A DNA stretch of 64,000 nt, from NCBI GenBank assembly GCA_044229475.1, contig JBGASW010000002.1, positions 743,517 through 807,516 on the forward strand, written 5' to 3'. A program made the translations under genes and the position numbers. Every line of letters starts with the position of its first letter. The stretch's first letter is position 1. This document shows positions 1 to 64,000 of the stretch, one piece after another. The notes beneath the pieces were generated by a model. The model was not told where the DNA came from. It saw nothing but the letters and a program-made list of their open reading frames with translations, and did not search any database. The DNA comes from Thermoanaerobaculia bacterium. GTDB lineage: Bacteria > Acidobacteriota > Thermoanaerobaculia > UBA5066.

Positions 1-432
1 CGCGAGCGCGACCCGCTGCCGCGTGCCGTGGGAGAGCGTGTCGCTCCGTGCGTCCGCGACGGCCACGAGGTCGAAGGCGTCGAGCTCGGCGTCGATCCGC
101 GACTCGAGCGCGGCGCCGCGCGCGCCGAAGACGGCGCCGACGAAGCGGAGGGTCTCGCGCGGCGTCCACTTCGGCCAGAGGTAGGGCCGGTCCGGCACGA
201 ACCCGAGCTTCGCCTTGGCGGCGACGGGGTCGCGGGCGACGTCGATGCCCGCGAGGAAGGTCCGGCCCGAGGTCGGGGACAGGAGGCCCGTGAGAAGGCC
301 GATCGCAGTCGTCTTTCCCGCCCCGTTGGGGCCCACGAGCGCGAAGAGCGCGCCGGCGGGAATCTCCAGGGTGAAGTCCGAGAGGGCCGTCCTGTCGCCG
401 TAGCGTTTGACGGCCCTCTCGAACCGGATCAC
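1..432 (-). CDS. ABC transporter ATP-binding protein, N-terminal part (gene runs off window start)
   Basis: Minus-strand translation from GTG (rc of 430-432) reads MIRFERAVKRYGDRTALSDFTLEIPAGALFALVGPNGAGKTT... (Walker A GPNGAGKT). The + ORF 28..468 is its antisense shadow. Confidence 0.75.
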   Translation of the reverse strand, partial: MIRFERAVKRYGDRTALSDFTLEIPAGALFALVGPNGAGKTTAIGLLTGLLSPTSGRTFLAGIDVARDPVAAKAKLGFVPDRPYLWPKWTPRETLRFVGAVFGARGAALESRIDAELDAFDLVAVADARSDTLSHGTRQRVALA

Positions 433-507
433 GCCCGGATCTTAAACGGAGCGGCTTTCGGGGCCTGATTCACCCGCCTCATGGCCGGGTCCGCGGGCGC
501 CTCCCTA

Positions 508-638
508 CACTTCCTTTGAATGCGTCCCACGTCTGCGACGTCTCTTCGGGGACGGCCGCCGATCCCTCAGGATACGCAGAAACAGGAAGGAAGACAGGGG
601 AGAACCAGATGACAGGCTCGTTCAACGCCTTCGAAATG
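508..638. repeat. Convergent pair of AT-rich family motifs (cacTTCCTTTGAATG 508-522 and CCTTCGAAATG 628-638) bracketing the gdh RBS and start codon
   Basis: Forward and reverse-complement copies 120 bp apart. AT-rich islands in GC-rich context. Confidence 0.6.
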
Positions 639-1892
639 GCCCAGACCCAGTTCGACAAGAGCGCCGACATTCTCGCGCTCGACGCACCGACCCGCGACCT
701 CCTCCGGTGGCCGCTCCGCGAATACTGGTTCGCGATCCCGGTCCGCATGGACGACGGGAAGGTCAAGGTGTTCCGCGGCTTCCGCGTTCAGCACAACGAC
801 GCCCGCGGCCCCAGCAAGGGCGGCATCCGCTTCCACCCGCAGGAGACGATCGACACGGTGCGCGCTCTCTCCATGTGGATGACGTGGAAGTGCGCGGTCG
901 TCGACATCCCGCTCGGCGGCGCCAAGGGCGGCGTCATCTGCGACCCCCACAACCTCTCCGCGCGCGAGCAGGAAGGCATCTGCCGCGGCTGGGTCCGCCA
1001 GGTCGCGAAGAACGTCGGCCCCGCGATCGACGTGCCGGCTCCGGACGTCATGACGACTCCGCAGCACATGCTCTGGATGCTCGACGAGTGGGAGACGATC
1101 CACGGCCACCGCGGCCCCGGCTTCATCACGGGCAAGCCGGTCGGCATGGGCGGCTCGCTCGGCCGCACCGAGGCGACGGGCTACGGGGCGGTCTTCACGC
1201 TGCGCGAGGCGCTCAGGAAGATGGGGATCGACGTCGCGAAGACGAAGGCGTCCGTTCAGGGGTTCGGCAACGTCTCGCAGTACGCGATCCAGCTCTACAC
1301 GAAGATGGGCGGCACGGTCGTCGCGGTCTCGTCGTGGGACCAGGCCGACCAGACGTCCTACACGTTCCGCAAGGAGTCGGGCGTGGACGGTGCCCAGCTC
1401 ATGGGGATCACGGACCACTTCGGCGGGATCGACAAGGCCAAGGCGAAGGCGCTGGGCTACGAGGTCAAGCCGGGCGGCGACTGGATCGCCGAGGACGTCG
1501 ACATCCTGATCCCGGCAGCCATCGAGAACCAGGTCACCGGCGAGACCGCGAAGAAGATCGCGAAGCGCGTGAAGGTCGTCGTCGAGGGCGCGAACGGCCC
1601 GACGACGCCCGAGGCGGACGCGATCCTCAAGGAACGCGGCATCTTCGTGATCCCGGACTTCCTCGCGAACGCCGGCGGCGTCACGTGCAGCTACTTCGAG
1701 CAGGTCCAGAGCAACATGAACCACTACTGGACGCAGGAAGAGGTCCTCAAGAAGCTCGACGACAAGATGACGCGCGCGTTTCACGACGTCGCGGACCTTG
1801 CGGCGTCGCGCAAGCTCTACATGCGGGACGCCGCGTACGTGATCGCGGTCAGCAGGGTCGCGAAGGCCTGCCGCGACCGCGGCTGGGTCTAG
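609..1892 (+). CDS. gdhA: Glutamate dehydrogenase (Glu/Leu/Phe/Val dehydrogenase family)
   Basis: ORF 516..1892. Probable start ATG 609 after a GGAAGGAAG/AGGGGAG RBS. Motif GGIRFHPQET...KCAVVDIPLGGAKGG and a C-terminal NAD(P)-binding region. Confidence 0.9.
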   Translation: MTGSFNAFEMAQTQFDKSADILALDAPTRDLLRWPLREYWFAIPVRMDDGKVKVFRGFRVQHNDARGPSKGGIRFHPQETIDTVRALSMWMTWKCAVVDIPLGGAKGGVICDPHNLSAREQEGICRGWVRQVAKNVGPAIDVPAPDVMTTPQHMLWMLDEWETIHGHRGPGFITGKPVGMGGSLGRTEATGYGAVFTLREALRKMGIDVAKTKASVQGFGNVSQYAIQLYTKMGGTVVAVSSWDQADQTSYTFRKESGVDGAQLMGITDHFGGIDKAKAKALGYEVKPGGDWIAEDVDILIPAAIENQVTGETAKKIAKRVKVVVEGANGPTTPEADAILKERGIFVIPDFLANAGGVTCSYFEQVQSNMNHYWTQEEVLKKLDDKMTRAFHDVADLAASRKLYMRDAAYVIAVSRVAKACRDRGWV

Positions 1893-1934
1893 GGTCCTTC
1901 CGTCCAGCGTCGTCCCGGTAAACTGGGGCCTGAC

Positions 1935-4700
1935 GTGACGACGCCGGGCGATCATCTCCTCGAGGCGCTCCAGGAGCGGGCCAAAGAGCTCAGCACGATT
2001 TACCGCGTCAACGAGGCGTGCCGGGCGCCGCAGTCCTCGCTGGACGAGGTGTTCCGGAACGTCGTCCGGATCCTCCCGGCCGGGTGGCAGTTTCCCGAGG
2101 CGTGCGTCGCGCGTCTCACGGTGGACGGAACGGTCTACGGCCCGCCGGGAGCGGTCGCCTCTCCGTGGCGGCAGGCCGCGACGATACGCGTCCAGGGCGA
2201 ACCCGCGGGCACGCTCGAGGTCTTCTACGAGGAGGAGCGCCCGGCGGCGGACGAGGGGCCGTTCCTCAAGGAAGAGCGCCGTCTCCTCGACGCGGTCGCC
2301 GAGCGGCTCGGGCAGCTCCTCCTCGAGCGGCGCCTTCTCGACGCGCTCCACGGGCGCCGCGAAGACGACGCCTCGGACGCTCCGGACGCCGAGTGGCGGG
2401 TCATCGTCGACTTCCTTCGCCAGACGGATCCGCGCCACCTGATCCGGCTCTCGCGCCGGATGATCAATTACCTTTGCTGGAACGGCGTCGCGGCCGCGCA
2501 GGACCTCCTCCCTCACTTCGCGGGCGGGCGCGAGCCGCTCGAGTCCGACGAGAACCGGCCCTCGCCGCGCCGGAGCGCCGAGCACCTGCTCGGCGTCGCC
2601 GACGCCGCGTTCCGCCTCGCGTCCTTGCACCTCTCGTCCGCGGAGATCCGCTCGTGCATCCAGAAGTGGATCCGGGACGACAAAGCCGACTTCCTTCTCC
2701 GCGCCGCGGAGAACCCGGGCACGTCCACCGCGGAGCTCGCGCAGGCGCTCGCCCGCTTCCACGACTCCCATCTCGACGACCGCCAGCTTTCGCGCACGGT
2801 CCAGGTCGAGCTCCGCGTGTCGCTCGCGCGCCGGTTCCTGACCGACGACCTCGGGTTCGTGGACGTCGCGAAGGACTTCATCGACACGGCGGACTTCTTC
2901 GACCTCGTGCGCCACGTGATCTCGCCGCCGAGAAGCTACGGCCGCGTGGGCGGGAAGGCCTCCGGCCTCTTCCTTGCGTCCCAGATCGTCAAGAAGTCGA
3001 CCGAGTTCGCGGACGCGCTCGGCGAGATCCGGATCCCGAAGACCTGGTACGTCTCGTCGGACGCGATCCTCGACTTCATCGAGTTCAACCAGCTCGACGA
3101 CCTCTACGACCGCAAGTACCTCGAGATCGACCAGGTCCGGCGCGAGTACCCGCACGTCATCCAGGTCTTCAAGAACTCCCACTTCTCCCCCGAGATCGTC
3201 AAGGGCCTCTCGGTCGCCCTCGACGACTTCGGCGACCGGCCGCTCATCGTGCGCAGCTCGAGCCTTCTCGAGGACCGCGTGGGGGCCGCCTTCTCGGGCA
3301 AGTACAAGAGCCTCTTCCTCGCGAACCAGGGCCCGAAGGCCGAGCGTCTCACGGCGCTTCTCGACGCGATCGCCGAGGTGTACGCCTCGGTCTTCGGTCC
3401 CGACCCCCTCGAGTACCGCGCCGAGCGCGGGCTCCTCGACGTCCACGAGGAGATGGGCATCCTGCTGCAGGAGGTCGTCGGGAGTCGCGTCGGGCGCTAC
3501 TTCCTTCCGACGTTCGCGGGCGTCGCGTTCTCGAACAACGAGTTCCGGTGGTCGCCGCGGATCGCGCGCGAGGACGGGCTCGTGCGGCTCGTGGCGGGGC
3601 TCGGGACCCGCGCCGTGGACCGCGTCGCGGACGACTACCCGATCCTCGTCGCGCCCGGGAAGCCCGGCCTGCGCGTGAACGTCACGCCCGAGGAGGTCGT
3701 CCGCTACGCGCCCCGGAAGGTGGACGTCATCGACCTTCAGTCCGGGACGTTCGAGACGCTGGATCTCGAACGCCTCCTCGACGAGTGCGGAGCGGACATT
3801 CCGGGCGTCGAGCAGGTCCTCTCCGTGTCCGACGAGACCGGTGTCCACCGGCCGTACTTCCTGGACTGGACGTCGAAGAAGGGCCGGTTCATCGCGACGT
3901 TCGAGACTCTTCTCGAGTCGACGCCGTTCCTCTCCCGCATGCGCGCCCTGCTCCGCGTCCTGCGCGAGAAGACGCATGGCCCCGTCGACATCGAATTCGC
4001 GTCCGACGGGAAGGACCTCTACCTCCTGCAGTGTCGGCCGCAGAGCTTCGCGGAGGAGTCCGCGGCCTCCGTGATCCCCTCCGACCTCTCCGGCGATCGC
4101 GTGATCTTCGAGGCGAAGCGGTTCGTCTCGAACGGCCGCGTGCCGGACATTACCCACGTCGTCTACGTCGATCCCGAAGGCTACGCGGCTCTGCCCGACG
4201 CGGCCTCGCTCCGGCGCGTGGGTCAGGCCGTGGGACGCATGAACAAGCTGCTTCCGAAGCGCGAATTCATCCTCATGGGACCGGGGCGGTGGGGGAGCCG
4301 CGGCGACCTCCGGCTCGGGGTCCCCGTCGGGTACTCGGACATCCACAACGCCGCCGCGCTCATCGAGATCGCGCGCCGGCGCGGGGGTTACGTCCCCGAT
4401 CTCTCGTTCGGGACGCACTTCTTCCAGGACCTCGTCGAAGCGTCCATCCGCTACCTGCCGCTCTTCCCGGACGATCCCGACGTTCGGTTCCGCGAGGCCT
4501 TCCTCAAGGACTCGCCGAGCGTCCTCCTCGAGCTCGCGCCGGAGTTCCGCGACCTCGAGGCGGTCGTCCGCGTGATCGACGTTCCGAAGGTCACGGGCGG
4601 GTTCGTCCTGAAGCTGCTCCTGAACGCGGACGAGGACCACGCCGTCGCGATCCTCTCGGCGCCCGGGCCGGGCGCCCGGACGCGGGTCTCCCGTTCGTGA
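1935..4700 (+). CDS. PEP/pyruvate-binding (PPDK_N-like ATP-grasp) domain protein with N-terminal sensory region, 921 aa
   Basis: GTG-start ORF. Central GKASGLF...PLIVRSSSLLEDRVGAAFSGKYKS motif typical of the PEP synthase/PPDK N-terminal domain. No GGxxSHAAI swivel motif seen. High GC3. Confidence 0.7.
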   Translation: MTTPGDHLLEALQERAKELSTIYRVNEACRAPQSSLDEVFRNVVRILPAGWQFPEACVARLTVDGTVYGPPGAVASPWRQAATIRVQGEPAGTLEVFYEEERPAADEGPFLKEERRLLDAVAERLGQLLLERRLLDALHGRREDDASDAPDAEWRVIVDFLRQTDPRHLIRLSRRMINYLCWNGVAAAQDLLPHFAGGREPLESDENRPSPRRSAEHLLGVADAAFRLASLHLSSAEIRSCIQKWIRDDKADFLLRAAENPGTSTAELAQALARFHDSHLDDRQLSRTVQVELRVSLARRFLTDDLGFVDVAKDFIDTADFFDLVRHVISPPRSYGRVGGKASGLFLASQIVKKSTEFADALGEIRIPKTWYVSSDAILDFIEFNQLDDLYDRKYLEIDQVRREYPHVIQVFKNSHFSPEIVKGLSVALDDFGDRPLIVRSSSLLEDRVGAAFSGKYKSLFLANQGPKAERLTALLDAIAEVYASVFGPDPLEYRAERGLLDVHEEMGILLQEVVGSRVGRYFLPTFAGVAFSNNEFRWSPRIAREDGLVRLVAGLGTRAVDRVADDYPILVAPGKPGLRVNVTPEEVVRYAPRKVDVIDLQSGTFETLDLERLLDECGADIPGVEQVLSVSDETGVHRPYFLDWTSKKGRFIATFETLLESTPFLSRMRALLRVLREKTHGPVDIEFASDGKDLYLLQCRPQSFAEESAASVIPSDLSGDRVIFEAKRFVSNGRVPDITHVVYVDPEGYAALPDAASLRRVGQAVGRMNKLLPKREFILMGPGRWGSRGDLRLGVPVGYSDIHNAAALIEIARRRGGYVPDLSFGTHFFQDLVEASIRYLPLFPDDPDVRFREAFLKDSPSVLLELAPEFRDLEAVVRVIDVPKVTGGFVLKLLLNADEDHAVAILSAPGPGARTRVSRS

Positions 4701-5278
4701 AGGCCGCGCCGGAACGCGACGACGCCGAGCTCGTCCGCGCCGCCCTCGAGAGCGACGCCGACGCGTTCGGAATCCTCGTGGAACGCTACCGCGTCCGGCT
4801 CTACCGCTTCGTCGGGCGGTACACGAACGACGCCGAGGACGCCCGGGACGTCACGCAGGAGGTCTTCCTGAAGGTCCACGCGGCCCTGGATTCGTACGAC
4901 CCGAAGTACAAGTTCTCGACCTGGCTCTTCCGGATCGCCGGCAACGCCGCGATCGACCACCTGAGGCGCCGCAAGGTCCGGCCGCTCCCGCTCGAGATCC
5001 CGGTGGGAGAGGACGGAGAGTCGCGCGTCGCCGAGCCGCGCGAGAGCCGTCCCGACCCTCTCGAGGACCTCACGCGCAGACGCCTGCGCGAGGCCCTCGC
5101 CGCGGCGATCGACCGCCTGCCGGACGACTACCGCGAGCTCATCAGCCTCCGGCACTACGGCGAGATGCCGTACGAGGAGATCGCCGAGCTCAAGGGCATG
5201 CCGCTCGGAACGGTCAAGAACAAGCTCTTCCGGGCGAGGCAGGCTCTTCGAGATCTTTTGCCGAAGGACATCGTATAG
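4697..5278 (+). CDS. RNA polymerase ECF-type sigma-70 factor
   Basis: GTG 4697 overlaps the upstream stop (GTGA). Sigma2/sigma4 regions: DAFGILVERYRVRLYRFV...DVTQEVFLKVH...ISLRHYGEMPYEEIAELKGMPLGTVKNKLFRARQAL. It is the 3' part of spurious long ORF 2018..5278. Confidence 0.85.
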   Translation: MKAAPERDDAELVRAALESDADAFGILVERYRVRLYRFVGRYTNDAEDARDVTQEVFLKVHAALDSYDPKYKFSTWLFRIAGNAAIDHLRRRKVRPLPLEIPVGEDGESRVAEPRESRPDPLEDLTRRRLREALAAAIDRLPDDYRELISLRHYGEMPYEEIAELKGMPLGTVKNKLFRARQALRDLLPKDIV

Positions 5279-5287
5279 AGAGGCGGG

Positions 5288-5800
5288 ATGATGGAGATTC
5301 GGGACGATCAGCGGGCCGTCGAGGCCCTCACCCCTGAGGAGATGGAGCGGGACCGCCGCATCGAACTCCTTGTGGATGAGTGTGTTAGATCGTCGCCGGC
5401 CCCCGGGCCCGAGTTCACGGCTGCCATCCTGGCAGCCCGGCCGTTCGCCCCGTGGGAGGTCCGGAAGGCCCGGGCCTGGCGCGTTCCGGCACTGGCCGCG
5501 TCCGGCCTCCTGGCGGCCAGCCTGGCCGTGTTTCTGGCCCCTCTGTGGTCGCTCGGCCCCGCCGCCGCGATGGAGTTGTGGGCCCGGGTGGTCGTCGCGT
5601 CGGCCTCGGGGGCGCTCGGCGCCGCGCTGGCCGCCGCTCCGGCCCTCGCGGACGCCACGGGCCGCGCGCTCGCCGGCGCCGACGGGCTCAGGCCCGCGCT
5701 CGGCGGCCTGCTGCTCCTGTCGGGCGGATCGCTCGCGCTGATCGCCCGGCGCCTCGCGAAGCGCCCGGTCCGCGCCGCGGCGCCCGCCGCGCGCGGCTGA
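5288..5800 (+). CDS. Putative anti-sigma factor (single-pass membrane protein)
   Basis: Immediately downstream of the ECF sigma. 170 aa with a cytoplasmic N-terminus and a hydrophobic Ala/Leu-rich segment. Operon position only. Confidence 0.5.
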   Translation: MMEIRDDQRAVEALTPEEMERDRRIELLVDECVRSSPAPGPEFTAAILAARPFAPWEVRKARAWRVPALAASGLLAASLAVFLAPLWSLGPAAAMELWARVVVASASGALGAALAAAPALADATGRALAGADGLRPALGGLLLLSGGSLALIARRLAKRPVRAAAPAARG

Positions 5801-5809
5801 CGCGGCGCC

Positions 5810-6778
5810 ATGCGCCGCAAGCCGCGCGCCCTTCTCTTTCTCGTCGCCGCACTGCTCATCGCGTCGTCTCCGGCACGGCCGGAGGAGATTTCTGCTTCGG
5901 AAATCCGCGTGTCGGCCGGGACGACCCGCTCCGGCGACCTCGTGGCTCTCGGAAGGAGGATTCTCTTAGAAGGTGAATTGGAAGGAAGCGTGGTGCTCGT
6001 CGGAGGCGGTGAGGCCGTGGTGACGGGTCGCATTCGTCGTGACCTCGTTCTCCTCGGTGCGAACGCCACGATTCGCCGCGGAGCCCGCATCGACGGCGAC
6101 GTCCTCTCCCTCGGCGGCTCTCTCACCTTCGAAGAAAATCCCCCGGTCTCTTCGGACGTCTCGCCTTTTCGCGGGCCGTCCCATCCGCAGGTCGGCGGGC
6201 GCGTTCGCACGGTCTCCGCCCTCGAGGCCGCCGTCGCCACGGAGCTGCAGACGTCCCCCGCCGCATCGCTCGCGCAGTGGCCGTTCCTCCTCTCGTTCCG
6301 CCTCGCGCTCCTCTTCGCGTGGCTCGTCGTCTCGCTCCTCCTCCTCGTTCTCGCGCCGCGGGCGATCGGCGAGTCCGCAGCGGGAGTCGCCGGGCGGAGT
6401 GCGTTCCTCGGCGCGCTCGGTGCAACCGCCGTCCTGACCGCCGCGCTCGCCGGCGCGCTCGCGCTGTCGCTCCTGCCGTCGCGCGTTTCGCTCGCGGCCG
6501 GCGCGGTCGTCCTCCTGGCGCTCGTCGCGGCGAAGGTCTGGGGGCTCACGGCGCTCTTCCTCGCCCTGGGCCGCCGCCTGAACGCGAGCGCCCGGCGCGG
6601 CAGCGCGCTCTTCGGCGATCCGGCCGCGGCTGCACTCGGCCTCCTCGCTCTCGGCGCCGCATCGCTCGTTCCGGTCGTGGGTCCCCTCGTCTGGGGCGCG
6701 GCGTCGCTCGTCGGGATCGGCGTTTCCCTCGCCGACGCCGCCTCCCGGGCCCCGCGGGTCGCGCTCGCGCCCTCCTGA
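5810..6778 (+). CDS. Bactofilin-like (polymer-forming beta-helix repeat) domain fused to a multi-pass membrane region
   Basis: Signal/TM N-terminus. Repeats [64 protein letters not shown] resemble bactofilin/CcmA repeats. C-terminal half is hydrophobic. Confidence 0.5.
5958..6140. repeat. Convergent motif pair inside the bactofilin-like gene (GGATTCTCTTAGAAGGTG 5958-5975; CCTTCGAAGAAAATC 6126-6140). Nearby 5885-5905 holds palindrome GATTTC-N7-GAAATC
   Basis: Read in-frame as [10 protein letters not shown] and LTFEENPP. Confidence 0.6.
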
Positions 6779-6824
6779 TAGGCTCGGCGCCGGGTCGCCG
6801 GGCGGCCCCACAGGAGTCCAGCGG

Positions 6825-7706
6825 ATGAGTCTCGAAAAGATCGGCGTCGTCGGCGCCGGCCAGATGGGAGCGGGAATCGCGCACGTCGCGGCGCTCGCCG
6901 GCAAGAGCGTGGTCCTCCTCGACGTCTCCGACGACGCCGTGCAGAAGGGCCTGAAGGCGATCGGGAAGAACCTCGGCCGGCAGGTCGAGAAGGGCAAGGT
7001 CACGGCGGACACCCGCGACGCCGCGCTCGCGCGCATCTCTCCCACGACGGACCTGGGGCGTTTCGCCGACGCGGACCTCGTCGTCGAGGCCGTCGTCGAG
7101 AACGAGGACGTCAAGAAGGACCTCTTCGGGAAGCTCGACGTCCTCGTGAAGGCCGGCGGCATCCTCGCCTCCAACACCTCGTCGATCTCGATCACGCGTC
7201 TCGCGGCCTCGACGAAGCGGCCGGAGCGCTTCATCGGAATGCACTTCATGAACCCGGTGCCCGTCATGACGCTCGTCGAGGTCATCCGGGGGATCGCGAC
7301 GTCCGACGAGACGACGGCCTCCGTGGTCGCCCTCGCCGAGGCGATGGGGAAGACACCTCTCCTCTGCCGCGACTTCCCGGGCTTCGTCTCGAACCGCGTC
7401 CTGATGCCGATGCTCAACGAGGCGTTCTTCGTCCTCCACGAGGGCATCGCGACGCCCGAGGCCGTGGACGGGATCATGAAGCTCGGCATGAACCACCCGA
7501 TGGGCCCGCTCACGCTCGCCGACTTCATCGGCCTCGACACGTGCCTCGCGATCCTCCGCGTCCTGCACGGCGGCCTCGGCGACGACAAGTACCGCCCGTG
7601 CCCGCTCCTCGTGCAGATGGTCGACGCGGGCTGGCTCGGGAAGAAGGCCGGCCGAGGCTTCTATCGTTACGACGCCCCCGGTGGGAATCGGATTGAGATT
7701 TCTTAG
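6825..7706 (+). CDS. 3-hydroxybutyryl-CoA / 3-hydroxyacyl-CoA dehydrogenase
   Basis: N-terminal [13 protein letters not shown] Rossmann fold. Conserved NTSSISIT and [14 protein letters not shown] motifs. RBS AGGAG upstream. The TAG stop lies inside an AT-rich motif copy. Confidence 0.9.
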
Positions 7707-7751
7707 AAGGGAAGAGGGGCGAGCGGCGGGAGCTCCTCGGGTGGTCGTCCC

Positions 7752-9605
7752 GTGATCTGTCAGGTGTGTGGAACGGGCAACGAGCTCGACCGCGAGTTCT
7801 GCGCGAAGTGCCAGAGCAAGCTCCTCGTCGTCTCGGGCGCGGCAGAGACCTACGACGAGGGCACGCCCGAGGAAGGCGTCTCGCTGGACGAGCACCTCCT
7901 CGAGCGCGTCTCGGTCCTCGAGGAGATCGTCAAGCGCAGCGCCGAGACGCTCAAGATGCTGCTCGAGGCGCTGAACCGGCAGGAGAAGAACGGTTTCGTT
8001 TCGCAGACGGGCCTCCTCGCCCTCAAGGACCTTCTCGAGCGCAAGGGCCTCCTCGTCGAGGAGGAGCTCCTCGACCTCTGGGAGACGCGCGTCGACCTCC
8101 ACATGGCCGCGATGGAGAAGCGCGAGCGCTTCCTCGAGCGCAAGGAGCGGATGCTCGGCAGCTTCTCGGGCGAGCGGCGCGAGCGGTTCAAGGGGCTCCT
8201 CGCGGACGCCGAGTTCGCCTTCTACGCACTCGACCCCGAGAAGGCCGTGCGTTCGCTCGAGGACGCGTTCCGCCTCGACAAGACGAACGCGGAGCTCGCG
8301 TTCTACCTCGGCGAAACCGCGTTCAACGAGGGCGAGACCGAGCGCGCCGCGCAGCTCCTCCACACGGTCCTCGCGCGCGAGCCGCGCCACTTCGAGGCGC
8401 TCGTCTATACGGGGGTCCTCGAGAACGAGGCCGGCCGGACGGACCGCGCGCTCGAGGCGCTCAAGGAAGCCGTCGCGGTCAAGCCGGACGCGTTTCTCCC
8501 GTACTTCGCGCTCGGTGCGCTCTTTGCGCTCCGCGGGCAGCTCGCGCGCGCCGAGACGTTCCTCCGGAAGGCCGTCGAGATCGACGAGAACCCGCAGGCG
8601 TACTCCCTGCTCGGCACGATCGCGTACGAGCGCGGCCGCCTCGCGGAGGCGACGGAGGCGTTCCAGAAGGCCGTGCGTCTCGACCCGGACGACGAGGACG
8701 CGCTGTACCAGCTCGGGCTCTGCTACCTCGACCGCGGGTGGACGCAGAAGGCCGCCGAGCGCTTCCAGTCCGCGCTCGAGCTGAACCCGAACCGCATCGA
8801 GTACCAGGAGGCCTGCAAGCTCCTCGCACCGTCGGGCGCGCGGGCGCTTCCGAAGGTGACCGGCGAGGCTGCGCAGCTCGCGCGCCGGGCGGAGGCCGCG
8901 GCTCCGCGCGACCCGCAGAAGGCGCTCGCGATCTACCGGCGCGCGCTGAAGATCGACGCGGAGAACCCGACGCTCCTGATCGCGTTCGCGCTCCTCTGCT
9001 CGGCCGTGGGCCGGACGTCGGAGGCCGTCGCGACGACGCGCCGCGTCCTCTCGCGCGAGCCCGGGGAGATGGTGGCGGCGGCCGCGTACGCGACGCTCCT
9101 CGAGGCGCTCAAGGCCGAAGGGAAGTTCCGCGAGGGGAGCCGAGTCGCCGAGGAGATGCTCGGGGCGGTGCGCTCCAACTACGCGCGCTCGATCGCGTAC
9201 TTCCAGCGCGCGACGGCGCTCGCGGAGATGGGGGAGGACCTGGACGCCGCCCTCGAGCTCGCGGACCTCTCGCTGAAGCTCTCGCCGAAGGAAATGCGGC
9301 AGTTCCCGCTCGCGGCCAAGGGCTGGGTGCACTACAAGCGGCGTGAGTTCGACCGGGCCGTGGAGTGCCTGAGGCGCGCGACGGACCTCGGCGAAACGCC
9401 GACGGGCCTCACGCACCTCGGCCTCGCGTACCTCGCGCTCGGCGACGCCCGTGCGGCGCGGCAGGCCTTCGGGCGCGCCAAGCGTCGTGACGTGCGCGTC
9501 TCGGGCGGACGCGGCGGGCTCGAGGCAAAGATGCTCGAGCAGATCCGCCGGAACCTCCAGCTCACCGAGAAGCTCGCGAACCGGAAGAAGACGCGCCTGG
9601 CCTGA
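7752..9605 (+). CDS. TPR-repeat protein with N-terminal zinc-ribbon (CxxC...CxxC)
   Basis: GTG start. MICQVCGTGNELDREFCAKCQ followed by many TPR-like helices (AYSLLGTIAYERGRLAEATEAFQKAVRLDP etc.). Confidence 0.8.
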   Translation: MICQVCGTGNELDREFCAKCQSKLLVVSGAAETYDEGTPEEGVSLDEHLLERVSVLEEIVKRSAETLKMLLEALNRQEKNGFVSQTGLLALKDLLERKGLLVEEELLDLWETRVDLHMAAMEKRERFLERKERMLGSFSGERRERFKGLLADAEFAFYALDPEKAVRSLEDAFRLDKTNAELAFYLGETAFNEGETERAAQLLHTVLAREPRHFEALVYTGVLENEAGRTDRALEALKEAVAVKPDAFLPYFALGALFALRGQLARAETFLRKAVEIDENPQAYSLLGTIAYERGRLAEATEAFQKAVRLDPDDEDALYQLGLCYLDRGWTQKAAERFQSALELNPNRIEYQEACKLLAPSGARALPKVTGEAAQLARRAEAAAPRDPQKALAIYRRALKIDAENPTLLIAFALLCSAVGRTSEAVATTRRVLSREPGEMVAAAAYATLLEALKAEGKFREGSRVAEEMLGAVRSNYARSIAYFQRATALAEMGEDLDAALELADLSLKLSPKEMRQFPLAAKGWVHYKRREFDRAVECLRRATDLGETPTGLTHLGLAYLALGDARAARQAFGRAKRRDVRVSGGRGGLEAKMLEQIRRNLQLTEKLANRKKTRLA

Positions 9606-9610
9606 GACTC

Positions 9611-9628
9611 ACTTGCGTTAACGCAAGT
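9611..9628. promoter_or_regulatory. 18-bp perfect palindrome ACTTGCGTTAACGCAAGT just 3' of the TPR gene and 5' of the receptor promoter (operator or hairpin terminator candidate)
   Basis: Sequence is its own reverse complement. No downstream U-tract. Confidence 0.4.
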
Positions 9629-9652
9629 CGTTCTTGGCATGCGTTTCCGTTG

Positions 9653-9680
9653 TTGACACGGAGTTTTCTTTGAATATAGA
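9653..9680 (+). promoter_or_regulatory. Sigma70-like promoter TTGACA-N16-TATAGA for the downstream TonB-dependent receptor
   Basis: TTGACA 9653-9658 and TATAGA 9675-9680 in an AT-rich intergenic island. An AT-rich motif copy (gagttttctttgaatat) occupies the spacer. Confidence 0.55.
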
Positions 9681-9735
9681 GTTCATAAAACAAACCGATT
9701 GTCCGGTTTTGCGGCGGGTGCCGCAGGAGGAAACG

Positions 9736-12519
9736 ATGCCCAGAGGCCGCCGCCCCTTCCTGCTTTCGAAGAATCTTCTTCCTCTCCTTGTTCCGGTCCT
9801 CCTCCTCGCGGCGCCGCGCGTCTCGGCGCAGACGGCCGCCGCGACACTCGAGGTCGTCGCGACGGACGCCGCGGGCGCGCCGGTGCCGGGCGCCAGCGTC
9901 GAGGCGAAGAGCTCCGGCACGGGGCTCACCCGAACCGGCGTCACGGGCGTGACGGGCATCGCGAAGTTCGCCGCGCTGCCCACGGGCACGTACGACGTGA
10001 CCGTGAAGCTGCAGGGATTCGAGACCGTCGCGCAGAAGGGCGTCGTCCTTCGCGTCGGGCAGACGGGACGCGTGAACGTCACGCTCGCCCAGCGGAAGGC
10101 CGCCGAGGTGAGCGTCGTCGCCTCGGCGCCGCTCGTCGACGTTTACAAGATCGACTCCTCGACGAACGTCTCGCCGGAGCAGATCCGGGATCTCCCGACG
10201 CCCGACCGCGACTTCCAGAACCTCGCGTTCATCGCGCCGACCGTCGAGCGCGAGCGCGGCGCCTTCCGGTTCGTGACGGGCGGCCCCGTCATCGGCGGAG
10301 GCGGGAACGCGAGTCAGTCGACGATCCTCGTGGACGGCGTCGACTTCACGGACCCCGCCCTCGGGCTCGCGAAGACGAAGTTCTCGCAGGACGCGATCTC
10401 CGAGTTCCGCGTCATCAGCAACCGTTTCGACGCCGAGGTCGGCGGATCCGCGGGCGGCGCGCTCTCGGTTCTGACGAAGAGCGGCACGAACACGCTCTCG
10501 GGAACCGCCTTCGGCTTCTACCGCGGCCCGAACCTGCGCGCCAGGGGCGCCTTCGAGCAGGACTCCACCGTCGACTACGAGCGCAACCAGTTCGGCGCGA
10601 CCGTCGGCGGCCCGATCGTGAAGGACCGGACGTTCTTCTTCGGCTCGATCGAGCAGGTCAACGCGACGACGCCCACGCTCTTCCGCCCGAAGGGAGCGTT
10701 CACGTCCCAGGCGGCCGACTACAAGGTCCCCATCCACCAGACGCTCGGGTACCTCGGCCTCGACCAGACGCTTTCCGAGAACAACCACCTCATCGCGAAG
10801 CTCGACTACGAGCGCTTCCGCCAGGACAACTTCCGCGTCGGCGGCGTCGCCGCCATTGATTACGGCCAGGAGCTGAACCGCGACAACCTGACGTTCGCCG
10901 TCGGCGACACGTGGAACCTCGGCAACGGCTCCGTGAACGAGGCGCGCGCCCAGTACGGCTCGCGCAAGTACGAGGAACCCACGAACACCGCGAGGATGGC
11001 CGAGTGGTACTCGAGCGGCAACACGCTCCAGACCGGCGGCAACATTCTCGGCAACCTCCTCGGCGACGGCACGCAGTTCGAGTTCCGCGACACGCTTTAC
11101 CTCCATTTCACGGGCGCGGGCTCGCACGACGTGAAGGTCGGCGCGGGCGTCCAGCGCGTGATCGACCGCTCGCGGATCACGACCTACGAGTACGGCCTCA
11201 TGCTCTACCTCACGGACTCGAAGGCCCTCCCGCTCGCGTACGCTTACGGCATCGGCTCGGCCGACGTGAAGGCGAACACGACGCGTCTCGCCGCCTACGT
11301 GCAGGACGACTGGCGCCCCGTCTCGAACCTCACGGTGAGCCTCGGCGTGCGCTACGACTACGACTCGGGCGGCAACAACCCGAACATCTACCAGCCGAAC
11401 CTCGGCCTCGACGGCCGCCCGATCGACACGAACAACTTCCAGCCCCGCCTCGGCATCTCGTGGGACATCACGGGGAAGGGCCAGTACGTCGCCCGCGGCG
11501 GCGTCGGGATGTTCACGGGACGCTACCTCCTCGTCCCGGCGTTCACCGAGATGCAGCAGAACGGCTACACGGGCCGCGTGACCTACACGAACATCAACGG
11601 CGCGCTCCTCGGGTTCCCGGCCTTCGCCCTCGACCCGAACAACCCGCAGAACACGGGCATCAAGTCCAAGCCCGCCGTCACGGTCATCGACAAGACGCTC
11701 GATGCGCCCGAGTCCACGCAGGCGACGCTCGGCTTCACGGCGAAGCTCGGGCAGACGGGCCTCTACGCGGACGTCGAGGGCATCTACATGAAGGGACGCA
11801 AGGAGATCACGGTCACCGACCGCAACTGGAGCGGCAACGCGTCGCACACCCGGCCGAACACGGCGTTCGACCAGATCAACACGTACACGAACGACGGCCG
11901 CTCCGAGTACATGGCCGCCGTGTTCTCCCTGAACGGCAACATCAAGGGCGGGCACGTCGTGACGGCGTCGCTCACGCTCGCGTCCAAGCACAACATCTCC
12001 GACGACTTCAGCCCCGAGTTCCCGACGGGCTACCCGAACGACCCGGCCAATCTGGAGGCCGAGTACGGCCGCGCCCGCTCCTGGGAGCGGTACCGCGTCG
12101 TCATCTCGGGCATCGCGCGGCTGCCGTGGGGCATCAACGTCGCCCCGGTCTTCGAGTACGGCGCCGGCCAGCCGTGGACGCAGCGTCTCGGCTACGACTA
12201 CAACGGTGACGGAAAGAACTCGGACCGCCCGGCGGGCGTCTCGCGCTTCGCCGAGGACGGCCCGGCCTACCGCAACGTGAACATCCGCATCTCGAAGATG
12301 TTCAACGTCAGCGGCATCGGCGTCGAGCTGATCGCCGAGTGCTTCAACCTCTTCAACACGGTCAACTACGACGTGACCTCGATCGACGGCGCCCGGTACC
12401 TGTCGGGACCGACGATCGCGAACCCCAATGCCCCCGCGAACCCGAATCCGAACTACGGCGCGGCCTCCGCGACGCTGTCGCCGCGCGAGGGCCAGATCGG
12501 CCTGAGGGTGTCGTTCTGA
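9736..12519 (+). CDS. TonB-dependent receptor-like outer membrane protein with N-terminal carboxypeptidase-regulatory-like domain
   Basis: RBS AGGAGG then ATG 9736. Signal peptide. N-terminal domain VVATDAAGAPVPGASVEAKSSGTGLTRTGVTGVTGIAKFAALPTGTYDVTVKLQGFE. Long beta-barrel-type sequence ending ...GLRVSF (terminal Phe). Confidence 0.8.
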   Translation: MPRGRRPFLLSKNLLPLLVPVLLLAAPRVSAQTAAATLEVVATDAAGAPVPGASVEAKSSGTGLTRTGVTGVTGIAKFAALPTGTYDVTVKLQGFETVAQKGVVLRVGQTGRVNVTLAQRKAAEVSVVASAPLVDVYKIDSSTNVSPEQIRDLPTPDRDFQNLAFIAPTVERERGAFRFVTGGPVIGGGGNASQSTILVDGVDFTDPALGLAKTKFSQDAISEFRVISNRFDAEVGGSAGGALSVLTKSGTNTLSGTAFGFYRGPNLRARGAFEQDSTVDYERNQFGATVGGPIVKDRTFFFGSIEQVNATTPTLFRPKGAFTSQAADYKVPIHQTLGYLGLDQTLSENNHLIAKLDYERFRQDNFRVGGVAAIDYGQELNRDNLTFAVGDTWNLGNGSVNEARAQYGSRKYEEPTNTARMAEWYSSGNTLQTGGNILGNLLGDGTQFEFRDTLYLHFTGAGSHDVKVGAGVQRVIDRSRITTYEYGLMLYLTDSKALPLAYAYGIGSADVKANTTRLAAYVQDDWRPVSNLTVSLGVRYDYDSGGNNPNIYQPNLGLDGRPIDTNNFQPRLGISWDITGKGQYVARGGVGMFTGRYLLVPAFTEMQQNGYTGRVTYTNINGALLGFPAFALDPNNPQNTGIKSKPAVTVIDKTLDAPESTQATLGFTAKLGQTGLYADVEGIYMKGRKEITVTDRNWSGNASHTRPNTAFDQINTYTNDGRSEYMAAVFSLNGNIKGGHVVTASLTLASKHNISDDFSPEFPTGYPNDPANLEAEYGRARSWERYRVVISGIARLPWGINVAPVFEYGAGQPWTQRLGYDYNGDGKNSDRPAGVSRFAEDGPAYRNVNIRISKMFNVSGIGVELIAECFNLFNTVNYDVTSIDGARYLSGPTIANPNAPANPNPNYGAASATLSPREGQIGLRVSF

Positions 12520-12521
12520 AC

Positions 12522-13286
12522 ATGCGCGTCGCGATCGTGACGGGAGGCGCCGCCGGCATCGGCCGCGCCACGGCCGTGCGGTTCGCCCAGGGCGGCTGCG
12601 CCGTGTCCGCATGGGACGTGGACGAGGCGAAAGCCGCGGCTCTCGTTCCCGAGCTCCAGGCGGCGGGCGCGCCCGCCGCCGAGGCCCGGAAGGTGGACGT
12701 CGCGGATCCTGCGGGCGTCGCGGCGGCCGTCGGAGAGGTCCTCTCTCGCTTCGGGCGGATCGACGTTCTCGTGAACAACGCCGGGATCGTGAAGGACTCC
12801 CAGCTCGTGAAGTGGAAGGACGGCGCCGTCGTCTCGACGATGTCGGACGGCGACTTCGACAAGGTCGTCTCCGTCAACCTCAAGGGCGTCTTCAACTGCA
12901 CGCGCGCCGTGGCCCCGGCGATGATCAGGCAGGGGAGCGGCGTCGTCCTGAACGCGTCGTCCGTCGTGGGCCTCTACGGCAACTTCGGCCAGACGAACTA
13001 CGCCGCGACGAAGGCGGGGGTCATCTCGTTCACCCAGACGTGGGCCCGCGAGCTCGGCAAGTTCGGCATCCGCGTGAACGCGGTCGCGCCGGGTTTCGTC
13101 GCGACGGAGATCATCCGTGCGATGCCCGAGAAGGTCATCTCGGGCATGGTCGCGAAGACTCCCGTCGGCCGGATGGGCAGGCCCGAGGACATCGCCGAGG
13201 CGTATTTCTGGCTCGCGTCGGACGCGGCTGCGTTCGTCCACGGCGCGACGCTCTCCGTGGACGGGGGGCTGGTGCTCGGAACATGA
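12522..13286 (+). CDS. fabG: 3-oxoacyl-ACP reductase (SDR family)
   Basis: MRVAIVTGGAAGIGRA... TGxxxGxG. Catalytic YAATKAG (YxxxK). NNAG motif. Confidence 0.9.
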   Translation: MRVAIVTGGAAGIGRATAVRFAQGGCAVSAWDVDEAKAAALVPELQAAGAPAAEARKVDVADPAGVAAAVGEVLSRFGRIDVLVNNAGIVKDSQLVKWKDGAVVSTMSDGDFDKVVSVNLKGVFNCTRAVAPAMIRQGSGVVLNASSVVGLYGNFGQTNYAATKAGVISFTQTWARELGKFGIRVNAVAPGFVATEIIRAMPEKVISGMVAKTPVGRMGRPEDIAEAYFWLASDAAAFVHGATLSVDGGLVLGT

Positions 13287-14278
13287 GCCGGTCGGCCCGG
13301 ATCGTCTCGACCGGCTCCTACCTGCCGGAGATCGAGGTGTCGAACGATGCGCTCCGGGCGCGCTTCGACGCGGGCACGCCGGAGTTCGTCGACAAGATGG
13401 AGGCCGCGACCGGCATCAAGACCCGCTGGTATGCGCCGCCCGACTGGGCGACGTCCGATCTCGCCGTGCGCGCCGCCCGAAAGGCTCTCGACGCGGCCGG
13501 GAAGACGCCCGCGGACGTCGACCTGATCCTCCTCGGGACGGACTCGCCGGACTTCATCACGCCCGCGACGTCCGTCGTCATCCAGCACAAGCTCGGGGCG
13601 AAGAACGCGGGGACGTTCGACGTCGGCTGCGCGTGCGCCTCGTTCCCGACGTGTCTTGCGACCGCGGCCGGCCTCATCGCGACGAACAAGTCGCTCAAGA
13701 CGGTCGTCGCGATCGGGGCATACATGATGCACAAGCTCACCGACCCGGACGACCCGATGATCTTCTTCTTCGGGGACGGAGCGGGCGCGGCCGTGCTCGA
13801 GCCTTCCGAGACGCCCGGCTTCGTCGCGTCGGGGTTCCGCGCGGACGGGTCGTACAACCGCAACTGGGCGATCCTGTCGGGCGGCACCGACGAGCCGGCC
13901 TCGCTCGAGTCCGTGAAGGCCGGCCGCACGACGGTCAAGCTCGTCGAGCGCTACCCGCCCGAGCTCAACAACGAGGGCTGGCCGAAGCTCGTGCGCCAGA
14001 TGGCCGCGGACGGCGGGTTCGCCGTCTCCGAGATCGACATGCTCATCCTGACGCAGGTCAGGCGGCCGACGATCGAGCTCGTCATGCAGGACCTCGGCCT
14101 GCCGATGGAAAAAACCCACGTCGTGATGGACAAGTGGGGCTACACGGGCTCGGCGAGCGTCGCGATGGCGTTCGACGACGCCCGTGCGCAAGGCAAGGTC
14201 AAGACCGGCGACCTCGTCGTCTTCGTGGCGTCCGGCGTCGGCTACAACATGGCGGGCGCCGCCTTCCGCATGGTCTAG
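13283..14278 (+). CDS. KASIII (FabH)-like protein with degenerate catalytic triad (Cys retained, His->Thr, Asn->Tyr)
   Basis: ATG overlaps fabG stop (ATGA). FabH-like along its length (GSYLPE..., FDVGCACASF active-site Cys, FGDGAGAAVL). In place of HQAN and GNTSAAS it has LTQVRR and GYTGSAS. Confidence 0.8.
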   Translation: MSRSARIVSTGSYLPEIEVSNDALRARFDAGTPEFVDKMEAATGIKTRWYAPPDWATSDLAVRAARKALDAAGKTPADVDLILLGTDSPDFITPATSVVIQHKLGAKNAGTFDVGCACASFPTCLATAAGLIATNKSLKTVVAIGAYMMHKLTDPDDPMIFFFGDGAGAAVLEPSETPGFVASGFRADGSYNRNWAILSGGTDEPASLESVKAGRTTVKLVERYPPELNNEGWPKLVRQMAADGGFAVSEIDMLILTQVRRPTIELVMQDLGLPMEKTHVVMDKWGYTGSASVAMAFDDARAQGKVKTGDLVVFVASGVGYNMAGAAFRMV

Positions 14279-14291
14279 TCTGCGAGGCACC

Positions 14292-15263
14292 GTGCCGCGC
14301 GCCGCGAAGGTCCTCCTTGCCCTCGTCGCCGTCCTCCTCGTCCTCGGGGCGGCCGCGGGAGTGGTCTTCTGGAAGAGGCCCCTCGCGACGCTCGCGTGGA
14401 TCGGCCGCCGGCGCCTCCGGGCGTCCGGCTTCGAGAAGCACGTCCGGCCTTCCGCGGCCGGGCCGCAGGTCGTGTTCTCCGGCGGCGGCGGAGCGCCCGT
14501 CGTTCTCGTCCACGGCGCCGGAGACCAGGCCGGCGGCTGGTCGAAGGTGGCTCCGCGCCTCGCGAGGAGCTTCTCGGTCGTGGCCGTGGACCTCGCCGGG
14601 CACGGCGAAAGCGCGCCGGAGAGGGGTCCGCTGCCGTTCGCGACGCTCCTCGCCGGATTCGACGGCGCCATGGGGACGCTCCCGCAGGGGAAAGTCACTC
14701 TCGTCGGGAACTCCCTCGGTGCGTGGATTGCGACGGTCTGGGCGACGCGGCATCCCGACCGGGTGAGTCACCTGGTGCTCGTGAACGGCGGGCCGCTCCT
14801 CGGCGACCGCCCGGACCTCACGCTCCAGCCGAAGACGCGCGCGGAGGCGGACCGGACTCTCGCGGCTCTGCGCGACCCGTCGGCCCCGCTGGTCCCGGAC
14901 TTCGTGGTCGACGACGTCATCCGCGAGGCCGCCACGGGGCCGATCGCGCGGATCGCCGCGGAGGCGAAGGGCATGTCCGCGTACCTGCTCGACGGCAAGC
15001 TCTCGGGGCTCGACGTCCCGGTGGACCTCCTCTGGGGGGCGTCGGACAAGCTGCTGTCGGTCGACTACGCGAAGCGCCTCGCCGGCCAGCTCCCGGCCGC
15101 GCGTCTGACGACGATCGAGCGCTGCGGTCACGTGCCCGCCGTCGAGTGCCCCGACCGCTTCACGGAGGCGCTCCTGAAGATCCTCAAGGACCCTCTGCCC
15201 GAACCGACCGTCTCCTCGCCGCCGGTCGCCGCGCCCGCCGCCGCGGCGGCGCCGAAGCCGTGA
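14292..15263 (+). CDS. Alpha/beta-hydrolase fold protein (membrane-anchored)
   Basis: GTG start. N-terminal TM helix. VLVHGAGDQAGGW and nucleophile elbow GNSLGAW. C-terminal His region. Confidence 0.8.
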   Translation: MPRAAKVLLALVAVLLVLGAAAGVVFWKRPLATLAWIGRRRLRASGFEKHVRPSAAGPQVVFSGGGGAPVVLVHGAGDQAGGWSKVAPRLARSFSVVAVDLAGHGESAPERGPLPFATLLAGFDGAMGTLPQGKVTLVGNSLGAWIATVWATRHPDRVSHLVLVNGGPLLGDRPDLTLQPKTRAEADRTLAALRDPSAPLVPDFVVDDVIREAATGPIARIAAEAKGMSAYLLDGKLSGLDVPVDLLWGASDKLLSVDYAKRLAGQLPAARLTTIERCGHVPAVECPDRFTEALLKILKDPLPEPTVSSPPVAAPAAAAAPKP

Positions 15264-16891
15264 TCTCCGGCGACGTCCTCGGGGAGCGCGCGCGGCTGTC
15301 GCCGGAGAAGACCGCGCTCGTCGAGGTCGCGACGGGACGGCGCTTCACCTATGCGGAGCTGGATGCGCGCGCGAGAGGCGCGGCACGGACGCTGACCGAG
15401 GGGCTCGGCCTGAAAAAGGGCGACCGCATGGCCCTCCTCGCGGGCAATTGCGTGGAGTTCCTCGACGTCTTCTTCGCGTGCGGGAAGAACGGCGTCGTCC
15501 TCGTCCCGCTCAACACGCGCCAGACGGCGGGAGAGCTGATTGGCGTCCTCGAGGACGCAGAGCCGAAAGCGCTGATCTATGGAGCCGCGTTCGAAGAGAC
15601 CGTTGAAGATTTGCTTAGAAAGGTAAGAGGGGTAACCCCGGTTCTTCTCGACGCGCCGGCGCAGCGTGGCGCGAGGGCGGCGGGCGCGCCGAACGCCCGC
15701 ACCACCTTCAAGGAAATCTTCTCTTCTCCTCCAGCGGCGGCTCCTGCCGCCGCTGCAGAAGTCCCCTCTCCCGGCCCGGAAGATCTCTACTGCCTCCTCT
15801 ACACCTCCGGCACCACGGGCAAGCCGAAGGGCGTGATGGTGCCGCACCGGATGGTCGCGTGGAACGCGGTGAACACCGTCGTGTCGTGGCAGCTGCGCGA
15901 GGACGACGTGTCGCCGATCTACACGCCGCTGTACCACGCGGGCGGCCTCGGCGCGTTCCTGACGCCGGTCTTCGCGATCGGCGGGACGATCGTCCTCCAC
16001 GCCGGCTTCGACGCCGCGGAGGTCCTCGCGACGATCGGGAAGGAGCGCTGCACGGTGGTCCTCGGCGTGCCGACGATCTTCCGGATGCTCCAGGAGCACC
16101 CGTCGTGGGCGTCGGCCGACTTCTCCTCGGTCCGCTACTTCATCAGCGGTGGTGCGCCGCTGCCGCTCGACATCATCGAGACGTGGCACCGGCGCGGCGC
16201 GAACTTCAAGCAGGGCTACGGCCTCACCGAAGTCGGCGTGAACTGCTTCGCGATGAGCGTCGAGGAGTCCGTGCGGAAGGCCGGCTCGATCGGCAGGCCG
16301 ATGATGTTCACGGAGGCGAAGCTGACCGGCGAGGACGGGCGGGAGGTCCCGGTGGGCGAGGTCGGCGAGCTCCTCCTCAGGGGCCCGCACGTCTGCCGGG
16401 GCTACTTCCGGAATCCCGAGGCGACGGCGGCGTCGCTCGATGCCGAGGGCTGGTTCCACACGGGCGACCTCGCGAAGAAGGACGAGGACGGGTTCTTCAC
16501 GATCGCGGGCCGCAAGAAGGACATGCTGATCTCGGGCGGCGTGAACGTGTACCCGGCCGAGATCGAGGGTGTCCTCTTCCAGCATCCGCGGGTGAAGGAC
16601 GTCGCGGTCGTCGGCGTGCCCGACGAGAAGTGGGGCGAGGTCGGCGTGGCCTTCGTCGTTCGGAGGGAAGAAGGGAGAGAGGAGAAGGGAGAAGAGAAGA
16701 TTTCTTTGAAGGTAATAGGAGAGATGGCCGAACTGGCGGCCTTTGTCGAGGCGCGCCTCGCGAAGTACAAGGTTCCCCGGGAGTTCATCTTCGTCGCGAG
16801 CCTGCCCCGGACCCCCTATGGGAAAGTCGTGAAGGGTGACCTCCGCTCTCTTTACCTTTCAAAGAAATCTTCAACGAATGAAGCCCGATGA
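15260..16891 (+). CDS. Acyl-CoA synthetase / fatty-acyl-AMP ligase (AMP-binding family)
   Basis: GTG overlaps upstream stop (GTGA). AMP-binding motif YTSGTTGKPKGV, plus YGLTE and the C-terminal KYKVPREFIFVASLPRTPYGKV. Confidence 0.9.
   Translation: MISGDVLGERARLSPEKTALVEVATGRRFTYAELDARARGAARTLTEGLGLKKGDRMALLAGNCVEFLDVFFACGKNGVVLVPLNTRQTAGELIGVLEDAEPKALIYGAAFEETVEDLLRKVRGVTPVLLDAPAQRGARAAGAPNARTTFKEIFSSPPAAAPAAAAEVPSPGPEDLYCLLYTSGTTGKPKGVMVPHRMVAWNAVNTVVSWQLREDDVSPIYTPLYHAGGLGAFLTPVFAIGGTIVLHAGFDAAEVLATIGKERCTVVLGVPTIFRMLQEHPSWASADFSSVRYFISGGAPLPLDIIETWHRRGANFKQGYGLTEVGVNCFAMSVEESVRKAGSIGRPMMFTEAKLTGEDGREVPVGEVGELLLRGPHVCRGYFRNPEATAASLDAEGWFHTGDLAKKDEDGFFTIAGRKKDMLISGGVNVYPAEIEGVLFQHPRVKDVAVVGVPDEKWGEVGVAFVVRREEGREEKGEEKISLKVIGEMAELAAFVEARLAKYKVPREFIFVASLPRTPYGKVVKGDLRSLYLSKKSSTNEAR
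15605..15721. repeat. Convergent motif pair in acyl-CoA synthetase N-terminus (GAAGATTTGCTTAGAAAGG 15605-15623; CCTTCAAGGAAATCTTC 15705-15721)
   Basis: 17/19-nt near-reverse-complementary. Encodes DLLRKV and TFKEIFSS. Confidence 0.65.
16696..16882. repeat. Convergent motif pair at acyl-CoA synthetase C-terminus (GAAGATTTCTTTGAAGGTA 16696-16714; CCTTTCAAAGAAATCTTC 16865-16882), near-perfect 18-nt inverted repeat
   Basis: Arms differ by one inserted base. Encodes EKISLKVIGE and an unusual C-terminal tail LYLSKKSSTNEAR. Confidence 0.7.
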
Positions 16892-17712
16892 GCATGAGCC
16901 AGCCGCTCTTGACACATCGGGTGGACGGCGAGGGCCCCCCTCTCTTGCTCCTCAACGGCGGGATGATGTCGCTCTCGGCGTGGGAGCCGATCGCGCGGCG
17001 CTTCGCCGAGCGGCACCGCGTCATCCGCTGCGACTTCCGGGGCCAGCTCCTCTCGCCGGGCCCTCCGCGCGCGTCCATGGAAGAGCACGCGGACGACGTC
17101 GCGGCGCTCCTCGAATCCCTTTCGGTCGGACCCGTCGACGTGGTGTGCGCGTCGTACGGCGCATACGCGGGGCTCCTTCTCGCGGCGCGCCGCCCCGAAC
17201 GCGTCCGGTCGGTCGTCGCCGCGACGGTGACCGACGTCGCGAGGGAAGGAGACGCCGCGCTCGGCGAGGCCGGCGCTCGCCTGGCGGCGGCGGTTCGCGC
17301 CGCGGCTCGAGGAGGCGACCGGACGGAGGCCTACGACGCGATCGTGGAGCTCGCGTACACCCCCGAGTGGCGCGTCGCCCACGCGGACGAGCTCGCGGCG
17401 CGCCGCGGCCAGGTCGGCCTCCTGCCCGAGACGTGGTTCACGGGACTGGAGGGTCTCCTAGCGGCACTCGACAAGGTCGATCTGAGGCCGGCCCTCGGGA
17501 GGATCTCCTGTCCGGTTCTCGTCGTCGCCGCGGAACGCGACGCCGCGATGCCGCGCGAACGGACGAAAGCCGTGGCGGACGGAATCCCGGTCGCGCATTT
17601 CGTCGTCGTGCCCGGCGCGGGCCATGCTCTCGTCGTCGAACGCGAGGACGAGTTCGTCCTCCTCGTGGAGCGGTTCCTCGCGCGCGTGCACCGCTCCGGA
17701 GGAGCGGCGTGA
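16888..17712 (+). CDS. Alpha/beta-hydrolase fold protein
   Basis: ATGA overlap with the ligase gene. LLLLNGGMMS, VCASYGAYAG elbow, C-terminal PGAGHALVVE. Confidence 0.8.
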   Translation: MSMSQPLLTHRVDGEGPPLLLLNGGMMSLSAWEPIARRFAERHRVIRCDFRGQLLSPGPPRASMEEHADDVAALLESLSVGPVDVVCASYGAYAGLLLAARRPERVRSVVAATVTDVAREGDAALGEAGARLAAAVRAAARGGDRTEAYDAIVELAYTPEWRVAHADELAARRGQVGLLPETWFTGLEGLLAALDKVDLRPALGRISCPVLVVAAERDAAMPRERTKAVADGIPVAHFVVVPGAGHALVVEREDEFVLLVERFLARVHRSGGAA

Positions 17713-18575
17713 GCGCGGCCCCCCCCCCAGCGCCTCTCCGCGAGGGCCGGCTCGTCCACGGCGGGCACGGCTACCACTGGGAGCTCTACGGGGCCGGCGG
17801 CCGCGAGACCGTCTGCCTCTTCAACGGGCTCGCGATGTCCACGAAGAGCTGGCTGTCCTTCCTGCCCGAGCTGACGGGGGAGCGCGACGTCCTCCTGTAC
17901 GACTACCTCGGGCAGGGCGCGTCGGACGACGCGGAGCTGCCGGGCGCGCCGATCTCGTCCTTCGGAGACGCGCTCGCGGCGATCCTGGACGCCGAGGGGA
18001 TCTCCCGGATCCACGCGATCGGTGTTTCTTACGGCGGGTTCGTCGCCGCGGAGTTCGCGCGGCGCCACCCGGCGCGCGCGGCGTCGTTGACGCTCTCCGG
18101 CATCCTCCTGACGCAGGAGACGCTCTTCGCGATGTACCAGGACGTCTCCCTGCGGTTCTACGCGGGCGGGCCGCCCCTCTTCGACCTCTACACCCGGTAC
18201 CTCTACGAGAAGATCTTCGCGGAGGCGTTCGTCGCGCGCGCCGGACCGAAGCTCGAGTCCATGCGCCAGGGCTTCCACGACCGGTACGCGGGGCGCATCG
18301 ACGCGCTCGTGCGGCTCACGAAGGCGCAGGACCCGTTCTTCGCCGCGCTCGGGGAGAACGCGGAGTCCTACGCGGCCATCCCGTGCCGGGTCCTCGTCCT
18401 CGCGGGCGCCGAGGACCGTGCGATTCCGCCGCCCCAACAGCGGAGAATCCCGACCGTGATCCCGCATGCCGTCTACGAGGAGATTCCGGGCGCCGGGCAC
18501 GTCGTGTACCTCGAGAAGCCCGAGGTGTTCTGGCCGCGCGTGCGGCGGTTCCTGACGGGGACCGAGGCGGTCTAG
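17709..18575 (+). CDS. Alpha/beta-hydrolase fold protein. A C10 tract lies 8 nt after the start codon
   Basis: GTG overlaps upstream stop (GTGA). VCLFNGLAMS, GVSYGGFVAA elbow, PGAGHVVYLE. Confidence 0.75.
   Translation: MSAAPPPAPLREGRLVHGGHGYHWELYGAGGRETVCLFNGLAMSTKSWLSFLPELTGERDVLLYDYLGQGASDDAELPGAPISSFGDALAAILDAEGISRIHAIGVSYGGFVAAEFARRHPARAASLTLSGILLTQETLFAMYQDVSLRFYAGGPPLFDLYTRYLYEKIFAEAFVARAGPKLESMRQGFHDRYAGRIDALVRLTKAQDPFFAALGENAESYAAIPCRVLVLAGAEDRAIPPPQQRRIPTVIPHAVYEEIPGAGHVVYLEKPEVFWPRVRRFLTGTEAV
17719..17728 (+). repeat. Homopolymeric C10 tract inside the 5' end of a hydrolase CDS (potential slipped-strand phase-variation site)
   Basis: gcc ccc ccc cca read as AAPPPAP. A +/-1 change would frameshift the gene. 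Confidence 0.6.
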
Positions 18576-19228
18576 CGGCGCGCGCGGGAGAGAGGGACGG
18601 GGGCGGACGCCGCGAGCCGTTCCTCTTTCAGGACCCCGTGCCGCAGGATCTCGGCGATCTCGCGGATCACGAGGTCGCTGTCCTTGCCGAACTGCACCGG
18701 GACGCCGAAGAGGATCTCGACCGCGTAGTACTGGAGGAAGACGCGGCTCGCGAGCATGACCGCGGTCGGGACCGGCACCCCCGGCCGGATCTCGCCGGAG
18801 ACGGAGTCGCCGTGCGACACGAGGAACCGCTCGAAGCGCACGGCCATCTCGGAGTAGAACTTGCGGATGTGGTTTCCGGAGAGCTCCACGACGTCGACGT
18901 AGATGAGCGCGACGTGGCGTCTCCAGACGCGGACGCTCTCCTTGGCGGCTGCGGCCAGCTCCTCGAGGTTGTCGGGGAACGTTCCGGACGCGAGCGCCTT
19001 GTTGAACGGGAAGTCCGGGCTCTCGATCGCCTTCCAGTACTGGCCGAGGACCGTCTGGAAGATCGTCTCCTTGTCGGCGAAGTGGTGGTAGACGTTCCCC
19101 GTGGAGACTCCCGCGCGCTCCGCGATGTCGCGAATGCTCGTCCCGCGGTACCCCTGGCTCGAGAAGAGGTCCAGCGCGGCCTCGAGGATGGCCTTGCGGC
19201 TCCTCTCGGACTTCTTGTCCTGCTCCAC
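18572..19228 (-). CDS. TetR-family transcriptional regulator
   Basis: N-terminal HTH: RSRKAILEAALDLFSSQGYRGTSIRDIAERAGVSTGNVYHHFADKE. Confidence 0.9.
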   Translation of the reverse strand: MEQDKKSERSRKAILEAALDLFSSQGYRGTSIRDIAERAGVSTGNVYHHFADKETIFQTVLGQYWKAIESPDFPFNKALASGTFPDNLEELAAAAKESVRVWRRHVALIYVDVVELSGNHIRKFYSEMAVRFERFLVSHGDSVSGEIRPGVPVPTAVMLASRVFLQYYAVEILFGVPVQFGKDSDLVIREIAEILRHGVLKEERLAASAPVPLSRARR

Positions 19229-19263
19229 GCTTCGAGTCTAGACGAATGCCGCGGCGGATCCCG

Positions 19264-20574
19264 TCAGACGGCGGCGGGCGCTTCCGCGAGCATCGCCCGG
19301 AGGCGCGGGAACGCGGCCGCGATCTCGTCCATGGAGACCGCGCCCACGGACAGCCGGAACCAGCCCGTGTCGCCCTCGAAATCGAAGGCCTGGAACGGCA
19401 CGACGCCGAGGCCGGCCTCTTCGAGGAGGAGGCGCCGCACGTCGTCGTTCGTCTTCACGGGGACTCCCCTCACCGTGCGCCCGAAGAGGTCGAAGCGCAC
19501 GGAGAGGTAGATCGCCCCCTGGGGCTCGATCGCGTCGACGGGGAAGCCCTCCTTCTTCATGGACATCACGCCGTCGTACAGGGCCTCCAGCCGCTCGGCG
19601 AGCTTCTTCCGCACGCCGTCGCGATACGCGCGGACGGCCTCCGGCTGCGCGAGGAACTTCGCGACGCCGACCTGCTCAGCCTTCGGCGCCCAGGCGCCGA
19701 CGTGGCCGAGGATGTCGGACATCCGGCGGCGGATCGGCGGGGGCATGACGCCCCACCCGACGCGCATGCCGGTCGCGCAGAACGCCTTCGAGATCGCGTC
19801 GAGGAAGATGACGTACGGCGCGCTCTCGGGAACGAGCCCGACGGGCGTGTGATGCTCGGTCTTCCCGAAGACGAGGGTCCAGTAGACCTGGTCGTACACG
19901 AGGTAGAGCGGCCGCCTCCGGCCCTCCGAGTCGCGCCGGCGATTCTCCTCGACCACCATCTCCGTGAGGTCCGTCAGGGCCTGCTTCGAGATCGCCGTGC
20001 CCGTGGGGTTGAGCGGGGAGTTCAGGATCAGCAGCCGTGCGCCGGGGACGTGAGGGCGGACCTGGTCCGGCGTCGGAAAGAAGTTCGACTTCGCCTCGAC
20101 GCGGATCGGGATCCCGCGGGCGCCGGACAGGTACGCGTAGTGGTTGTTGTTCCACGACGGCACGGGATAGATCGCGCCGTCGCCCGGCTCGAGGAGCGTG
20201 CGGTAGGTGCCGTAGAGGAGCGGCCGGGCGCCGGCCGCGATCACGACGGACTCGACGGGGTACGAGAGCCCGAGGTCGCGGGCGTAGAGCTTCACGACCT
20301 CCTCGCGCAGCGGCAGGATGCCTTCCGCAGGCGGGTAGTTCGTCTGGCCCGTCTCGAGGGCGTCCTTCGTTGCGGCGAGGAGCCCGTCCGGGATGGGGAA
20401 CTGGCGCGAGTCGAAGTCGCCGATCGTGAGGTTGCAGACCGGGCGGCCCGTGGCCTGGAGCGCGCGGATCTCGCCCGCGATGCGGAGGATCTCGGAGCCG
20501 ACGACGCCGCGGGCGAGAGGGGAGAGGCCCGCGTCGGCCTTTTCCGGCGTCTGAAAGAAGGAGGTGACGTCCAT
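19264..20574 (-). CDS. PLP-dependent aminotransferase (class I/II, aspartate aminotransferase-like)
   Basis: 436 aa. SPLNPTGT motif and lysine region FLDAISKAF. Confidence 0.85.
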   Translation of the reverse strand: MDVTSFFQTPEKADAGLSPLARGVVGSEILRIAGEIRALQATGRPVCNLTIGDFDSRQFPIPDGLLAATKDALETGQTNYPPAEGILPLREEVVKLYARDLGLSYPVESVVIAAGARPLLYGTYRTLLEPGDGAIYPVPSWNNNHYAYLSGARGIPIRVEAKSNFFPTPDQVRPHVPGARLLILNSPLNPTGTAISKQALTDLTEMVVEENRRRDSEGRRRPLYLVYDQVYWTLVFGKTEHHTPVGLVPESAPYVIFLDAISKAFCATGMRVGWGVMPPPIRRRMSDILGHVGAWAPKAEQVGVAKFLAQPEAVRAYRDGVRKKLAERLEALYDGVMSMKKEGFPVDAIEPQGAIYLSVRFDLFGRTVRGVPVKTNDDVRRLLLEEAGLGVVPFQAFDFEGDTGWFRLSVGAVSMDEIAAAFPRLRAMLAEAPAAV

Positions 20575-20663
20575 CGCGTCGAGTGTATGCGATTGCGCGC
20601 CGGTGCCGCTTCGCCCTGTAAAGCACTTGACGGTCCGCGGAGACCGCGCGCAGACTCCTGGCC

Positions 20664-21251
20664 ATGGCGGCGGAAGAGACCCCGACCCTCGGCGGCCGCG
20701 CGGAGGAGGACCTCCGCTTCATCCGCGACGCGATGGGCCGGGCCGCGGCGTTCACGTGCGTCCCCGGGAAGGGCGGCGTCGCCATGGGCGCCGTCGGCGT
20801 CGCCGCCGCGGCCTGGGCGGCCCGGGCGTCGTCGACGCGTGAGTGGCTCGCGATCTGGACCGGCGCCGCCGTCCTCGCGTTCGGGATCGGAGCGTTCGGC
20901 CTCCTTCGCAAGGCCGCGCGATTCGACCATCGGCCTTCGGTCTCGGCCGCCCGTCGCTTCGTGCTCGCGCTCCTGCCGCCCCTCGTCGCGGGCGCCGCCC
21001 TCACGGCCGCGCTCGCGTCCTCGGCCGCCGTCGCCTTCCTTCCGGGGATCTGGCTGCTTCTCTACGGGTGCGCCGTCGTCGCCGCGGGACTTCTCTCGGT
21101 GCCGGTCGTTCCTCTCTTCGGAGGAGCGCTGCTCGCCCTCGGCCTCCTGGCCCTCGTCTTCCCCGCCCACGGCGACCTCCTCCTCGGGAGCGGTTTCGGC
21201 CTGGGCCACGTTGTCTGCGGCGTCATCGTCGCGCGGAGGCACGGTGGGTAG
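20664..21251 (+). CDS. Hypothetical multi-pass membrane protein
   Basis: High GC3. Four or more hydrophobic helices. Divergent from the aminotransferase. Confidence 0.5.
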   Translation: MAAEETPTLGGRAEEDLRFIRDAMGRAAAFTCVPGKGGVAMGAVGVAAAAWAARASSTREWLAIWTGAAVLAFGIGAFGLLRKAARFDHRPSVSAARRFVLALLPPLVAGAALTAALASSAAVAFLPGIWLLLYGCAVVAAGLLSVPVVPLFGGALLALGLLALVFPAHGDLLLGSGFGLGHVVCGVIVARRHGG

Positions 21252-21318
21252 CGCCGCGCGCCCGCGGGCGGCGGGGAAGGAGCGGCCGAGGAAGGCGGCG
21301 CCGGCGTCCTCCGAGGCG

Positions 21319-21606
21319 ATGCGCCTCGACCGCGTGATCCACGAGCGCCTGCGCCTCGGAATCGTGAGCGCGCTCGCGGGTGCGCCGTCCCTCACATTCA
21401 ACGAGCTGAAGGGAATCCTCGGAGCGACCGACGGCAACCTGTCGGTCCACGCGCGCCGGCTCGAGGAGGCGGGTTACGTCTGCTGCACGAAGGGCTACGA
21501 CGGCCGCGTGCCGAAGACCGAATTCCGCCTCACCGAGGAGGGACGCCGCGCGCTGCGCCGCTACCTCGACCATCTCCAAGCCCTGATCGAGGCGACGAAG
21601 CGCTGA
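21319..21606 (+). CDS. Small winged-helix DNA-binding transcriptional regulator
   Basis: MRLDRVIHERLRLGIVSALAG...FNELKGILGATDGNLSVHARRLEEAGYVCCTKGYDGRVPKTEFRLTEEGRRAL is wHTH-like. An in-frame GTG at 21244 is an alternative start. Confidence 0.65.
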   Translation: MRLDRVIHERLRLGIVSALAGAPSLTFNELKGILGATDGNLSVHARRLEEAGYVCCTKGYDGRVPKTEFRLTEEGRRALRRYLDHLQALIEATKR

Positions 21607-21639
21607 GGCCGCGCCTCATCCTGCTAATCTCCGCGGCCT

Positions 21640-23421
21640 ATGCGCTGGTCCCAGTCGTTTCTCGTGACCCTCCGGGAGGTCCCCGGCGACGCCGAGGTGG
21701 TCTCCCATCAGCTCCTCTACCGCGCGGGCTTCATCCAGAAGCTCGCCGCCGGCATCTACTCGTACACGCCGTTCGGCTTTCGCTCGCTCAGGAAGATGAT
21801 CGAGATCGTGCGCGAGGAGATGGACGCCACGGGCGCCCAGGAAGTGGACCTCCCGATCCTCCAGCCGAAGGAGCTGTGGGTCGAGTCGGGCCGCTGGGAC
21901 CGCTACCAGGCCGAGGGAATCCTCTTCCACCTCAAGGACCGCAAGGACGGCGAGTTCGCGCTCGCGCCGACCGCCGAGGAGGCCGTGACGGACATGGTCC
22001 GGCGCTCCGTGACGTCCTGGCGGCAGCTCCCGTTCAACCTGTACCAGATCCGCACGAAGTTCCGCGACGAGATCCGGCCGCGCTTCGGCCTCCTGCGCGG
22101 CCGCGAGTTCCTCATGAAGGACGCGTATTCCTTCGACCTCGACCAGAAGGGCCTCGACGCGCACTACGAGAAGATGGACGCGGCGTACCGGAAGATCTTC
22201 GACCGCTGCGGCCTCGAGTTCGCGGTCGTGCAGGCGGACTCGGGCGCGATCGGCGGCTCGGCTTCGGAAGAGTTCATGGTCGTCGCCGACACCGGCGAGG
22301 ACGCGCTCGTGTTCGCGGAAGCCGGCGATTACGGCGCGAACATCGAGAAGGCCGTGACAGCGCCGCTCCCCGAGCCGTGGGCGGGGGAGGACGCGAAGCC
22401 GTTCCAGAAGGCGGGCGCCACGACCCCGGGCATTACGACTACGGACGGCCAGGCCAAACATCTCGCGACCGAACCGGCGCGCATCGTGAACACGATGCTC
22501 TACGAAGCCGTTGGACCGGACGGCAAGGCACGGCTCGTCGCGGTTCTCATCCGCGGCGATCTCGCCATCAACGAGGTCAAGCTTCCCAAGGCGCTCGGCG
22601 CGCTTCACGTGAAGCTCGCTTCGGAGGAGATTCTTCGAAAGGTCACAGGGACGCGCCCCGGATTCGTCGGGCCGCTCGGTCTTCAACCATTCGAAGAAAA
22701 TCCGATCTCCCTCTTCGTCGACCGGTCCCTGGAGCACGGAGTCAACGTATGGTGCGGGGCAAACCTCGACGACCATCATCATGCTCAGGTGTCCATCAAG
22801 CGTGACGTCATGTCCGATCCGGCTTTTGCCGGCGTCGTCGAGGTCGCGACCGCCCGCGACGGCGATCCCTCGCCGGCGCCGAAGGGCGGCGCGCTGCGCA
22901 TCAAGCGCGGCATCGAGGTCGGGCACATCTTCAAGCTCGGCACGAAGTACTCCGAGGCCATGAAGTGCGAGGTCGCCGACCAGGCGCAGAAGATGGTGCC
23001 GCTCGCGATGGGCTGCTACGGGCTCGGCCTCGGCCGCACGATCGCGGCCGCCATCGAGCAGCACCACGACGAGCACGGCATCGTGTGGCCCGTCCCGCTC
23101 GCGCCGTACGCGTGCGTCGTCGCGGCCCTCCAGCGCGACGCCGACGTCCTCGCCGCCGCCGACAAGCTCTACGGGGACCTGAAGGCCGCCGGCGTCGAGG
23201 TGTTTTACGACGACCGCGACGAGCGGCCGGGCGTGAAGTTCAAGGACATCGACCTCATCGGCTTCCCCGTGCGGGTCGTCGTCGGCGGGAAGTCGCTCGC
23301 GAAGGGCGTCGTCGAGGTCTCGACGCGGCGCGAGAAGCAGGCGCAGGGGATCGCCCTCGCGGACGTCGTCGGCGTCGTGAAGAAGACGCTCGCCGCGGGC
23401 GCGAAGACTCTGGCCGTGTAG
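21640..23421 (+). CDS. proS: Proline--tRNA ligase (bacterial type with editing domain)
   Basis: 593 aa. Class II aaRS motifs (FRDEIRPRFGLLRGREFLMKDAYSF; GIEVGHIFKLGTKYSE; MGCYGLGLGR). C-terminal anticodon-binding domain. Confidence 0.95.
   Translation: MRWSQSFLVTLREVPGDAEVVSHQLLYRAGFIQKLAAGIYSYTPFGFRSLRKMIEIVREEMDATGAQEVDLPILQPKELWVESGRWDRYQAEGILFHLKDRKDGEFALAPTAEEAVTDMVRRSVTSWRQLPFNLYQIRTKFRDEIRPRFGLLRGREFLMKDAYSFDLDQKGLDAHYEKMDAAYRKIFDRCGLEFAVVQADSGAIGGSASEEFMVVADTGEDALVFAEAGDYGANIEKAVTAPLPEPWAGEDAKPFQKAGATTPGITTTDGQAKHLATEPARIVNTMLYEAVGPDGKARLVAVLIRGDLAINEVKLPKALGALHVKLASEEILRKVTGTRPGFVGPLGLQPFEENPISLFVDRSLEHGVNVWCGANLDDHHHAQVSIKRDVMSDPAFAGVVEVATARDGDPSPAPKGGALRIKRGIEVGHIFKLGTKYSEAMKCEVADQAQKMVPLAMGCYGLGLGRTIAAAIEQHHDEHGIVWPVPLAPYACVVAALQRDADVLAAADKLYGDLKAAGVEVFYDDRDERPGVKFKDIDLIGFPVRVVVGGKSLAKGVVEVSTRREKQAQGIALADVVGVVKKTLAAGAKTLAV
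22627..22702. repeat. Convergent motif pair inside proS (GAGATTCTTCGAAAGGTC 22627-22644; CCATTCGAAGAAAATC 22687-22702)
   Basis: Encodes EEILRKVTG and QPFEENPIS. The intervening sequence is native-looking ProS (GPGxxGPL). Confidence 0.65.
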
Positions 23422-23437
23422 GAGCGCGGGCACCGCC

Positions 23438-24259
23438 GTGGCGCTGGACGAAACCCGCCTTACCGAGCACGTTTCGGTCTTCACGCACGGCGGCGAGACG
23501 CTCGCCGAGAGCTACGGCTCGAACGCGACGGTTTTCTTCGGGAAGGGCGCGGTCGTCGTCGTGGACCCGTTCGTCGCGCCCCGGCAGGCGGCGGCGCTCG
23601 GCGCGCGGATCGCGGACCGCACGCCCGACCCGGTCACGCACGTCATTCTCACGCACCACCACACGGACCACGCGCTCGGGGCGTCTTTCTTCGCGGCGCT
23701 CGGCGCGGACGTGATCGCGCACGAAGCCGCCGCGCGGCGCATGGCCGCCGAGCACGCCGGGCTGATCGCCGCGAGGCGCCGCGACCCGTCGCTCGCCGGC
23801 CTCTTCGACGGCGCCGAACCGCACGCGCCGAGGCGCCTGGTCCGGGACTCGCTCGCATTCGAGGCCGGGGGAATCCGGTTCGACGTCTTCCACCCGGGCC
23901 ACGCCCATACGCCCGGCGACCTCTGCGTGTACGTGCCGGCGCTCGGAGTCCTCGTGTCGGGCGACCTCGTGTCGACCGCGTACCACCCGAACCTGGAGGA
24001 TGCGGACGTCGCCCGCTGGCGCGCGGCTCTCGTCGGGCTCCGCGGGATTCCGTTCTGGTCGCTCGTCCCGGGCCACGGACCCTCCGGCGGGCGCGAAGCG
24101 GTCGAGGACCAGATCGCGTACTTCGACACGGCCGAGCGGACCGTCAGGGAGGCGGCGGCGTTCGGGCTGGACCCCGTCGCCGCCCTCAAGGCCGCCTTCC
24201 CCGAGCGGCTGCTCGCCGTCGTCCTCCCGGACACCGTCCGTCGCCTCGCGGCGGCCTGA
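23438..24259 (+). CDS. MBL-fold metallo-hydrolase
   Basis: GTG start. HxHxDH motif ILTHHHTDHALG. Downstream His/Asp ligands. Confidence 0.85.
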   Translation: MALDETRLTEHVSVFTHGGETLAESYGSNATVFFGKGAVVVVDPFVAPRQAAALGARIADRTPDPVTHVILTHHHTDHALGASFFAALGADVIAHEAAARRMAAEHAGLIAARRRDPSLAGLFDGAEPHAPRRLVRDSLAFEAGGIRFDVFHPGHAHTPGDLCVYVPALGVLVSGDLVSTAYHPNLEDADVARWRAALVGLRGIPFWSLVPGHGPSGGREAVEDQIAYFDTAERTVREAAAFGLDPVAALKAAFPERLLAVVLPDTVRRLAAA

Positions 24260-24262
24260 GCG

Positions 24263-26426
24263 TCAGCGGTAGGGCACGTCCATCGCGACGTACGCCCCGT
24301 CGCCGGTGCGTTCGCCCGGGTTCCCGCCGTCGTTCACGACGAGGTACGACGTGAATCTGTTCACCCCCCCCGTGCGCGTGACCTTCACGTAGCCGCTCGA
24401 GATCCCCGGCGCAAACGCCGCGAGGAACCCGTTGATCTGGACGAATCCGCCGGCCGCGATTCCCGCGAGGCGCGGGTCGTCCACGGTGGCCGCGAGGGCG
24501 CCCGTCGTCCCGTCGTAGACGTCGAGATGGAGCGTGATCGGCGCGGCGTCGAGGTCGCCGAGGTTCACGAACGCGAGGTTCGACCGGTTCGTCGCGTCCT
24601 GCCGCGCCGCGTAGATCCACGTCGCGTAGGGAGCGCCTTCCGCGGCGCGCACGGACGGGTACGCGACGCCGAACTTGCCCTGCCCCGCAACCGCGGACGA
24701 CGTGCGCGCGACGACGACGAGATCCTGCACGTTCATCGACGCGTCGAGCTCGTTCAGCGTGACGACGGCGACGCCGAGAGGGTTCGCGAGGGAGCCGCCG
24801 AACGAGGAGGCGCGGCAGAAGGCGATGAAGTCCTGGAAGTAGACCTCGCCCTTCGCCGGCACGGCGAAGCCGATCCCCGCGGGAATCGGGCAGGACGGGC
24901 AGAGGAGGGACGCGACGATGTTCCGCGTGACGTCCCCGACGTTGTAGATCGTGAGCTCCGTCCGGTAGGTGCCTGCCTCGACGACGGACGGGATCGTGAC
25001 CGTCGAGCGGGTCGCGGTGGCGGGGTCGACGGGCAGGACGAAGGAGCCGTCGCTGTTGACCTGGTCGTTCTGGACGGCGTACGCGTAGAAACGCGCGGTC
25101 CCGCCGACGACTTCGACCTTGGCCCCGCCGGAGTAGTTCTCCGGCAACCCCATCTCGGCGGAGGAGAACTGGCGGAAGCCGCCGGGAGGCAGCGTGACGT
25201 CGGGCAGGATCCCGAACGTCCCGCCGGTCGTGTTGTAGAGCGTCACCCGGAGCGTGACGTTCCCGTCCGCCGGCGCGCCGGCATTCTGGAGCGCGAGATT
25301 CGTCCTGACGCCCGAGGTGCTGAAGGCGAGGGAGGGGAGATAGACGGTTCCCGTGAACGTCCTCTCGACCGGCACGCCCGCGTAGGAAAGGCCGGCGCGG
25401 CCCACCGGGTTCGTCGTGTCCGTGGCCGTGCGCACCGTGACGGCGGCCGCGTCGTTCGAGGAGAGCCCGGTGAACGTGACGCGGAGCGTCCCGAGGCGCG
25501 TACCCGTCGCGTCGATCGGAAGGCCCTGGAGGCCGAGAAACGCGATCGCGTCCGCCTCGACGCGCTGGCGGCCGGGGGCGAGCGTGAAGGCCGCGGCCGT
25601 CCCGGAGCCGCCTCCGGAACTCGCCGTGTACTGCATCGTGACGGTCGCGGTCGTCGTCCCGCGGTTCGTGAACGTGATCTCGGACGAATACTGGTTCTTG
25701 AGGACGACGGGGACGAAGAGAGTCCGCGTGCCCGTGTTCGTCGTGCCGAAGGCCGTCGCGCCGACGCCGGTCAGGTTCGCCGCGCCCGTGCCGTCGGTCG
25801 CGTCGCCGTCGAAGTGCCAGACGTCGAGGAGCCCCGTCGCACTCGACGCGACGGGCGCCCACATCGTGCTCTTGATCTCGTTCGCGGTCCGGGCCACGTT
25901 CCAGATCCGCACCTCGTCCACGAGGACGGGCGACTGGAAGTTCCAGTTCGCGTCGCTCCCGATCCGGAGCGGGTTCGTGCTGGGCGTCGGGGCGCCGCCG
26001 TCGGCCTGCGAGCCGGCGAGGACGCCGTTCAGGTAGTGTCGGCGCGTCGCGCCGTCGGTCGTGACGGCGATGTGAGTCCACGTCCCCACGGGGATCTGAC
26101 CGGACGTGAACGCACTGGCGGTGCCGCGCGTGTACGAACGCAGAGTGGGCGGCGTCCCCTCCGAGCAGATCCCGATCCAGTAGGACGTGACGTAGCCCTT
26201 GCCGATGAGGCTTCCGCAGTCGGAGGCCGACGGCGTCGCCGTCAGCTTCACCCACGCCTCCCAGGTCCCGGCCGACGCGGGCTGGCCGGACCCGGCGGAC
26301 GGGGCCTGGAAGTACATGCCGCCGTTGCGCGTGAACGTGGCGAAGCCGTCGAACGGCTGGGAGGCCGCAGGCGCGACAACCGCGAGCAGGGTGGTCAGGA
26401 CCGCTCCGAAAAAAGCTCTCTTCATG
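24263..26426 (-). CDS. Secreted LamG/concanavalin-A-like lectin domain protein with long Thr/Gly-rich beta-rich C-terminal region
   Basis: ATG rc 26424-26426 with GGAGG RBS. Signal peptide [22 protein letters not shown]. LamG-like segment WEAWVKLT...HIAVTTDG...LRIGSD...[11 protein letters not shown]. Remainder of minus ORF 24263..28717 is shadow. Confidence 0.8.
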
Positions 26427-26545
26427 GAGCCTCCGTTGAGACATTGTCTCACCCTTTTGGGGCCCTGATGCGCCCGCATCATCGGGAGGCGCGGAATGCC
26501 GGGACTAAGATTCATCGCCCGGTTCAGGAAGAAAGGAAGACACGC

Positions 26546-28801
26546 GTGAGCTTCACCAAACAGGACGCCCTCGACTACCACTCGACGGGCCGCAAGGGAA
26601 AGCTGGAAGTCGTCCCCTCCAAACCCTGCGCAACCGCCCGCGACCTTTCGCTCGCCTACACGCCCGGCGTCGCCGAGCCGTGTCTCGAAATTGCCCGGGA
26701 CCCCGAGCTCGTCTACGAGTACACCGGCAAGGGGAATCTCGTGGCCGTCATCTCGAACGGCACCGCCGTCCTCGGTCTCGGCGACATCGGCGCGGCCGCC
26801 GGCAAGCCGGTCATGGAAGGCAAGGGAGTCCTGTTCAAGAGGTTCGCGGACGTCGACGTGTTCGACATCGAGGTCGCCGAACACGACCCCGACAAGCTCA
26901 TCGAGTGCGTCGCCCGCCTCGAGCCCACGTTCGGGGGCATCAACCTCGAGGACATCAAGGCGCCCGAGTGCTTCTACATCGAGGAGCAGCTCAAGAAGCG
27001 CATGGGGATCCCGGTCTTCCACGACGACCAGCACGGGACCGCGATCATCTCGGCCGCGGCGTTCCTGAACGCGCTCGAGATCGCGGGCAAGAAGATCGAG
27101 GACGTGAAGGTCGTGTTCGCGGGCGCGGGCGCGGCCGCCGTCGCCTGCGCGAACCTCTACATCACGTACGGCGTGAAGCTCGAGAACATCCTCATGGTCG
27201 ACCGCACCGGCGTCATCTGGAAGGGCCGGACGGAGAACATGAACGAGTACAAGGAGCGATTCGCGCGCGACACGAAGAAGCGCACGGTCGCCGAGGCCCT
27301 CGAGGGAGCGGACGCGTTCATCGGCGTTTCGGCCGCGAAGCTCATCAACGGCGACATGATCAAGAAGATGGCGAAGGACCCGATCGTCTTCGCCATGGCG
27401 AACCCGGTGCCCGAGATCCTCCCGGAGGAGGCAAAGGCCGCGCGGCCCGACGTGATCATGGCGACCGGCCGCTCCGACTACCCGAACCAGGTCAACAACG
27501 TGCTCGGCTTCCCGTTCATCTTCCGCGGCGCCCTCGACTGCCGCGCCACGCAGATCAACGAGGCGATGAAGCTCGCCGCCTCCAAGGCCCTCGCGAACCT
27601 CGCGAAGGAGGACGTCCCGGACTCCGTCGCCCGCGCGTACGGCGTGGACGGCTTCAGGTTCGGCCGGGAGTACCTGATCCCCAAGCCCTTCGACTGGCGC
27701 GTGCTCCTGCACGTTCCGCCGGCCGTCGCGCAGGCCGCCGCCGACACCGGCGTCGCCAAGAAGCCGATCAAGGACATGGAGGCGTACAAGCGGAAGCTCG
27801 AGGGCATGCTCTCGCGCTCGCGCTCGTTCATGCAGGTCATCCACGGCAAGGCCAAGGGCGATCCGAAGCGCGTCGTCCTCGCCGAGGGCGACCACCCGAA
27901 GATCCAGCGTGCGGCCAAGATGCTCGCCGAGGAGGGGCTCGCAAAGCCGATCCTCCTCTCGCGCGGGAAGAAGGCCGAGGCGGCCCTCAAGGCCATGGAC
28001 GTCAAGGTGCCGATCGAGGTCATCGACCCGGAGACGCACCCGAACTACGCGAAGTACGTCAAGGCCTTCCACGAAAAGCGCCGGCGCAGCGGCGTGACCC
28101 TCGAGGACGCCGAGCACACGCTGCGGTCGCGGAACTACTTCGCCGGGATGATGGTCGACCAGGGCGACGCGGACGTCACTCTCTCGGGCCTCACGGCGTC
28201 GTATCCGGACACGATCAAGCCGGCCCTCCAGACGATCGGCGTCGCGGCGGGCGTCAAGAAGGTCTCGGGCCTCTACGTCCTCATCCTCCAGGATCGCACG
28301 TTCTTCTTCGCGGACACGACCGTGAACATCGATCCCACGGCCGAGGACCTCGCCGAGATCGCGCTCCTCTCGGCCGACACGGCGAAGCTGTTCGGGATCC
28401 TGCCGCGCGTCGCCATGATCGCGTTCTCGAACTTCGGCTCGACGGTGCACCCGGAGACGAACAAGGTGCGCGAGGCGGTCAAGCTCGTCAAGCAGCGCCG
28501 CCCGGATCTCGAGTGCGACGGCGAGATGCAGGCGGACACGGCCGTCCTTCCGGAGTTCCTCAAGGAGCACTACCCCTGGACGGACCTCAAGGGCCCGGCA
28601 AACGTCCTCGTCTTCCCCGAGCTCCAGAGCGCGAACGCGGCCTACAAGCTGGTCTGGCGCCTCGCGAAGGCCGACGCCATCGGGCCGATCCTCATGGGGA
28701 TGAGCAAGCCCGCGCACGTCCTCCAGCGGGGCGTCGAGGTCGCCGACATCGTGAACATGGCGGCCTTCGGCGTCGTGGACGCCCAGGCGCGCAAGAAGTA
28801 G
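26546..28801 (+). CDS. maeB: NADP-dependent malic enzyme (malic enzyme domain fused to phosphotransacetylase-like domain)
   Basis: GTG 26546 after GAAAGGAAG. Malic enzyme motifs ([29 protein letters not shown]) and a C-terminal PTA-like domain. 3' part of ORF 24527..28801. Confidence 0.9.
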
Positions 28802-28808
28802 CTCCCGG

Positions 28809-28848
28809 CCACGCGGCCCGCCCGTCCGTTACGATGCGGGCCGCGTGG
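28809..28848 (+). terminator. Perfect 13-bp GC-rich inverted repeat (CCACGCGGCCCGC ... GCGGGCCGCGTGG, 14-nt loop) just after maeB stop. Putative terminator hairpin
   Basis: Arms are exact reverse complements. No U-tract. Confidence 0.5.
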
Positions 28849-28941
28849 ACATCCTCACGACCGGCTGCGGGCTCCTCGCCGCGTACTCGGCGATCCCGGC
28901 CCTCGACGCATTCCTCCGCTGGCGGCGCCTGATGGCGCCGC

Positions 28942-28953
28942 GGGGGGGGGGGG
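28942..28953. repeat. Homopolymeric G12 tract in the intergenic region upstream of the EPS glycosyltransferase operon
   Basis: Twelve consecutive G about 155 bp upstream of GT2 start 29108. Confidence 0.6.
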
Positions 28954-29053
28954 CGCGCGGCCGGAGGGCCGCGCGCCCGGGAAGCTCCTCATCGTCGTTC
29001 CCTCGCGGGCCGAGGGCGCGAGAGTCGGCGATCTTCCGGGCGATGTTCGAAGA

Positions 29054-29211
29054 GAGATTTCTTTGAAGGAGAATACGGCAGCCGCTGCCAGCGGCGCCGC
29101 GCCTGTGATGCCTCGGGTGCACGTCGACGTTCTCGTCGTTCTGGACGGCCCCGACGCCGATGCCGAGGCCCGTCTCAAAGCGGACGGCGTGGATTACCTT
29201 TCTAAGAAATC
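29054..29211. repeat. Convergent motif pair bracketing the GT2 start codon (GAGATTTCTTTGAAGG 29054-29069 upstream; CCTTTCTAAGAAATC 29197-29211 inside the CDS)
   Basis: 14/15-nt reverse complementary, about 150 bp apart, start codon 29108 in between. Confidence 0.65.
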
Positions 29212-30175
29212 TGCCGGTCCGGCGAAGGGAGACGCACTGGCGTTTCTCGCCGAGCAAATGGACGACCGGCTGGATGCCTACGATTTCATCCTCGTCTTCG
29301 ACGCCGACATGCGTTTGCCCGAGGGCTTCTTCCGCGACCTCCGCGTGCCCGGGGGGACGGAGGCGTTCCAGCTGCCGGTCCGTCCTTCGGGCGTCCCGGC
29401 GCCGGGCGCGCCGCGCGTCGAGGCGCTGTCGCTGGCCGAGGCTCGCCTCGACGACCTCGCACGCGACGCGGCGGGCCTTCCCGTGCGCCTGCGCGGCAAG
29501 GCGATGGGCTTTTCGCCGCGGGCGTTCCGCCTCGGCCCGGCGGCCGCGACGCGCACGACCGCCGAGGACTCCGAGGCGACGCTCGCGCTCCTCGCCAAGG
29601 GAATCGTCGTGCGCGCGCTGGACGGGCCAATGGCCTTCGACGAGCCGTCGTCCGACGCGGGCGCGATGGGGCGCTCCCGGGCGCGCTGGTTCGGCGGGCA
29701 CATGAAGCTGCTTTTCTCGGGTCTTGGAGATCTCGTTCGGAGCTTCGTGAGGCGGCCGGTCGGGACTCTCGTGCTGGCGGCGGATCTCTGGCTCCGTCCG
29801 AGGATCTTTCTGCTTGGGACCCTCGCGTTTCTTGCAGGCGCCTCGGATCTGGCGATGGTGGTTTTTTCTTCGAGTGGCGCGTGGTCTGCCTCGGCGCATG
29901 CAGCCGGCGGCGCCGCGGCGGCCGGGGGCGCGACTGGGGCGGCCATGCCCGTCGCGCTCCTGGTCTGCCTCCTGCTCCTTTCACTCGAAGGGAAGGCGGC
30001 CTTGCTCTTCGAGTGGCTTTCTCTCGCCGCGGTTCGCCATCGCATCGGATTCCCGGCGGAATGTCCCCCTGTTGCTCTCGCCGATCTCTCCGACTCTCTT
30101 CTCGTGTGGGCGGGCGCCGTCGTCCGCGGCGTGCTCGCACCGTCGCGGTGGCATCGCGCGAGGCCCGAGGCATGA
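29108..30175 (+). CDS. Putative family-2 glycosyltransferase with C-terminal membrane helices
   Basis: ATG 29108. VDVLVVLDG...DFILVFDADMRLPEGFF (DxD-like). Hydrophobic C-terminus. Several AT-rich motif copies inside. Confidence 0.55.
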   Translation: MPRVHVDVLVVLDGPDADAEARLKADGVDYLSKKSAGPAKGDALAFLAEQMDDRLDAYDFILVFDADMRLPEGFFRDLRVPGGTEAFQLPVRPSGVPAPGAPRVEALSLAEARLDDLARDAAGLPVRLRGKAMGFSPRAFRLGPAAATRTTAEDSEATLALLAKGIVVRALDGPMAFDEPSSDAGAMGRSRARWFGGHMKLLFSGLGDLVRSFVRRPVGTLVLAADLWLRPRIFLLGTLAFLAGASDLAMVVFSSSGAWSASAHAAGGAAAAGGATGAAMPVALLVCLLLLSLEGKAALLFEWLSLAAVRHRIGFPAECPPVALADLSDSLLVWAGAVVRGVLAPSRWHRARPEA

Positions 30176-31320
30176 AGGCCGTCCTCCTCGTCCCGCGCCT
30201 GCCGGGCACGGGCCACACGGGCGACCGCCTGCGCGCCGAGCTGCACCTCGCGGCGCTCGCGTCGGCGGGCTTCGAGACGGCCGTCGTCGGGGGAACGGAG
30301 ACGGGGGATTTCCTTCGAATGAAGAACGCGGCGGCCGTTCATCCCGTGCGGCTCCGTCGGGCCCTGATTCCTGCGGGGCTCGCGTCGGCGGTGCTTTCCG
30401 GCGAGCCGCTGCAGTCCGCGCTCTTCGCAGGACCTTTCGGCGTCGCCCTGCGCGAAGCGGCCCGTGACGCGGACCTCCTCGTCTGCGTCCTCCTCCCGCG
30501 TCTTCTCGCGCACGTGGGCCCGCTGCCGGCGATTCCGCGCGTCGTGGACTACGTCGACGCGCTCGCCGCGGCCGCGCGCCAGGCGGCGAACGACGACCCG
30601 GCTCCCTGGCGCCGCGCCTACTGGGAAGCCGAGGCGCCGCGCCTCGCACGCGCCGAGGCGCGCGCAGCCGAGGGCGCCGCCGTGCTCTTCGCGACGACGC
30701 CGTTCGACGCGGCGCATCTCCCGCGCGGAACGCGCGCCGTGGCGAACGGCGTTTCGCTCGGGCCGCTCGCGCCCGGGCCGCGAGGCCCCGTCGTGGCATT
30801 CTCGGGCCGGCTCCGGTACCGTCCGAACGTCCTCGCCGTGAAACGCCTCCTCGACGTCTGGCCCCGCGTGAGACGGGAGGAACCGGCGGCGCGCCTCGTC
30901 CTCGGAGGCGCCGACGCCCCGGCATGGCTCCTCGCGCGTTCGGGAAAGGACGGCGTCGAGGTCGTGAGCCCCGTCGCGGACATGGCCGCGTTTCTCCGGA
31001 CGGCGCGCGTGGCCGCGGCGCCCGTCGCCATGGGGACCGGCACGCCGAACAAGATCTTCGAGGCGTTCGAAGCGGGTGCCGCCGTGGTCGCGTCCCCCGA
31101 GGTCGCCGAGCGGGCCTCGGCGGGCGGCGAGGCGCCGCCGGTGAAGGTCGCGCGCACGGACGACGAGTTCGCCGAGGCTCTCGTCGCGCTTCTGACGGAC
31201 GCCGACGCCGCCTCCCGGGAGGGAGCGCGCGGCCGGGCGTGGGTCGAAGCGCACGCGGACCGCCGCGCCTCGGTGGATGCGCTCGCCGCCGGGTATCGTG
31301 ACGCGCGGGGGCACGCGTGA
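30172..31320 (+). CDS. Glycosyltransferase family 1/4 (GT-B fold)
   Basis: ATGA overlap with the GT2 gene. C-terminal ...TPNKIFEAFEAGAAVVAS is typical of GT1 donor-binding region. Confidence 0.7.
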   Translation: MKAVLLVPRLPGTGHTGDRLRAELHLAALASAGFETAVVGGTETGDFLRMKNAAAVHPVRLRRALIPAGLASAVLSGEPLQSALFAGPFGVALREAARDADLLVCVLLPRLLAHVGPLPAIPRVVDYVDALAAAARQAANDDPAPWRRAYWEAEAPRLARAEARAAEGAAVLFATTPFDAAHLPRGTRAVANGVSLGPLAPGPRGPVVAFSGRLRYRPNVLAVKRLLDVWPRVRREEPAARLVLGGADAPAWLLARSGKDGVEVVSPVADMAAFLRTARVAAAPVAMGTGTPNKIFEAFEAGAAVVASPEVAERASAGGEAPPVKVARTDDEFAEALVALLTDADAASREGARGRAWVEAHADRRASVDALAAGYRDARGHA

Positions 31321-32636
31321 GGCCGCGCGCGCGCTTCGCGGGCCACCGCTCGCTTCTCGCTCTCGGCGACGCCCTCGCCGCGACGGCGGTCTTCGCGCTC
31401 GTCGTCGCGGTCCGCCGCATCGTGCCCTTGCCGGGCACGCTCGGGACGCTGCCCGCCGGCAACCTGCCGCTGGACGCGACCTGGCTCGGGACGGTGGCCG
31501 CCGCGACGCTCGCGGCCCTCTGGCTCGCCGGCACGTACGACGAACCGCTCGCGTCCTTGAAGGAGCGCGGCGGCCTCCTCGTGGGAACGCTCCTCGCCGC
31601 AGGGCTTCTCCTCGCGCTCACGTTCTTCGCGGGCCGAACGGTGCCGCGCACGGTACTCCTGCCCTGGATCCCTCTTCTGTCAGTCGCGCTCGGCCTCTGG
31701 CGGCGCCTTGCCGAGGTGCTTTCGCCCATGGGAACCGTCCCGGTCCTCGTCCTGGGCGCGGGGGAGGACGCCCGGCGGGCGGCCGAGGCTCTCTCGTCCG
31801 GCCGGATCGCCGGCCACACGCTCTACGAGTGGCGTGAGGACGCGGACCGGTCCGACCCGGGTCCGGCGCGCGACGTCCTCTTCGCCTCCGACCGCCCGGA
31901 GGACAGGCGAATCCTCGTGACGCTGCTGGAGCGCAGCCTCGAGCACGACTTCGACCTCTGGATCCTGCCGGGCGTCGCGGACATCGTGGCGTCGCGCGTC
32001 GTGACGCGCAGTCTGGGCGACCTCCCGCTCGTGCCCGTCGTGACGCGCGGCGCGAGCGCGTTCGCGTTCGCGTGGCGCCGGACGCTCGACGTCGTCCTCG
32101 GCTCGGCGCTGACGCTCCTCGCGCTCCCGGTCCTTCTCGCCGTCACGGCGGCCGTGGCGCTCGAGAGTCCCGGCTCGCCGTGGATCCGGCAGCGGCGCGT
32201 CGGCCGCGGCGGCGGGACGTTCCTTCTCTGGAAGGTCCGGACGATGCGGAAGGACGCGGAGGCCCGGACGGGCCCGACGCTGTCGGCGCCGGACGACGAG
32301 CGTGTGACGCGTATCGGGGGGCTCCTCCGGAGGTCGCGGCTCGACGAGCTCCCGCAGCTGCTGCACGTCGTCGGCGGCACGATGAGCCTCATCGGCCCGC
32401 GGCCGGAGCGCCCCGAGTTCGTCGAGACGTTCGCGGCCGAGGTTCCCGCCTACCGGCTCCGACACGTCCTGAAGCCGGGCCTCACCGGCCTCGCGCAGGT
32501 CATGGGTGCGTACGCGACGCAGCCGGACGTCAAGCTCCGGTACGACCTCGGCTACCTCTTCCACTGGACCCCGGCTCTCGACCTGTTCGTCCTCCTGAGG
32601 ACCGTCGTGACGGTCCTCAGGGGCAGCGGCATCTAG
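31317..32636 (+). CDS. Polyprenyl-phosphate sugar phosphotransferase (bacterial sugar transferase, WcaJ/EpsL-like priming enzyme)
   Basis: GTGA overlap. N-terminal TM helices. C-terminal motif LLWKVRTMRKDAE...LDELPQLLHVVGGTMSLIGPRPERPEF. Confidence 0.85.
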   Translation: MRPRARFAGHRSLLALGDALAATAVFALVVAVRRIVPLPGTLGTLPAGNLPLDATWLGTVAAATLAALWLAGTYDEPLASLKERGGLLVGTLLAAGLLLALTFFAGRTVPRTVLLPWIPLLSVALGLWRRLAEVLSPMGTVPVLVLGAGEDARRAAEALSSGRIAGHTLYEWREDADRSDPGPARDVLFASDRPEDRRILVTLLERSLEHDFDLWILPGVADIVASRVVTRSLGDLPLVPVVTRGASAFAFAWRRTLDVVLGSALTLLALPVLLAVTAAVALESPGSPWIRQRRVGRGGGTFLLWKVRTMRKDAEARTGPTLSAPDDERVTRIGGLLRRSRLDELPQLLHVVGGTMSLIGPRPERPEFVETFAAEVPAYRLRHVLKPGLTGLAQVMGAYATQPDVKLRYDLGYLFHWTPALDLFVLLRTVVTVLRGSGI

Positions 32637-32637
32637 G

Positions 32638-34494
32638 TCAGCGGATCGGGGGCAGCGCCGGTGCCCGGCCGCCGTGGGCGAGGCTCGCAGCGGCCGCGTC
32701 GATGTCCGCGACGACCCGGGCGCGGTCCACGCCGGGGGGCAATGCGTCGACGAGGCGTGGGAGGATCCACACGGCGCGCCGGAAGAGCGCATCGGATTCC
32801 GCTTCCCGGCCGAGCGCGCGCTCGACGCGGCCGAGGCTGAGGTCGCTTTCGGCTCGCTCCTCGAGCGCGATCGAGCGCGCATAAAGCTCCTGCGCCCGCC
32901 GGAGGTCCTTCCCGATCCACGAAACCGAGCCGAGCGCGAGGAGAGCCGTGGCCTCGCGCGGCCGGATCGCGACGGCCCGGCTGAGACGTAACCGTGCCGC
33001 GTCGAGGAGCTCCTCGCGGACGGGGCCGGCCTCGTCCGGGACTTCGGCCGCCTCGCGCAGGTACGACTCGCCTTCGGCCTGGGACGAGACCGCGACGCCG
33101 CGCGCGACGGCGATGGCGAGAAGGACGGCTCCCGCGGCCGCGAAGAGCCCGCGTATGCCGAGGGGAAGGGGCGCCACGGCCGCGCGGCCCGGAGCCGTCC
33201 GCCGCCACGCGAGACCGAGCAGGAACGCGATCGGCCCGGATGCGACCGGAAGCCGCAGCGGGAACCCTCCGAGCGAGAGAACGAGCGCCGCGGCGCTGCA
33301 TGCGAGCAGGGCGTCGGTCGTCGGACTCGCTTCCGCTCCGGGGCCGTGGCGCATCCGCACGAGGCCGGCCACGAGGGCGAGGAGCGCGAGGAGGGCGGCC
33401 CCGGCGGCAGGGACGCCGCACTCGGCGGCAAGCGTCAGCGGCTCGCTGTGGGCGTTGTCGAAGTGCGCGGATTCGGACCGGTGGACGAGGCGGCGGCCGG
33501 ACCTCTCCTCGGCCGCGATGCGCGCCGGGACGAAGGCATTCGAGAACGCGCCGGGCCCGACGCCGAGGAGGGGCCTCCCGCGGATCATCTCGGCGGCGGC
33601 GAGAACGCCGATGTCGCGCTGCGTCGTCGCGGCCGCGACATCGCCCCGCCGGAGCTGGGCGGCCTTCTCGAGCGCGCGCTTCGCGGCGCCCGAGAACGCG
33701 AGAAGCGCCGCGAGGGCGAGGAGCGCGGCGAGCGCGGGCGCGCGCCGGCGCGGCGAAAGGAGAACGTAAAGCAGGGCGCCCGCGGCGAACGCGAGCGTCG
33801 GAGCGACCGATTCCGTCGCGAGGATCCCGAGCAGGGTCGCCGCGAGCCCGGCGACCGCGATCGCGCGCAGGCGGGGCGGGCGCAGGTGGTCCGCCGCCGT
33901 CGCGAAGAGGAGCACGCCCGGCACGACGAGCGCCATCGCGAGGTCCCCGGGATTCCCGACGAAGCCGGCGGCGAAGAACCGCGGTTCCGGCGCCTGGAGA
34001 GGCATCCGGAAGATGCCGAGCCAGCGCTGCGCGGCGGCGAGCAGCCCCGAAAGCGCGCCCGCGAGGCACACGGCGGTGGCCGCGCGGGCCGCGACGCGCG
34101 CGCCGGCGTGCGACGCTCCCGCGGCGGCGAGCGCGAGCGGCGAGAGAAGGGCGCCGAGGACGAGCGGGTCCACGACGTGGGCATTGGCGGCCGCCGACGC
34201 GCACGCGAAAGCCAGAGCCGCGGCGAGCGCGAGAGGCGGGACGCGGGCCGTCCGACTGCTCGCCTCGCCCCGCAGGAAGCCCCATGCCCCGGGCGCCGCG
34301 AGTCCGAAGAGGACGAGGCCCGAGCCGAGCGCTTGCGCGAGAAGCTTGCTTTCGCGCAGTGCGCCGCTCGAGGCCGTCGAGAAGGAAATGAACGGGAGAA
34401 CCAGCGCGAGCACGACGCCCGCGGAGACGAGCCGTGACTCGGCCCCGTCTTCCGTGGGCGGCGCCGCGGGCTCCCGGGAAGCGAGGCGCGCCAT
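32638..34494 (-). CDS. O-antigen ligase/polymerase-like membrane protein (Wzy_C) with C-terminal TPR region
   Basis: 618 aa. About 10 TM helices. Periplasmic loop ...LGVGPGAFSNAF. C-terminal TPR-like helices. Convergent with the sugar transferase. Confidence 0.75.
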   Translation of the reverse strand: MARLASREPAAPPTEDGAESRLVSAGVVLALVLPFISFSTASSGALRESKLLAQALGSGLVLFGLAAPGAWGFLRGEASSRTARVPPLALAAALAFACASAAANAHVVDPLVLGALLSPLALAAAGASHAGARVAARAATAVCLAGALSGLLAAAQRWLGIFRMPLQAPEPRFFAAGFVGNPGDLAMALVVPGVLLFATAADHLRPPRLRAIAVAGLAATLLGILATESVAPTLAFAAGALLYVLLSPRRRAPALAALLALAALLAFSGAAKRALEKAAQLRRGDVAAATTQRDIGVLAAAEMIRGRPLLGVGPGAFSNAFVPARIAAEERSGRRLVHRSESAHFDNAHSEPLTLAAECGVPAAGAALLALLALVAGLVRMRHGPGAEASPTTDALLACSAAALVLSLGGFPLRLPVASGPIAFLLGLAWRRTAPGRAAVAPLPLGIRGLFAAAGAVLLAIAVARGVAVSSQAEGESYLREAAEVPDEAGPVREELLDAARLRLSRAVAIRPREATALLALGSVSWIGKDLRRAQELYARSIALEERAESDLSLGRVERALGREAESDALFRRAVWILPRLVDALPPGVDRARVVADIDAAAASLAHGGRAPALPPIR

Positions 34495-34553
34495 CGCGCC
34501 GCAGGATAACGAAACGGCGCGCGGCCCGTGGGATAAGCTGCCCAGGCGTCTCC

Positions 34554-35207
34554 GTGAAAGCGAGTCACCGTCTCCCGATCCCGGGCCTCGACGCGCTGCG
34601 CCGATCGCTCAGGCGCCGCCTGCTCGGCCGCGGCAAGCCGAGGTCGGCCGAGGTGTGGAACGACCAGTACCGGGCCGGCACGTGGGACGGGCTCGTCGCC
34701 GAGACCGAGCGGCACGCTTGCGTCGCGGAGCTCATTCGTCGGTACGCTCCGCCCGCGCCTCTGGTCCTGGACGTCGGGTGCGGGCACGGCGCGCTTGCCC
34801 GCCAGCTGAGAACCGGCGCGGGAGGACGCTACGTGGGGATCGACATTTCGGAGGAGGCGGTCCGGCGCGCGGAAGAGGGCGCCGTTCCGGAGGAGTCGTT
34901 CCGTGCGTTCGACGTCGAAGGGGGGCCGCCCGACTTCCTCGCGCCCGGATCGGTCGACGCGGCGGTCTTCGCCGAAGTCCTCTACTACCTCGACGACCCG
35001 CTTGCGACGCTCCGCCGCTTTCTGCCGCTCCTGTCGCCGCGCGGCATCTTCGTCTTCTCCCTCTGGAAGCCGGCCCGCCACCGGGTCCTTCGCCGGCGCC
35101 TCGCCAGGGAGTACGACGAAGCCTGCGCCCGGGAAGTCGGGCGCGGCGAGACGTGGCGGATCAGCTTCTGCGTTCCGCGGGGACGCTCTCTTCCGGTTCC
35201 CGCCTGA
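34554..35207 (+). CDS. Class I SAM-dependent methyltransferase
   Basis: GTG start. Motif I LVLDVGCGHGALA. Acidic motif II, then FVFSLW. Overlaps mutY 3' end convergently. Confidence 0.7.
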   Translation: MKASHRLPIPGLDALRRSLRRRLLGRGKPRSAEVWNDQYRAGTWDGLVAETERHACVAELIRRYAPPAPLVLDVGCGHGALARQLRTGAGGRYVGIDISEEAVRRAEEGAVPEESFRAFDVEGGPPDFLAPGSVDAAVFAEVLYYLDDPLATLRRFLPLLSPRGIFVFSLWKPARHRVLRRRLAREYDEACAREVGRGETWRISFCVPRGRSLPVPA

Positions 35208-36354
35208 GCCGGGCGCGGTGCGCGCGCCACGCGGCGAGCACCTTCAGGAGCAGGCCGCCGTGGGCGACACGGGAGATCTGGCTCGGGGAGAGAGCACAGA
35301 GACGGGACGCTGCGCGGCGCCCGCGACGCGGACGAGAGATGGAGGACGGGGGAAGAAGACTTTCTTTGAAGGTGAAGAGGGAAATCCGATAGCGCCTCTC
35401 GAGTACGGAATGGCGAAGCACCGCCACCGGCTCGATTGCGCTGACGTCACGCCCGGCGAGACGCTTCCACCACCTTCTAAGAGAATTTGCAGACCCGTCC
35501 CCGGCGCGCACGCGCAGCATCGGAGGGACGAGGTGGCCGGCGACCATCTCCTGATCTTCAACCAGCAGAATCTTCTTTCCTCTCTCCACGATCGCGCCGA
35601 CGAGATGAATCGTCCTGGGCGAAACGCGGGCGGCCGCCCGCGGAAACGCCTCCGGCGTCCCGCCCGCGGCCGCGCGGCAGGAGGAGCGGAGCGGGCACGC
35701 GCCGCAGCGCGGCGCGCGCGGCGTGCAGACGAGCGCTCCAATCTCCATGAGGGCCTGGTTGAAGTCGCCCGGATTCCGCGCCGGCACGAGAGGCCGGGCG
35801 ACCGCCCGGACCCTCGCGAGCGTCGCGGACGTCTTCGGGTCGAGCTTGAGCGCCTTGAGACGGCAGAGGACGCGCACGACGTTGCCGTCCACCACGGGCT
35901 CGGGGATGCCGTATGCGATCGACGCGACCGCGGCGGCCGTGTACGCGCCCACGCCGGGGAGCGCACGCCAGCCTTCGAGCGTGCGCGGAAACGCGCCCGC
36001 CGCGGCGACGGCCCTCGCGGCGCGGTGGAGGTTCCGGGCGCGCGCGTAGTACCCGAGGCCGCTCCACTCGGCGAGGACGTCGCACTCCTTCGCGCGGGCG
36101 AGCGCCTCGACGGTCGGGAAGCGCGCGCGGAAGCGTTCCCAGCGGGGCACGACGACGTCGAGCGTCGTCTGCTGCGCCATGATCTCGGAGAGCCAGATCG
36201 CGTACGGGTCGCGCGTGGAGCGCCACGGCAGGCTGCGCCGCGCCCGGCGATACCAGCGCGCGAGCCGGCGCGTCAGGTCGGCCGGGTCGTCGATCACGGG
36301 CGGGAGTCTAGACTCGGTGCGTGGACGTCGACTGGGAAGGCCTGACGGTCGCAT
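35161..36354 (-). CDS. mutY: A/G-specific adenine DNA glycosylase
   Basis: HhH-GPD region WSGLGYYARARNL. 4Fe-4S Cys cluster CTPRAPRCGACPLRSSC. C-terminal NUDIX-like domain. Alternative GTG start at 36297. Confidence 0.85.
   Translation of the reverse strand: MRPSGLPSRRPRTESRLPPVIDDPADLTRRLARWYRRARRSLPWRSTRDPYAIWLSEIMAQQTTLDVVVPRWERFRARFPTVEALARAKECDVLAEWSGLGYYARARNLHRAARAVAAAGAFPRTLEGWRALPGVGAYTAAAVASIAYGIPEPVVDGNVVRVLCRLKALKLDPKTSATLARVRAVARPLVPARNPGDFNQALMEIGALVCTPRAPRCGACPLRSSCRAAAGGTPEAFPRAAARVSPRTIHLVGAIVERGKKILLVEDQEMVAGHLVPPMLRVRAGDGSANSLRRWWKRLAGRDVSAIEPVAVLRHSVLERRYRISLFTFKESLLPPSSISRPRRGRRAASRLCALSPSQISRVAHGGLLLKVLAAWRAHRARLRREPEESVPAERRS
35355..35488. repeat. Convergent motif pair in mutY 3' region (GAAGACTTTCTTTGAAGGTG 35355-35374; CCTTCTAAGAGAATTT 35474-35488). 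A further related copy lies at 35568-35595
   Basis: On the mutY coding strand they read FTFKESLL and ANSLRRWW. Confidence 0.6.
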
Positions 36355-36731
36355 TCGCGGCGCGTTCGAAGCTCATGAACCACTTCCTCGACCGCGCGTC
36401 CGGGGACGTGCACGCGCACCTGAACGGCTCGCCGGAGCTGCGCGAGGCGCTCCTCCACGAGCGGTCGGGGCAGTACCTCCGGATTCCGAAGTCCACGCCG
36501 GAAGTCGACGCGGCGCGCTGCCGCGCGTTCGCGCCCGGAATGAAGAGCGACGCCGTGCGCGAGACGGCGCTTCAGGCGCTCGACGCGGGCGGCCCCGGCG
36601 CGTTTCGCGAGGCGCTGATCGCGTCGCCCGAGGACGAAGCGGCCTGGTTCGTGTTCCGCGACCGGCGCGTGCGCGAGGAGCTGCGCGCGTGGCTCGCGGC
36701 TCAGGGCGTGCGCGCGGAGCCGCCGCGCTGA
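36321..36731 (+). CDS. Hypothetical protein (136 aa)
   Basis: GTG-start ORF with strong GC3 bias. No recognisable motif. Slight overlap with the longest mutY start option. Confidence 0.45.
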   Translation: MDVDWEGLTVAFAARSKLMNHFLDRASGDVHAHLNGSPELREALLHERSGQYLRIPKSTPEVDAARCRAFAPGMKSDAVRETALQALDAGGPGAFREALIASPEDEAAWFVFRDRRVREELRAWLAAQGVRAEPPR

Positions 36732-36734
36732 CCG

Positions 36735-37382
36735 TCAGGAGGACCGCGGCCCGAACCTGAGCCGGGCGAACCGGCTCGGGACGTGGAAGTCGGGTGGACG
36801 ATCGCGCTGCGTCGGCGAGAGCGCGAGAAACCGGGTCGTCCGGCCGCGCGCGATCCGGTACGCATTGCCCCGCCGCTCCTCCCGGTCCCGGGGCGGCCGG
36901 CCACCGGGCAGGGAGCTCCACGGAACCCGGATCGTGCAGCGCCACCGCGACCACTCCCGGGGAGGCCGGCCGGCGGGCTCTCCCGAGGCGGCCACGCGGA
37001 TGCCGGCGAGTCCTTCGCCCGGGGCGAGCTGCCAGGTCGCGCGGCTGTCGTCCGGATTCCTCACGCGGGCGCCGTAAAGCGCGCCCGACGGGTTCACGAC
37101 GATCTCCTGGTAAAGCGAGGGGGTTTGCGGCCCTGCGACGAAGAGCTCCACGCATTCGTCGCGGAACACGTCTCCGCCGGCCGGCTGCCCCACGAGGAGC
37201 GGCGGCTCGGCCGCGGCCTCGAAGAGCGCGAGGAACGCGTCCGCCGTGAAGCCGAGCCGCACCGTCGTCGCGGCCGCGGGCCCGGGCCCGCCTCCGACGT
37301 CGAGCAGGGTGTGCGCCGGGGCGTTCGCGATCGCGTCCTCGGCCACGAGGCGCGGGACGTGGACGACGGGCGGTGGAGTCAC
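36735..37382 (-). CDS. Hypothetical protein with carbohydrate-binding family 9-like C-terminal signature
   Basis: GTG start. Strong GC3 bias. C-terminal WS..LPGG..GNAYRIARG resembles the CBM9-like (DOMON-like) fold. Confidence 0.5.
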   Translation of the reverse strand: MTPPPVVHVPRLVAEDAIANAPAHTLLDVGGGPGPAAATTVRLGFTADAFLALFEAAAEPPLLVGQPAGGDVFRDECVELFVAGPQTPSLYQEIVVNPSGALYGARVRNPDDSRATWQLAPGEGLAGIRVAASGEPAGRPPREWSRWRCTIRVPWSSLPGGRPPRDREERRGNAYRIARGRTTRFLALSPTQRDRPPDFHVPSRFARLRFGPRSS

Positions 37383-38245
37383 CAGCGTCCCACCGCGGTC
37401 TTCAAGGCGGCGAGCAGCGTGCGCGAAGCCGTCTGCGCCCGGGCGAGGGCGCGCTCGGCGTCGGCGAAGAGCGGCGGCAGGAGCCGCAGGGCCTCGCGGC
37501 GCCGCGGCGCCGGGAGCGTGCCCGCCGTGACGCGCACGAGGGCGATCAGCTCCGCGCGGTCGTGGGCGCGGCCCGCTTCTTCCTGGAACCTCTCGAGGAG
37601 CGGCAGGAGCCGGAGCGACCCGGAGAGCCGGGCGAACTCGAGCCCGTAACGCAGGTCGCGCGCGTCGATCCGCGCCTCATGCAGGTTTCCCTCCTCGGGG
37701 ACTCCCCGCGCGAGGAGGCGGCGCGCGCGGCGGACGAGGCGCCGCCGGATGTCCTTCTCGAGGCGGCGCTCGAGCCGCCCGCCGTCGAAGTCGGCGAGGG
37801 GCGACGCGAGCGCCGCGAGGGTGGCGTCGCGCGTGGCGAACTCCCGGCGCAAGACCCCGAGAAGGGCGTCGAGGCGGCCGGCAGGCGCGGCGGTCCGGGC
37901 GTCCCGCTCGAGACGCTCCGCGAGGCGCTCGGCCGATGCGCGCCGCCGCGCGTCGCGCCGGAACCGCGCCCGGAGGAGTTTCGCGGCCACGTCGTGCGTT
38001 CGCCGCACCCCGAGAGCCCTCCGGAGATCCCGCGCGGCCGTCTTGAGGCCGGCCCCCGAGCCCTTCGCGGGGACATCCTGCGTGAGGCGGGCCAGCGAGA
38101 CGGTTCGCCGGAGGGCGACGCGGACGGCGTGCAGCCGCTCGCCGGTGGGGGCGCCGGCGCCTCCCGCGAGAAGCGTTTCGAGCGCGGCGCGGCGCTTCGA
38201 GAGGGCCGCCGTCAGGGCGTGAACGCGGCGGACGGTGCCTTCCAC
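37379..38245 (-). CDS. CHAD domain protein
   Basis: Arg/Ala-rich alpha-helical sequence with LHEARIDARDLRYGLEF-type motifs. Start set at GTG 38245 (ORF track uses TTG 38287, which would overlap the ABC ATPase stop). Confidence 0.65.
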   Translation of the reverse strand: MEGTVRRVHALTAALSKRRAALETLLAGGAGAPTGERLHAVRVALRRTVSLARLTQDVPAKGSGAGLKTAARDLRRALGVRRTHDVAAKLLRARFRRDARRRASAERLAERLERDARTAAPAGRLDALLGVLRREFATRDATLAALASPLADFDGGRLERRLEKDIRRRLVRRARRLLARGVPEEGNLHEARIDARDLRYGLEFARLSGSLRLLPLLERFQEEAGRAHDRAELIALVRVTAGTLPAPRRREALRLLPPLFADAERALARAQTASRTLLAALKTAVGRW

Positions 38246-38246
38246 G

Positions 38247-39587
38247 TCATCCCTCGGCCGCGGCGACGCGGCCCGAAAAGAGCGCAAGCTGGTCCGTGTT
38301 CGCGTCGTACTCGAAGACCTGGATCGCGCGGCCCCAGTTCACCATCGTCTCGAAGAGCTCGGAAGCGCTGACGGTCGGGAGGCTCGCCGCGAGCGTGTCG
38401 CGCAGGGTTTCGCCCGGCACCGGGGTGTCCGGATCGCGGGCGAGCTCGCGCACGAGGAGGCAGAAAGTGCCCAGGGACAGGATCTGCGGCCTGAGGAGCG
38501 GAATCTTCGCGTCGAGCGGCGCCGCGACGACCCTCCTTCCCAGATCGGTGAGAAGAACGTCGTTCTTCGGGGTGTCGACGAGGTCGAGCAGCTCGGCGGC
38601 CTTCACGACCGTGAGCGTCCGGCCGAAGTCGTATTCCGTGAGCGCGTCCACGGCGAAGATGTTCATCGTTCCGCCGTTGTCCGCGAGGATCTCGAGAAGG
38701 CCGAGGATCTCGCCCATGCGGGCAGGCGGCAACGGGATGAGCGGCGTCTCGACCCGGCGGCCCGGGATCCGGGCGGCGGCCTCCTCCTCCTCGGGAAGGT
38801 GGACGCCCGTCACGACGTCGTGGATGCGCTCGACCATCCGGAGGAACTCGGGGTGCCGGTACTCGCGCGGGTGCGGGAGCGTGTTGACGATCTCGCGGCG
38901 CACGGTGCCGGGATTCGTGCCGAGGACGACGATGCGATCCCCGAGGAACACGGCCTCCTCGATGAGATGCGTGATGAGAAGGACCGACGACAGGCCCGTG
39001 AGGCGCTCCGTGAAAAGCCGGTAGACCTCGGTGCGCAGGAGCTCCGCCGTCAGCACGTCGAGCGCCGAGAACGGCTCGTCCATGCAGAGGAGCTCGGGGC
39101 GGCCCACGAGGGCGCGCGCGATCCCGACGCGCTGCTTCATCCCGCCCGAGAGCTCCTTCGGAAACGCGCGCGCGTGCCCGGCGAGGCCCACCGCCGAAAG
39201 CGCCGTCTTCACGCGCTCGTCCGCGTCCCGGGCGTCCGTGGCGCGTCCCGCGACGCCGACGCGTACGTTCTCCTCGACCGTGAGCCATGGAAAGAGCGCG
39301 AAGTTCTGGAAGACCACGGCGGCGCCCGGGTGGATGCCGACGAGCGGCTTCCCGTGCTGCTCGACCGCTCCGGCCGACGGCGGGATCAGGCCGATGAGGA
39401 TGCGCAGGAGCGTCGACTTCCCGCAGCCGGACGGCCCGAGGACGGCGACGACCTCGTTCGGTCGGACCTCGAAGTCGATGGCCTTGAGGATCACGCGCGC
39501 GCGTCCCCCCTCGTCCTCGAAGATCTTGTCGACGCCCCGGGCCGAGGCGATCGGAGCTGCGGGGGCGGGGAGCGGGTTCGCGCTCAT
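38247..39587 (-). CDS. ABC transporter ATP-binding protein (NitT/TauT-like) with extra C-terminal domain
   Basis: ATG rc 39585-39587. Walker A GPSGCGKST, LSGGMKQRVGIARAL, Walker B LLCMDEPFSALD. About 190 aa C-terminal extension. Upstream part of minus ORF 38247..40910 is not coding for this gene. Confidence 0.85.
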   Translation of the reverse strand: MSANPLPAPAAPIASARGVDKIFEDEGGRARVILKAIDFEVRPNEVVAVLGPSGCGKSTLLRILIGLIPPSAGAVEQHGKPLVGIHPGAAVVFQNFALFPWLTVEENVRVGVAGRATDARDADERVKTALSAVGLAGHARAFPKELSGGMKQRVGIARALVGRPELLCMDEPFSALDVLTAELLRTEVYRLFTERLTGLSSVLLITHLIEEAVFLGDRIVVLGTNPGTVRREIVNTLPHPREYRHPEFLRMVERIHDVVTGVHLPEEEEAAARIPGRRVETPLIPLPPARMGEILGLLEILADNGGTMNIFAVDALTEYDFGRTLTVVKAAELLDLVDTPKNDVLLTDLGRRVVAAPLDAKIPLLRPQILSLGTFCLLVRELARDPDTPVPGETLRDTLAASLPTVSASELFETMVNWGRAIQVFEYDANTDQLALFSGRVAAAEG

Positions 39588-41257
39588 CGGTTGAGAGCGT
39601 ACTTCGTCTCGGCCAGGCGCGAGAGGCGGCGCCAGACCGTTCGGTTGATGAGGACGAGCGCGAAGGACATCGTGAGCACTCCGGCCGCGAGGAGCGGGAA
39701 GTTCGCCTCCCGGGTGGCCTTCGTGATGAGGGACCCGAGGCCGAACGTCTCGAGCGTCCGGCCGCCCGAGACCAGCGTCTCCGCGACGATGGACGCGTTC
39801 CAGGCGCCTCCGGCCGCGGTCACGAGGCCCGTCACGAGGTACGGGAAGACGGCCGGAAGGAACAGCGTCCTCCACCGGGCGCCTCCGGCCACGCCGAAGA
39901 CGTCGGCCGCCTCGACGAGGTCCGGCGGCACCGCGCTCGCGCCCGCGAGGACGTTGAAGAGGACGTACCACTGCGCGCCGAGGAACATGAGAACGGCCGC
40001 GATCACGGCGAACGGCACGTGGAGCGCGAGAAGCGCGCCCGTGACGATCGGGAACAGCATGGGCGCCGGGAACGAGGCGACGATCTGGACGATCGGCTGG
40101 AGGCGCCGCGACCAGGCCGGCGAACGGCCGACGAGGATCCCGACCGGGAGGGTCCAGGCGACGGCGAGGGCGAGCGCGCCGAGCGTCCTCAGGAACGTCG
40201 CGCCGAGAGCGGCCACGAGGAGGAGCCAGTCGTGCGGCGTCACGGCGGAGAGGAGGCGCACGAGCTTCCACGCGCCCAGGAGGGCCGCGGCGGCCGCGCC
40301 GACCCCGAGGACGAAGAGGAGCGCGGCGCGCAGGCGCGCCCCCGCATCGGCGATTCCGGGGACGCTTTCCGGCGGCCGGGCGAGCGGGGCAGCGGGCGCC
40401 TTCGGGCGCCGCCGGCGCCTGAGGCGCATGCGGCGGAGGACGGCGGAGCGCCGGAGGAGATCGAGCACCCAGGAGCGGGCCTCGGAAGCGCCCGACACCT
40501 CCGCCGCGCGGAAGCGCTGGGACCACGCGACGAGAGGGCGCCAGAGCAGCTGGTCCACCGCGACGATCATGACGACCATCGCGAGGACGGCCCAGGCCAT
40601 CGCGGCCTTGTCGCCCTTCTCGATCGCGACGGCCATGTAAGAGCCCACACCGGGCAGCCGGAAGTCGCGGTCGCCCAGCGTGAACGCCTCGTTCACCGTG
40701 AGGAAGAACCATCCGCCCGCCATCGACATCATCGAGTTCCACACCAGGCCGATGACGGACGACGAGACCTCGACCGTCCGGAAGCGCTTCCAGAAGGAGA
40801 AGCGGTTCAGGCGCGCGACCTCGTTGAGCTCGTTCGGGATCGAGCGCAGCGACGCGATGTAGGAGAAGGTCATGTTCCAGACCTGCCCCGTGAAGATCAT
40901 GACGATGCACGCGAGCTCGAGGCCCACGTTCGTCCGCGGGAAGAGGGCGACCATCCCGAGGACGAGCCCCGGCAGGAAGCCGAGAACGGGGATGCCCTGT
41001 CCGATGTCGAGCAGCGGGATGAGGACTCTCTCGGCGCGTTTCCCGTGGGCCGCGATGGTCCCGTAGACGAGGGTGAAGACGAGGGAGAGCAGGTACGCCG
41101 CGAAGCCGCGCGAGAGCGAGAGCAGCGTGTACCCGGGCAGGGCCGACGGCGAGAGGTCGATCTCGACCGTCGGCCGGATCGGGGCCTCCCAGCGCTGGGC
41201 GAGCGCGACGATGCCGGCGACGAGCGCTCCGACGGCAATGAGGATCAGGACGTCCAC
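39584..41257 (-). CDS. ABC transporter permease, duplicated/fused transmembrane domains
   Basis: 557 aa. Two binding-protein-dependent permease-like halves. ATGA overlap with the ATPase gene. Confidence 0.8.
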   Translation of the reverse strand: MDVLILIAVGALVAGIVALAQRWEAPIRPTVEIDLSPSALPGYTLLSLSRGFAAYLLSLVFTLVYGTIAAHGKRAERVLIPLLDIGQGIPVLGFLPGLVLGMVALFPRTNVGLELACIVMIFTGQVWNMTFSYIASLRSIPNELNEVARLNRFSFWKRFRTVEVSSSVIGLVWNSMMSMAGGWFFLTVNEAFTLGDRDFRLPGVGSYMAVAIEKGDKAAMAWAVLAMVVMIVAVDQLLWRPLVAWSQRFRAAEVSGASEARSWVLDLLRRSAVLRRMRLRRRRRPKAPAAPLARPPESVPGIADAGARLRAALLFVLGVGAAAAALLGAWKLVRLLSAVTPHDWLLLVAALGATFLRTLGALALAVAWTLPVGILVGRSPAWSRRLQPIVQIVASFPAPMLFPIVTGALLALHVPFAVIAAVLMFLGAQWYVLFNVLAGASAVPPDLVEAADVFGVAGGARWRTLFLPAVFPYLVTGLVTAAGGAWNASIVAETLVSGGRTLETFGLGSLITKATREANFPLLAAGVLTMSFALVLINRTVWRRLSRLAETKYALNR

Positions 41258-41301
41258 GGCCGCGCCCGGGGTTCGGGCGGCAGGCTTGCGGACCCTGAAG
41301 G

Positions 41302-43080
41302 TCAGGAGCGCGGTCTCCGCGTGAGCGTCAGGCTGCGGCCTCCGGTTTCACCCAGCGGGTCCGCCATCGGGAGCTCCGGCTCCGGGAATCCGATGTGCCA
41401 GCCCTGCGCCCGGTCCACGCCGAGCTCGGGCAGGATCTCCATGACGTCTTCGGACTCGACGCCCTCGGCGACGGTCTTGACGCCGAGGCCGCGGCAGATG
41501 CCCGCCATTCCGCGGACGAACACGCGGTTCGCCTTTTCCCGCGGGAGGTCCCGAACGTAGCTGATGTCGAGCTTGAGGGAGGAGACGGGCAGCTCGCGGA
41601 GATAGCGGAACGACGAGAAGCCCATCCCGAAATCGTCCAGCGCGAAGTGGAAGCCCTCGGACGTGAGCGCGTGGGTGAAGTCCCGCACGCGGTCGAAGTC
41701 GCGCAGCGCGGCCGTCTCCGTGATCTCGAACGTGACCCGCTCGGGCCGGATACCCTTGGCGCGCGCGAGGCGCGAGATGTCCGCGACGAGCGTGTCGTCG
41801 TCGAAGTCGAGGCCCGAGAGGTTGATGCCGATCTCGAGCTCGGGGCTGATCCGCTTGCGCGCGGTCGCGAGGGCGTCGAAGGCGGCCGCGATCACGGCTC
41901 GGTCGATCGCCGTGATGATCCCGAACCGCTCGGCGGCGCCGAGGAACTCTCCGGGCAGGGCGATCCGGCCGTCCGGCTCGCGCATCCTGACGAGCGTTTC
42001 GACGGCGACGATGCGGCCGGTGCCGACCTCGGCGACGGGCTGGAAGTAGGGGACGAAACGGGACTCGGCGAGCGCGGCGCGGATGCGGTTCGACTGCTCG
42101 CGCAGGCGGCCCGTGCGGTCGCGCTCGCGGTCCGAGGGGTCGTGGAGCCGCACGCGCGCGCCGCCACGGCGCTTGGCCTGGTGCATAGCGAGGTCGGCCG
42201 CGAGGAAGAGGTCGGCCGCGCCCCCGGCGTGGTCGGGGAACACGGCGACGCCCGCGCTCGCCGTGAGCGACAGCGCGTTGCCCTCCCAGTCGGGCGTGAG
42301 CTTACGGATGATGGAGACGACCGCTTCGGCGCGCACGGTCGCCTCCGACGCGCCCGTTCCCGGCATGAGCATTGCGACCTCGTCGCCTCCGACGCGCCCG
42401 CACATCTCGCCGGGCAGCAGCGACGGCCGGAGCGTGTTCGCCATCGCGCGCAGGTACTCGTCCCCCGCGAGGAGCCCGTGGGTGTCGTTCAGCGTCTTGA
42501 AGTTGTCGAGGCCCAGGATGATGAGCGCGAGCGGGCGGGCGAAGAGGTCGGCGCGCGCGATCTCGCGCTCGAGCTCGAAGTGGAACTGCTCGCGGTTCGC
42601 GAATCCCGTGAGGGCGTCGGCGGGCTCCGCGACGGTCTCGGCGGCATCGCCCCGGGTCCCGGCCGCCGCGCCCGTGACGTCCCGCGCCGACGCGATGAAG
42701 CCGCCCTCGCCCGCCTGCGGGGCGAAGCACGTGGAGATCCAGTACACGCGTTCGCCGACGTCGATGCCGGCCGGGAGGCGCACCTCGAAGTTCTTCACGC
42801 TGCCCGAGGCCGCGGCCTCGAGGAACCTCGTACGGCCTTCCGGGTCCCTCCAGAACGGACCCGCGGACTCGGGCGGGCCGTCGACGCTGCCGGGGCTCGG
42901 CACGCCCTCCGCCAGGGCCACGACGTTCGCGAGCAGGACCTGCCCGTCGCGGTCGATTAGGACGGTCGCGTCGGGGGAGTCGACGAGGAGAGTCGCCGGC
43001 CGTCGGATCACGCCGGAGGCCTTGCGCCCTTCGCGCAACTTGATCGGCTGCGTGTCGGTCTGCGACTTCGGTTTCTGCAA
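41302..43080 (-). CDS. PAS-GGDEF-EAL signalling protein (c-di-GMP turnover)
   Basis: TTG start with GGGAAGGA RBS. GGDEF-type core RVGGDEVAML. EAL core FQPV...EITE...DDFGMGFSS...KLD. Confidence 0.9.
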   Translation of the reverse strand: MQKPKSQTDTQPIKLREGRKASGVIRRPATLLVDSPDATVLIDRDGQVLLANVVALAEGVPSPGSVDGPPESAGPFWRDPEGRTRFLEAAASGSVKNFEVRLPAGIDVGERVYWISTCFAPQAGEGGFIASARDVTGAAAGTRGDAAETVAEPADALTGFANREQFHFELEREIARADLFARPLALIILGLDNFKTLNDTHGLLAGDEYLRAMANTLRPSLLPGEMCGRVGGDEVAMLMPGTGASEATVRAEAVVSIIRKLTPDWEGNALSLTASAGVAVFPDHAGGAADLFLAADLAMHQAKRRGGARVRLHDPSDRERDRTGRLREQSNRIRAALAESRFVPYFQPVAEVGTGRIVAVETLVRMREPDGRIALPGEFLGAAERFGIITAIDRAVIAAAFDALATARKRISPELEIGINLSGLDFDDDTLVADISRLARAKGIRPERVTFEITETAALRDFDRVRDFTHALTSEGFHFALDDFGMGFSSFRYLRELPVSSLKLDISYVRDLPREKANRVFVRGMAGICRGLGVKTVAEGVESEDVMEILPELGVDRAQGWHIGFPEPELPMADPLGETGGRSLTLTRRPRS

Positions 43081-43115
43081 CGGGGTCCTTCCCGAGGGCT
43101 GGCCTTGACTCCCGA

Positions 43116-43628
43116 TTATCGCCCCAGAGCCTCCAGGGCGTCACCCGTGAGGCGGTACGTTCGCCATCCGTCCATCGAAACGGCCCCCAGAGCCTTGTAG
43201 AAGCCGATCGCGGGCTCGTTCCATGTCAGGACGCTCCACTCCATTCGCCCGCATCCCCGCTCGACGGCGATCCGCGCGAGGCGCTCGAGAAGGGCCTTGC
43301 CGGCGCCGAGCCCCCGGCGCTCGGGTTTCACGTAGAGGTCCTCGAGGTAGAGGCCGGGGCGCGTGAGCCACGTCGAGTAGTTGTGGAAGAAAAGCGCGAA
43401 GCCGATGAGCTCGCCTCCGGTCTCGGCGACGATCGCCTCGGCGTAGGGCCTGGGACCGAACAGGTGCTTCTCGAGAAGCGCCGGGTCCGCGTGGCAGTCC
43501 TCCGGCTGGCGCTCGTAGAGGGCGAGGTCCTGGATGAGTCCGACGATCGCGGGAACGTCCTCTCGGAGCGCCTCGCGCAGGATGAAAGCCGGTGCGTTCA
43601 TGCGATCCCCCGTGTGCATTCCGCTCAT
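43116..43628 (-). CDS. GNAT-family N-acetyltransferase
   Basis: Acetyl-CoA motif RRGLGAGKALLERLARIA. 35 bp upstream of the GGDEF-EAL gene on the same strand. Confidence 0.85.
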   Translation of the reverse strand: MSGMHTGDRMNAPAFILREALREDVPAIVGLIQDLALYERQPEDCHADPALLEKHLFGPRPYAEAIVAETGGELIGFALFFHNYSTWLTRPGLYLEDLYVKPERRGLGAGKALLERLARIAVERGCGRMEWSVLTWNEPAIGFYKALGAVSMDGWRTYRLTGDALEALGR

Positions 43629-43656
43629 GTTACGAGGGAGGTGCTAAAACCGCTGC

Positions 43657-44241
43657 GTGGCGGCGAGCGGTTCCTTCTACGGGCTCCTGACGCGGCGGGT
43701 GGGCGAGGCCCGCCTTGCGGCCGCGCTCCCGCACCTGCCGAGGGGCGGCGGCGGCAGAGTCCTGGACGTGGGCTGCGGCCTGACGGATCTCGCGGCGCGG
43801 ATCCCCGACTACACCGGCGCAGACCGCAATCCCGACGTGCTCGCCGAACAGAGAGGGAGATTTCCGAAGAGAGATTTCTATGAATGGGACATCGTTCGGG
43901 GCGCGGCTCCGGCGGCGCTCTCGGCGAAAGCACCATTCGGGGGAATTCTTCTTCTGGCCGTCCTCGAACACGTTCAGGAACCCGCTTCGGTGCTCGGACG
44001 TCTCGCGCCGCTTCTCGCGCCCGGAGGCCGGTTGATCGCGACGACGCCTCATCCGAGCGGCCGCTGGCCGCTGGAGGCGGGCGCGGCGCTCGGCCTGCTC
44101 TCCTCCCACGCCCATGACGAGCACGAGACGCTCCTCGGCCGCGAGTCCCTGGAATCGGCGGGCCGCGCTTCGGGGCTGTCTCTCGTTCTCTACCGGAGGT
44201 TCCTCCTCGGCATGAACCAGCTCGCGGTCTACACACGGTGA
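43657..44241 (+). CDS. Class I SAM-dependent methyltransferase
   Basis: GTG start. Motif I VLDVGCGLTDLA. Post-I acidic region. LLLAVLEHV. Confidence 0.7.
   Translation: MAASGSFYGLLTRRVGEARLAAALPHLPRGGGGRVLDVGCGLTDLAARIPDYTGADRNPDVLAEQRGRFPKRDFYEWDIVRGAAPAALSAKAPFGGILLLAVLEHVQEPASVLGRLAPLLAPGGRLIATTPHPSGRWPLEAGAALGLLSSHAHDEHETLLGRESLESAGRASGLSLVLYRRFLLGMNQLAVYTR
43855..43951. repeat. Tandem forward copies (GGGAGATTTCCGAAGAG 43855-43871; GAGATTTCTATGAATGG 43871-43887) plus reverse copy CCATTCGGGGGAATTCTTC 43933-43951 in methyltransferase gene
   Basis: Encodes RGRFPKRDFYEWD and KAPFGGILL. Confidence 0.55.
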
Positions 44242-47200
44242 CGGCCGGCCCCCGCCTCGTCCGCCGCGGCGCGGACGCGATCCATGTCGTGAACGCCCGC
44301 ACGCACAACCTCAGGGACGTCACGTGCACGATCCCCGTGGGGGCGCTCACCGTCGTGACGGGCCCTTCGGGTTCCGGCAAGTCTTCGCTCGCGTTCGACA
44401 CGCTCTACGCCGAGGGCCAGCGTCGCTTCGTCGAGTCCATGTCCACGTACGCGCGCCAGTACCTCGAGCGGCTCGAACGTCCGGACGTGGACGAGATCAC
44501 GCACGTCCTCCCGGCGATCGCGATCGAGCAGAGGGCGCCCGCGCGCTCGGCGCGCTCGACGATCGGGTCGGCCACCGAGATCCACGACGTCCTGCGCCTC
44601 CTCTTCTCGGCCGCGGGCACGCTGCGCTGCCCGGACGACGGCAGCCCCGTGCGCCGCGAGACGGCCGAGAGCGTCCGGGCGGCTCTTCTCGAAGAGTTCG
44701 GCGAGGGCGCGCGCCTCCTCGTCGTCGCGCCTCGCAGAGTGACGTCGTTCGCGGCGGAGAGCGCGGAGTGGAGGAGGCTTGGCTTCTACCGGTACGTCGG
44801 AGCTGCGGGCGACGTTCTGGAAATAGAAGAGAAGATTTCTTCGAGTGAAAGAGAGAGGGAGAGCAGCTCGCCGCCCCGCAGGGCCGTAGCGCGTTCGAGC
44901 GCGGCGCGTCGTCCCTCTTCACCCTTCAAAGAGATCCCCTCTTCCTCCCTCTTCCCTCTGCTCATCGGCCGCCACGTACTGCGGGCTGACGATCCGGAAA
45001 TCCTCTCTTCACTTTCAACGGCCTTCGACGCCGCAGACGGATCGCTTCTCGTCTTGAAGTCCGGAGAGGGTCTTTCCTCCGCCCGCACGTTCCGCCGCGG
45101 CCTGTCGTGCAACGCGTGCGGCCGGGCGTTCGCGGACCCGGTGCCCGCGCTCTTCTCGTTCAACTCGCCGCGCGGGGCCTGCGAGACGTGCCAGGGGTTC
45201 GGGCGGATCGTCGGCATCGACGCGGCGCGCGTCATTCCCGACCCGCGCAAGACGCTGCGCGAGCGTCCGATCGCACCGTTCAACTCGCCCTCGTACGAGA
45301 GCGCGTACGACGACCTCAAGGCGGCGTCGCGCCGCCTCAAGCTGCGGTGGGACGTTCCCTGGAACGAGCTGACGCAGCGGGAGAGGGACGCCGTCTGGAC
45401 GCGCTCCGGAGATTGGTACGGCGTCGAGGGCCTCTTCGAGTACCTCGAGAAGAAGCGCTACAAGGTTCAGGTTCGCGTCATGCTCGCGCGCTACCGCGGC
45501 TACTCGACGTGCCCCGAGTGCCGCGGCGCGCGGCTGAGGCCCGAGGCGCTCGCCGTGACGGTCGGCGGAAAGACGATCGCCGAGGTCTGCGACCTGACGC
45601 TCGACGGATTCGTGGCGTTTCTCGGGGCGCTCCCGCTGCGCGAAGCCGAGCGCGAGCGGGCAGCTTCCCTCGTCGAGGAGCTGGCGCGGCGCGCGGGGAC
45701 GCTCGTCGAGATCGGCCTCGGCTACCTGACGCTCGCGCGCACGATGCGCACGCTGTCGGGCGGTGAGGCTCAGCGCGTCCAGCTCGGCTCCGCGATCGGC
45801 AACGCGCTGACCGGAACGCTCTACGTCCTCGACGAGCCGACGGTGGGCCTGCATCCGCGGGACACGCGGCGGCTCCTCGCGGTCCTCGAGAGGCTCGCGG
45901 CCGCGGGCAACGCGGTCGTGGCCGTCGAGCACGACACGGACGTCATCCGTGCGGCCGACCACGTCATCGACCTCGGCCCGGGGGCCGGCGCGCTCGGCGG
46001 GCGGCTCGTCTTCGAAGGAACGCCGGAGGAGCTGACCGAGGCGGACACCGCGACGGGAAGGTCGTTGAAGAAGGAGAAAGAGATACTTCTTGCTTCGGAC
46101 GCGGCGGGATACGGGCCGACTGTGGCGACGGACGCCGTGGCTGCGGAGACGGTGGGAGCCTTCGGCACTTTCTTTGAAGGTGGAGTGAGTGCAGGCGCGC
46201 CCGAGAGGCCGGAGGGCCGCATTCGCCCCGCCGCCCATTCACCTTCTAAGGAAAACCATCGTGACGATTCGATTCGCGTGCCACTCGAATCGATACAGGT
46301 CGTGGGTGCGCGAGCAAATAATCTCCAGAACCTCTCGGTCTCGTTTCCCTTGCGGCGGCTGGTGGCGGTGTCCGGGGTGTCGGGGTCGGGGAAATCCTCC
46401 CTCGTCGTCGACGTTCTCGCCGCGGGCGCGCGGCAGCGCATGGGCAAGGGCCTCCTGCCGGGCATCGACGCGGTGGGGGAGCACGATGGCATCTTCGGGC
46501 TCGAGCACGTTTCGGACGTCATCCTCGTCGACCAGTCGCCGCCCGGGCGCTCCTCGCGCTCGAACCCGGCGACCGTGACGAAGGCTTGGGACGAGATCCG
46601 GACGCTCCTCGCCCGGACGCCCGCCGCGAAGGCGCGCGGCCTCGAGAAGGGCGCCTTCAGCTTCAACGCGGCGGGCGGGCGGTGCGAGAGGTGCGAGGGC
46701 GCCGGCGTCGTGACCGTGGACATGCAGTTCCTCGCGGACGTGACGATCGTCTGCGACGTCTGCGACGGGCGCCGCTTCAAACCGGAGGTCCTCGAGGTGC
46801 GCCTGAGGGGCCGGAACGTCGACGAACTCCTCGCGACGACCGTCGACGAGGCGCGCCTCCTCTTCGCGGACGCGCCCGCCATCGCGAGCCGCCTCCAGCC
46901 GCTCGCCGACGCGGGGCTCGGGTACCTCACGCTCGGCCAGTCGACGGCGACGCTCTCGGGCGGAGAGGCGCAGCGGCTGAAGATCGCGACGTTCCTCCGG
47001 GGGGCCGAGGCCCCGAAGGCGCCGGTCCTGTTCGTTTTCGACGAGCCGACGACCGGCCTGGCGCCGTCCGACGTCGACGTCCTCCTCGCCGTGTTCCGCC
47101 GGCTCCTCGCGGCCGGCCATTCGATCGTCGCGGTCGAGCACAACACGGCCTTTCTCGCGCGCGCCGACCACCTGATCGAGCTGGGCCCGGACGGCGGCCC

Positions 47201-47309
47201 GGACGGCGGCCGAGTCGTCTTCGAGGGCGAGCCGGCGGCGCTCGCGGCTCGCGGCGGGACGCCGACCGCCCGAGCGCTGAAAGGACGGGTACAATTTCCG
47301 CCACGGTGA
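44238..47309 (+). CDS. uvrA: Excinuclease ABC subunit A (UvrA family) with expanded low-complexity loop and inter-domain linker
   Basis: Two ABC ATPase modules ([33 protein letters not shown]; [11 protein letters not shown]), zinc modules (CNACG...CETCQG; CERCEG...CDVCDG) and signature LSGGEAQR x2. Linker about 90 aa versus about 25 aa in E. coli UvrA. Confidence 0.85.
44820..44960. repeat. TIR-like element in uvrA: left arm GAAATAGAAGAGAAGATTTCTTCGAGTGAAAGAGAGAGGGAGAG, right arm CCTCTTCACCCTTCAAAGAGATCCCCTCTTCCTCCCTCTTCC, flanking a GC-rich core
   Basis: Arms are imperfect inverted repeats of roughly 35 nt. The segment encodes Ser/Arg/Pro-rich low-complexity peptide [40 protein letters not shown]. 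Confidence 0.6.
46074..46256. repeat. Three motif copies in the expanded uvrA inter-domain linker (GAGAAAGAGATACTTCTTGCTTCGG 46074-46098; CACTTTCTTTGAAGGTGG 46166-46183; CCTTCTAAGGAAAAC 46243-46256)
   Basis: Encode [19 protein letters not shown] and SPSKENHRD. The linker is about 65 aa longer than in E. coli UvrA. Confidence 0.6.
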
Positions 47310-48496
47310 CGGAAGAGAAGTGGAGATACGTTCTCTCGGCCGAAGGCCGCGAGATCGAGCTTTCGGACGGAGAGGTGACGCTGGGGCGCAGCCGGACGTC
47401 CACCGTGCGGCTCGAGCACGAATCGGTTTCGCGCTCGCACGCGCTCCTGACGTTCGACCGCGGCGAGGCGGTCGTGAAGGATCTCGCGTCCTCGAACGGC
47501 ACGTTCGTGGGCGGCAAGCGGATCGCGCGCGAGACGCGCCTCGTGAACGGCGACCGCCTCCAGCTCGGCGCCGCGGTGATCGAAGTCCGGCTTCTCGCGC
47601 CGGACGCCGCGTCCGAGCGCACGGCCCTCATGGCGCCCGACCAGCTGCCCGACGCGCTTCCTCCGCGCCCGCCCTCGGGCATCACGTACGAGCCGGTCCC
47701 CGGGCTCACGAACCCGGGACTGGGGCCCGCGACGCCGCTCGGGCCGGACCCGATCTCGGCATCGGACCTTTTCCGGGCCGTGGACCGTCCGCCCGTGGCC
47801 GAGCCTTCCCTCGTCGTGGACGTCTTCCCGCCGGCGGGGGGCGCGCCCGACGAGGTCTCCACGATCGCGCCGCCAGCGATCGCGCCGAGCGCGGTCGCGC
47901 CGCCCGCGGTTGCGCCGCCGCCTCGCGAGCTGGCCGACTACTCGATTCGCGTCCACGAGGCCGAGAAGGCGGCTCGCCTTCCGCTCGGCGACAGAGCCGC
48001 GACCTTCCGGGATCGCCGCGCGCCCTCCCGGAACGAGACGGCGCGGAGCGTGGCGAACCCGTTCGCCCGCCTTCTCGCGGCGCTCGTCGACGCCGTGATT
48101 CTCGCCGCGATCAACGTGCTGCTCTTCGCGCCGGTGTTCCTGATCGACTACTTCCGCTCCGAGCTCCAGACGCACGACGCCGCACCTGACTGGGCGTTTC
48201 GCGCGATCACGGGCCTCTCGATCCTCCTCGCGCTCCTCGCGAACGTCCTCTACGTGGTCGGCGGCTGGGCGTGGCGCGGCCGCACCCCCGGCAAGTCCCT
48301 TCTCGGCCTCGCCGTCGTCAAGCGCGGCGCGCCCTCGGGCCAGGGCATCGGCTGGCCGTCCGCGTTCGTTCGCGCGATCGTCTGCCTCCTCGCGGGCCTC
48401 CCGCTGGGGCTCGGGTGGGCTTGGGCCTTCTTCGAGAAGGAGAGGCGGGCTTTCCAGGATCTCGCGGCCGGAACCTGGGTGATCAGGGTCCGTTGA
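47306..48496 (+). CDS. FHA-domain protein fused to RDD-family membrane domain
   Basis: GTGA overlap with uvrA. N-terminal FHA ([25 protein letters not shown]...[12 protein letters not shown]). C-terminal RDD-like TM region with conserved R..D..D. Confidence 0.8.
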
Positions 48497-49319
48497 GCGC
48501 CGCGAGGAGCGCGGGAGACAGGAGCGCCTCCTCCACCTTCCTCGGGCCGCCTCGCTCGCGCCAGGCGCCGAGCGAGCGGCGCGCCCGGGTGAGGAGGATC
48601 GGGTCGGACTCGCCCTCCAGAACGTAGCGCGTCCCGAGCACGAGACACTGCAGGAGGTCGGCCTCCCGCGCGTCAGGCCGCGCGGCCCGGAGCCCCGCGA
48701 GAGCCGCCTCGGCGCCCTCGAAGTCGCCCGCCGAGAACAGGACGAGGACTCTTTCGATCGTCGCCCCACCGGCGTCCGCCCGGGTCGGACGGGGCGTAGG
48801 AGCGAGCAGCGGGGGCGCGCTCGTCGGGGCCGGCGTGGGAACGGGGGGGACGGGCGTGGGCGTCGCGGCGGCCTCGAGAGCGGCCGCGGCGCGCCGGTCG
48901 AGCGTGTCGACCCGGGCGAGGAGATCTCCGTATTCCGGGAACCGCCGGATCTCCCCGGCGTCGCGTGAGCGGGCGAGATCCTCGCGGGCGCCCGCGTCGT
49001 CCCCGATCTCCATCCTTGCCGCTCCCCGCCAGTAGTACGGGTCGTACAGGTCGACGTAGTAGCGGTTGGTCCCGAAGTGCACCTTGACGTCTCGATGGCC
49101 GGTGCCGAGCGCCTCGTCCATTCGCTTCAGGACCTCGGGCCAGTCCTTCCGCGCCGCGGCCGCGACACCCGCCTGGTAGGCTTTGACCGCCGCGTCGGGG
49201 GGTAGAATCGACTGCGGCGCGGCGGGGACCGCCAGCGCCAGGAAAAGCCCGGCAAGCGCCGGGATCCGGCCGGAAACGCGTGGGGTGGGGACCGCGACGG
49301 GACACTCCCTCGGAAGCAT
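48483..49319 (-). CDS. Hypothetical secreted protein (signal peptide, Pro/Thr-rich linker, TPR-like helices)
   Basis: High GC3. N-terminal hydrophobic signal. No catalytic motif. Confidence 0.55.
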
Positions 49320-49341
49320 TCAGAAGGGATTCTAGAGAACG

Positions 49342-52300
49342 ATGGGTTTCCCCACCCGATTCACGTCCGGCCTCGCGATCGCCATGCTGCTGGCCGCCGT
49401 TTTCGGCGTCCGGCAGGCCGGGGCCCAGACGACGCCGTACCCGTGCCCGGCCGCCGCTCCCGTCCTCACAGGCCCCGCCCTGGCGCAGGCGGGCGAGACG
49501 TACGCCGTCTCGTGGACGCACGTCCTCGGGAACTTCGTGTCCTCGAACGCCGCGTACTCCTACACGATCCTCCGCGCAGCGGACAAGGACTTCACGAAGG
49601 TCACCGACTCGATCACGACCCAGCGCTCCGCGCTGACGCTGCCGGCGCCGCCGGCCGGCGCGGCGACTCTTTATCACCAGGTCGTCGTCTCGACGCCCTG
49701 CACGACGCTCGGGGCTTCGTTCTCGAACGTCCTCGCCGTCCCCGTCAAGACGACGTGCGACGTCCCGCCCTCGGTCGGCGCCCTCACGGCCTCGCCGGAG
49801 AACCCGCCCGCGTTTTCGACGTGGGTCGTCTCGTGGAGCACGCTCGGCACCGGCCCGGGCCCCGGCGTCGGCGTGGCCAACCTGAGGTTCCGCCTCCGCC
49901 GGACGAGCGCACTCGAGCCCGAAGGCAGGGAGTGGGTCGTGGACGGCGGCTCGGCTTCCTTTGCGGGGCCGCCCGGCGAATATGTGTTCGAGGTCCGCGC
50001 CGAGGCCGCCTGCGGCAGCGTGGGCCCGTGGTCGCCCCCGAAGAGGGTCACGGTCGGAACGGTGGCCAAGCCCACGCTCGTCCTCGTCTCCGAGCCCGAG
50101 CCGCTCGCGCGGATCGTGCCGGCCGCGGGCGTCAGGCCGGGCACGTCGTTCACGGTCCGCAACGGAGGAACCGAGCCCGTCACGGCGACGACGAAGTGCG
50201 CCGACGCGGGCTTCGCGATCACCCCTGCGACGTTCACGCTCCCGGCGGGAGCCGCCCAGGAGATCTCGGTCACGTCGCTGTACGTGACCGCGCTTGCCCA
50301 GCCCGTGAAGACCGCGGTCACGGTTTCCTCCGGCGCCTCGACGCTCAGCGTCCCGATCACGATCGTCTTGGCCGCCGCGGCCGCGGCCGCTCCGGTCCGG
50401 TGGAGTCAGCCGACCGCGGACGTCGACGTGAACGGCACGGCGGTGACACGGAGCGTCGTGAACGGCGGCGCGACGACCGCGGCCTTCGTCGCGTCGGTCA
50501 AGGCGCCGTGGATCACGGTCCAGTCCGTCGACGGGCAGGCGTGGGACCGCCCGCTCGCGCCGTTCGAGACACGCTCCCTGCGCCTCGTCTTCGACCGCGC
50601 GAAGCGCCGCGGCGAGACCGGGACCGAGGTGGGCGCGGTCGCGCTCACGACGGTCGGCTTCACCGCGCCCGAGACGCTCGTCGTGACCGACGACGGTCCG
50701 AGGATCCCGCCGGCCGGGACGGGTGCGGGCGCGATCCCGGTCGCCTCCGCGAAGACGCGTGTCCTCTACGCCTCGTTCCCGAACGCACTCGACGCCCGCG
50801 GCGTGGGCCGCTTCGCGGCGGACCTCTGGATCACGAACACGGACGCCGTGAATCCGATCACGCTGTCGCTCCTCTTCAGCCCGGTCGGGGCGCCCGCCGA
50901 CGGCTCGGCACTCAAGCGCTTCGACGTCCAGCTCGCGGCCGGCGAGACGCGGCGCTACCGCAACGTCGTCGCGACGCTCATGGGCTCCGAGGGCGCGTAC
51001 ACGGTCGAAATCCGCTCCTCGGCGCCCACCGTGAGCGCCACGGCCCTCGTCGCGAACACGGCGCTCCCGGCCGTCGCGGCCGCGCGCCGGGCGCAGACCG
51101 GCCTCGCCTCCGGCTCGTACGGGTTCGAGATGCGGCCAACCTCGCCGGGCGAGGGGGCGAAGCAGAACGACCCGATCCAGGTCACCTCCGGGCTCGCGCA
51201 CGACGCGAATCGCCGGTCGAATCTGCTCCTCCTCGAAACATCGGGTTACGACACGACGGTTCTCGTCGAGCTGTTCAACAACCAGGGGAAACCGGTCACG
51301 AAGAACGGCCAGCCGGTCCAGCTCCAGAAGACCGTGCCGGCGAGCGGGACGCTCCAGATCAACGACGCCGACGAGCTCTTCGACGCGGCGCCGCTCGCGG
51401 GCACGTACGCGTACGCGCGGATCACGTGGAAATCGAGCGCGACGGACGGAACGGGCGCGCAGAAGGGCTCCGTGGTCGGGATGGCGACGGTCATCGACAA
51501 CCGCACGCAGGACTCGTCGCTCCACGTGGGCGTGTCGACGAACGCGCTGGATCCCGCCTACGTGCCCACGTCGAGCCTCGAGACCTCGCGCACCGCGCTC
51601 GTCTCTCTGCCGTTCGGCGGCGCTCCGGCCCCGCTTCTTTTTCCGACGGTCCACTCGGCCGGCGCCGCGCTCGCGACGGGGGCGAAGCCGTTCTGGCGCA
51701 CCCGCGTGACGCTCACGAACACATCGGAGGCGCAGCGATCCGTCACGCTCGAGTACCTCGACGCGGTCGACCCCTCGGTCACGCGGCAGTTCGGCGTGGG
51801 CCTCTCGCCGGGAGGCATCTTCTCTTTCGAGGACGTCCTCGAGGAGAGGTTGGGCATTCTGCCGGGACAGAACGCATACGGAGCCGTCAAGATCTCGGCC
51901 GCGAAGAACAACGACGAAACGTGGGCCGGCGTGGACGTGCAGACCGAGACCTACACCGTAGACCCGGTGCAGGGAGCGGGCGACTACAAGACCGGCATGG
52001 AAGGCTACGCGTATTTCCACGGCTACTCGTCGTTCCAGTCGAACCTCGGGACGATGTCGTTCGACGGCGCCGAGAACAGCACGGGTTACCGGACGAACAT
52101 CATCCTGCACGAGGTCGGAAACGCGTACTGTGACGTCATCATCTCGGCGTACCTGCCGGGGTCGTTCGTGCCCGTCGCGTCCAAGACCCATCGCCTCGCC
52201 CCCTTCGGATACTTCTCCGACGAGCTCTTCACGAACGTCCTCGGCCTGAACCTCACGGAGGTCACGGACGTGCGCGTCGTCGTGCGGCAGATCGCGGGGG

Positions 52301-52398
52301 ACGGCGTCTTCCTCGCCTTCGCCTCGAAGATCGACCGCGCGAGCGGCGATCCCGCGAACGTCTTCCTGCGCCCCGCCGCCGCCGGCACGGGCCGCTGA
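49342..52398 (+). CDS. Large secreted protein of unknown function, 1018 aa, Thr/Ala/Val-rich beta-type repeats
   Basis: RBS then ATG. Signal peptide MGFPTRFTSGLAIAMLLAAVFGVRQAGAQT. Single uninterrupted high-GC3 ORF. Minus ORF 48673..52191 is its shadow. Confidence 0.7.
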   Translation: MGFPTRFTSGLAIAMLLAAVFGVRQAGAQTTPYPCPAAAPVLTGPALAQAGETYAVSWTHVLGNFVSSNAAYSYTILRAADKDFTKVTDSITTQRSALTLPAPPAGAATLYHQVVVSTPCTTLGASFSNVLAVPVKTTCDVPPSVGALTASPENPPAFSTWVVSWSTLGTGPGPGVGVANLRFRLRRTSALEPEGREWVVDGGSASFAGPPGEYVFEVRAEAACGSVGPWSPPKRVTVGTVAKPTLVLVSEPEPLARIVPAAGVRPGTSFTVRNGGTEPVTATTKCADAGFAITPATFTLPAGAAQEISVTSLYVTALAQPVKTAVTVSSGASTLSVPITIVLAAAAAAAPVRWSQPTADVDVNGTAVTRSVVNGGATTAAFVASVKAPWITVQSVDGQAWDRPLAPFETRSLRLVFDRAKRRGETGTEVGAVALTTVGFTAPETLVVTDDGPRIPPAGTGAGAIPVASAKTRVLYASFPNALDARGVGRFAADLWITNTDAVNPITLSLLFSPVGAPADGSALKRFDVQLAAGETRRYRNVVATLMGSEGAYTVEIRSSAPTVSATALVANTALPAVAAARRAQTGLASGSYGFEMRPTSPGEGAKQNDPIQVTSGLAHDANRRSNLLLLETSGYDTTVLVELFNNQGKPVTKNGQPVQLQKTVPASGTLQINDADELFDAAPLAGTYAYARITWKSSATDGTGAQKGSVVGMATVIDNRTQDSSLHVGVSTNALDPAYVPTSSLETSRTALVSLPFGGAPAPLLFPTVHSAGAALATGAKPFWRTRVTLTNTSEAQRSVTLEYLDAVDPSVTRQFGVGLSPGGIFSFEDVLEERLGILPGQNAYGAVKISAAKNNDETWAGVDVQTETYTVDPVQGAGDYKTGMEGYAYFHGYSSFQSNLGTMSFDGAENSTGYRTNIILHEVGNAYCDVIISAYLPGSFVPVASKTHRLAPFGYFSDELFTNVLGLNLTEVTDVRVVVRQIAGDGVFLAFASKIDRASGDPANVFLRPAAAGTGR

Positions 52399-52405
52399 CG
52401 GGTCC

Positions 52406-53848
52406 TTGGCCGGCGCCGTCGAACGGATCGCCCACTACCGGATCCTGAAGCGGATCGGCCGCGGCGGCATGGGAATCGTGTACCAGGCCGTCGACGAGCG
52501 CGACGGCCGCCTCGTCGCCCTGAAGGTCATCCGCGAGGCCGAGGCCCCCGGCGACGAGTCCGCGGTCCACCAGCACGAGGCGCGCGTACGGTTCGACCGC
52601 GAGGCCGCGATCCTCAAGAGCCTCCTCCACGTCAACGTCGTGACCTTCTACGAGATCGGCGAGGAGGACGGCACGCCCTGGCTCGCGATGGAGTACCTCG
52701 ACGGCGTGCCGCTGACGTCCTACGCGGGCAAGCCGTGGACGGAGACGCTCCCGCTCCTCGTCCAGGCCGCGCACGGGATGGAGTACCTCGCCTCGCGCGG
52801 GATCGTCCACCGCGACCTCTCTCCCGACAACATCCTCGTGATCGAGCGCGGCGGCGACCTCATCGTCAAGCTCCTCGACTTCGGAATCGCGAAGCTGTTC
52901 GAGCACGCGACCGGCCTCGAGTCGCTCACGGCGACGGGTTTCTTCCTCGGGAAGGTCGCCTACGGCTCGCCCGAGCAGCTCGGCTCGCTCGGCCATGGCG
53001 CGACGCTCGACTGGCGGAGCGACGTCTACAGCCTCGGCGTCATCTTCTACCAGGTCCTCGCGGGCCAGCGCCCGTTCGACGGCAAGGCGCCGGTCGAGTA
53101 CATCGCGGCTCATCTGAACGCGACGGCGCCTCCCGTCGCCGCGCCGCACGACGCGCCCGCCCTTCCCGTGCCGCTCGTCCGGCTCATCGGGCAGATGCTG
53201 GAGAAGCGGCGCGAGGACCGGCCCGGCGGCTGGCGCGAGATCGTGGACCGGCTCGTCGGAGTTCTCCGCTCCTCCGGGAGCACGGCGCGGCTCCCGGAGT
53301 CCGTCGACCACCCGCTGCCGCCGCCGACGGCCACCGACCGTACGGCCCTCGTGGGCCAGACGCCGGCGCCGCCGCCGCCGCGCCGGGGACGCGGGGTCGA
53401 GGCGCGCATGCTCGCGAGCGTCGCCGCCGCGGCCGTCGTCCTCGTCGCCGCGGCCACGTGGTACGCGCGCCGGCCGCACGAGCCGGCCGATCCGCCCGCG
53501 CCCCGGCCGAGGCCAGCCCCTTCGGCGCGCGCAACGCCGGGAGGGACGCCCGCGCCGGCCGCTCTCGCGGGCCGCTTGAAGATCCTCGCGCTGCCGTACG
53601 CGCGCGTTCTCGCCGTCGTGGACGCCGCCGGAAAGGCGGTCGCGCTCCCGAAGGACGCGACGACGCCTCTCCTCCTGCGCGACCTCGCGCCCGGCACGTA
53701 CCGGGTGGCGCTCGCCGGCCCGGACGGGTCGCGCCGGGTGGAGCGGCGCGTCGACGTCGCTGCGGGAGCGGCCGAGCTCCTCTCGGAGCCGTTCGAGACG
53801 CCTTCCTCGCTCGCCCAGCTTCTCGGGACCGGAGGTTCGAAGCCATGA
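52406..53848 (+). CDS. Hanks-type Ser/Thr protein kinase with C-terminal TM segment and extracytoplasmic domain
   Basis: GRGGMGIVYQA...ALK (VAIK-like), HRDLSPDNILV, DFGIAK, SPEQL, then Pro-rich linker and hydrophobic helix. Confidence 0.9.
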   Translation: MAGAVERIAHYRILKRIGRGGMGIVYQAVDERDGRLVALKVIREAEAPGDESAVHQHEARVRFDREAAILKSLLHVNVVTFYEIGEEDGTPWLAMEYLDGVPLTSYAGKPWTETLPLLVQAAHGMEYLASRGIVHRDLSPDNILVIERGGDLIVKLLDFGIAKLFEHATGLESLTATGFFLGKVAYGSPEQLGSLGHGATLDWRSDVYSLGVIFYQVLAGQRPFDGKAPVEYIAAHLNATAPPVAAPHDAPALPVPLVRLIGQMLEKRREDRPGGWREIVDRLVGVLRSSGSTARLPESVDHPLPPPTATDRTALVGQTPAPPPPRRGRGVEARMLASVAAAAVVLVAAATWYARRPHEPADPPAPRPRPAPSARATPGGTPAPAALAGRLKILALPYARVLAVVDAAGKAVALPKDATTPLLLRDLAPGTYRVALAGPDGSRRVERRVDVAAGAAELLSEPFETPSSLAQLLGTGGSKP

Positions 53849-55290
53849 CGAAGCCGTTCTTCCGGGGGATTCCGGCCCTCGCGGTCCTTCTCGCCGCGTG
53901 GGCGCCGCCGGCGGCCGCCCAGCTCGATTCGGCCCTCCTCTCGAAGCTGCGCTTCAACCTCACGAACCCCGGCGGAAAGTCGCTCGCGATGGGCGGCGCC
54001 TTCTCCGCGATCGCCGACGACGCGACGGCGGCGCTCGCGAATCCGGCGGGCCTCGGCCTGATCTCGTCGATCGAGATCGCAGTCTCCGGCAAGCGCGTGA
54101 ACGAGACGCTCGCCCTGTCGACGGCCCGTTCGGTGGCGACGGGCAGTCTCGTGACGCCCTACCCGCCGGTCACGACGTCGTCCGTGGGCCTCGACGCGAG
54201 CTCGACGGGTGTCGAGTTCGCCGGCGTCGTCGTCCCGATCTCGCGCCGCCTCGTGGCCGCGCTCACGTACGCCGAAAACCTCCGTTTCGAGGGCGACGCG
54301 GGACCCGGCGGCTATCAGTACCTCGAGCTGCGCGACAACAGGTCCGGGGGGACCACGCGCCGGGACTTTCTCTTCGGGTACCGCGAGTACGGGTCGGCAA
54401 AGCTCTCGAACCGGCTCCTCGCGGCCTCCCTGGCGTATCGCGTCACGGAGAGCCTGCGGCTCGGCGGCGGCGTCACGCTGAACCGTTCCACGTTCGACCT
54501 CGAGGGCGACGCCGGCGGGCCGCACCGGATCGTCAGCCAGACGTACCTCTCGCCGACCGCGCAGGAGACCCGGACGGTCACCCTGGGGGTGGAGGGCCTG
54601 TCCGGCACGCAGGTCGGCTTCGTCGCGGGCGTCCACGCGGACCTCCTGTCCGACGGGCGGCTCACGTTCGGCGCGGACTACCGATGGACCCCCGCCGCCG
54701 ACGCGGCGCTCGTGATCGCCGGCGACGTGCCGCCCGCGCTCGCGTCCCAGACGTCGCGCGCGTTCAAGTTCCGGGTGCCGAGCGACGCGTCCGTCGGGCT
54801 GGCGGCGCACCCGATGCCGGGGCTGACGATCGCCGCGGAGGTCCAGTGGGTGCGCTACGGCGACATCTTCGACCGGGCGCTGCCCGTCGTTTCGTACGCC
54901 GGCCTCGCGGGGCCGTTCCCGGGCGTGCCCGTTACCGGCGTCCTCGCGGACCTCTCGCCCGCCCCGAACGTCTTCGTCCCGCGGCTCGGCTTCGAGTACG
55001 TCGCCGGTGGAAAGGACGTCCGGATGGCGCTTCGCGCCGGCTGGCACCGCGAGCCCGCGCACGGCGTCACGGCGAACCTCGCCGCGCGCGACGGCTCCGG
55101 CCAGCCCTACCCGATCACGGACCCGCCCTACTCCGAGAGCGTGGCCGCGGTTTTCGACGGCGGAAAGGCGGACGACCGGTTCACGGGAGGGCTCGGCCTC
55201 ACGGTGTCCCGCGCGCTCTCCGTGGACTTCGGGTTCGACGTGGGGCGCGACTCGCAGCAGTTCGCCGTGAGCCTCTTCTACCGCTTCTAG
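53845..55290 (+). CDS. FadL/TodX-family outer membrane transport protein
   Basis: ATGA overlap with the kinase. Signal peptide. N-terminal LAMGGAFSAIADDATAALANPAGLG hatch motif. C-terminal ...FAVSLFYRF. Confidence 0.7.
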   Translation: MTKPFFRGIPALAVLLAAWAPPAAAQLDSALLSKLRFNLTNPGGKSLAMGGAFSAIADDATAALANPAGLGLISSIEIAVSGKRVNETLALSTARSVATGSLVTPYPPVTTSSVGLDASSTGVEFAGVVVPISRRLVAALTYAENLRFEGDAGPGGYQYLELRDNRSGGTTRRDFLFGYREYGSAKLSNRLLAASLAYRVTESLRLGGGVTLNRSTFDLEGDAGGPHRIVSQTYLSPTAQETRTVTLGVEGLSGTQVGFVAGVHADLLSDGRLTFGADYRWTPAADAALVIAGDVPPALASQTSRAFKFRVPSDASVGLAAHPMPGLTIAAEVQWVRYGDIFDRALPVVSYAGLAGPFPGVPVTGVLADLSPAPNVFVPRLGFEYVAGGKDVRMALRAGWHREPAHGVTANLAARDGSGQPYPITDPPYSESVAAVFDGGKADDRFTGGLGLTVSRALSVDFGFDVGRDSQQFAVSLFYRF

Positions 55291-56429
55291 GCGCCCGCGG
55301 TCCCCGGGGCGCCAGGCTCGTCGCGCGTCTCCATCGCGCTCGCGTCGCGCGCGCCGTCGCGCGTCGCGTCGTCGAGCGCGGCCTCCGCGCGCCGGATGAG
55401 GTCCTCGATCGTCGTCTTCTCGAGCGGCCGCCGGGTCGCGATGCCCGCGGACGCCGTGACGCCGGCCGCCTTGGCCGCGAAAGCCCGGATGCGGTCGACG
55501 GCGGCGCGCGTGCTCGATTCCTCGGCTTCCACGAGGAGCGCGGCGAAGGAATCGGGGCCCCATCGGGCCGGTACGTCGATGCCGCGGATCGCGCGGGCGA
55601 TGCCCTGGCCGTAAGCCGCGACGATCTCGTCGACGGCCGCGGAATCCTTCTCCTTGCGGATCGCGGCGAAACCGTCCAGCTCGAGGAGGACGAGCGCGAG
55701 GGGTCGCCGCGTGCGCTCGGCGCGGAAGAGCTCGTCGCGCGAGCGGGCGAGGAACGTTCCGCGGTTGGGGAGGTTCGTGAGGGCGTCGGTCGTGGCGCGC
55801 GTGAAGAGCCGGCGCTCCTCGTCCGCCGCAGTGGGGAGAAGGAGGGCCGTGAAGGCCAGGAACGCCGTGCCGAGCAGGACACCCGAGGCGGAGGACGGTT
55901 CCGGAAGCCTGCGTGACGCGATCTCGGCGACGCCTCCGGCGAGGAGGATGCCCGTCGCCGCGAAGGCGAGGAACGTGTCCCGGCGCCGGTTCTCCTTCCG
56001 TGCGAGCACCCAGGCGACGCCGGCGCCCACGATGAGGAGCGAGGCCACCGCGAGGCTGTCGAGCCAGCCCGCGGACGCGGGCAGGGCGAGGGCGAGCGCC
56101 GTCCCGAGGACGGCCGGCGCCAGGATCGCGAGCCGCAGCCCCCGAGCGCCGAGGCCGAGGATCCGGAGCAGGAAAAGGAACCCGATCGCGGGCAGGAGGA
56201 ACGCGAGGGCGCGCACGAGCCGTCCGAGGATCTCCCGCGAGATGGGGACGGGCACGGGCGTCAGGAGCGGCGTCGCGAGCCAGAACGCGACCGCGAACGC
56301 GAGGACGGCGTAGAGGCCGAGCTCCACGCGCGCGCGGTTCCAGCGGAGCAGGAGCACGGCGAGGACGCCCAGCGACGCCGCGAGCAGCGCGCAGAACAGC
56401 ACGAGGACCTGTGGCAGCGTGAAGAGCAC
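55287..56429 (-). CDS. Membrane protein with degenerate GGDEF domain (GPDSF in place of GGDEF)
   Basis: About 6 N-terminal TM helices. GGDEF-domain context DALTNLPNRGTF...PLALVLLELDGF...ARWGPDSFAALL. Confidence 0.75.
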   Translation of the reverse strand: MLFTLPQVLVLFCALLAASLGVLAVLLLRWNRARVELGLYAVLAFAVAFWLATPLLTPVPVPISREILGRLVRALAFLLPAIGFLFLLRILGLGARGLRLAILAPAVLGTALALALPASAGWLDSLAVASLLIVGAGVAWVLARKENRRRDTFLAFAATGILLAGGVAEIASRRLPEPSSASGVLLGTAFLAFTALLLPTAADEERRLFTRATTDALTNLPNRGTFLARSRDELFRAERTRRPLALVLLELDGFAAIRKEKDSAAVDEIVAAYGQGIARAIRGIDVPARWGPDSFAALLVEAEESSTRAAVDRIRAFAAKAAGVTASAGIATRRPLEKTTIEDLIRRAEAALDDATRDGARDASAMETRDEPGAPGTAGA

Positions 56430-56467
56430 GGTTCGAGGCTAATTCTACGCGCGGGGCCGTCGCCTTG

Positions 56468-57397
56468 TCAGGCGCGCGCCTCGAAGTCCCGGATCGTGCT
56501 GCCGAGGCCTTCCTCGAGGGCGACCTTCGGCTCCCAGCCGAGCGTCGCCTTCGCGAGGGAAATGTCGGGCCGCCGCTGCCTCGGGTCGTCCACGGGAAGG
56601 GGGCGGAAGACGATCGGTGCGGGCGTTCCCGTGAGCCGCTTGATCGTCTCGGCGAACTGGAGAACCGTCATCTCCGCCGGGTTGCCGATGTTCATCGGGT
56701 CGCGGTAGCCGGACGTGAGGAGCCGGTGGATCCCCTCGATGAGGTCGGAGACGTAACAGAACGAACGGGTCTGCGAACCGTCCCCGAAGACCGTGAGCGG
56801 CTCCCGACGGAGCGCCTGGCCGATGAGCGACGGCACGATGCGCCCGTCGTTCGGCCGCATCCGGGGGCCGTACGTGTTGAAGATCCGGACGATCCGCGTG
56901 TCGACGTCGTGGAAGTTCCGGTACGCGATCGTCATCGCCTCGGCGAACCGCTTCGCCTCGTCGTAGCAGCCGCGCGGGCCGACGGGGTTCACGTTTCCCC
57001 AGTACGTCTCGGGCTGCGGGTGGACGAGCGGGTCGCCGTAGACCTCGGACGTCGAGGCGAGGAGGAAGCGGGCGCCCTTGGCGCGGGCGAGGCCGAGCGC
57101 CTTGTGCGTCCCGAGAGCGCCGACCTTGAGGGTCTGGATCGGGATCTGGAGGTAGTCGATGGGCGAGGCGGGGGACGCGAAGTGGAGGATCGCGTCCACC
57201 GGCCCGTCGAGGTAGATGTACTCCGTGACGTCGTGGAAGACGAAGCGGAACTTCCGGTTTCCCGCGAGGTGAGCGATGTTCCGCACGTCGCCCGTCACGA
57301 GGTTGTCGAGGCCGACGACGTCGTGACCCTCGGCGAGGAGGCGGTCCGTGAGGTGGCTGCCGAGGAACCCCGCGGCTCCCGTGACGACGACGCGCAT
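56468..57397 (-). CDS. UDP-glucuronate decarboxylase (UDP-xylose synthase, SDR-extended family)
   Basis: ATG rc 57395-57397. [16 protein letters not shown], catalytic YDEAK, strong similarity to UXS throughout. Upstream part of ORF 56468..59932 is not this gene. Confidence 0.85.
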
Positions 57398-58692
57398 CAG
57401 GCGCGCCCGAGCCCGACGTAGTTCCAGCCCGCCTTCTTCATCTCCTTCGGCTCGTAGAGGTTCCGGAGGTCGACGAAGTTCTTCGCCTTCATCGTCTTCT
57501 CGATCCGGGGGAGGTCGAGCTTGCGAAACTGGTTCCAGTCCGTGGCGAGGACGAGGACGTCGGCGCCCGCGATGCAGGCGTACTGGTCCTCGGCGAGCTT
57601 CAGTCCCGGCATCTCCCTGCGGGCGTTCTCCATCGCCGCGGGGTCGTAGGCGACGACGTCGGCGCCGCGGGCAAGGAGGTCGGACGCGAGCTTCAGGCTC
57701 GCGCTCTCGCGGATGTCGTCCGTCTCGGGCTTGAACGCGATGCCGAGGAGCGCGACGCGTTTGCCGTCGACGCTCCCGCACAGCCCCTCGACCTTGTCGA
57801 TCATGCGGGCCTTCACGCGGTCGTTCGCGGAGAGCGTCGCCTCCATGAGCTCGAACGTGTAGCCCACCTTGCGGGCGAGGTCCACGACGGCGGAGGAGTC
57901 CTTCGGGAAGCACGAGCCGCCGTAGCCGGGGCCCGGGTTCAGGAACTGCGGCGCGATGCGCTTGTCGAGGCCCATTCCGCGCGCGACGTCCTTGACGTCG
58001 GCGCCCATCTTCTCGCACATCATCGCGATTTCGTTGATGAACGTGATCTTCAGCGCGAGGAAGCCGTTCGAGGCGTACTTGATGAGCTCGGCCGACTCGA
58101 CGTCCGTCACGACGAACGGCACGCCCGCGATCGCGAGCGGCGAGTAGACGTCCTTCACGATCGCGATCGCTTCTTCGTCGCGCGAGCCGATCACGACGCG
58201 GTCCGGGTGCATGAAGTCCTCGATCGCCGAGCCCTCGCGCAGGAACTCGGGGTTCGAGACGACCGAGAACTTGTATTTCCCGTTCTTCTTGAGGATCTCT
58301 TCGATCTGCGCGCCGGTTCCCGTGGGGACCGTGGACTTCGTGACGACGACCTTGTAGCCGTTCATGTGCTCGGCGATCGTCTCGGCGACCTGGAAGATGA
58401 ACGAAAGGTCCGGAGAGCCGTCGTCCTTGGGCGGCGTCCCGACGGCGATGAAGATCACGAGAGAGCGTTCGATCGCCTCGGCGACGTTCGTCGAGAACCG
58501 GAGGCGGCCCGCCTTCTCGTTCTTGTGGATGAGCTCCTCGAGGCCCGGCTCGTAGATGGGGGAGACGCCCTTGTTCAGGAGCGCGATCTTGCTCTCGTCC
58601 TTGTCGATGCAGCTCACGTCCATGCCGAAATCGGACAGGCAGGCGCCCGTGACGAGGCCCACGTAGCCCGTGCCGACCATGCAGATGTTCAT
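57397..58692 (-). CDS. ugd: UDP-glucose 6-dehydrogenase
   Basis: [19 protein letters not shown], catalytic GGSCFPKD, C-terminal UDP-binding domain. GGAGG RBS. Confidence 0.95.
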
Positions 58693-58764
58693 CGGAAAGA
58701 AGCCTCCAGCGGGGGAATCCCGGGGAGGGAGATTGTACCCGCCGGAGGCCTTCGAGACCTGGTT

Positions 58765-59664
58765 TCAGGGTCTGAGAAGAACCTTCAGGACTCCCGGGCG
58801 CCCAGCCTCGCGGAGCGCGCGAACCGCCTGGCCGAGCGGGAATTCCGACGAAAGGAGGAAGAGGACGTCCGCTCTTTTCATTCGAAGGAATTCGAGCGCC
58901 GGTTCGAAGCGCCCGCAGCGTGAACCCACGACGGTGACCTCGTTCACGACGAGCGGCGCGGCGTCGAAACGGGCGGGCGCGTGATGCGTCGACTTCCAGA
59001 CGATCGTTCCGCGCGGTTTCACGAGAGCCAGGGCGCGCGGCATCCCCGCGGGCGAGCCCGTGGCCTCGACGACGAGGTCGAACGACGCGGCCTTCGCTCG
59101 CGTCGTGCGACCGAGAAGAGCGACGTCGGCGCCCGCAGTCCCCAGCACGGCCGCAGCGAGGCGCCCGAGCTTGCCGGGCCCGAGGACAGCCGCGCGCGTT
59201 CCGGACGGCACCGCGACCTGGTCGAGGATCTCGCAGGCGGCCGCGAGCGGCTCGACGAAGACGGCCTCTTCGTCGGCGACGCCCGGCGGAACCTCGAAGA
59301 GATTCGCCTCGGGAAGGGTCAGCCACTCGGCGTGCGCGCCCGCGTGGCCGCGGATGCCGAGGACCGTGCGCGTCGGGCAGTGGCGCCCAAGTCCCTGCGC
59401 GCACCATGAGCACAGTCCGCACGCGAGGTTGATCTCGCCGACGACGCGCTTGCCGAGCCACGGCGACGCCGCCGGCCCTTCGACGATGCCGACGAACTCG
59501 TGGCCGGGGATTCCCGAGAAGCCGTGGTATCCGCGCTTCAGCTCGAGATCGGTGTTGCAGATCCCGGAAAGAAGGATCCGGACGAGCGCGAAGCCCTTCC
59601 GCGGCGAGGGCCGCCGCACGTCGCGGACAGCGGCCCTGCCATTGTCGAAGACGAGAGCGCGCAT
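58765..59664 (-). CDS. Zinc-dependent alcohol dehydrogenase-like oxidoreductase (MDR family)
   Basis: Start ATG rc 59662-59664 (MRALVFDNG...). Zinc ligands GHEFVG and CGLCSWC. NAD fold [11 protein letters not shown]. Carries two AT-rich motif copies on its coding strand. Confidence 0.8.
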
Positions 59665-59672
59665 GGTGCCTC

Positions 59673-60701
59673 TCAGGAGCCGGGCTTGCGGGCGCCGCCC
59701 AGCGGGCGGCGGAACATGTCGAAGAGTTCGCGTCGCGAGACGGGCTTCGGAGGCTCGACGGGCGGCTGCGGAGCAGGCGCCTCCGCCGGCTGGTAGGCGC
59801 GGGCCGCCTCGGCGGGAAAGAGGCGGGCGCGCACCGTGTCCCAGACGATTTCGCCGAGGCCGAGCTGCGGGGAGAAGCCGAGCGTCTGCCAGGCTTTCTC
59901 CATGTCGGCGATGCGGGGCGGGCGCGCCGCATCGCCCTGCACGGTCAGCCGGCACTCGAGAGCCGCGCGCACCGCGAGTGCGCGAACGACCTCGGACGGC
60001 TTCACGGCGAGGCCGAAGCCGAGGTTCACGATCTCGCCGATCGGGCGCTTTCGCAGCGCGAAGAGGGTGCCGCGCACGACGTCCTGCGGGTGCACGAAGT
60101 CACGCGGCGCGTCGTCCGGCAGGAAGACCTCCTCGCCGGCGAGGAGAGCCTCGAGGGCGTCGATGGGGAAGCGCGAGGGCCCGGCGCCCGGTCCGGCCGC
60201 GGCGAAGACGCGCAGGATCACGAAGGGAAGCCCCGACGCGAGAAACGCTTCCTCCTCGGCGGCCTTCGCGAGGAGATCGCGGTCCTCGCCCGGTTCGATC
60301 GGCTCGTCCTCGCGCGCGCGGAGGCCCGTCGCGTCCCGGGGGCCGTAGAGCGCGGCGTCCGAGAGATGGACGACGACGCCGACGCCGGCTTGCCGGGAGG
60401 CCTCGACGAGCGGGCCGAGGCCCGCGGAGTCGAGCGGGAGGCGCATCGCGTTGACGACGGCGGCGGGGCGGTGCTCGGCGAAAACCCCCTCGAGGAGGTC
60501 CGCGTCCGTTCCGTCCCCTCGGACGACCGTCAGGCGCGGGTGGCGCCTCACGGAGGCGGCCCGTTCTTCCTTCAGCGCGCGGCCCTCGCCCGCGTCGTCG
60601 AACGTGTCGAGCAGGAAGACGTCCTCGCCCGCACCGAGAAGCTGGCGGGCGATGGCGGCGCCGAGAAATCCCGCGCCTCCGGCGACGAGGACGCGGCTCA
60701 C
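59673..60701 (-). CDS. NAD-dependent epimerase/dehydratase family protein
   Basis: [26 protein letters not shown] region. Confidence 0.8.
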
Positions 60702-61870
60702 GGCGCCGGGGTCGGGACGGGCGCCTTCTGCGCGTCCTCGTAGCGCTTCTGGATCCCCGACTTCTGCCGGTCGCGGACCAGCCAGCGCAGCGTCTTGCTC
60801 TCGTTGATCCCGACGAGGATGTCGTTGATCGCGTCCGCGACGGACGGGTCCGCGATGAGGCGGCCTGCGGTCCCGTCCGAGGAGTCGAGCTTCGCGGCGA
60901 CGTTCGCGAGGTGCGAGGAGAGCTTCCTCAGGTCGTCCGTGAACTCCTTCGCGAACGCCTCGTCCTTGACGAGCTTCGGGAGGAGCCCGCTTCCGCCGGA
61001 GAGGTCCTTCGAGAAGGACGCGAGAGAGTCCGCGGTCGTCTTGAGGGAGTCGACCATCGCGAAGAACTTCTTCTTCCCTTCCGGGTCGGAGAGGAGCGCG
61101 GGGACGAGGCCCTCGCCCGTGGCGGTGCCCTTCTCGACCGTCGCGAGGATGCGGTTGAGCGAGGCCGTCGCGCCCTTGAGTTCCGCGAGGACGTCGTCCG
61201 CCGCCTTCTCGTCGTGCAGAAGCCGCCCGACGAGGCCCCGGCCCTGACGGACGTCGACGACGAGGCCGTTCAGGTTGTCGAGCGTCTGGCGGAGCGACTT
61301 CGAGAGCTCCGCGCCGTTCTTGGTCTCCGACGTGATCTCGCCGAGGAAACCCTCGCCCTTTTCCGTGCGGCCGAGGATGTTCTTGAGCGACTTCGAGATC
61401 GCGACGACGTTGTCCACGAGATCGCCCGATCCCGCGAGGATCTTGTCGAGCTCGGCGCCGCGGAACGCGATGATCTCGTGGTCGGGATCGAGGTCGGGCT
61501 TGTCGGGCGAGCCGGGCGTCACCTCGAGGTACTTGTCGCCGAGGAGGCCGATCGTCTTGATCTCCGCGCGGCTGTCCGTCTTGACGAGGTGCTGGTACCG
61601 GCGCTCGATGTCGAAATGGACGGTCAGGTCCTGGCCGGGGGCACGCGGGACGTCGATGTCGCGCACCGCGCCCACGACGACGCCGGCGAGGCGAACCTGG
61701 TTGCCCGGCAGCAGCCCCTGGGAGTTGGGGAAGCGCGCGAAATACGACGTGCGCCTCACGAAGAACCCCTTTGTCCCGCCGATGAACAGCAGCGCCCCCG
61801 CGAGGAGGATGAACGACGCGAAGAGGATGACCCCGACGCGCGTCTTCGTCCGGATGTCGGCTCTCACCAT
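60698..61870 (-). CDS. MCE/MlaD-family protein with long helical C-terminal extension
   Basis: N-terminal TM helix. MCE domain LLPGNQVRLAGVVVGAVRDID... ATGA overlap with the epimerase. Confidence 0.85.
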   Translation of the reverse strand: MVRADIRTKTRVGVILFASFILLAGALLFIGGTKGFFVRRTSYFARFPNSQGLLPGNQVRLAGVVVGAVRDIDVPRAPGQDLTVHFDIERRYQHLVKTDSRAEIKTIGLLGDKYLEVTPGSPDKPDLDPDHEIIAFRGAELDKILAGSGDLVDNVVAISKSLKNILGRTEKGEGFLGEITSETKNGAELSKSLRQTLDNLNGLVVDVRQGRGLVGRLLHDEKAADDVLAELKGATASLNRILATVEKGTATGEGLVPALLSDPEGKKKFFAMVDSLKTTADSLASFSKDLSGGSGLLPKLVKDEAFAKEFTDDLRKLSSHLANVAAKLDSSDGTAGRLIADPSVADAINDILVGINESKTLRWLVRDRQKSGIQKRYEDAQKAPVPTPAP

Positions 61871-61892
61871 CGGGAAGGCTGCTCCGCGCCCA

Positions 61893-62669
61893 TCATGCCA
61901 AAGACTGCCCGGCCGAGAGGAATTCCCTGAGTTCGGGCACGTCCGAGGCCTTCGCCTCCTCCGGCGTGCCCGTGAAGGCGAACCGGGCGTTCTTGAGGAA
62001 GGTGATGCGGTCCGCGACGAAGAGCGCCGACACGATGTCGTGCGTCACGACGACCGACGTCGTCCCGAGGCGCGTGTTCAGGTCCTTGATGAGCCGGTTG
62101 ATCGTCATGGACGTGACGGGGTCGAGGCCGGTCGTGGGCTCGTCGTAGAGGAGCACCTCGGGCTTGAGAGCGACCGTGCGCGCGAGCGAGACGCGCTTCT
62201 TCATCCCGCCCGAGAGCGAGGAGGGAAGCAGGCGCTCGACGTCCCTTCCGAGGTTCACGAAGCCGAGGACCTCCGCGACGCGTTCGGAAATGCGGTCTTC
62301 GGGCCAGCTCGTGTGCTCGCGCAGGGCGAAGGCGATGTTCTCGAAGACCGTCATCGAGTCGAAGAGCGCGCCGCTCTGGAAGAGCATGCCGACCTTCTTG
62401 CGGACGGGGACGAGGGATTCCTCGGGCAGGTGCGCGATCTCCTCGCCGTCCACCCACACCTCTCCCGCGTCGGGCTGCTCGAGGCCGTTCATGTGCCGGA
62501 GGGACACGGACTTGCCGGTGCCCGAGCCCCCGAGGATCACGAGCACCTCGCCGCGCCTGACCTCGAGGTCCACCTCGTCGAGGACCTTCTTCTGGCCGTA
62601 GGCCTTGGACACGCCCTTGAACTCGATGATCGGCGCCCCCGCGGGCATCCCCGTCCGGAGGATGCGCAT
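61893..62669 (-). CDS. ABC transporter ATP-binding protein, MlaF-like
   Basis: Start ATG rc 62667-62669. Walker A GGSGTGKS, signature LSGGMKKRVSLAR, Walker B LLYDEPTTGLD. Confidence 0.9.
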   Translation of the reverse strand: MRILRTGMPAGAPIIEFKGVSKAYGQKKVLDEVDLEVRRGEVLVILGGSGTGKSVSLRHMNGLEQPDAGEVWVDGEEIAHLPEESLVPVRKKVGMLFQSGALFDSMTVFENIAFALREHTSWPEDRISERVAEVLGFVNLGRDVERLLPSSLSGGMKKRVSLARTVALKPEVLLYDEPTTGLDPVTSMTINRLIKDLNTRLGTTSVVVTHDIVSALFVADRITFLKNARFAFTGTPEEAKASDVPELREFLSAGQSLA

Positions 62670-62692
62670 GACGCCGGTCTCGGAGAGCGGTC

Positions 62693-63535
62693 TCACTTGA
62701 GGCCCAGGGGGAGCAGGAGGAAGAGCTTCGTCAGGAAGAAGTCCGACATGAGGACGACGATCGCCGCGATGACGACGGCGACCGTCGTCGCGCGCCCGAC
62801 GCCGTCGGCGCCGCCCGTCGCGTTCAGGCCGTTGTAGCAGCCGATGATGCCGATCTCGAATCCGAAGAACGGCGTCTTGAAGAGGCCGTGGAGGATGTCG
62901 TTCACGTGCACGGACTGCGAGACCGTGGAGAGGTAGAACGAGGCGCCGATCTTCAGGTCGACGACGGCGATGAAGAGGCCGCCGACCATCCCGATGAAGT
63001 CCGCGAGGAGGGTCAGGATGGGCAGCATGAGCGTCACGGCGAGGACGCGGGGGAGGACGAGCTTTCGCGCCGGGGAGGCGCCGAGGGCGCGCAGGGCGTC
63101 CACCTGCTCGGTGACGGCCATCGTCCCGAGCTCCGCCGTGATGCCGGCGCCCACGCGCGCCGCGACCATGAGCGCCGTGAGCGAGGGGCCGAGCTCGCGC
63201 GTGATCGAGAGGACGACGACGCGGCCCACGAAGAGCTTGCCGCCGAACTGCGAGAGCGCGGAGGCCGTCTGGAGCGCGAGGACCATGCCCGTGAAGAGAG
63301 CCGTGAGGTTCGTGATCGAGATGGACTGAACGCCGAGGGCGTCCATCTGGCGGAGGATCTCGGACGTCTCCCACTTCTCCCGTGACGCGCGCACGAGGTC
63401 CCGGACCAGCCAGGCGACGCCGCCGAGATGGAAGGAGACGTTCCCGAACCAGCGCCTGAGACGCGCCATCTTCCAGAGCGGCTCCTTGAGGACGGCGATG
63501 TACTGGGTCGTCGAGTCGTACTGGGGCTGGGCCAC
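62693..63535 (-). CDS. ABC transporter permease, MlaE-like
   Basis: 280 aa. Five or more TM helices. Conserved ...ELGPSLTALMVAARVGAGITAELGTM. Confidence 0.85.
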   Translation of the reverse strand: MAQPQYDSTTQYIAVLKEPLWKMARLRRWFGNVSFHLGGVAWLVRDLVRASREKWETSEILRQMDALGVQSISITNLTALFTGMVLALQTASALSQFGGKLFVGRVVVLSITRELGPSLTALMVAARVGAGITAELGTMAVTEQVDALRALGASPARKLVLPRVLAVTLMLPILTLLADFIGMVGGLFIAVVDLKIGASFYLSTVSQSVHVNDILHGLFKTPFFGFEIGIIGCYNGLNATGGADGVGRATTVAVVIAAIVVLMSDFFLTKLFLLLPLGLK

Positions 63536-63579
63536 GGGAGGATTCTACGGGGCGGGCCCCGGCTCGTTACACTCGCGGC

Positions 63580-64000
63580 GTGCCGGCCGGCCTTCGTGAC
63601 GCCCTCGTGACGACCTGGGGATGGGCGAACATCGCCGTCTCGACGGCGCTCTTCGGCACGCTCGCCATCCTGACCTCGTGGGTGCCGCCCCGCGGCCGGC
63701 TCTACCTCTTCTGGGCGCGCCACTGGGCGAAGAGCCTCCTCTGGCTCAACCGCATTCCCGCCCGGATCGAGATCGCCGAGGAAGCCGCCGCCCTCCCGCA
63801 GGCGATCTACATGTCGAACCACGAGTCCGGGATCGACATCCTGCTCCTCCTCCTCGCGATCCGGCAGGACGTGCGGTTCCTCGCCAAGCGCGAGCTCTTC
63901 TTCGTGCCGTTCATGGGCTGGTCCATGTGGCTCGCGGGCTTCGTGCCCGTGGACCGCCGCCGGACGGACAAGGCCCGGGACGTCCTTTCGAGCCTGGACC
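63580..64000 (+). CDS. 1-acyl-sn-glycerol-3-phosphate acyltransferase (PlsC family), N-terminal part, runs off window end
   Basis: GTG start. Acyltransferase HX4D motif NHESGID plus FVPFMGW and PVDR. Confidence 0.7.
   Translation, partial: MPAGLRDALVTTWGWANIAVSTALFGTLAILTSWVPPRGRLYLFWARHWAKSLLWLNRIPARIEIAEEAAALPQAIYMSNHESGIDILLLLLAIRQDVRFLAKRELFFVPFMGWSMWLAGFVPVDRRRTDKARDVLSSLD

Follow-up and report, generated by a model that had tools for sequence, protein, structure and literature searches.

Paired AT-rich arms in coding sequences of Thermoanaerobaculia: a dispersed repeat family with an in-frame palindromic copy in uvrA

In-frame palindromic repeats have so far been treated as a peculiarity of Rickettsia. 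The palindromic elements of that genus (RPEs) reside in frame in unrelated housekeeping genes, where they encode an extra peptide compatible with the fold of the host protein, and they are present or absent among orthologs (PMC10969869). MITEs, including intragenic ERIC sequences, are small, carry inverted terminal arms and occasionally reside in frame in ORFs (PMC10969869). REP sequences are mostly arranged as inverted doublets that can fold into a hairpin, doublets being favoured over singlets (PMC3116915), and long persistence by vertical descent has been described for REPIN-RAYT systems. The uptake sequences USS and DUS are nucleotide motifs overlaid on coding sequence, where they use several frames, fall on tolerant residues and arise in place (PMC2817400). 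For the HIP1 motif (GCGATCGC) of cyanobacteria, strong over-representation and no known function are reported (PMC5861425).

The locus investigated here lies in a 64-kb stretch of DNA from an uncultured Thermoanaerobaculia (Acidobacteriota) bacterium (the window; average GC 70.8%). The host gene was identified as uvrA, encoding UvrA (excinuclease ABC subunit A), at 44238-47309 on the plus strand. The 1023-aa product contains the Pfam domains ABC_tran and UvrA_DNA-bind, is matched over its full length by UvrA structures in the PDB (3pih, E 1e-220) and has orthologs named UvrA in Thermoanaerobaculia MAGs; the reading frame is intact. A preliminary description had pointed to a segment at 44820-44960, and both its sequence and its in-frame position were as described, the 40-letter peptide being found in the translation of the ORF. 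AT-biased arms, inverted around a GC-rich core, were borne out by the GC profile and by alignment of the arms. GC content fell to 0.52-0.53 in the left arm, where AT skew reached +0.43, and rose to 0.75 in the core, while the right arm showed a GC skew of -0.66. Purine richness, previously assigned to both arms, applies to the left one; the right arm is pyrimidine-rich on the plus strand and purine-rich only on the minus strand. The reverse strand of the segment is also open.

The left (forward) arm, GAAGAGAAGATTTCTTCGAGTGAAAGAGAGAGG, at 44825-44857 on the plus strand, encodes 11 amino acids and was matched by the nhmmer arm profile at 44828-44850. It is followed by a GC-rich filler at 44858-44912 (plus strand, 19 aa), homologous only to the cores in the UvrA orthologs P0001, P0009 and P0007, and by the right (reverse) arm at 44913-44945, which reads GAAGAGGGGATCTCTTTGAAGGGTGAAGAGGG on the minus strand (nhmmer match 44942-44913) and encodes 10 amino acids on the plus strand. 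Counted from alignments, about 27 of 31 positions in the left arm and about 28 of 32 in the right arm agree with the family consensus. When the left arm was aligned, with gaps, against the reverse-complemented right arm, the match extended over approximately 31-34 nt, rather than the approximately 35 nt first given, before entering the GC-rich filler; 7 of 2000 composition shuffles reached this alignment. An ungapped repeat finder paired 44826-44844 with 44926-44944 (19 nt, 79%) and 44820-44839 with 44997-45016 (20 nt, 85%). Outside the right arm lies a pyrimidine-rich flank, CCTCCCTCTTCCCTCTG at 44946-44962 (plus strand, encoding SSLFPL), that is complementary to the purine-rich flank of the left arm; the MFE fold paired it with 44826-44840. 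A further arm-like stretch, R0, lies at a native position on the minus strand (44995-45020); the peptide encoded there, PEILSSLST, is part of a helix modelled with confidence. The reverse complement of R0, TTGAAAGTGAAGAGAGGATTTCC, fits the arm consensus over the inner two thirds of its length. R0 has a GC3 of 0.41, the sixth lowest among 909 windows, and its rare AT-ending codons are retained in 10 orthologs; with an arm-profile score of only 1.8 bits it is a weak call.

Alignment with Thermotoga maritima UvrA (3pih) placed only 10 residues opposite amino acids 202-240 of the query (39 aa), the insert lying between 3pih residues 192 and 203, in agreement with the earlier statement that the segment has no counterpart in canonical UvrA. 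Alignment to solved UvrA places the loop in the UvrB-binding domain region. In the AlphaFold model amino acids 199-236 had pLDDT values below 50 and no secondary structure, with confident strands on either side. The segment is predicted to be translated as a disordered surface loop of about 39 aa, the location that the preliminary description had suggested.

DNA alignment of orthologs revealed that an 84-nt (28-codon) block at 44866-44949 (plus strand), comprising filler and right arm, is missing from the close orthologs L001 (P0002) and L003 (P0005). Solved UvrA structures have no equivalent of this block, and distant orthologs, where the peptide would have marked an ancestral protein feature, do not carry that peptide. 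A search for target-site duplications had been suggested, and no direct repeats were found at the borders of the block by comparison with the empty sites of L001 and L003. The loop is of low complexity and varies widely in length, all length variants being in frame in the 42 orthologs. In the ortholog tree, short forms are nested among long forms, which are spread over the crown clade, and uvrA of L004 carries a clean, discrete unit of about 120 nt beside the native arm. The history of the block looks like a single gain followed by repeated deletions. From the alignments, the left arm of the window copy likewise looks like a fusion between an older arm at native position (F0, 'EISSSE') and the forward arm of the inserted unit ('EEKI' prefix); F0 and F1 are adjacent in L004 and P0009, and the rare codons GAA ATT TCT TCG A of the left arm are retained in 10 orthologs. 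The contig search with UvrA returned mostly canonical Bacteroidota UvrA, and L004-L011 alone were useful. Two length differences were set aside, namely the partial but 100% identical UvrA of P0099, which is shortened by a contig end and not by a deletion, and a 69-nt indel between the near-identical strains L204 and L205, which is unrelated to the arms.

The arms share an AT-rich consensus of about 31 nt, GAAGAGAAGATTTCTTYGAAGGTGAAGAGGG. Both motifs that had been quoted as belonging to a family were enriched in the window, one with 3 matches where 0.08 were expected and the other with 9 where 0.81 were expected, and the nhmmer arm profile gave 16 matches there, with E-values of roughly 1e-4 to 1e-5 over 64 kb. 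Profile matches were confined to Thermoanaerobaculia loci, with none in about 70 control loci, whatever their GC content, and the 18-mer TTCTTYGAAGGTGAAGAG was located mostly in metagenome contigs of 68-72% GC. The uvrA segment belongs to a dispersed family of repeats that is specific to a sub-clade within Thermoanaerobaculia; literature searches yielded no description of such repeats in this class. Five matches to viral contigs, in contigs of 31-60% GC, were taken as chance.

At least eight arm pairs, the second pair in uvrA included, are present in unrelated housekeeping genes of the window, and all eight lie inside open frames without introducing a stop codon. The first, at 5952-6147 (forward arm 5952-5981, reverse arm 6119-6147), is in the gene of an unnamed protein (ORF 5801-6778). 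The acyl-CoA synthetase gene contains two pairs. In the first (15601-15725) both arms are at native positions (EDLLRKVRG, TFKEIFSS); in the second (16693-16874) a 39-nt insertion supplies the forward arm, the native catalytic hairpin (YKVP..GK) serves as the core, and the C-terminal tail holds the reverse arm. The pair at 22623-22716, in a gene assigned by Pfam to prolyl-tRNA synthetase (ProRS), has a reverse arm that is a weak nhmmer match, and its arms enclose TGTRPGFVGPLGL, which is probably native ProRS sequence. The pair in a family-2 glycosyltransferase gene (29049-29218) is kept in the metagenomic ortholog L117, and that in an HhH-GPD DNA glycosylase gene on the minus strand (35353-35492) is found at the same place in L001-L003 and L154. 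A 3-hydroxyacyl-CoA dehydrogenase gene carries a single forward arm (7693-7720, plus strand) at its 3' end, and the TAG in the centre of the arm is the stop codon of the gene. Another single arm, at 43872, probably represents native sequence of a methyltransferase (RDFYEWDI), is conserved in relatives and was not counted as a member of the family.

The second convergent pair in uvrA (46166-46261) consists, by nhmmer, of a forward arm at 46166-46189 (TFFEGGV) and a reverse arm at 46233-46261 (HSPSKEN), and is located in the linker joining both UvrA halves; an AT-rich arm-like patch (46066-46100, KEKEILLAS) lies upstream. The linker insert, aa 617-677, stands opposite 4 residues in 3pih, and aa 616-682 had pLDDT values below 50 between confident strands. 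Presence of this pair varies across orthologs, and aa 638-646 in the linker show the highest synonymous codon identity of the gene. In other orthologs both uvrA loops carry insertions of a second palindromic family, which is GC-rich and has 21-nt inverted ends; this family was searched for in the window and is not present there.

The polarity of the arms was strict. In 519 kb of related DNA, arms that had another arm within 300 nt formed 30 convergent pairs, no divergent pair and one tandem pair; the convergent pairs include orthologous and paralogous duplicates (e.g. a kinase family), the number of independent loci being about 18. The material compared consisted of one 64-kb window and short flanks of relatives. 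Paired arms were spaced 4-244 nt apart, and the cores of different pairs showed no common sequence by eye. Several cores are native coding sequence, as seen in PDB alignments (the acyl-CoA synthetase catalytic hairpin) and in a kinase core. Runs of poly-Ser and poly-Glu/Lys stand beside many arms.

Conservation of the arms was observed at the nucleotide level. Arms are read in all three frames, the encoded peptides differing by frame, and the central base of TTHGAA varies so that stop codons are avoided. A programmed frameshift at CTT TGA inside the arm was rejected, since the open frames of the host genes are other ones and the choice of central base avoids stops. Arm codons are rare and AT-ending, and are maintained in 10 orthologs of 67-88% identity; the arm patches of uvrA are among its lowest-GC3 windows, the gene mean being 0.876. 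Among orthologs the arms are conserved and the fillers variable. Partner arms were not more similar to each other than to non-partners (permutation p 0.55-0.76), which led us to reject local template switching, i.e. the copying of one arm into its partner. Individual arms were gained and lost separately in acyl-CoA synthetase orthologs, and a codon series from outgroup through intermediate to window showed native-position arms emerging without any change in length. Each arm is constrained independently of its partner. In places, such as the EILSSLS helix, arm conservation could instead result from constraint on the protein.

The explanation that we favour, with a probability of roughly 45%, is that the family is a paired recognition motif, similar to REPINs and RPEs, which acts at the level of the nucleic acid and has spread arm by arm, the peptide being a passenger; we infer both a trans-acting factor and this mode of spread. 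What the data themselves show is the family, its polarity, the history of insertion and deletion, a nucleotide conservation that does not depend on frame, and the position in a predicted disordered loop. The conserved unit is the AT-rich arm of about 31 nt, and nearly every arm has an inverted partner facing it at a distance of a few to about 250 nt, within coding DNA or at its margin. In uvrA, an old arm already stood at the native loop position, encoding 'EISSSE', and an arm-filler-arm unit of about 120 nt looks to have been added beside it in the ancestor of the crown group. In the window copy the two forward arms appear to have fused, and sister lineages have lost the unit wholly or partly. 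The unit would be tolerated because it keeps the frame, introduces no stop codon and is read as a predicted disordered surface loop. By analogy with REPINs and the RAYT transposase, two facing arms might provide two recognition sites for a putative trans-acting nucleic-acid-binding factor, and the holding of individual arms to the consensus, together with their obligatory facing, fits such sites. Arms would be spread or renewed singly, either through short insertions or where native sequence that is compatible is converted, instead of a fixed cassette being transposed.

A related possibility, which we consider rather unlikely, is that the arms are not selfish DNA but a functional, genome-wide cis-signal of the clade, a polar paired site of about 31 nt read by a putative host factor. 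Selection for such a signal would explain the emergence of arms in place, the long-held rare codons and the constant facing. If this were the case, a cis-signal on DNA or RNA, selected in any frame, would represent a kind of intragenic paired signal that is new, nothing comparable having been described.

We regard it as improbable that the family is a classic cassette, i.e. a MITE or Rickettsia-type RPE in which a fixed arm-core-arm unit was moved in frame by a transposase and all other arrangements are products of decay. Such a cassette would account for the strictly convergent terminal arms, the discrete unit in uvrA of L004 and the presence and absence among orthologs, and the GC-rich family found at both uvrA loops in other orthologs also speaks for it. 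It is at odds with the lack of a target-site duplication at the 84-nt block, with unrelated cores and variable spacing, with cores of native, essential coding sequence, with partner arms no more alike than non-partners, and with synonymous sites in the arms that are conserved and not decaying. In other respects, too, the family is unlike a simple mobile cassette: the left arm in uvrA is placed on an older arm of all orthologs, arms elsewhere bracket native coding sequence, and arms also arise at native positions without any insertion, being gained or lost singly. By Pfam, no transposase, recombinase, reverse transcriptase or mobile-element domain was found in the 30 window ORFs. Probes for RAYT and IS200 yielded no match in 0.6 Mb of high-GC loci, and no transposase was detected next to arms in the loci examined; these probes represent a weak test.

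Selection on RNA appears somewhat less probable still. The arms would in this case pair as a long-range mRNA stem affecting stability, RNase processing or ribosome pausing. Forward and reverse arms were indeed paired in the MFE structure of every pair folded, two pairs and the L004 unit reached z-scores of -2.5 to -3.7, and the forward arm holds AGGTGA, which we read as Shine-Dalgarno-like, with its complement in the reverse arm. Most z-scores were nevertheless weak, ranging from -0.6 to -3.7 overall and from -1.5 to -1.9 for the uvrA copy, and with such modest values a stable hairpin is putative. Divergent arms would pair equally well, yet none of the 31 neighbouring pairs is divergent. Partners showed no specific complementarity, and the central base is often mismatched between them, tracking the reading frame instead. 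No Rfam family was detected in the window at the gathering threshold, and a search of the region at E up to 10 returned only weak miRNA-like hairpin noise.

The emergence of arms in place, through synonymous or conservative changes, in three frames and at poorly constrained positions, resembles the behaviour of uptake sequences in coding regions (PMC2817400). A biased process such as DNA uptake or repair/conversion might then accumulate arms by point changes wherever the protein tolerates them. We consider this quite unlikely, as the arm is long and degenerate while uptake sequences have short exact cores, convergent pairing over tens to hundreds of nucleotides has no counterpart in USS or DUS, and some arms are clear insertions of 36-120 nt. 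It is very unlikely that the uvrA segment is a Ser/Arg/Glu loop grown by replication slippage in simple runs of purines and pyrimidines, perhaps under selection for a linker that is flexible or can be phosphorylated, and no member of a family. Low complexity, wide length variation and the poly-Ser and poly-Glu/Lys runs beside many arms would agree with slippage, but unrelated genes contain the same motif of about 31 nt, on either strand and in all three frames, with strict polarity, and peptides differ between frames; this reading is already largely refuted. An intragenic inverton, in which a recombinase acting at the inverted arms turns the segment between them around, thereby recoding or switching the gene, would suit inverted repeats around short intragenic segments and the open reverse strand in uvrA, but hardly merits consideration, given that no inverted-core allele was seen in 42 UvrA orthologs or in the UvrA DNA of the window and nine related loci, that inversion of essential cores (acyl-CoA synthetase hairpin, ProRS, kinase core) would destroy the protein, and that the window contains no recombinase gene.

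An analogous but mechanistically different family in free-living, GC-rich Acidobacteriota shows that the building of protein loops from nucleic-acid-level repeats is far more widespread than the Rickettsia cases suggest. The differences from RPEs and REPINs, namely synonymous-site conservation, overlay on native codons, strict convergence and independence of partners, point to an undescribed mode of repeat spread or to a genome-wide signal. The arms create indel-prone loops in core proteins (UvrA, ProRS, acyl-CoA synthetase), supply stop codons and linkers for gene fusions, and will confuse alignment-based annotation of the poorly known class Thermoanaerobaculia.

Among the described systems, RPEs are similar in that arm pairs lie in frame in unrelated genes without a stop codon, the uvrA insert being at a fold-compatible surface position. 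RPEs, however, are whole-length families of about 100-150 bp with a conserved peptide in AT-rich, obligate intracellular Alphaproteobacteria. In the family described here the arms alone are conserved, the fillers are unrelated or native, three frames are used and the host has 71% GC, features that set it apart from RPEs as described. The designation RPE-like may be kept for an in-frame palindromic insertion of family type; it does not extend to an RPE by descent or definition, as the host is an Acidobacteriota MAG and only the arms are common to the copies. MITEs share terminal inverted arms, here of about 31-34 nt and strictly convergent, but are characterized by target-site duplications, size classes, common internal sequence and a parent IS, none of which was found here. 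As in REP and REPIN sequences, the arms are mainly inverted doublets (30 convergent) conserved across a clade. REPINs, in contrast, are extragenic, whereas all 8 window pairs are inside ORFs and in frame; their spacer is fixed per family (e.g. 71 or 110 bp), whereas spacers of 4-244 nt, often of native coding sequence, were found here; and they are linked to a RAYT gene, for which the weak probe test gave no match. The arms resemble USS and DUS in being superimposed on coding sequence in several frames and in their in-place origin, but USS and DUS have short exact cores acting singly, while the arms are about 31 nt long, degenerate and paired with fixed polarity. HIP1 is, like the arms, a hyper-abundant, lineage-specific motif; it is a perfect palindrome of 8 nt that occurs singly, whereas the family described here consists of long asymmetric arms in convergent pairs.

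The segment at 44820-44960 lies in an ORF of 1023 aa (44238-47309, + strand) that carries the Pfam domains ABC_tran and UvrA_DNA-bind, matches solved UvrA structures over its full length and has named UvrA orthologs in Thermoanaerobaculia (Acidobacteriota) MAGs, with identities of up to 88%. The preliminary description of an in-frame palindromic segment in uvrA is confirmed: the quoted peptide was found within the translation, and the composition was as claimed, with a purine-rich, AT-biased left part and a GC-rich middle, followed by a pyrimidine-rich right part. The AT-biased arms stand out because the GC content of the window is 70.8%. Inverted repeats of about 35 nt had been proposed; the arms are indeed inverted, but the left arm and the reverse complement of the right arm could be aligned, with gaps, over about 31-34 nt, after which GC-rich filler follows. 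Ungapped inverted matches reported by a repeat finder were 19-20 nt long, and the arm-arm alignment score was matched in 7 of 2000 shuffles. The peptide is also absent from canonical UvrA, as had been stated: aa 202-240 correspond to only 10 residues in the T. maritima structure 3pih, and a second insert was seen at aa 617-677, where this structure has 4 residues. The suspected surface loop was supported by AlphaFold, in which aa 199-236 (loop 1) and 616-682 (loop 2) had pLDDT values below 50, lacked secondary structure and lay between confident strands. Loop 1 presumably lies in the UvrB-binding domain and loop 2 in what we take to be the linker joining the two UvrA halves, following the domain map of published structures. 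The Pfam UvrB-interaction model PF17760 showed no match in the window UvrA or its close orthologs despite the full-length structural alignment; in the same search, it was matched by more distant UvrA-like proteins of about 1770 aa.

Both arm motifs were enriched across the window (3 matches versus 0.08 expected and 9 versus 0.81 expected), so that their description as a family held. Fuzzy search and alignment yielded 16 copies of the arm, whose consensus is GAAGAGAAGATTTCTTYGAAGGTGAAGAGGG, and a profile built from these copies recovered them with E values between about 1e-5 and 1e-2 over the 64 kb. The copies form pairs, a forward arm and then a reverse arm, in ordinary genes: those for an unnamed protein (start ~5952), acyl-CoA synthetase (~15601 and 16693/16844), ProRS (~22623), a glycosyltransferase (~29049), an HhH-GPD glycosylase (~35353) and UvrA (loop 1, ~44828; loop 2, 46166/46233). 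Weak calls were obtained at 43872 and at 44995-45020, an arm-like stretch at a native position in uvrA. No mobile-element gene was found within the 64-kb window. A lone forward arm (7693-7720) was located at the end of a 3-hydroxyacyl-CoA dehydrogenase gene; its central TTAGAA provides the TAG stop codon of this gene, and the next ORF, for a TPR protein, begins shortly after the purine-rich inner half of the arm. An AT-rich patch of uvrA at 46066-46100 (KEKEILLAS), with the lowest GC3 of the gene (0.23-0.39 across ten orthologs), looks like a forward arm that contains a small hairpin (GAAGAAG...CTTCTT).

Beyond the window, matches of the arm profile were confined to Thermoanaerobaculia loci, with none in about 70 control loci of 30-66% GC, and the exact arm 18-mer occurred in metagenomes mainly on contigs of 68-72% GC. 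In 519 kb of related DNA, neighbouring arms up to 300 nt apart were convergent in 30 cases, tandem in one and divergent in none, with spacings of 4-244 nt within pairs. These counts include orthologs and paralogs, so the independent pair loci are estimated at about 18, drawn from one 64-kb window and 10-kb flanks of relatives. In locus L153, a lone forward arm immediately precedes the ATG of a FAD-binding gene, and its AAGGGGG could serve as a ribosome-binding site; at the same position upstream of this gene, L119 has a full arm-filler-arm unit.

The fillers showed no evident similarity between copies, the arms being the only common part. Between the acyl-CoA synthetase arms at 16693/16844 lies the catalytic YKVP...GK hairpin, and this hairpin aligned residue by residue with PDB homologs. 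The forward arm of the pair forms an insert of about 12 aa, and its reverse arm lies in the C-terminal tail. The ProRS pair flanks TGTRPGFVGPLGL, which we take to be native bacterial ProRS sequence. A Ser/Thr kinase family with arms reads LPEEFFEGEER...YSFEEI, presumably derived from the usual LPEAFASDPER...IYGLEE with length unchanged. In eight metagenome loci (L088, L089, L103, L109, L121, L122, L160 and L163), these kinase arms lie 84 nt apart around the native kinase core (LPEEFFEGEER...YSFEEIPSSSS), with poly-Ser runs of differing lengths after them. The same acyl-CoA synthetase codons were compared at syntenic loci from an outgroup (L211; ACC GTC CGG GCC TTG AGG CAA CTC GTT) through an intermediate (L212; ACC GCG AGA GAT CTG CTT CGA AAG TGC) to the window (ACC GTT GAA GAT TTG CTT AGA AAG GTA AGA GGG), and reverse arms of this enzyme changed in similar steps. 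To judge from such codon series, arms can arise in place at native codons. Another acyl-CoA synthetase forward arm is a clean 39-nt insertion, and the reverse arm YLSKK is kept in orthologs without the forward arm, indicating that arms are gained or lost singly. Some acyl-CoA synthetase orthologs (P0130, P0152, P0156, P0159 and P0201) are fused to an alpha/beta hydrolase domain, which shorter orthologs lack; in the window, the synthetase gene is followed at 16882 by a separate ORF for an alpha/beta hydrolase. In the three aligned fused orthologs (P0130, P0156 and P0159), the junction crosses the reverse arm and poly-Ser tail, SYLSKKSSSSSS...GVLAHRVDGEG, at the site of window 16844-16891, and the tail of the arm thus serves to link the two fused parts.

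Arms were used in all three reading frames. The middle position of TTHGAA varied such that TAG or TGA is avoided in the frame in use. Rare AT-ending codons in GAA ATT TCT TCG and the downstream CTCTCTTCACTTTC were kept in ten orthologs of 67-88% identity. Arm and arm-like patches were among the lowest-GC3 windows of uvrA across orthologs (gene mean 0.876), and the highest synonymous codon identity of the gene was in the forward arm of its second pair. By these codon comparisons, the arms are conserved as nucleotide sequence. Partner arms were no more alike than arms of different loci (permutation p 0.55-0.76); thus, there was no sign that one arm is copied locally to make its partner, or that complementarity specific to a pair is under selection.

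Loop 1 was a length hot spot among 42 aligned UvrA orthologs, and the reading frame was kept in every length variant, in line with translation of the segment. The short forms have the sequence EI-SSSERKGKG-AFPLL, the long ones finish with SFKEI or SFEEN, and several intermediate forms had lost one arm. An 84-nt block (44866-44949, filler and right arm) was missing from two relatives, L001 and L003; target-site duplications, suggested as a check, were not found at its borders in this comparison. A fuller state was seen in L004, from a 3.67-Mb MAG, where a native-position arm GAGATTTCTTCGAGTGAAGG is followed by a clean unit of GAAGAGAAGATTTCTTCGAAGGTGAAGAGGG, filler and CTCTTCCTCATTCGAAGAAAATCCTCCCTCTTC. 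The left arm in the window looks as if both forward arms of L004 had been fused in it, and its 'EEKI' prefix would be accounted for in this way. In a neighbour-joining tree, long forms were scattered over the crown clade (at least 80% identity) with short forms nested within, and the fillers of the window, P0001, P0007 and P0009 were homologous. The simplest history would be a single gain followed by at least six independent deletions.

Other repeats were observed at these sites. A GC-rich, palindromic, in-frame family with 21-nt inverted ends (CCGAATGGCCGATGTCAAGGG ... CCCTTGACATCGGACATTCGG), encoding SRMADVKG...PLTSDIREE, occurs at loop 1 in L010 (~5990-6075), P0020 and P0034, the last of which has it at loop 2 as well; the window lacks this family. 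A peptide AASAAAAY(E/Q)K / AASAAPNIRKN recurs at loop 1 (P0018, P0020, P0034) and loop 2 (P0049, P0054), which suggests another small repeat family at the same hot spots. Elsewhere, a 69-nt in-frame indel between the near-identical strains L204 and L205 (window ~50421), in a 1020-aa protein without Pfam match, is flanked by GTCGACGT direct repeats; this indel has no relation to the arm family.

Taken together, what is conserved is the sequence of the arm, and the arms of a pair have to point towards each other. The pairs would be a REPIN/RPE-like repeat acting at the nucleic-acid level, with the peptide as a passenger, and would spread one arm at a time, by short insertions or by the conversion of codons that are compatible with the arm; we give this reading a probability of roughly 0.45. 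By analogy, the pairs fit best with two inverted recognition sites for a putative trans-acting factor; a weak test with approximate RAYT and IS200 query sequences gave no hit in 0.6 Mb. With a smaller but still substantial probability, the arm pairs would instead be a paired signal within genes of a type that is new. No description of such repeats for Thermoanaerobaculia was found in the literature. A plain RNA or DNA hairpin of paired arms would form equally from divergent arms, yet these were never seen, and fold z-scores were modest (-0.6 to -3.7). The rivals considered were a cassette MITE, an mRNA stem, an uptake-signal-like drive (PMC2817400), low-complexity slippage and an inverton.

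In the REPIN/RPE-like reading, inverted recognition sites follow the same logic as the ends of transposons and as REPINs together with their RAYT (PMC3116915), but here the sites lie inside ORFs and the DNA between them is irrelevant. The proposed likeness to RPEs stood as to the effect on the protein, where in-frame palindromic DNA gives a tolerated loop that some orthologs have and others lack (PMC10969869); it did not stand as to the features that define RPEs, only the arms being common to copies and fillers being native in several pairs, and the family likewise lacks those that define MITEs. With REPINs, the arm pairs share the doublet organisation, but here the pairs are intragenic and their spacers variable and often native.

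Follow-up and report, generated by a model that had tools for sequence, protein, structure and literature searches.

The window analysed here, a 64,000-nt (64-kb) stretch of contig JBGASW010000002.1 from a Thermoanaerobaculia bacterium, carries a uvrA gene whose product has a long linker between its two ATPase modules (Table 1). The TIGR00630 equivalog model recognised this product over its full length as a UvrA with two ABC modules (859.9 bits, cut-off 729.8), and the threshold of the stricter NF001503 model was missed (876.8 bits, 1147 needed). The nearest solved structure was that of Thermotoga maritima UvrA (3pih, E=1.4e-220). All ATPase and zinc-module columns were kept across orthologues, the Walker and signature columns being invariant. 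The UvrB-binding domain PF17760 of Pfam was not detected in UvrA; residues 118-201 aligned with residues 107-192 of T. maritima UvrA, and AlphaFold2 modelled an alpha/beta domain in this region, broken by the insert at the N-terminal site (site 1). The same 1023-aa protein, 100% identical, was present on six contigs, three of which represent three different samples.

Table 1. Positions in the window of uvrA, of the repeat copies within it and of the parts of the linker.
Feature	Position	Strand	Content and basis
uvrA	44238-47309	+	1023 aa, single unbroken ORF; ORF list
Second in-frame family copy, aa ~200-236	44830-44942	+	loop of N-terminal half; nhmmer, orthologue presence/absence
Module I C-terminal helix, aa 605-622	46050-46103	+	AlphaFold2 helix; holds the '46074 copy' of the preliminary description, GAGAAAGAGATACTTCTTGCTTCGGA
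Clade-wide base linker	46104-46166	+	in nearly all 72 orthologues, arm-less ones included
Inserted block	46167-46286	+	120 nt = 40 codons; missing in orthologue L122
Left arm	46168-46192	+	core TTTCTTTGAAGG at 46169-46180, then TGGAGTGAGTG; in frame FFEGG
Interior	46193-46229	+	GC-rich, variable; homologous to L002 and L121 interiors, poorly conserved
Right arm	46230-46254	-	core TTCCTTAGAAGG at 46242-46253 (minus strand), then TGAATGGGCGG; plus-strand reading HSPSKE
Right flank of block	46255-46286	+	AACCATCGTGACGATTCGATTCGCGTGCCACTCGAA; in orthologues always together with right arm
Small inverted repeat	46269-46293		TCGATTCG 46269-46276 / CGAATCGA 46286-46293, 9-nt loop
Start of ATPase module II	46293-46330	+	aligns 2r6f from residue 630 and TIGR00630 from position 611; model strand 685-692

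Module I ends at I616/L617 (nt ~46085) and module II starts at I686 (nt 46293), which leaves ~68 residues between them, compared with 4 unaligned residues at the same place in T. maritima UvrA (3pih) and 12 in G. stearothermophilus UvrA (2r6f). The expansion announced in a preliminary description of this DNA is largely real, with an excess over the solved structures of ~56-57 aa rather than 65. GC content falls to 0.54-0.69 over 46000-46349, from 0.72-0.78 on either side. AlphaFold2 folded UvrA except for residues 200-236 and 620-682, both modelled with pLDDT <50, and placed no secondary structure in the latter, so that the linker peptide is predicted to be unstructured, as had been supposed. 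The reading frame stays open through both element copies, and both inserts, predicted to be disordered, sit between well-modelled domains.

Codon-level DNA comparison of eight orthologues delimited the inserted block. At the insertion position L122 reads GCCTTCGGC joined directly to GACGCGATCCGT, and L002 carries 138 nt there. Compared with L122, the element accounts for 40 aa (120 nt) of the linker excess and no more; the remaining ~27 linker residues recur in almost every orthologue of the clade, with or without the element. Three motif copies had been reported in the extra DNA, at 46074, 46166 and 46243. The last two were significant by nhmmer (46164-46189, plus strand, E=0.0025; 46262-46233, minus strand, E=0.0023), but since one core is followed by its complement on the opposite strand they are the two arms of a single element, 85 nt from core to core. 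The left core is an exact match and the right one has two mismatches; the right arm belongs to the commonest arm type of the family, GAAGGTGAATGGGG. The site at 46074 gave no profile match in the window, and its orthologous site in L001 scored E=40. It is probably native sequence, at the end of a helix that AlphaFold2 models confidently and that aligns with the native 'GKKFIP' of 2r6f. Its 13-mer TTCTT(T)GCTTCGG (TTCTTGCTTCGG) recurs at three unrelated loci, so the site may be a degenerate relative of the family.

The flanks of the block also resemble those of the family. By comparison with the flanks of canonical copies, the last ~12 nt of the base linker (CCTTCGGC) are similar to a recurrent left flank, such as ATTCGGCGC preceding TTTCTT, and the right flank is similar to the recurrent flank AAGAAAAACCACCGGGACGG. 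In the protein alignment, ~12 extra residues follow 'HSPSKK' in orthologues every time. The second small inverted repeat mentioned earlier does exist and lies in this right flank, but it is close to chance expectation and not conserved: the window contains 1.4 such perfect 8-bp inverted repeats per kb, 4% of shuffled versions of the 240-nt segment include one, and this one is missing from L002. We do not regard it as an independent feature. By its arms, length and flank type, the block at 46167-46286 reads as a typical member of the family, and the derivation of the extra linker DNA from a dispersed AT-rich motif family is upheld by these matches and by the shorter linkers of arm-less orthologues.

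The family itself is abundant and narrowly distributed. The core TTTCTTTGAAGG, with up to two mismatches, occurs 18 times in the window, where 0.89 matches are expected and none of 100 shuffles reached 18. When 185,579 species genomes were scanned for the exact pattern, at least 111 paired copies were retrieved; those among the matches listed all came from ~25 Thermoanaerobaculia/Acidobacteriota MAGs, and a simple calculation assuming uniform base composition gives less than one match by chance. At least nine exact paired copies lie on one 3.67-Mb contig (CAWCSP010000004.1), and 356 cores with up to one mismatch were counted in 1.05 Mb of sequence chosen for containing elements. Each copy consists of two convergent arms, in which a core TTTCTTWGAAGG is followed by GTGARKRGGG, around a GC-rich variable interior, with modular outer flanks. 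The arm consensus from 111 relatives is TTTCTTAGAAGGTGAATGGGG, and each core, read directly, contains the 9-nt palindrome TTCTWAGAA. Core-to-core length ranges from 79 to 109 nt with a mode at 85-88 nt. Neighbouring cores less than 200 nt apart were convergent ('+-') in 140 cases and divergent ('-+') in none, and 131 of the convergent pairs were 60-120 nt apart. The same core may be bordered on the left or right by a purine run, (GATTCG)n, CGGGTAAGGGCGC, GGTCTGCAAA or GGGACCGGGGGA. In relatives, GATTCG units form arrays beside cores, and microsatellite-like (GATTCG)n and (GAAGAA)n tracts adjoin many copies.

Copies share only their ~25-nt ends and have no full-length consensus. The modal length and the arm types in common point to a single family whose interior diverges quickly, and attC-like sites or invertons flanking unrelated interiors were dropped as candidates in its favour. 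The linker element is predicted to fold as RNA into a long imperfect hairpin (-43.6 kcal/mol) that shuffles equal (z = -1.24), and the self-complementarity of family interiors is only weak (mean z -0.64; controls -0.21), so that 'palindromic element' would overstate their structure. With that fold and with interiors barely above controls, a structured RNA was also dropped. Rfam held nothing relevant for the whole window at the gathering threshold or for 44700-46400 at E up to 1. Literature searches for the core sequences, for MITEs of Acidobacteria and for repeats of Thermoanaerobaculia returned unrelated primer matches alone, and the family seems to be undescribed. Most of the 102 canonical copies are intergenic or sit at gene ends; 11 of them (~11%) lie in frame within coding-like ORFs. 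These in-frame copies use stop-free frames only, which read FLEG/FLRR on one side and PSKK/FKE/LLRK on the other. Elsewhere in the window, the TAG of a core forms the stop codon of a gene (7704-7706).

The linker is not the only place at which UvrA has received such DNA. The second family copy was detected by nhmmer at 44942-44915 (minus strand, E=0.0021) and 44830-44844 (plus strand, E=0.43), and its site is 87 nt longer in the window than in the deep orthologues L119 and L120. In other orthologues both UvrA sites are occupied by an unrelated ~130-nt repeat with inverted ends of its own (carriers P0020, P0034, P0049, P0054, P0060 and P0071), translated there in three different frames or orientations. 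A motif-like stretch in a methyltransferase gene at 43866 was rejected as a further insertion, for it showed no added sequence relative to deep orthologues.

Orthologues differ widely in what they retain. Among 73 UvrA sequences, both arms were present in 18 and neither in 24; a further 24 had just the left arm and 7 just the right. The median linker measured 85 aa with both arms, 51.5 aa where the left arm stood alone and 43 aa where both were missing. Close relatives with the same long linker lacking the motifs had been named beforehand as evidence against an origin from the family, and the comparison of orthologues did not refute that origin. Among orthologues of 64-88% identity, the linker and site 1 held a full element, part of it or none, with imprecise boundaries; the 120-nt block was present or missing either whole or in large pieces, all indels were in frame, and breakpoints at the DNA level fell inside the element. 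Presence of the element in orthologues of only 64-67% identity suggests that the insertion is old, and we read the series of full, left-only, right-only and empty alleles as erosion by internal deletions. Every 'empty' allele retains flank or arm, so that neither a clean empty site nor a target-site duplication was found; all-against-all BLAST of ~120 loci for either yielded deletion derivatives alone. A search for an autonomous partner in ~1 Mb of related sequence found no convergent cores 300-3000 nt apart, no multi-copy segment >140 nt within a genome and no transposase.

Taken together, these results lead us to read the UvrA linker, with a probability of roughly 78%, as a tolerated in-frame copy of a lineage-specific, dispersed, MITE/REPIN-like inverted-repeat element, analogous to the Rickettsia palindromic elements (RPEs). 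The family would be a non-coding dispersed element, found in related genomes mostly between genes or at the ends of genes. A minority would have struck permissive, surface-exposed protein spacers in a stop-free frame, survived selection and been translated. The second copy at 44830-44942 and the unrelated repeat at both UvrA sites argue for such permissive sites. To judge from the open frame, the UvrA insert is probably translated as a floppy peptide, adding 40 residues, predicted to be disordered, between the two ABC ATPase modules, with an effect on the enzyme that would be neutral or nearly so. Full, partial and empty alleles would then descend from an ancient insertion by later internal deletions.

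One feature does not follow from this account. At the linker site, the AT-rich cores are kept in orthologues of 64-67% identity by means of TTA, GAA and TCT codons, which in 10 genes of the window make up 0 of 671 Leu codons, 12.7% of Glu codons and 3.1% of Ser codons, respectively. Such persistence is not predicted by neutral decay of dead selfish DNA. The paired cores may instead serve a function in cis, for instance as a pair of sites bound by a lineage-specific DNA- or RNA-binding protein or by a recombinase, and be kept by selection or by gene conversion among copies, also inside genes. The UvrA copy would then be more than junk. This alternative, compatible with a mobile origin, is rather unlikely in our estimate. 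It would account for cores conserved as DNA in diverged orthologues whose interiors are not, through codons otherwise avoided, for the strict length and orientation around a variable, weakly folding interior and for the TTCTWAGAA palindrome in every core. Against it, there is no known candidate protein, loss of one or both arms in many orthologues has had no visible consequence for the gene, and one oriented subfamily shows no preferred direction with respect to the genes beside it (5 against 4, a very small sample). Nor can the large copy sample speak for core conservation, since it was picked by exact cores. More tentatively still, the paired cores might be a sequence-specifically recognised genomic signal of the Thermoanaerobaculia clade, rather than relics of selfish DNA, and be kept by selection or copy-to-copy conversion within protein-coding regions too. 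The signal would consist of two 12-nt sites whose centres lie ~75 nt apart, and it would impose codons, TTA among them, that are otherwise never used in the genome. A protein would have had to accommodate it at several places, the UvrA linker being one.

Growth of the linker by purely local processes (slippage, low-complexity drift), with a convergent likeness to the family, is improbable and already disfavoured. The motif-like methyltransferase stretch at 43866 shows that look-alikes can arise in place without insertion, and the (GATTCG)n and (GAAGAA)n tracts beside many copies would suit such growth, but both arms, their order, spacing and flanks agree with the family, orthologues have or lack the 120-nt block whole or in large pieces, and in other lineages this site has been taken by a second, unrelated repeat family. 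It is very improbable that recombination between the arms inverts an intragenic segment and thereby recodes the linker (phase variation). A short segment does lie between inverted repeats, and the 1023-codon frame stays open when the interior, or the interior with the cores, is inverted, but an open frame is expected in 72% GC DNA and is uninformative. Full-element orthologues all have the same interior orientation, judged by the peptide (..A.E.P...R.R..HSPSKK), independent assemblies show one orientation only, and recoding a disordered spacer would change little. Least probable of all, an insert kept out of the protein (an assembly artefact, pseudogene, split gene, intein or translational bypass) is favoured only by the low GC and hairpin potential of the region, and is opposed by the identical ORF in independent assemblies, the lack of any stop or frameshift, in-frame indels throughout the orthologues, the high conservation of both UvrA halves, a length of 40 aa far below that of inteins, and the absence of an in-frame stop after a take-off codon such as the bypass in T4 gene 60 has.

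A tolerated in-frame repeat copy would explain an odd UvrA without a new domain, and residues 200-236 and 620-682 could be treated as repeat-derived spacers in annotation and structure prediction. It would also define two 'landing pads' in an essential repair protein, used by two or more repeat families. The present family appears restricted to Thermoanaerobaculia, a class known almost solely by metagenomes, where it might serve to mark lineages and might mislead assembly and gene prediction. That AT-rich cores persist against a very strong GC codon bias raises the question whether the elements are tolerated or used.

Among known systems, the BIMEs of Escherichia coli are mosaics of REP units and linker motifs, described as strictly extragenic and bound by IHF and gyrase. 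The family shares their modularity, the same core occurring with a few distinct types of flank, but the sequences are unlike and family copies also lie within genes. REP doublets, or REPINs, reportedly described by Bertels and Rainey in 2011 as mobilised by RAYT transposases, come closer: they too comprise two short conserved inverted sequences at a fixed distance around a less conserved spacer, and their hundreds of copies lie mostly outside genes and close to gene ends. The inverted core doublets at a fixed distance described above are of this type. In-frame intragenic copies, however, are untypical of REPINs. According to PMC3733652, most REPs are tagged by a GTAG or CGTC head, which the family arms lack, and the palindrome of a single arm is only 9 nt long and not strong.

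Correia, ERIC and Coxiella QMITE1/2 elements are bacterial MITEs (PMC5896051). With these the family shares terminal inverted repeats on a short unit, absence of coding capacity of its own, dispersed and mainly intergenic copies and insertion polymorphism between relatives, as well as occasional in-frame fusions, C-terminal extensions and the supply of stop codons, here the core TAG at 7704-7706. It differs in that its copies share only ends of ~25 nt, and no target-site duplication or parent insertion sequence was recognised in the sequence sampled. Precedents for intragenic insertion include ERIC and the Coxiella QMITEs (PMC10969869, PMC5896051) and the RPEs, inserted in frame into unrelated housekeeping genes to give extra peptide (Ogata et al. 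2000, summarised in PMC10969869). Like the family, RPEs are short (~100-150 bp), many-copy inverted repeats retained at orthologous sites across species, and a sizeable fraction of them lies in frame at fold-compatible positions. Unlike RPEs, the family belongs to another phylum, has only ~11% of its canonical copies within genes, and combines an unconserved interior with no conserved peptide beyond the arms, the same element being read in several frames. Because the sequences are unrelated, all scan matches listed are Acidobacteriota and Rfam gave no match, the likeness to RPEs is functional only. The UvrA linker would provide a second, independent case, outside Rickettsia, of protein growth by read-through of small inverted-repeat elements.

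The long open reading frame spanning the expanded linker was assigned to UvrA by NCBIfam (859.9 bits on TIGR00630, whose cut-off is 729.8), and the best solved relatives of this Thermoanaerobaculia bacterium protein were the class I UvrAs of T. maritima (3pih, E=1.4e-220) and G. stearothermophilus (2r6f). Alignment to these two structures placed the end of ATPase module I at query residue 616/617 and the restart of module II at 678/686. At the same place 3pih has a gap of 4 residues (577 to 582) and 2r6f one of 12 (617 to 630), so that the linker exceeds those of solved UvrAs by ∼56-57 residues, which upholds the expansion claimed in the preliminary description and reduces its estimate of ∼65 residues. 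GC content falls to 0.54-0.69 in the linker, against 0.72-0.78 in its surroundings. The identical 1023-aa protein occurs on six contigs, and the three contigs shown come from three different samples; the sequence is therefore not an assembly artefact. The linker is presumably translated, judging from its open frame. In an AlphaFold2 model built on a 45-sequence alignment (mean pLDDT 73.7), the ATPase and zinc modules were modelled well, and exactly residues 200-236 and 620-682 lacked secondary structure (pLDDT <50). As a prediction, this agrees with the earlier view of the linker peptide as unstructured.

Matches to the AT-rich core TTTCTTTGAAGG with up to 2 mismatches numbered 18 in the window, against 0.89 expected. 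A profile made from the motif copies found ∼12 convergent pairs there, each a plus arm followed by a minus arm (an arm being the core and its extension of about 10 nt) 70-180 nt away. One such pair lies in the linker, so the copies at 46166 and 46243, previously counted separately, do belong to the family and are the two ends of one unit. This unit fits the family by its arms, length (85 nt) and flanks; at the level of sequence, the linker block belongs to the repeat family, of which it is a real and tidy example. A further copy had been proposed at 46074. This site gave no significant profile match (the orthologous site in relative L001 scored E=40) and lies within a confidently modelled helix, 605-622, that aligns to native UvrA. 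Because its 13-mer TTCTTGCTTCGG was found again at three unrelated loci of relatives, the site may be an old degenerate arm, a reading that is not supported. The small inverted repeat reported in the extra DNA (46269-46276/46286-46293) is present but weak: repeats of this sort number 1.4 per kb and turn up in 4% of local shuffles, and orthologue L002 lacks it. The sequence GATTCGATTCG at 46266 is the sole doublet of the (GATTCG)n type in the window.

An exact scan for TTTCTTWGAAGG-N55-85-CCTTCWAAGAAA in 185,579 species, each represented by one genome, returned at least 111 loci, against a chance expectation of <1 match by our own arithmetic under uniform base composition. All matches listed were from Thermoanaerobaculia or Acidobacteriota MAGs (∼25 assemblies), and among them core-to-core length was sharply modal, with 12, 20, 21 and 7 copies at 85, 86, 87 and 88 nt. 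As copies were chosen by their core, conservation of the arms was judged beyond it; ∼10 nt past the core were conserved in a few types among the matches listed (GTGAATGGGG, GGTGAGTGGGG, GTGAAGAGGG). Interiors vary and are rich in GC, one subfamily having CCGCTCGAG in common, and the outer flanks fall into a small number of recurring types, among them purine runs and (GATTCG)n arrays, which occur in mixed combinations on the left and right. Neighbouring cores <200 nt apart in 1.05 Mb were convergent 140 times and divergent 0 times. Most canonical copies lie between genes or at gene ends, where the core-internal TAG is often a stop codon; by a strict test, 11/102 were in frame within coding-like ORFs, all of them in stop-free frames. 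In relatives, tandem (GATTCG)n arrays, with a GANTC site in each unit, and (GAAGAA)n purine runs adjoin cores. One intergenic site was compared at orthologous positions of three genomes: L027:200-440 and L011:950-1220 each contain a right-arm core, a complete element and a GCAGGCG...CGGTCTGCAAAG hairpin, and L050:2170-2290 a single right-arm core. Deletion or duplication between cores in direct repeat could account for the difference.

Alignment of 72 UvrA orthologues (64-88% identity) revealed a modular linker: both arms (AFLEGG ... HSPSKK) in 18 sequences, left only in 24, right only in 7 and neither in 24, with median lengths of 85, 51.5, 67 and 43 aa, respectively. A check of relatives for long linkers lacking the motifs, which would count against the proposal, gave the opposite pattern, length tracking the arms; armless linkers are mostly short, and the few long ones (P0034, P0049, P0054, P0060, P0071) carry a second repeat family. 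In DNA comparisons, the window exceeds the L122 sequence GCCTTCGGC|GACGCGATC by 120 nt (46167-46286) and L002 has 138 nt there, L001 retains the left arm only, and L004 the left arm and part of the interior. These alignments show that orthologues differ in presence or absence of the element and include partial forms. Overall, the preliminary observation was partly confirmed and its interpretation partly supported.

A second family copy lies upstream in uvrA (site 1), and is polymorphic among close orthologues; the stretch that holds it measures 168 nt in the window versus 81 nt in the deep orthologues L119/L120, a difference of 87 nt that equals the modal element length. Sequence comparison shows that insertions recurred at the two uvrA sites with the reading frame intact through both copies, and both inserts are predicted to be disordered. 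A different repeat of ∼130 nt with its own inverted ends, 84-88% identical at dispersed loci of one genome and unrelated to the core-arm family, appears translated at both UvrA sites of other orthologues in three frames or orientations. That unrelated elements landed there independently is the strongest argument that both sites are permissive spacers collecting insertions.

Features of the repeat families in the window and in relatives (loci L, DNA; P, UvrA orthologue proteins)
Feature	Position	Strand	Remarks
uvrA ORF	44238-47309	+	1023 aa; single long ORF containing the linker
Linker plus arm	46164-46189	+	profile match E=0.0025
Linker minus arm	46262-46233	-	profile match E=0.0023
Second family copy in uvrA	44830-44942		aa ~200-236; in frame; predicted disordered
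Solitary core ATTTCTTAGAAGG	7693-7720		TAG within is stop codon of 3-hydroxyacyl-CoA dehydrogenase gene 6582-7706
Two convergent core pairs	15606-15724, 16694-16872		both within one acyl-CoA synthetase gene
Weak convergent pair	22631-22704		within ORF 21628-23421; coding-like flanks both sides
Core pair	35354-35491		in minus-strand gene 35164-36372, MutY/EndoIII-like HhH-GPD, after Fe-S cluster motif
(GATTCG)n / (GAAGAA)n tracts	L023:~5960-6020, L077:7136-7163, L021:2824-2845, others	- (L023)	abut cores
~130-nt repeat	L008:7543-7675, L055:2076-2212, L048:715-835		inverted ends CCCGGACGTCCGGAGTCAAGGG..., upstream GGGGCTGCTGATGCAGCCCC hairpin
~130-nt repeat peptide	P0020, P0034		RMTDVKG..PLRGARSAPLTS
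~130-nt repeat peptide	P0049, P0054		AASAAPNIRKN
~130-nt repeat peptide	P0060, P0071		RRLLKQPP..DRSQGRASRAA..TLDTG

Elsewhere in the window, arms need not delimit a simple insert, since the second acyl-CoA synthetase pair brackets native AMP-binding_C sequence, its left arm forming a ∼13-aa domain insertion and its right arm lying in the C-terminal tail. L001 (513-643) and L004 (1123-1261) retain the HhH-GPD pair at the orthologous position. Like the solitary core, many canonical copies in relatives provide the stop of the upstream gene, 5 nt into the element. The motif-like stretch at 43866-43894 belongs to a methyltransferase gene upstream of uvrA; since protein length at this point is unchanged in deep orthologues, it was rejected as an insertion, and some apparent copies are therefore look-alikes in native sequence.

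A putative mobilising activity would have inserted the element into uvrA, where it could survive owing to a surface-spacer site and a stop-free frame and later erode through internal deletions. Each 'empty' allele found keeps a flank or an arm, and orthologue and locus comparisons yielded neither a target-site duplication nor a clean empty site; no transposase partner was found in ∼1 Mb of related sequence sampled. The main rival to such insertion and erosion is that the cores are under constraint or subject to conversion. This is possible because cores persist in rare codons while the interior does not: L119 cores CTTAGAAGG and CCTTCTAAG are still recognisable at the linker site, as are similar ones in L120 and L121 (orthologues of 64-67% identity), and the linker cores use TTA, GAA and TCT, which in ten window genes (6663 codons) account for 0/671 Leu, 12.7% of Glu and 3.1% of Ser codons. 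The interior shows no conservation and no clear self-complementarity (mean z -0.64 versus -0.21 in controls; -1.24 for the linker element). Persistence of the cores does not fit simple junk. In the same ten genes AAA encodes 4% of Lys and TTT 5% of Phe; codon bias is so extreme that AT-rich motifs within genes stand out sharply. That the linker segment is an inverton is unlikely, for although inversion would leave the frame open, a single orientation is found throughout the orthologues and assemblies.

No Rfam family matched the repeat element and our literature search found no paper describing the motif; the repeat makes up a new family within a known kind of element. Its architecture is like that of REPIN doublets, from which it differs in having no GTAG or CGTC head, and of BIME mosaics. 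Among known systems it comes nearest to the Rickettsia palindromic element and to intragenic insertions of ERIC and Coxiella QMITE (PMC10969869, PMC5896051).
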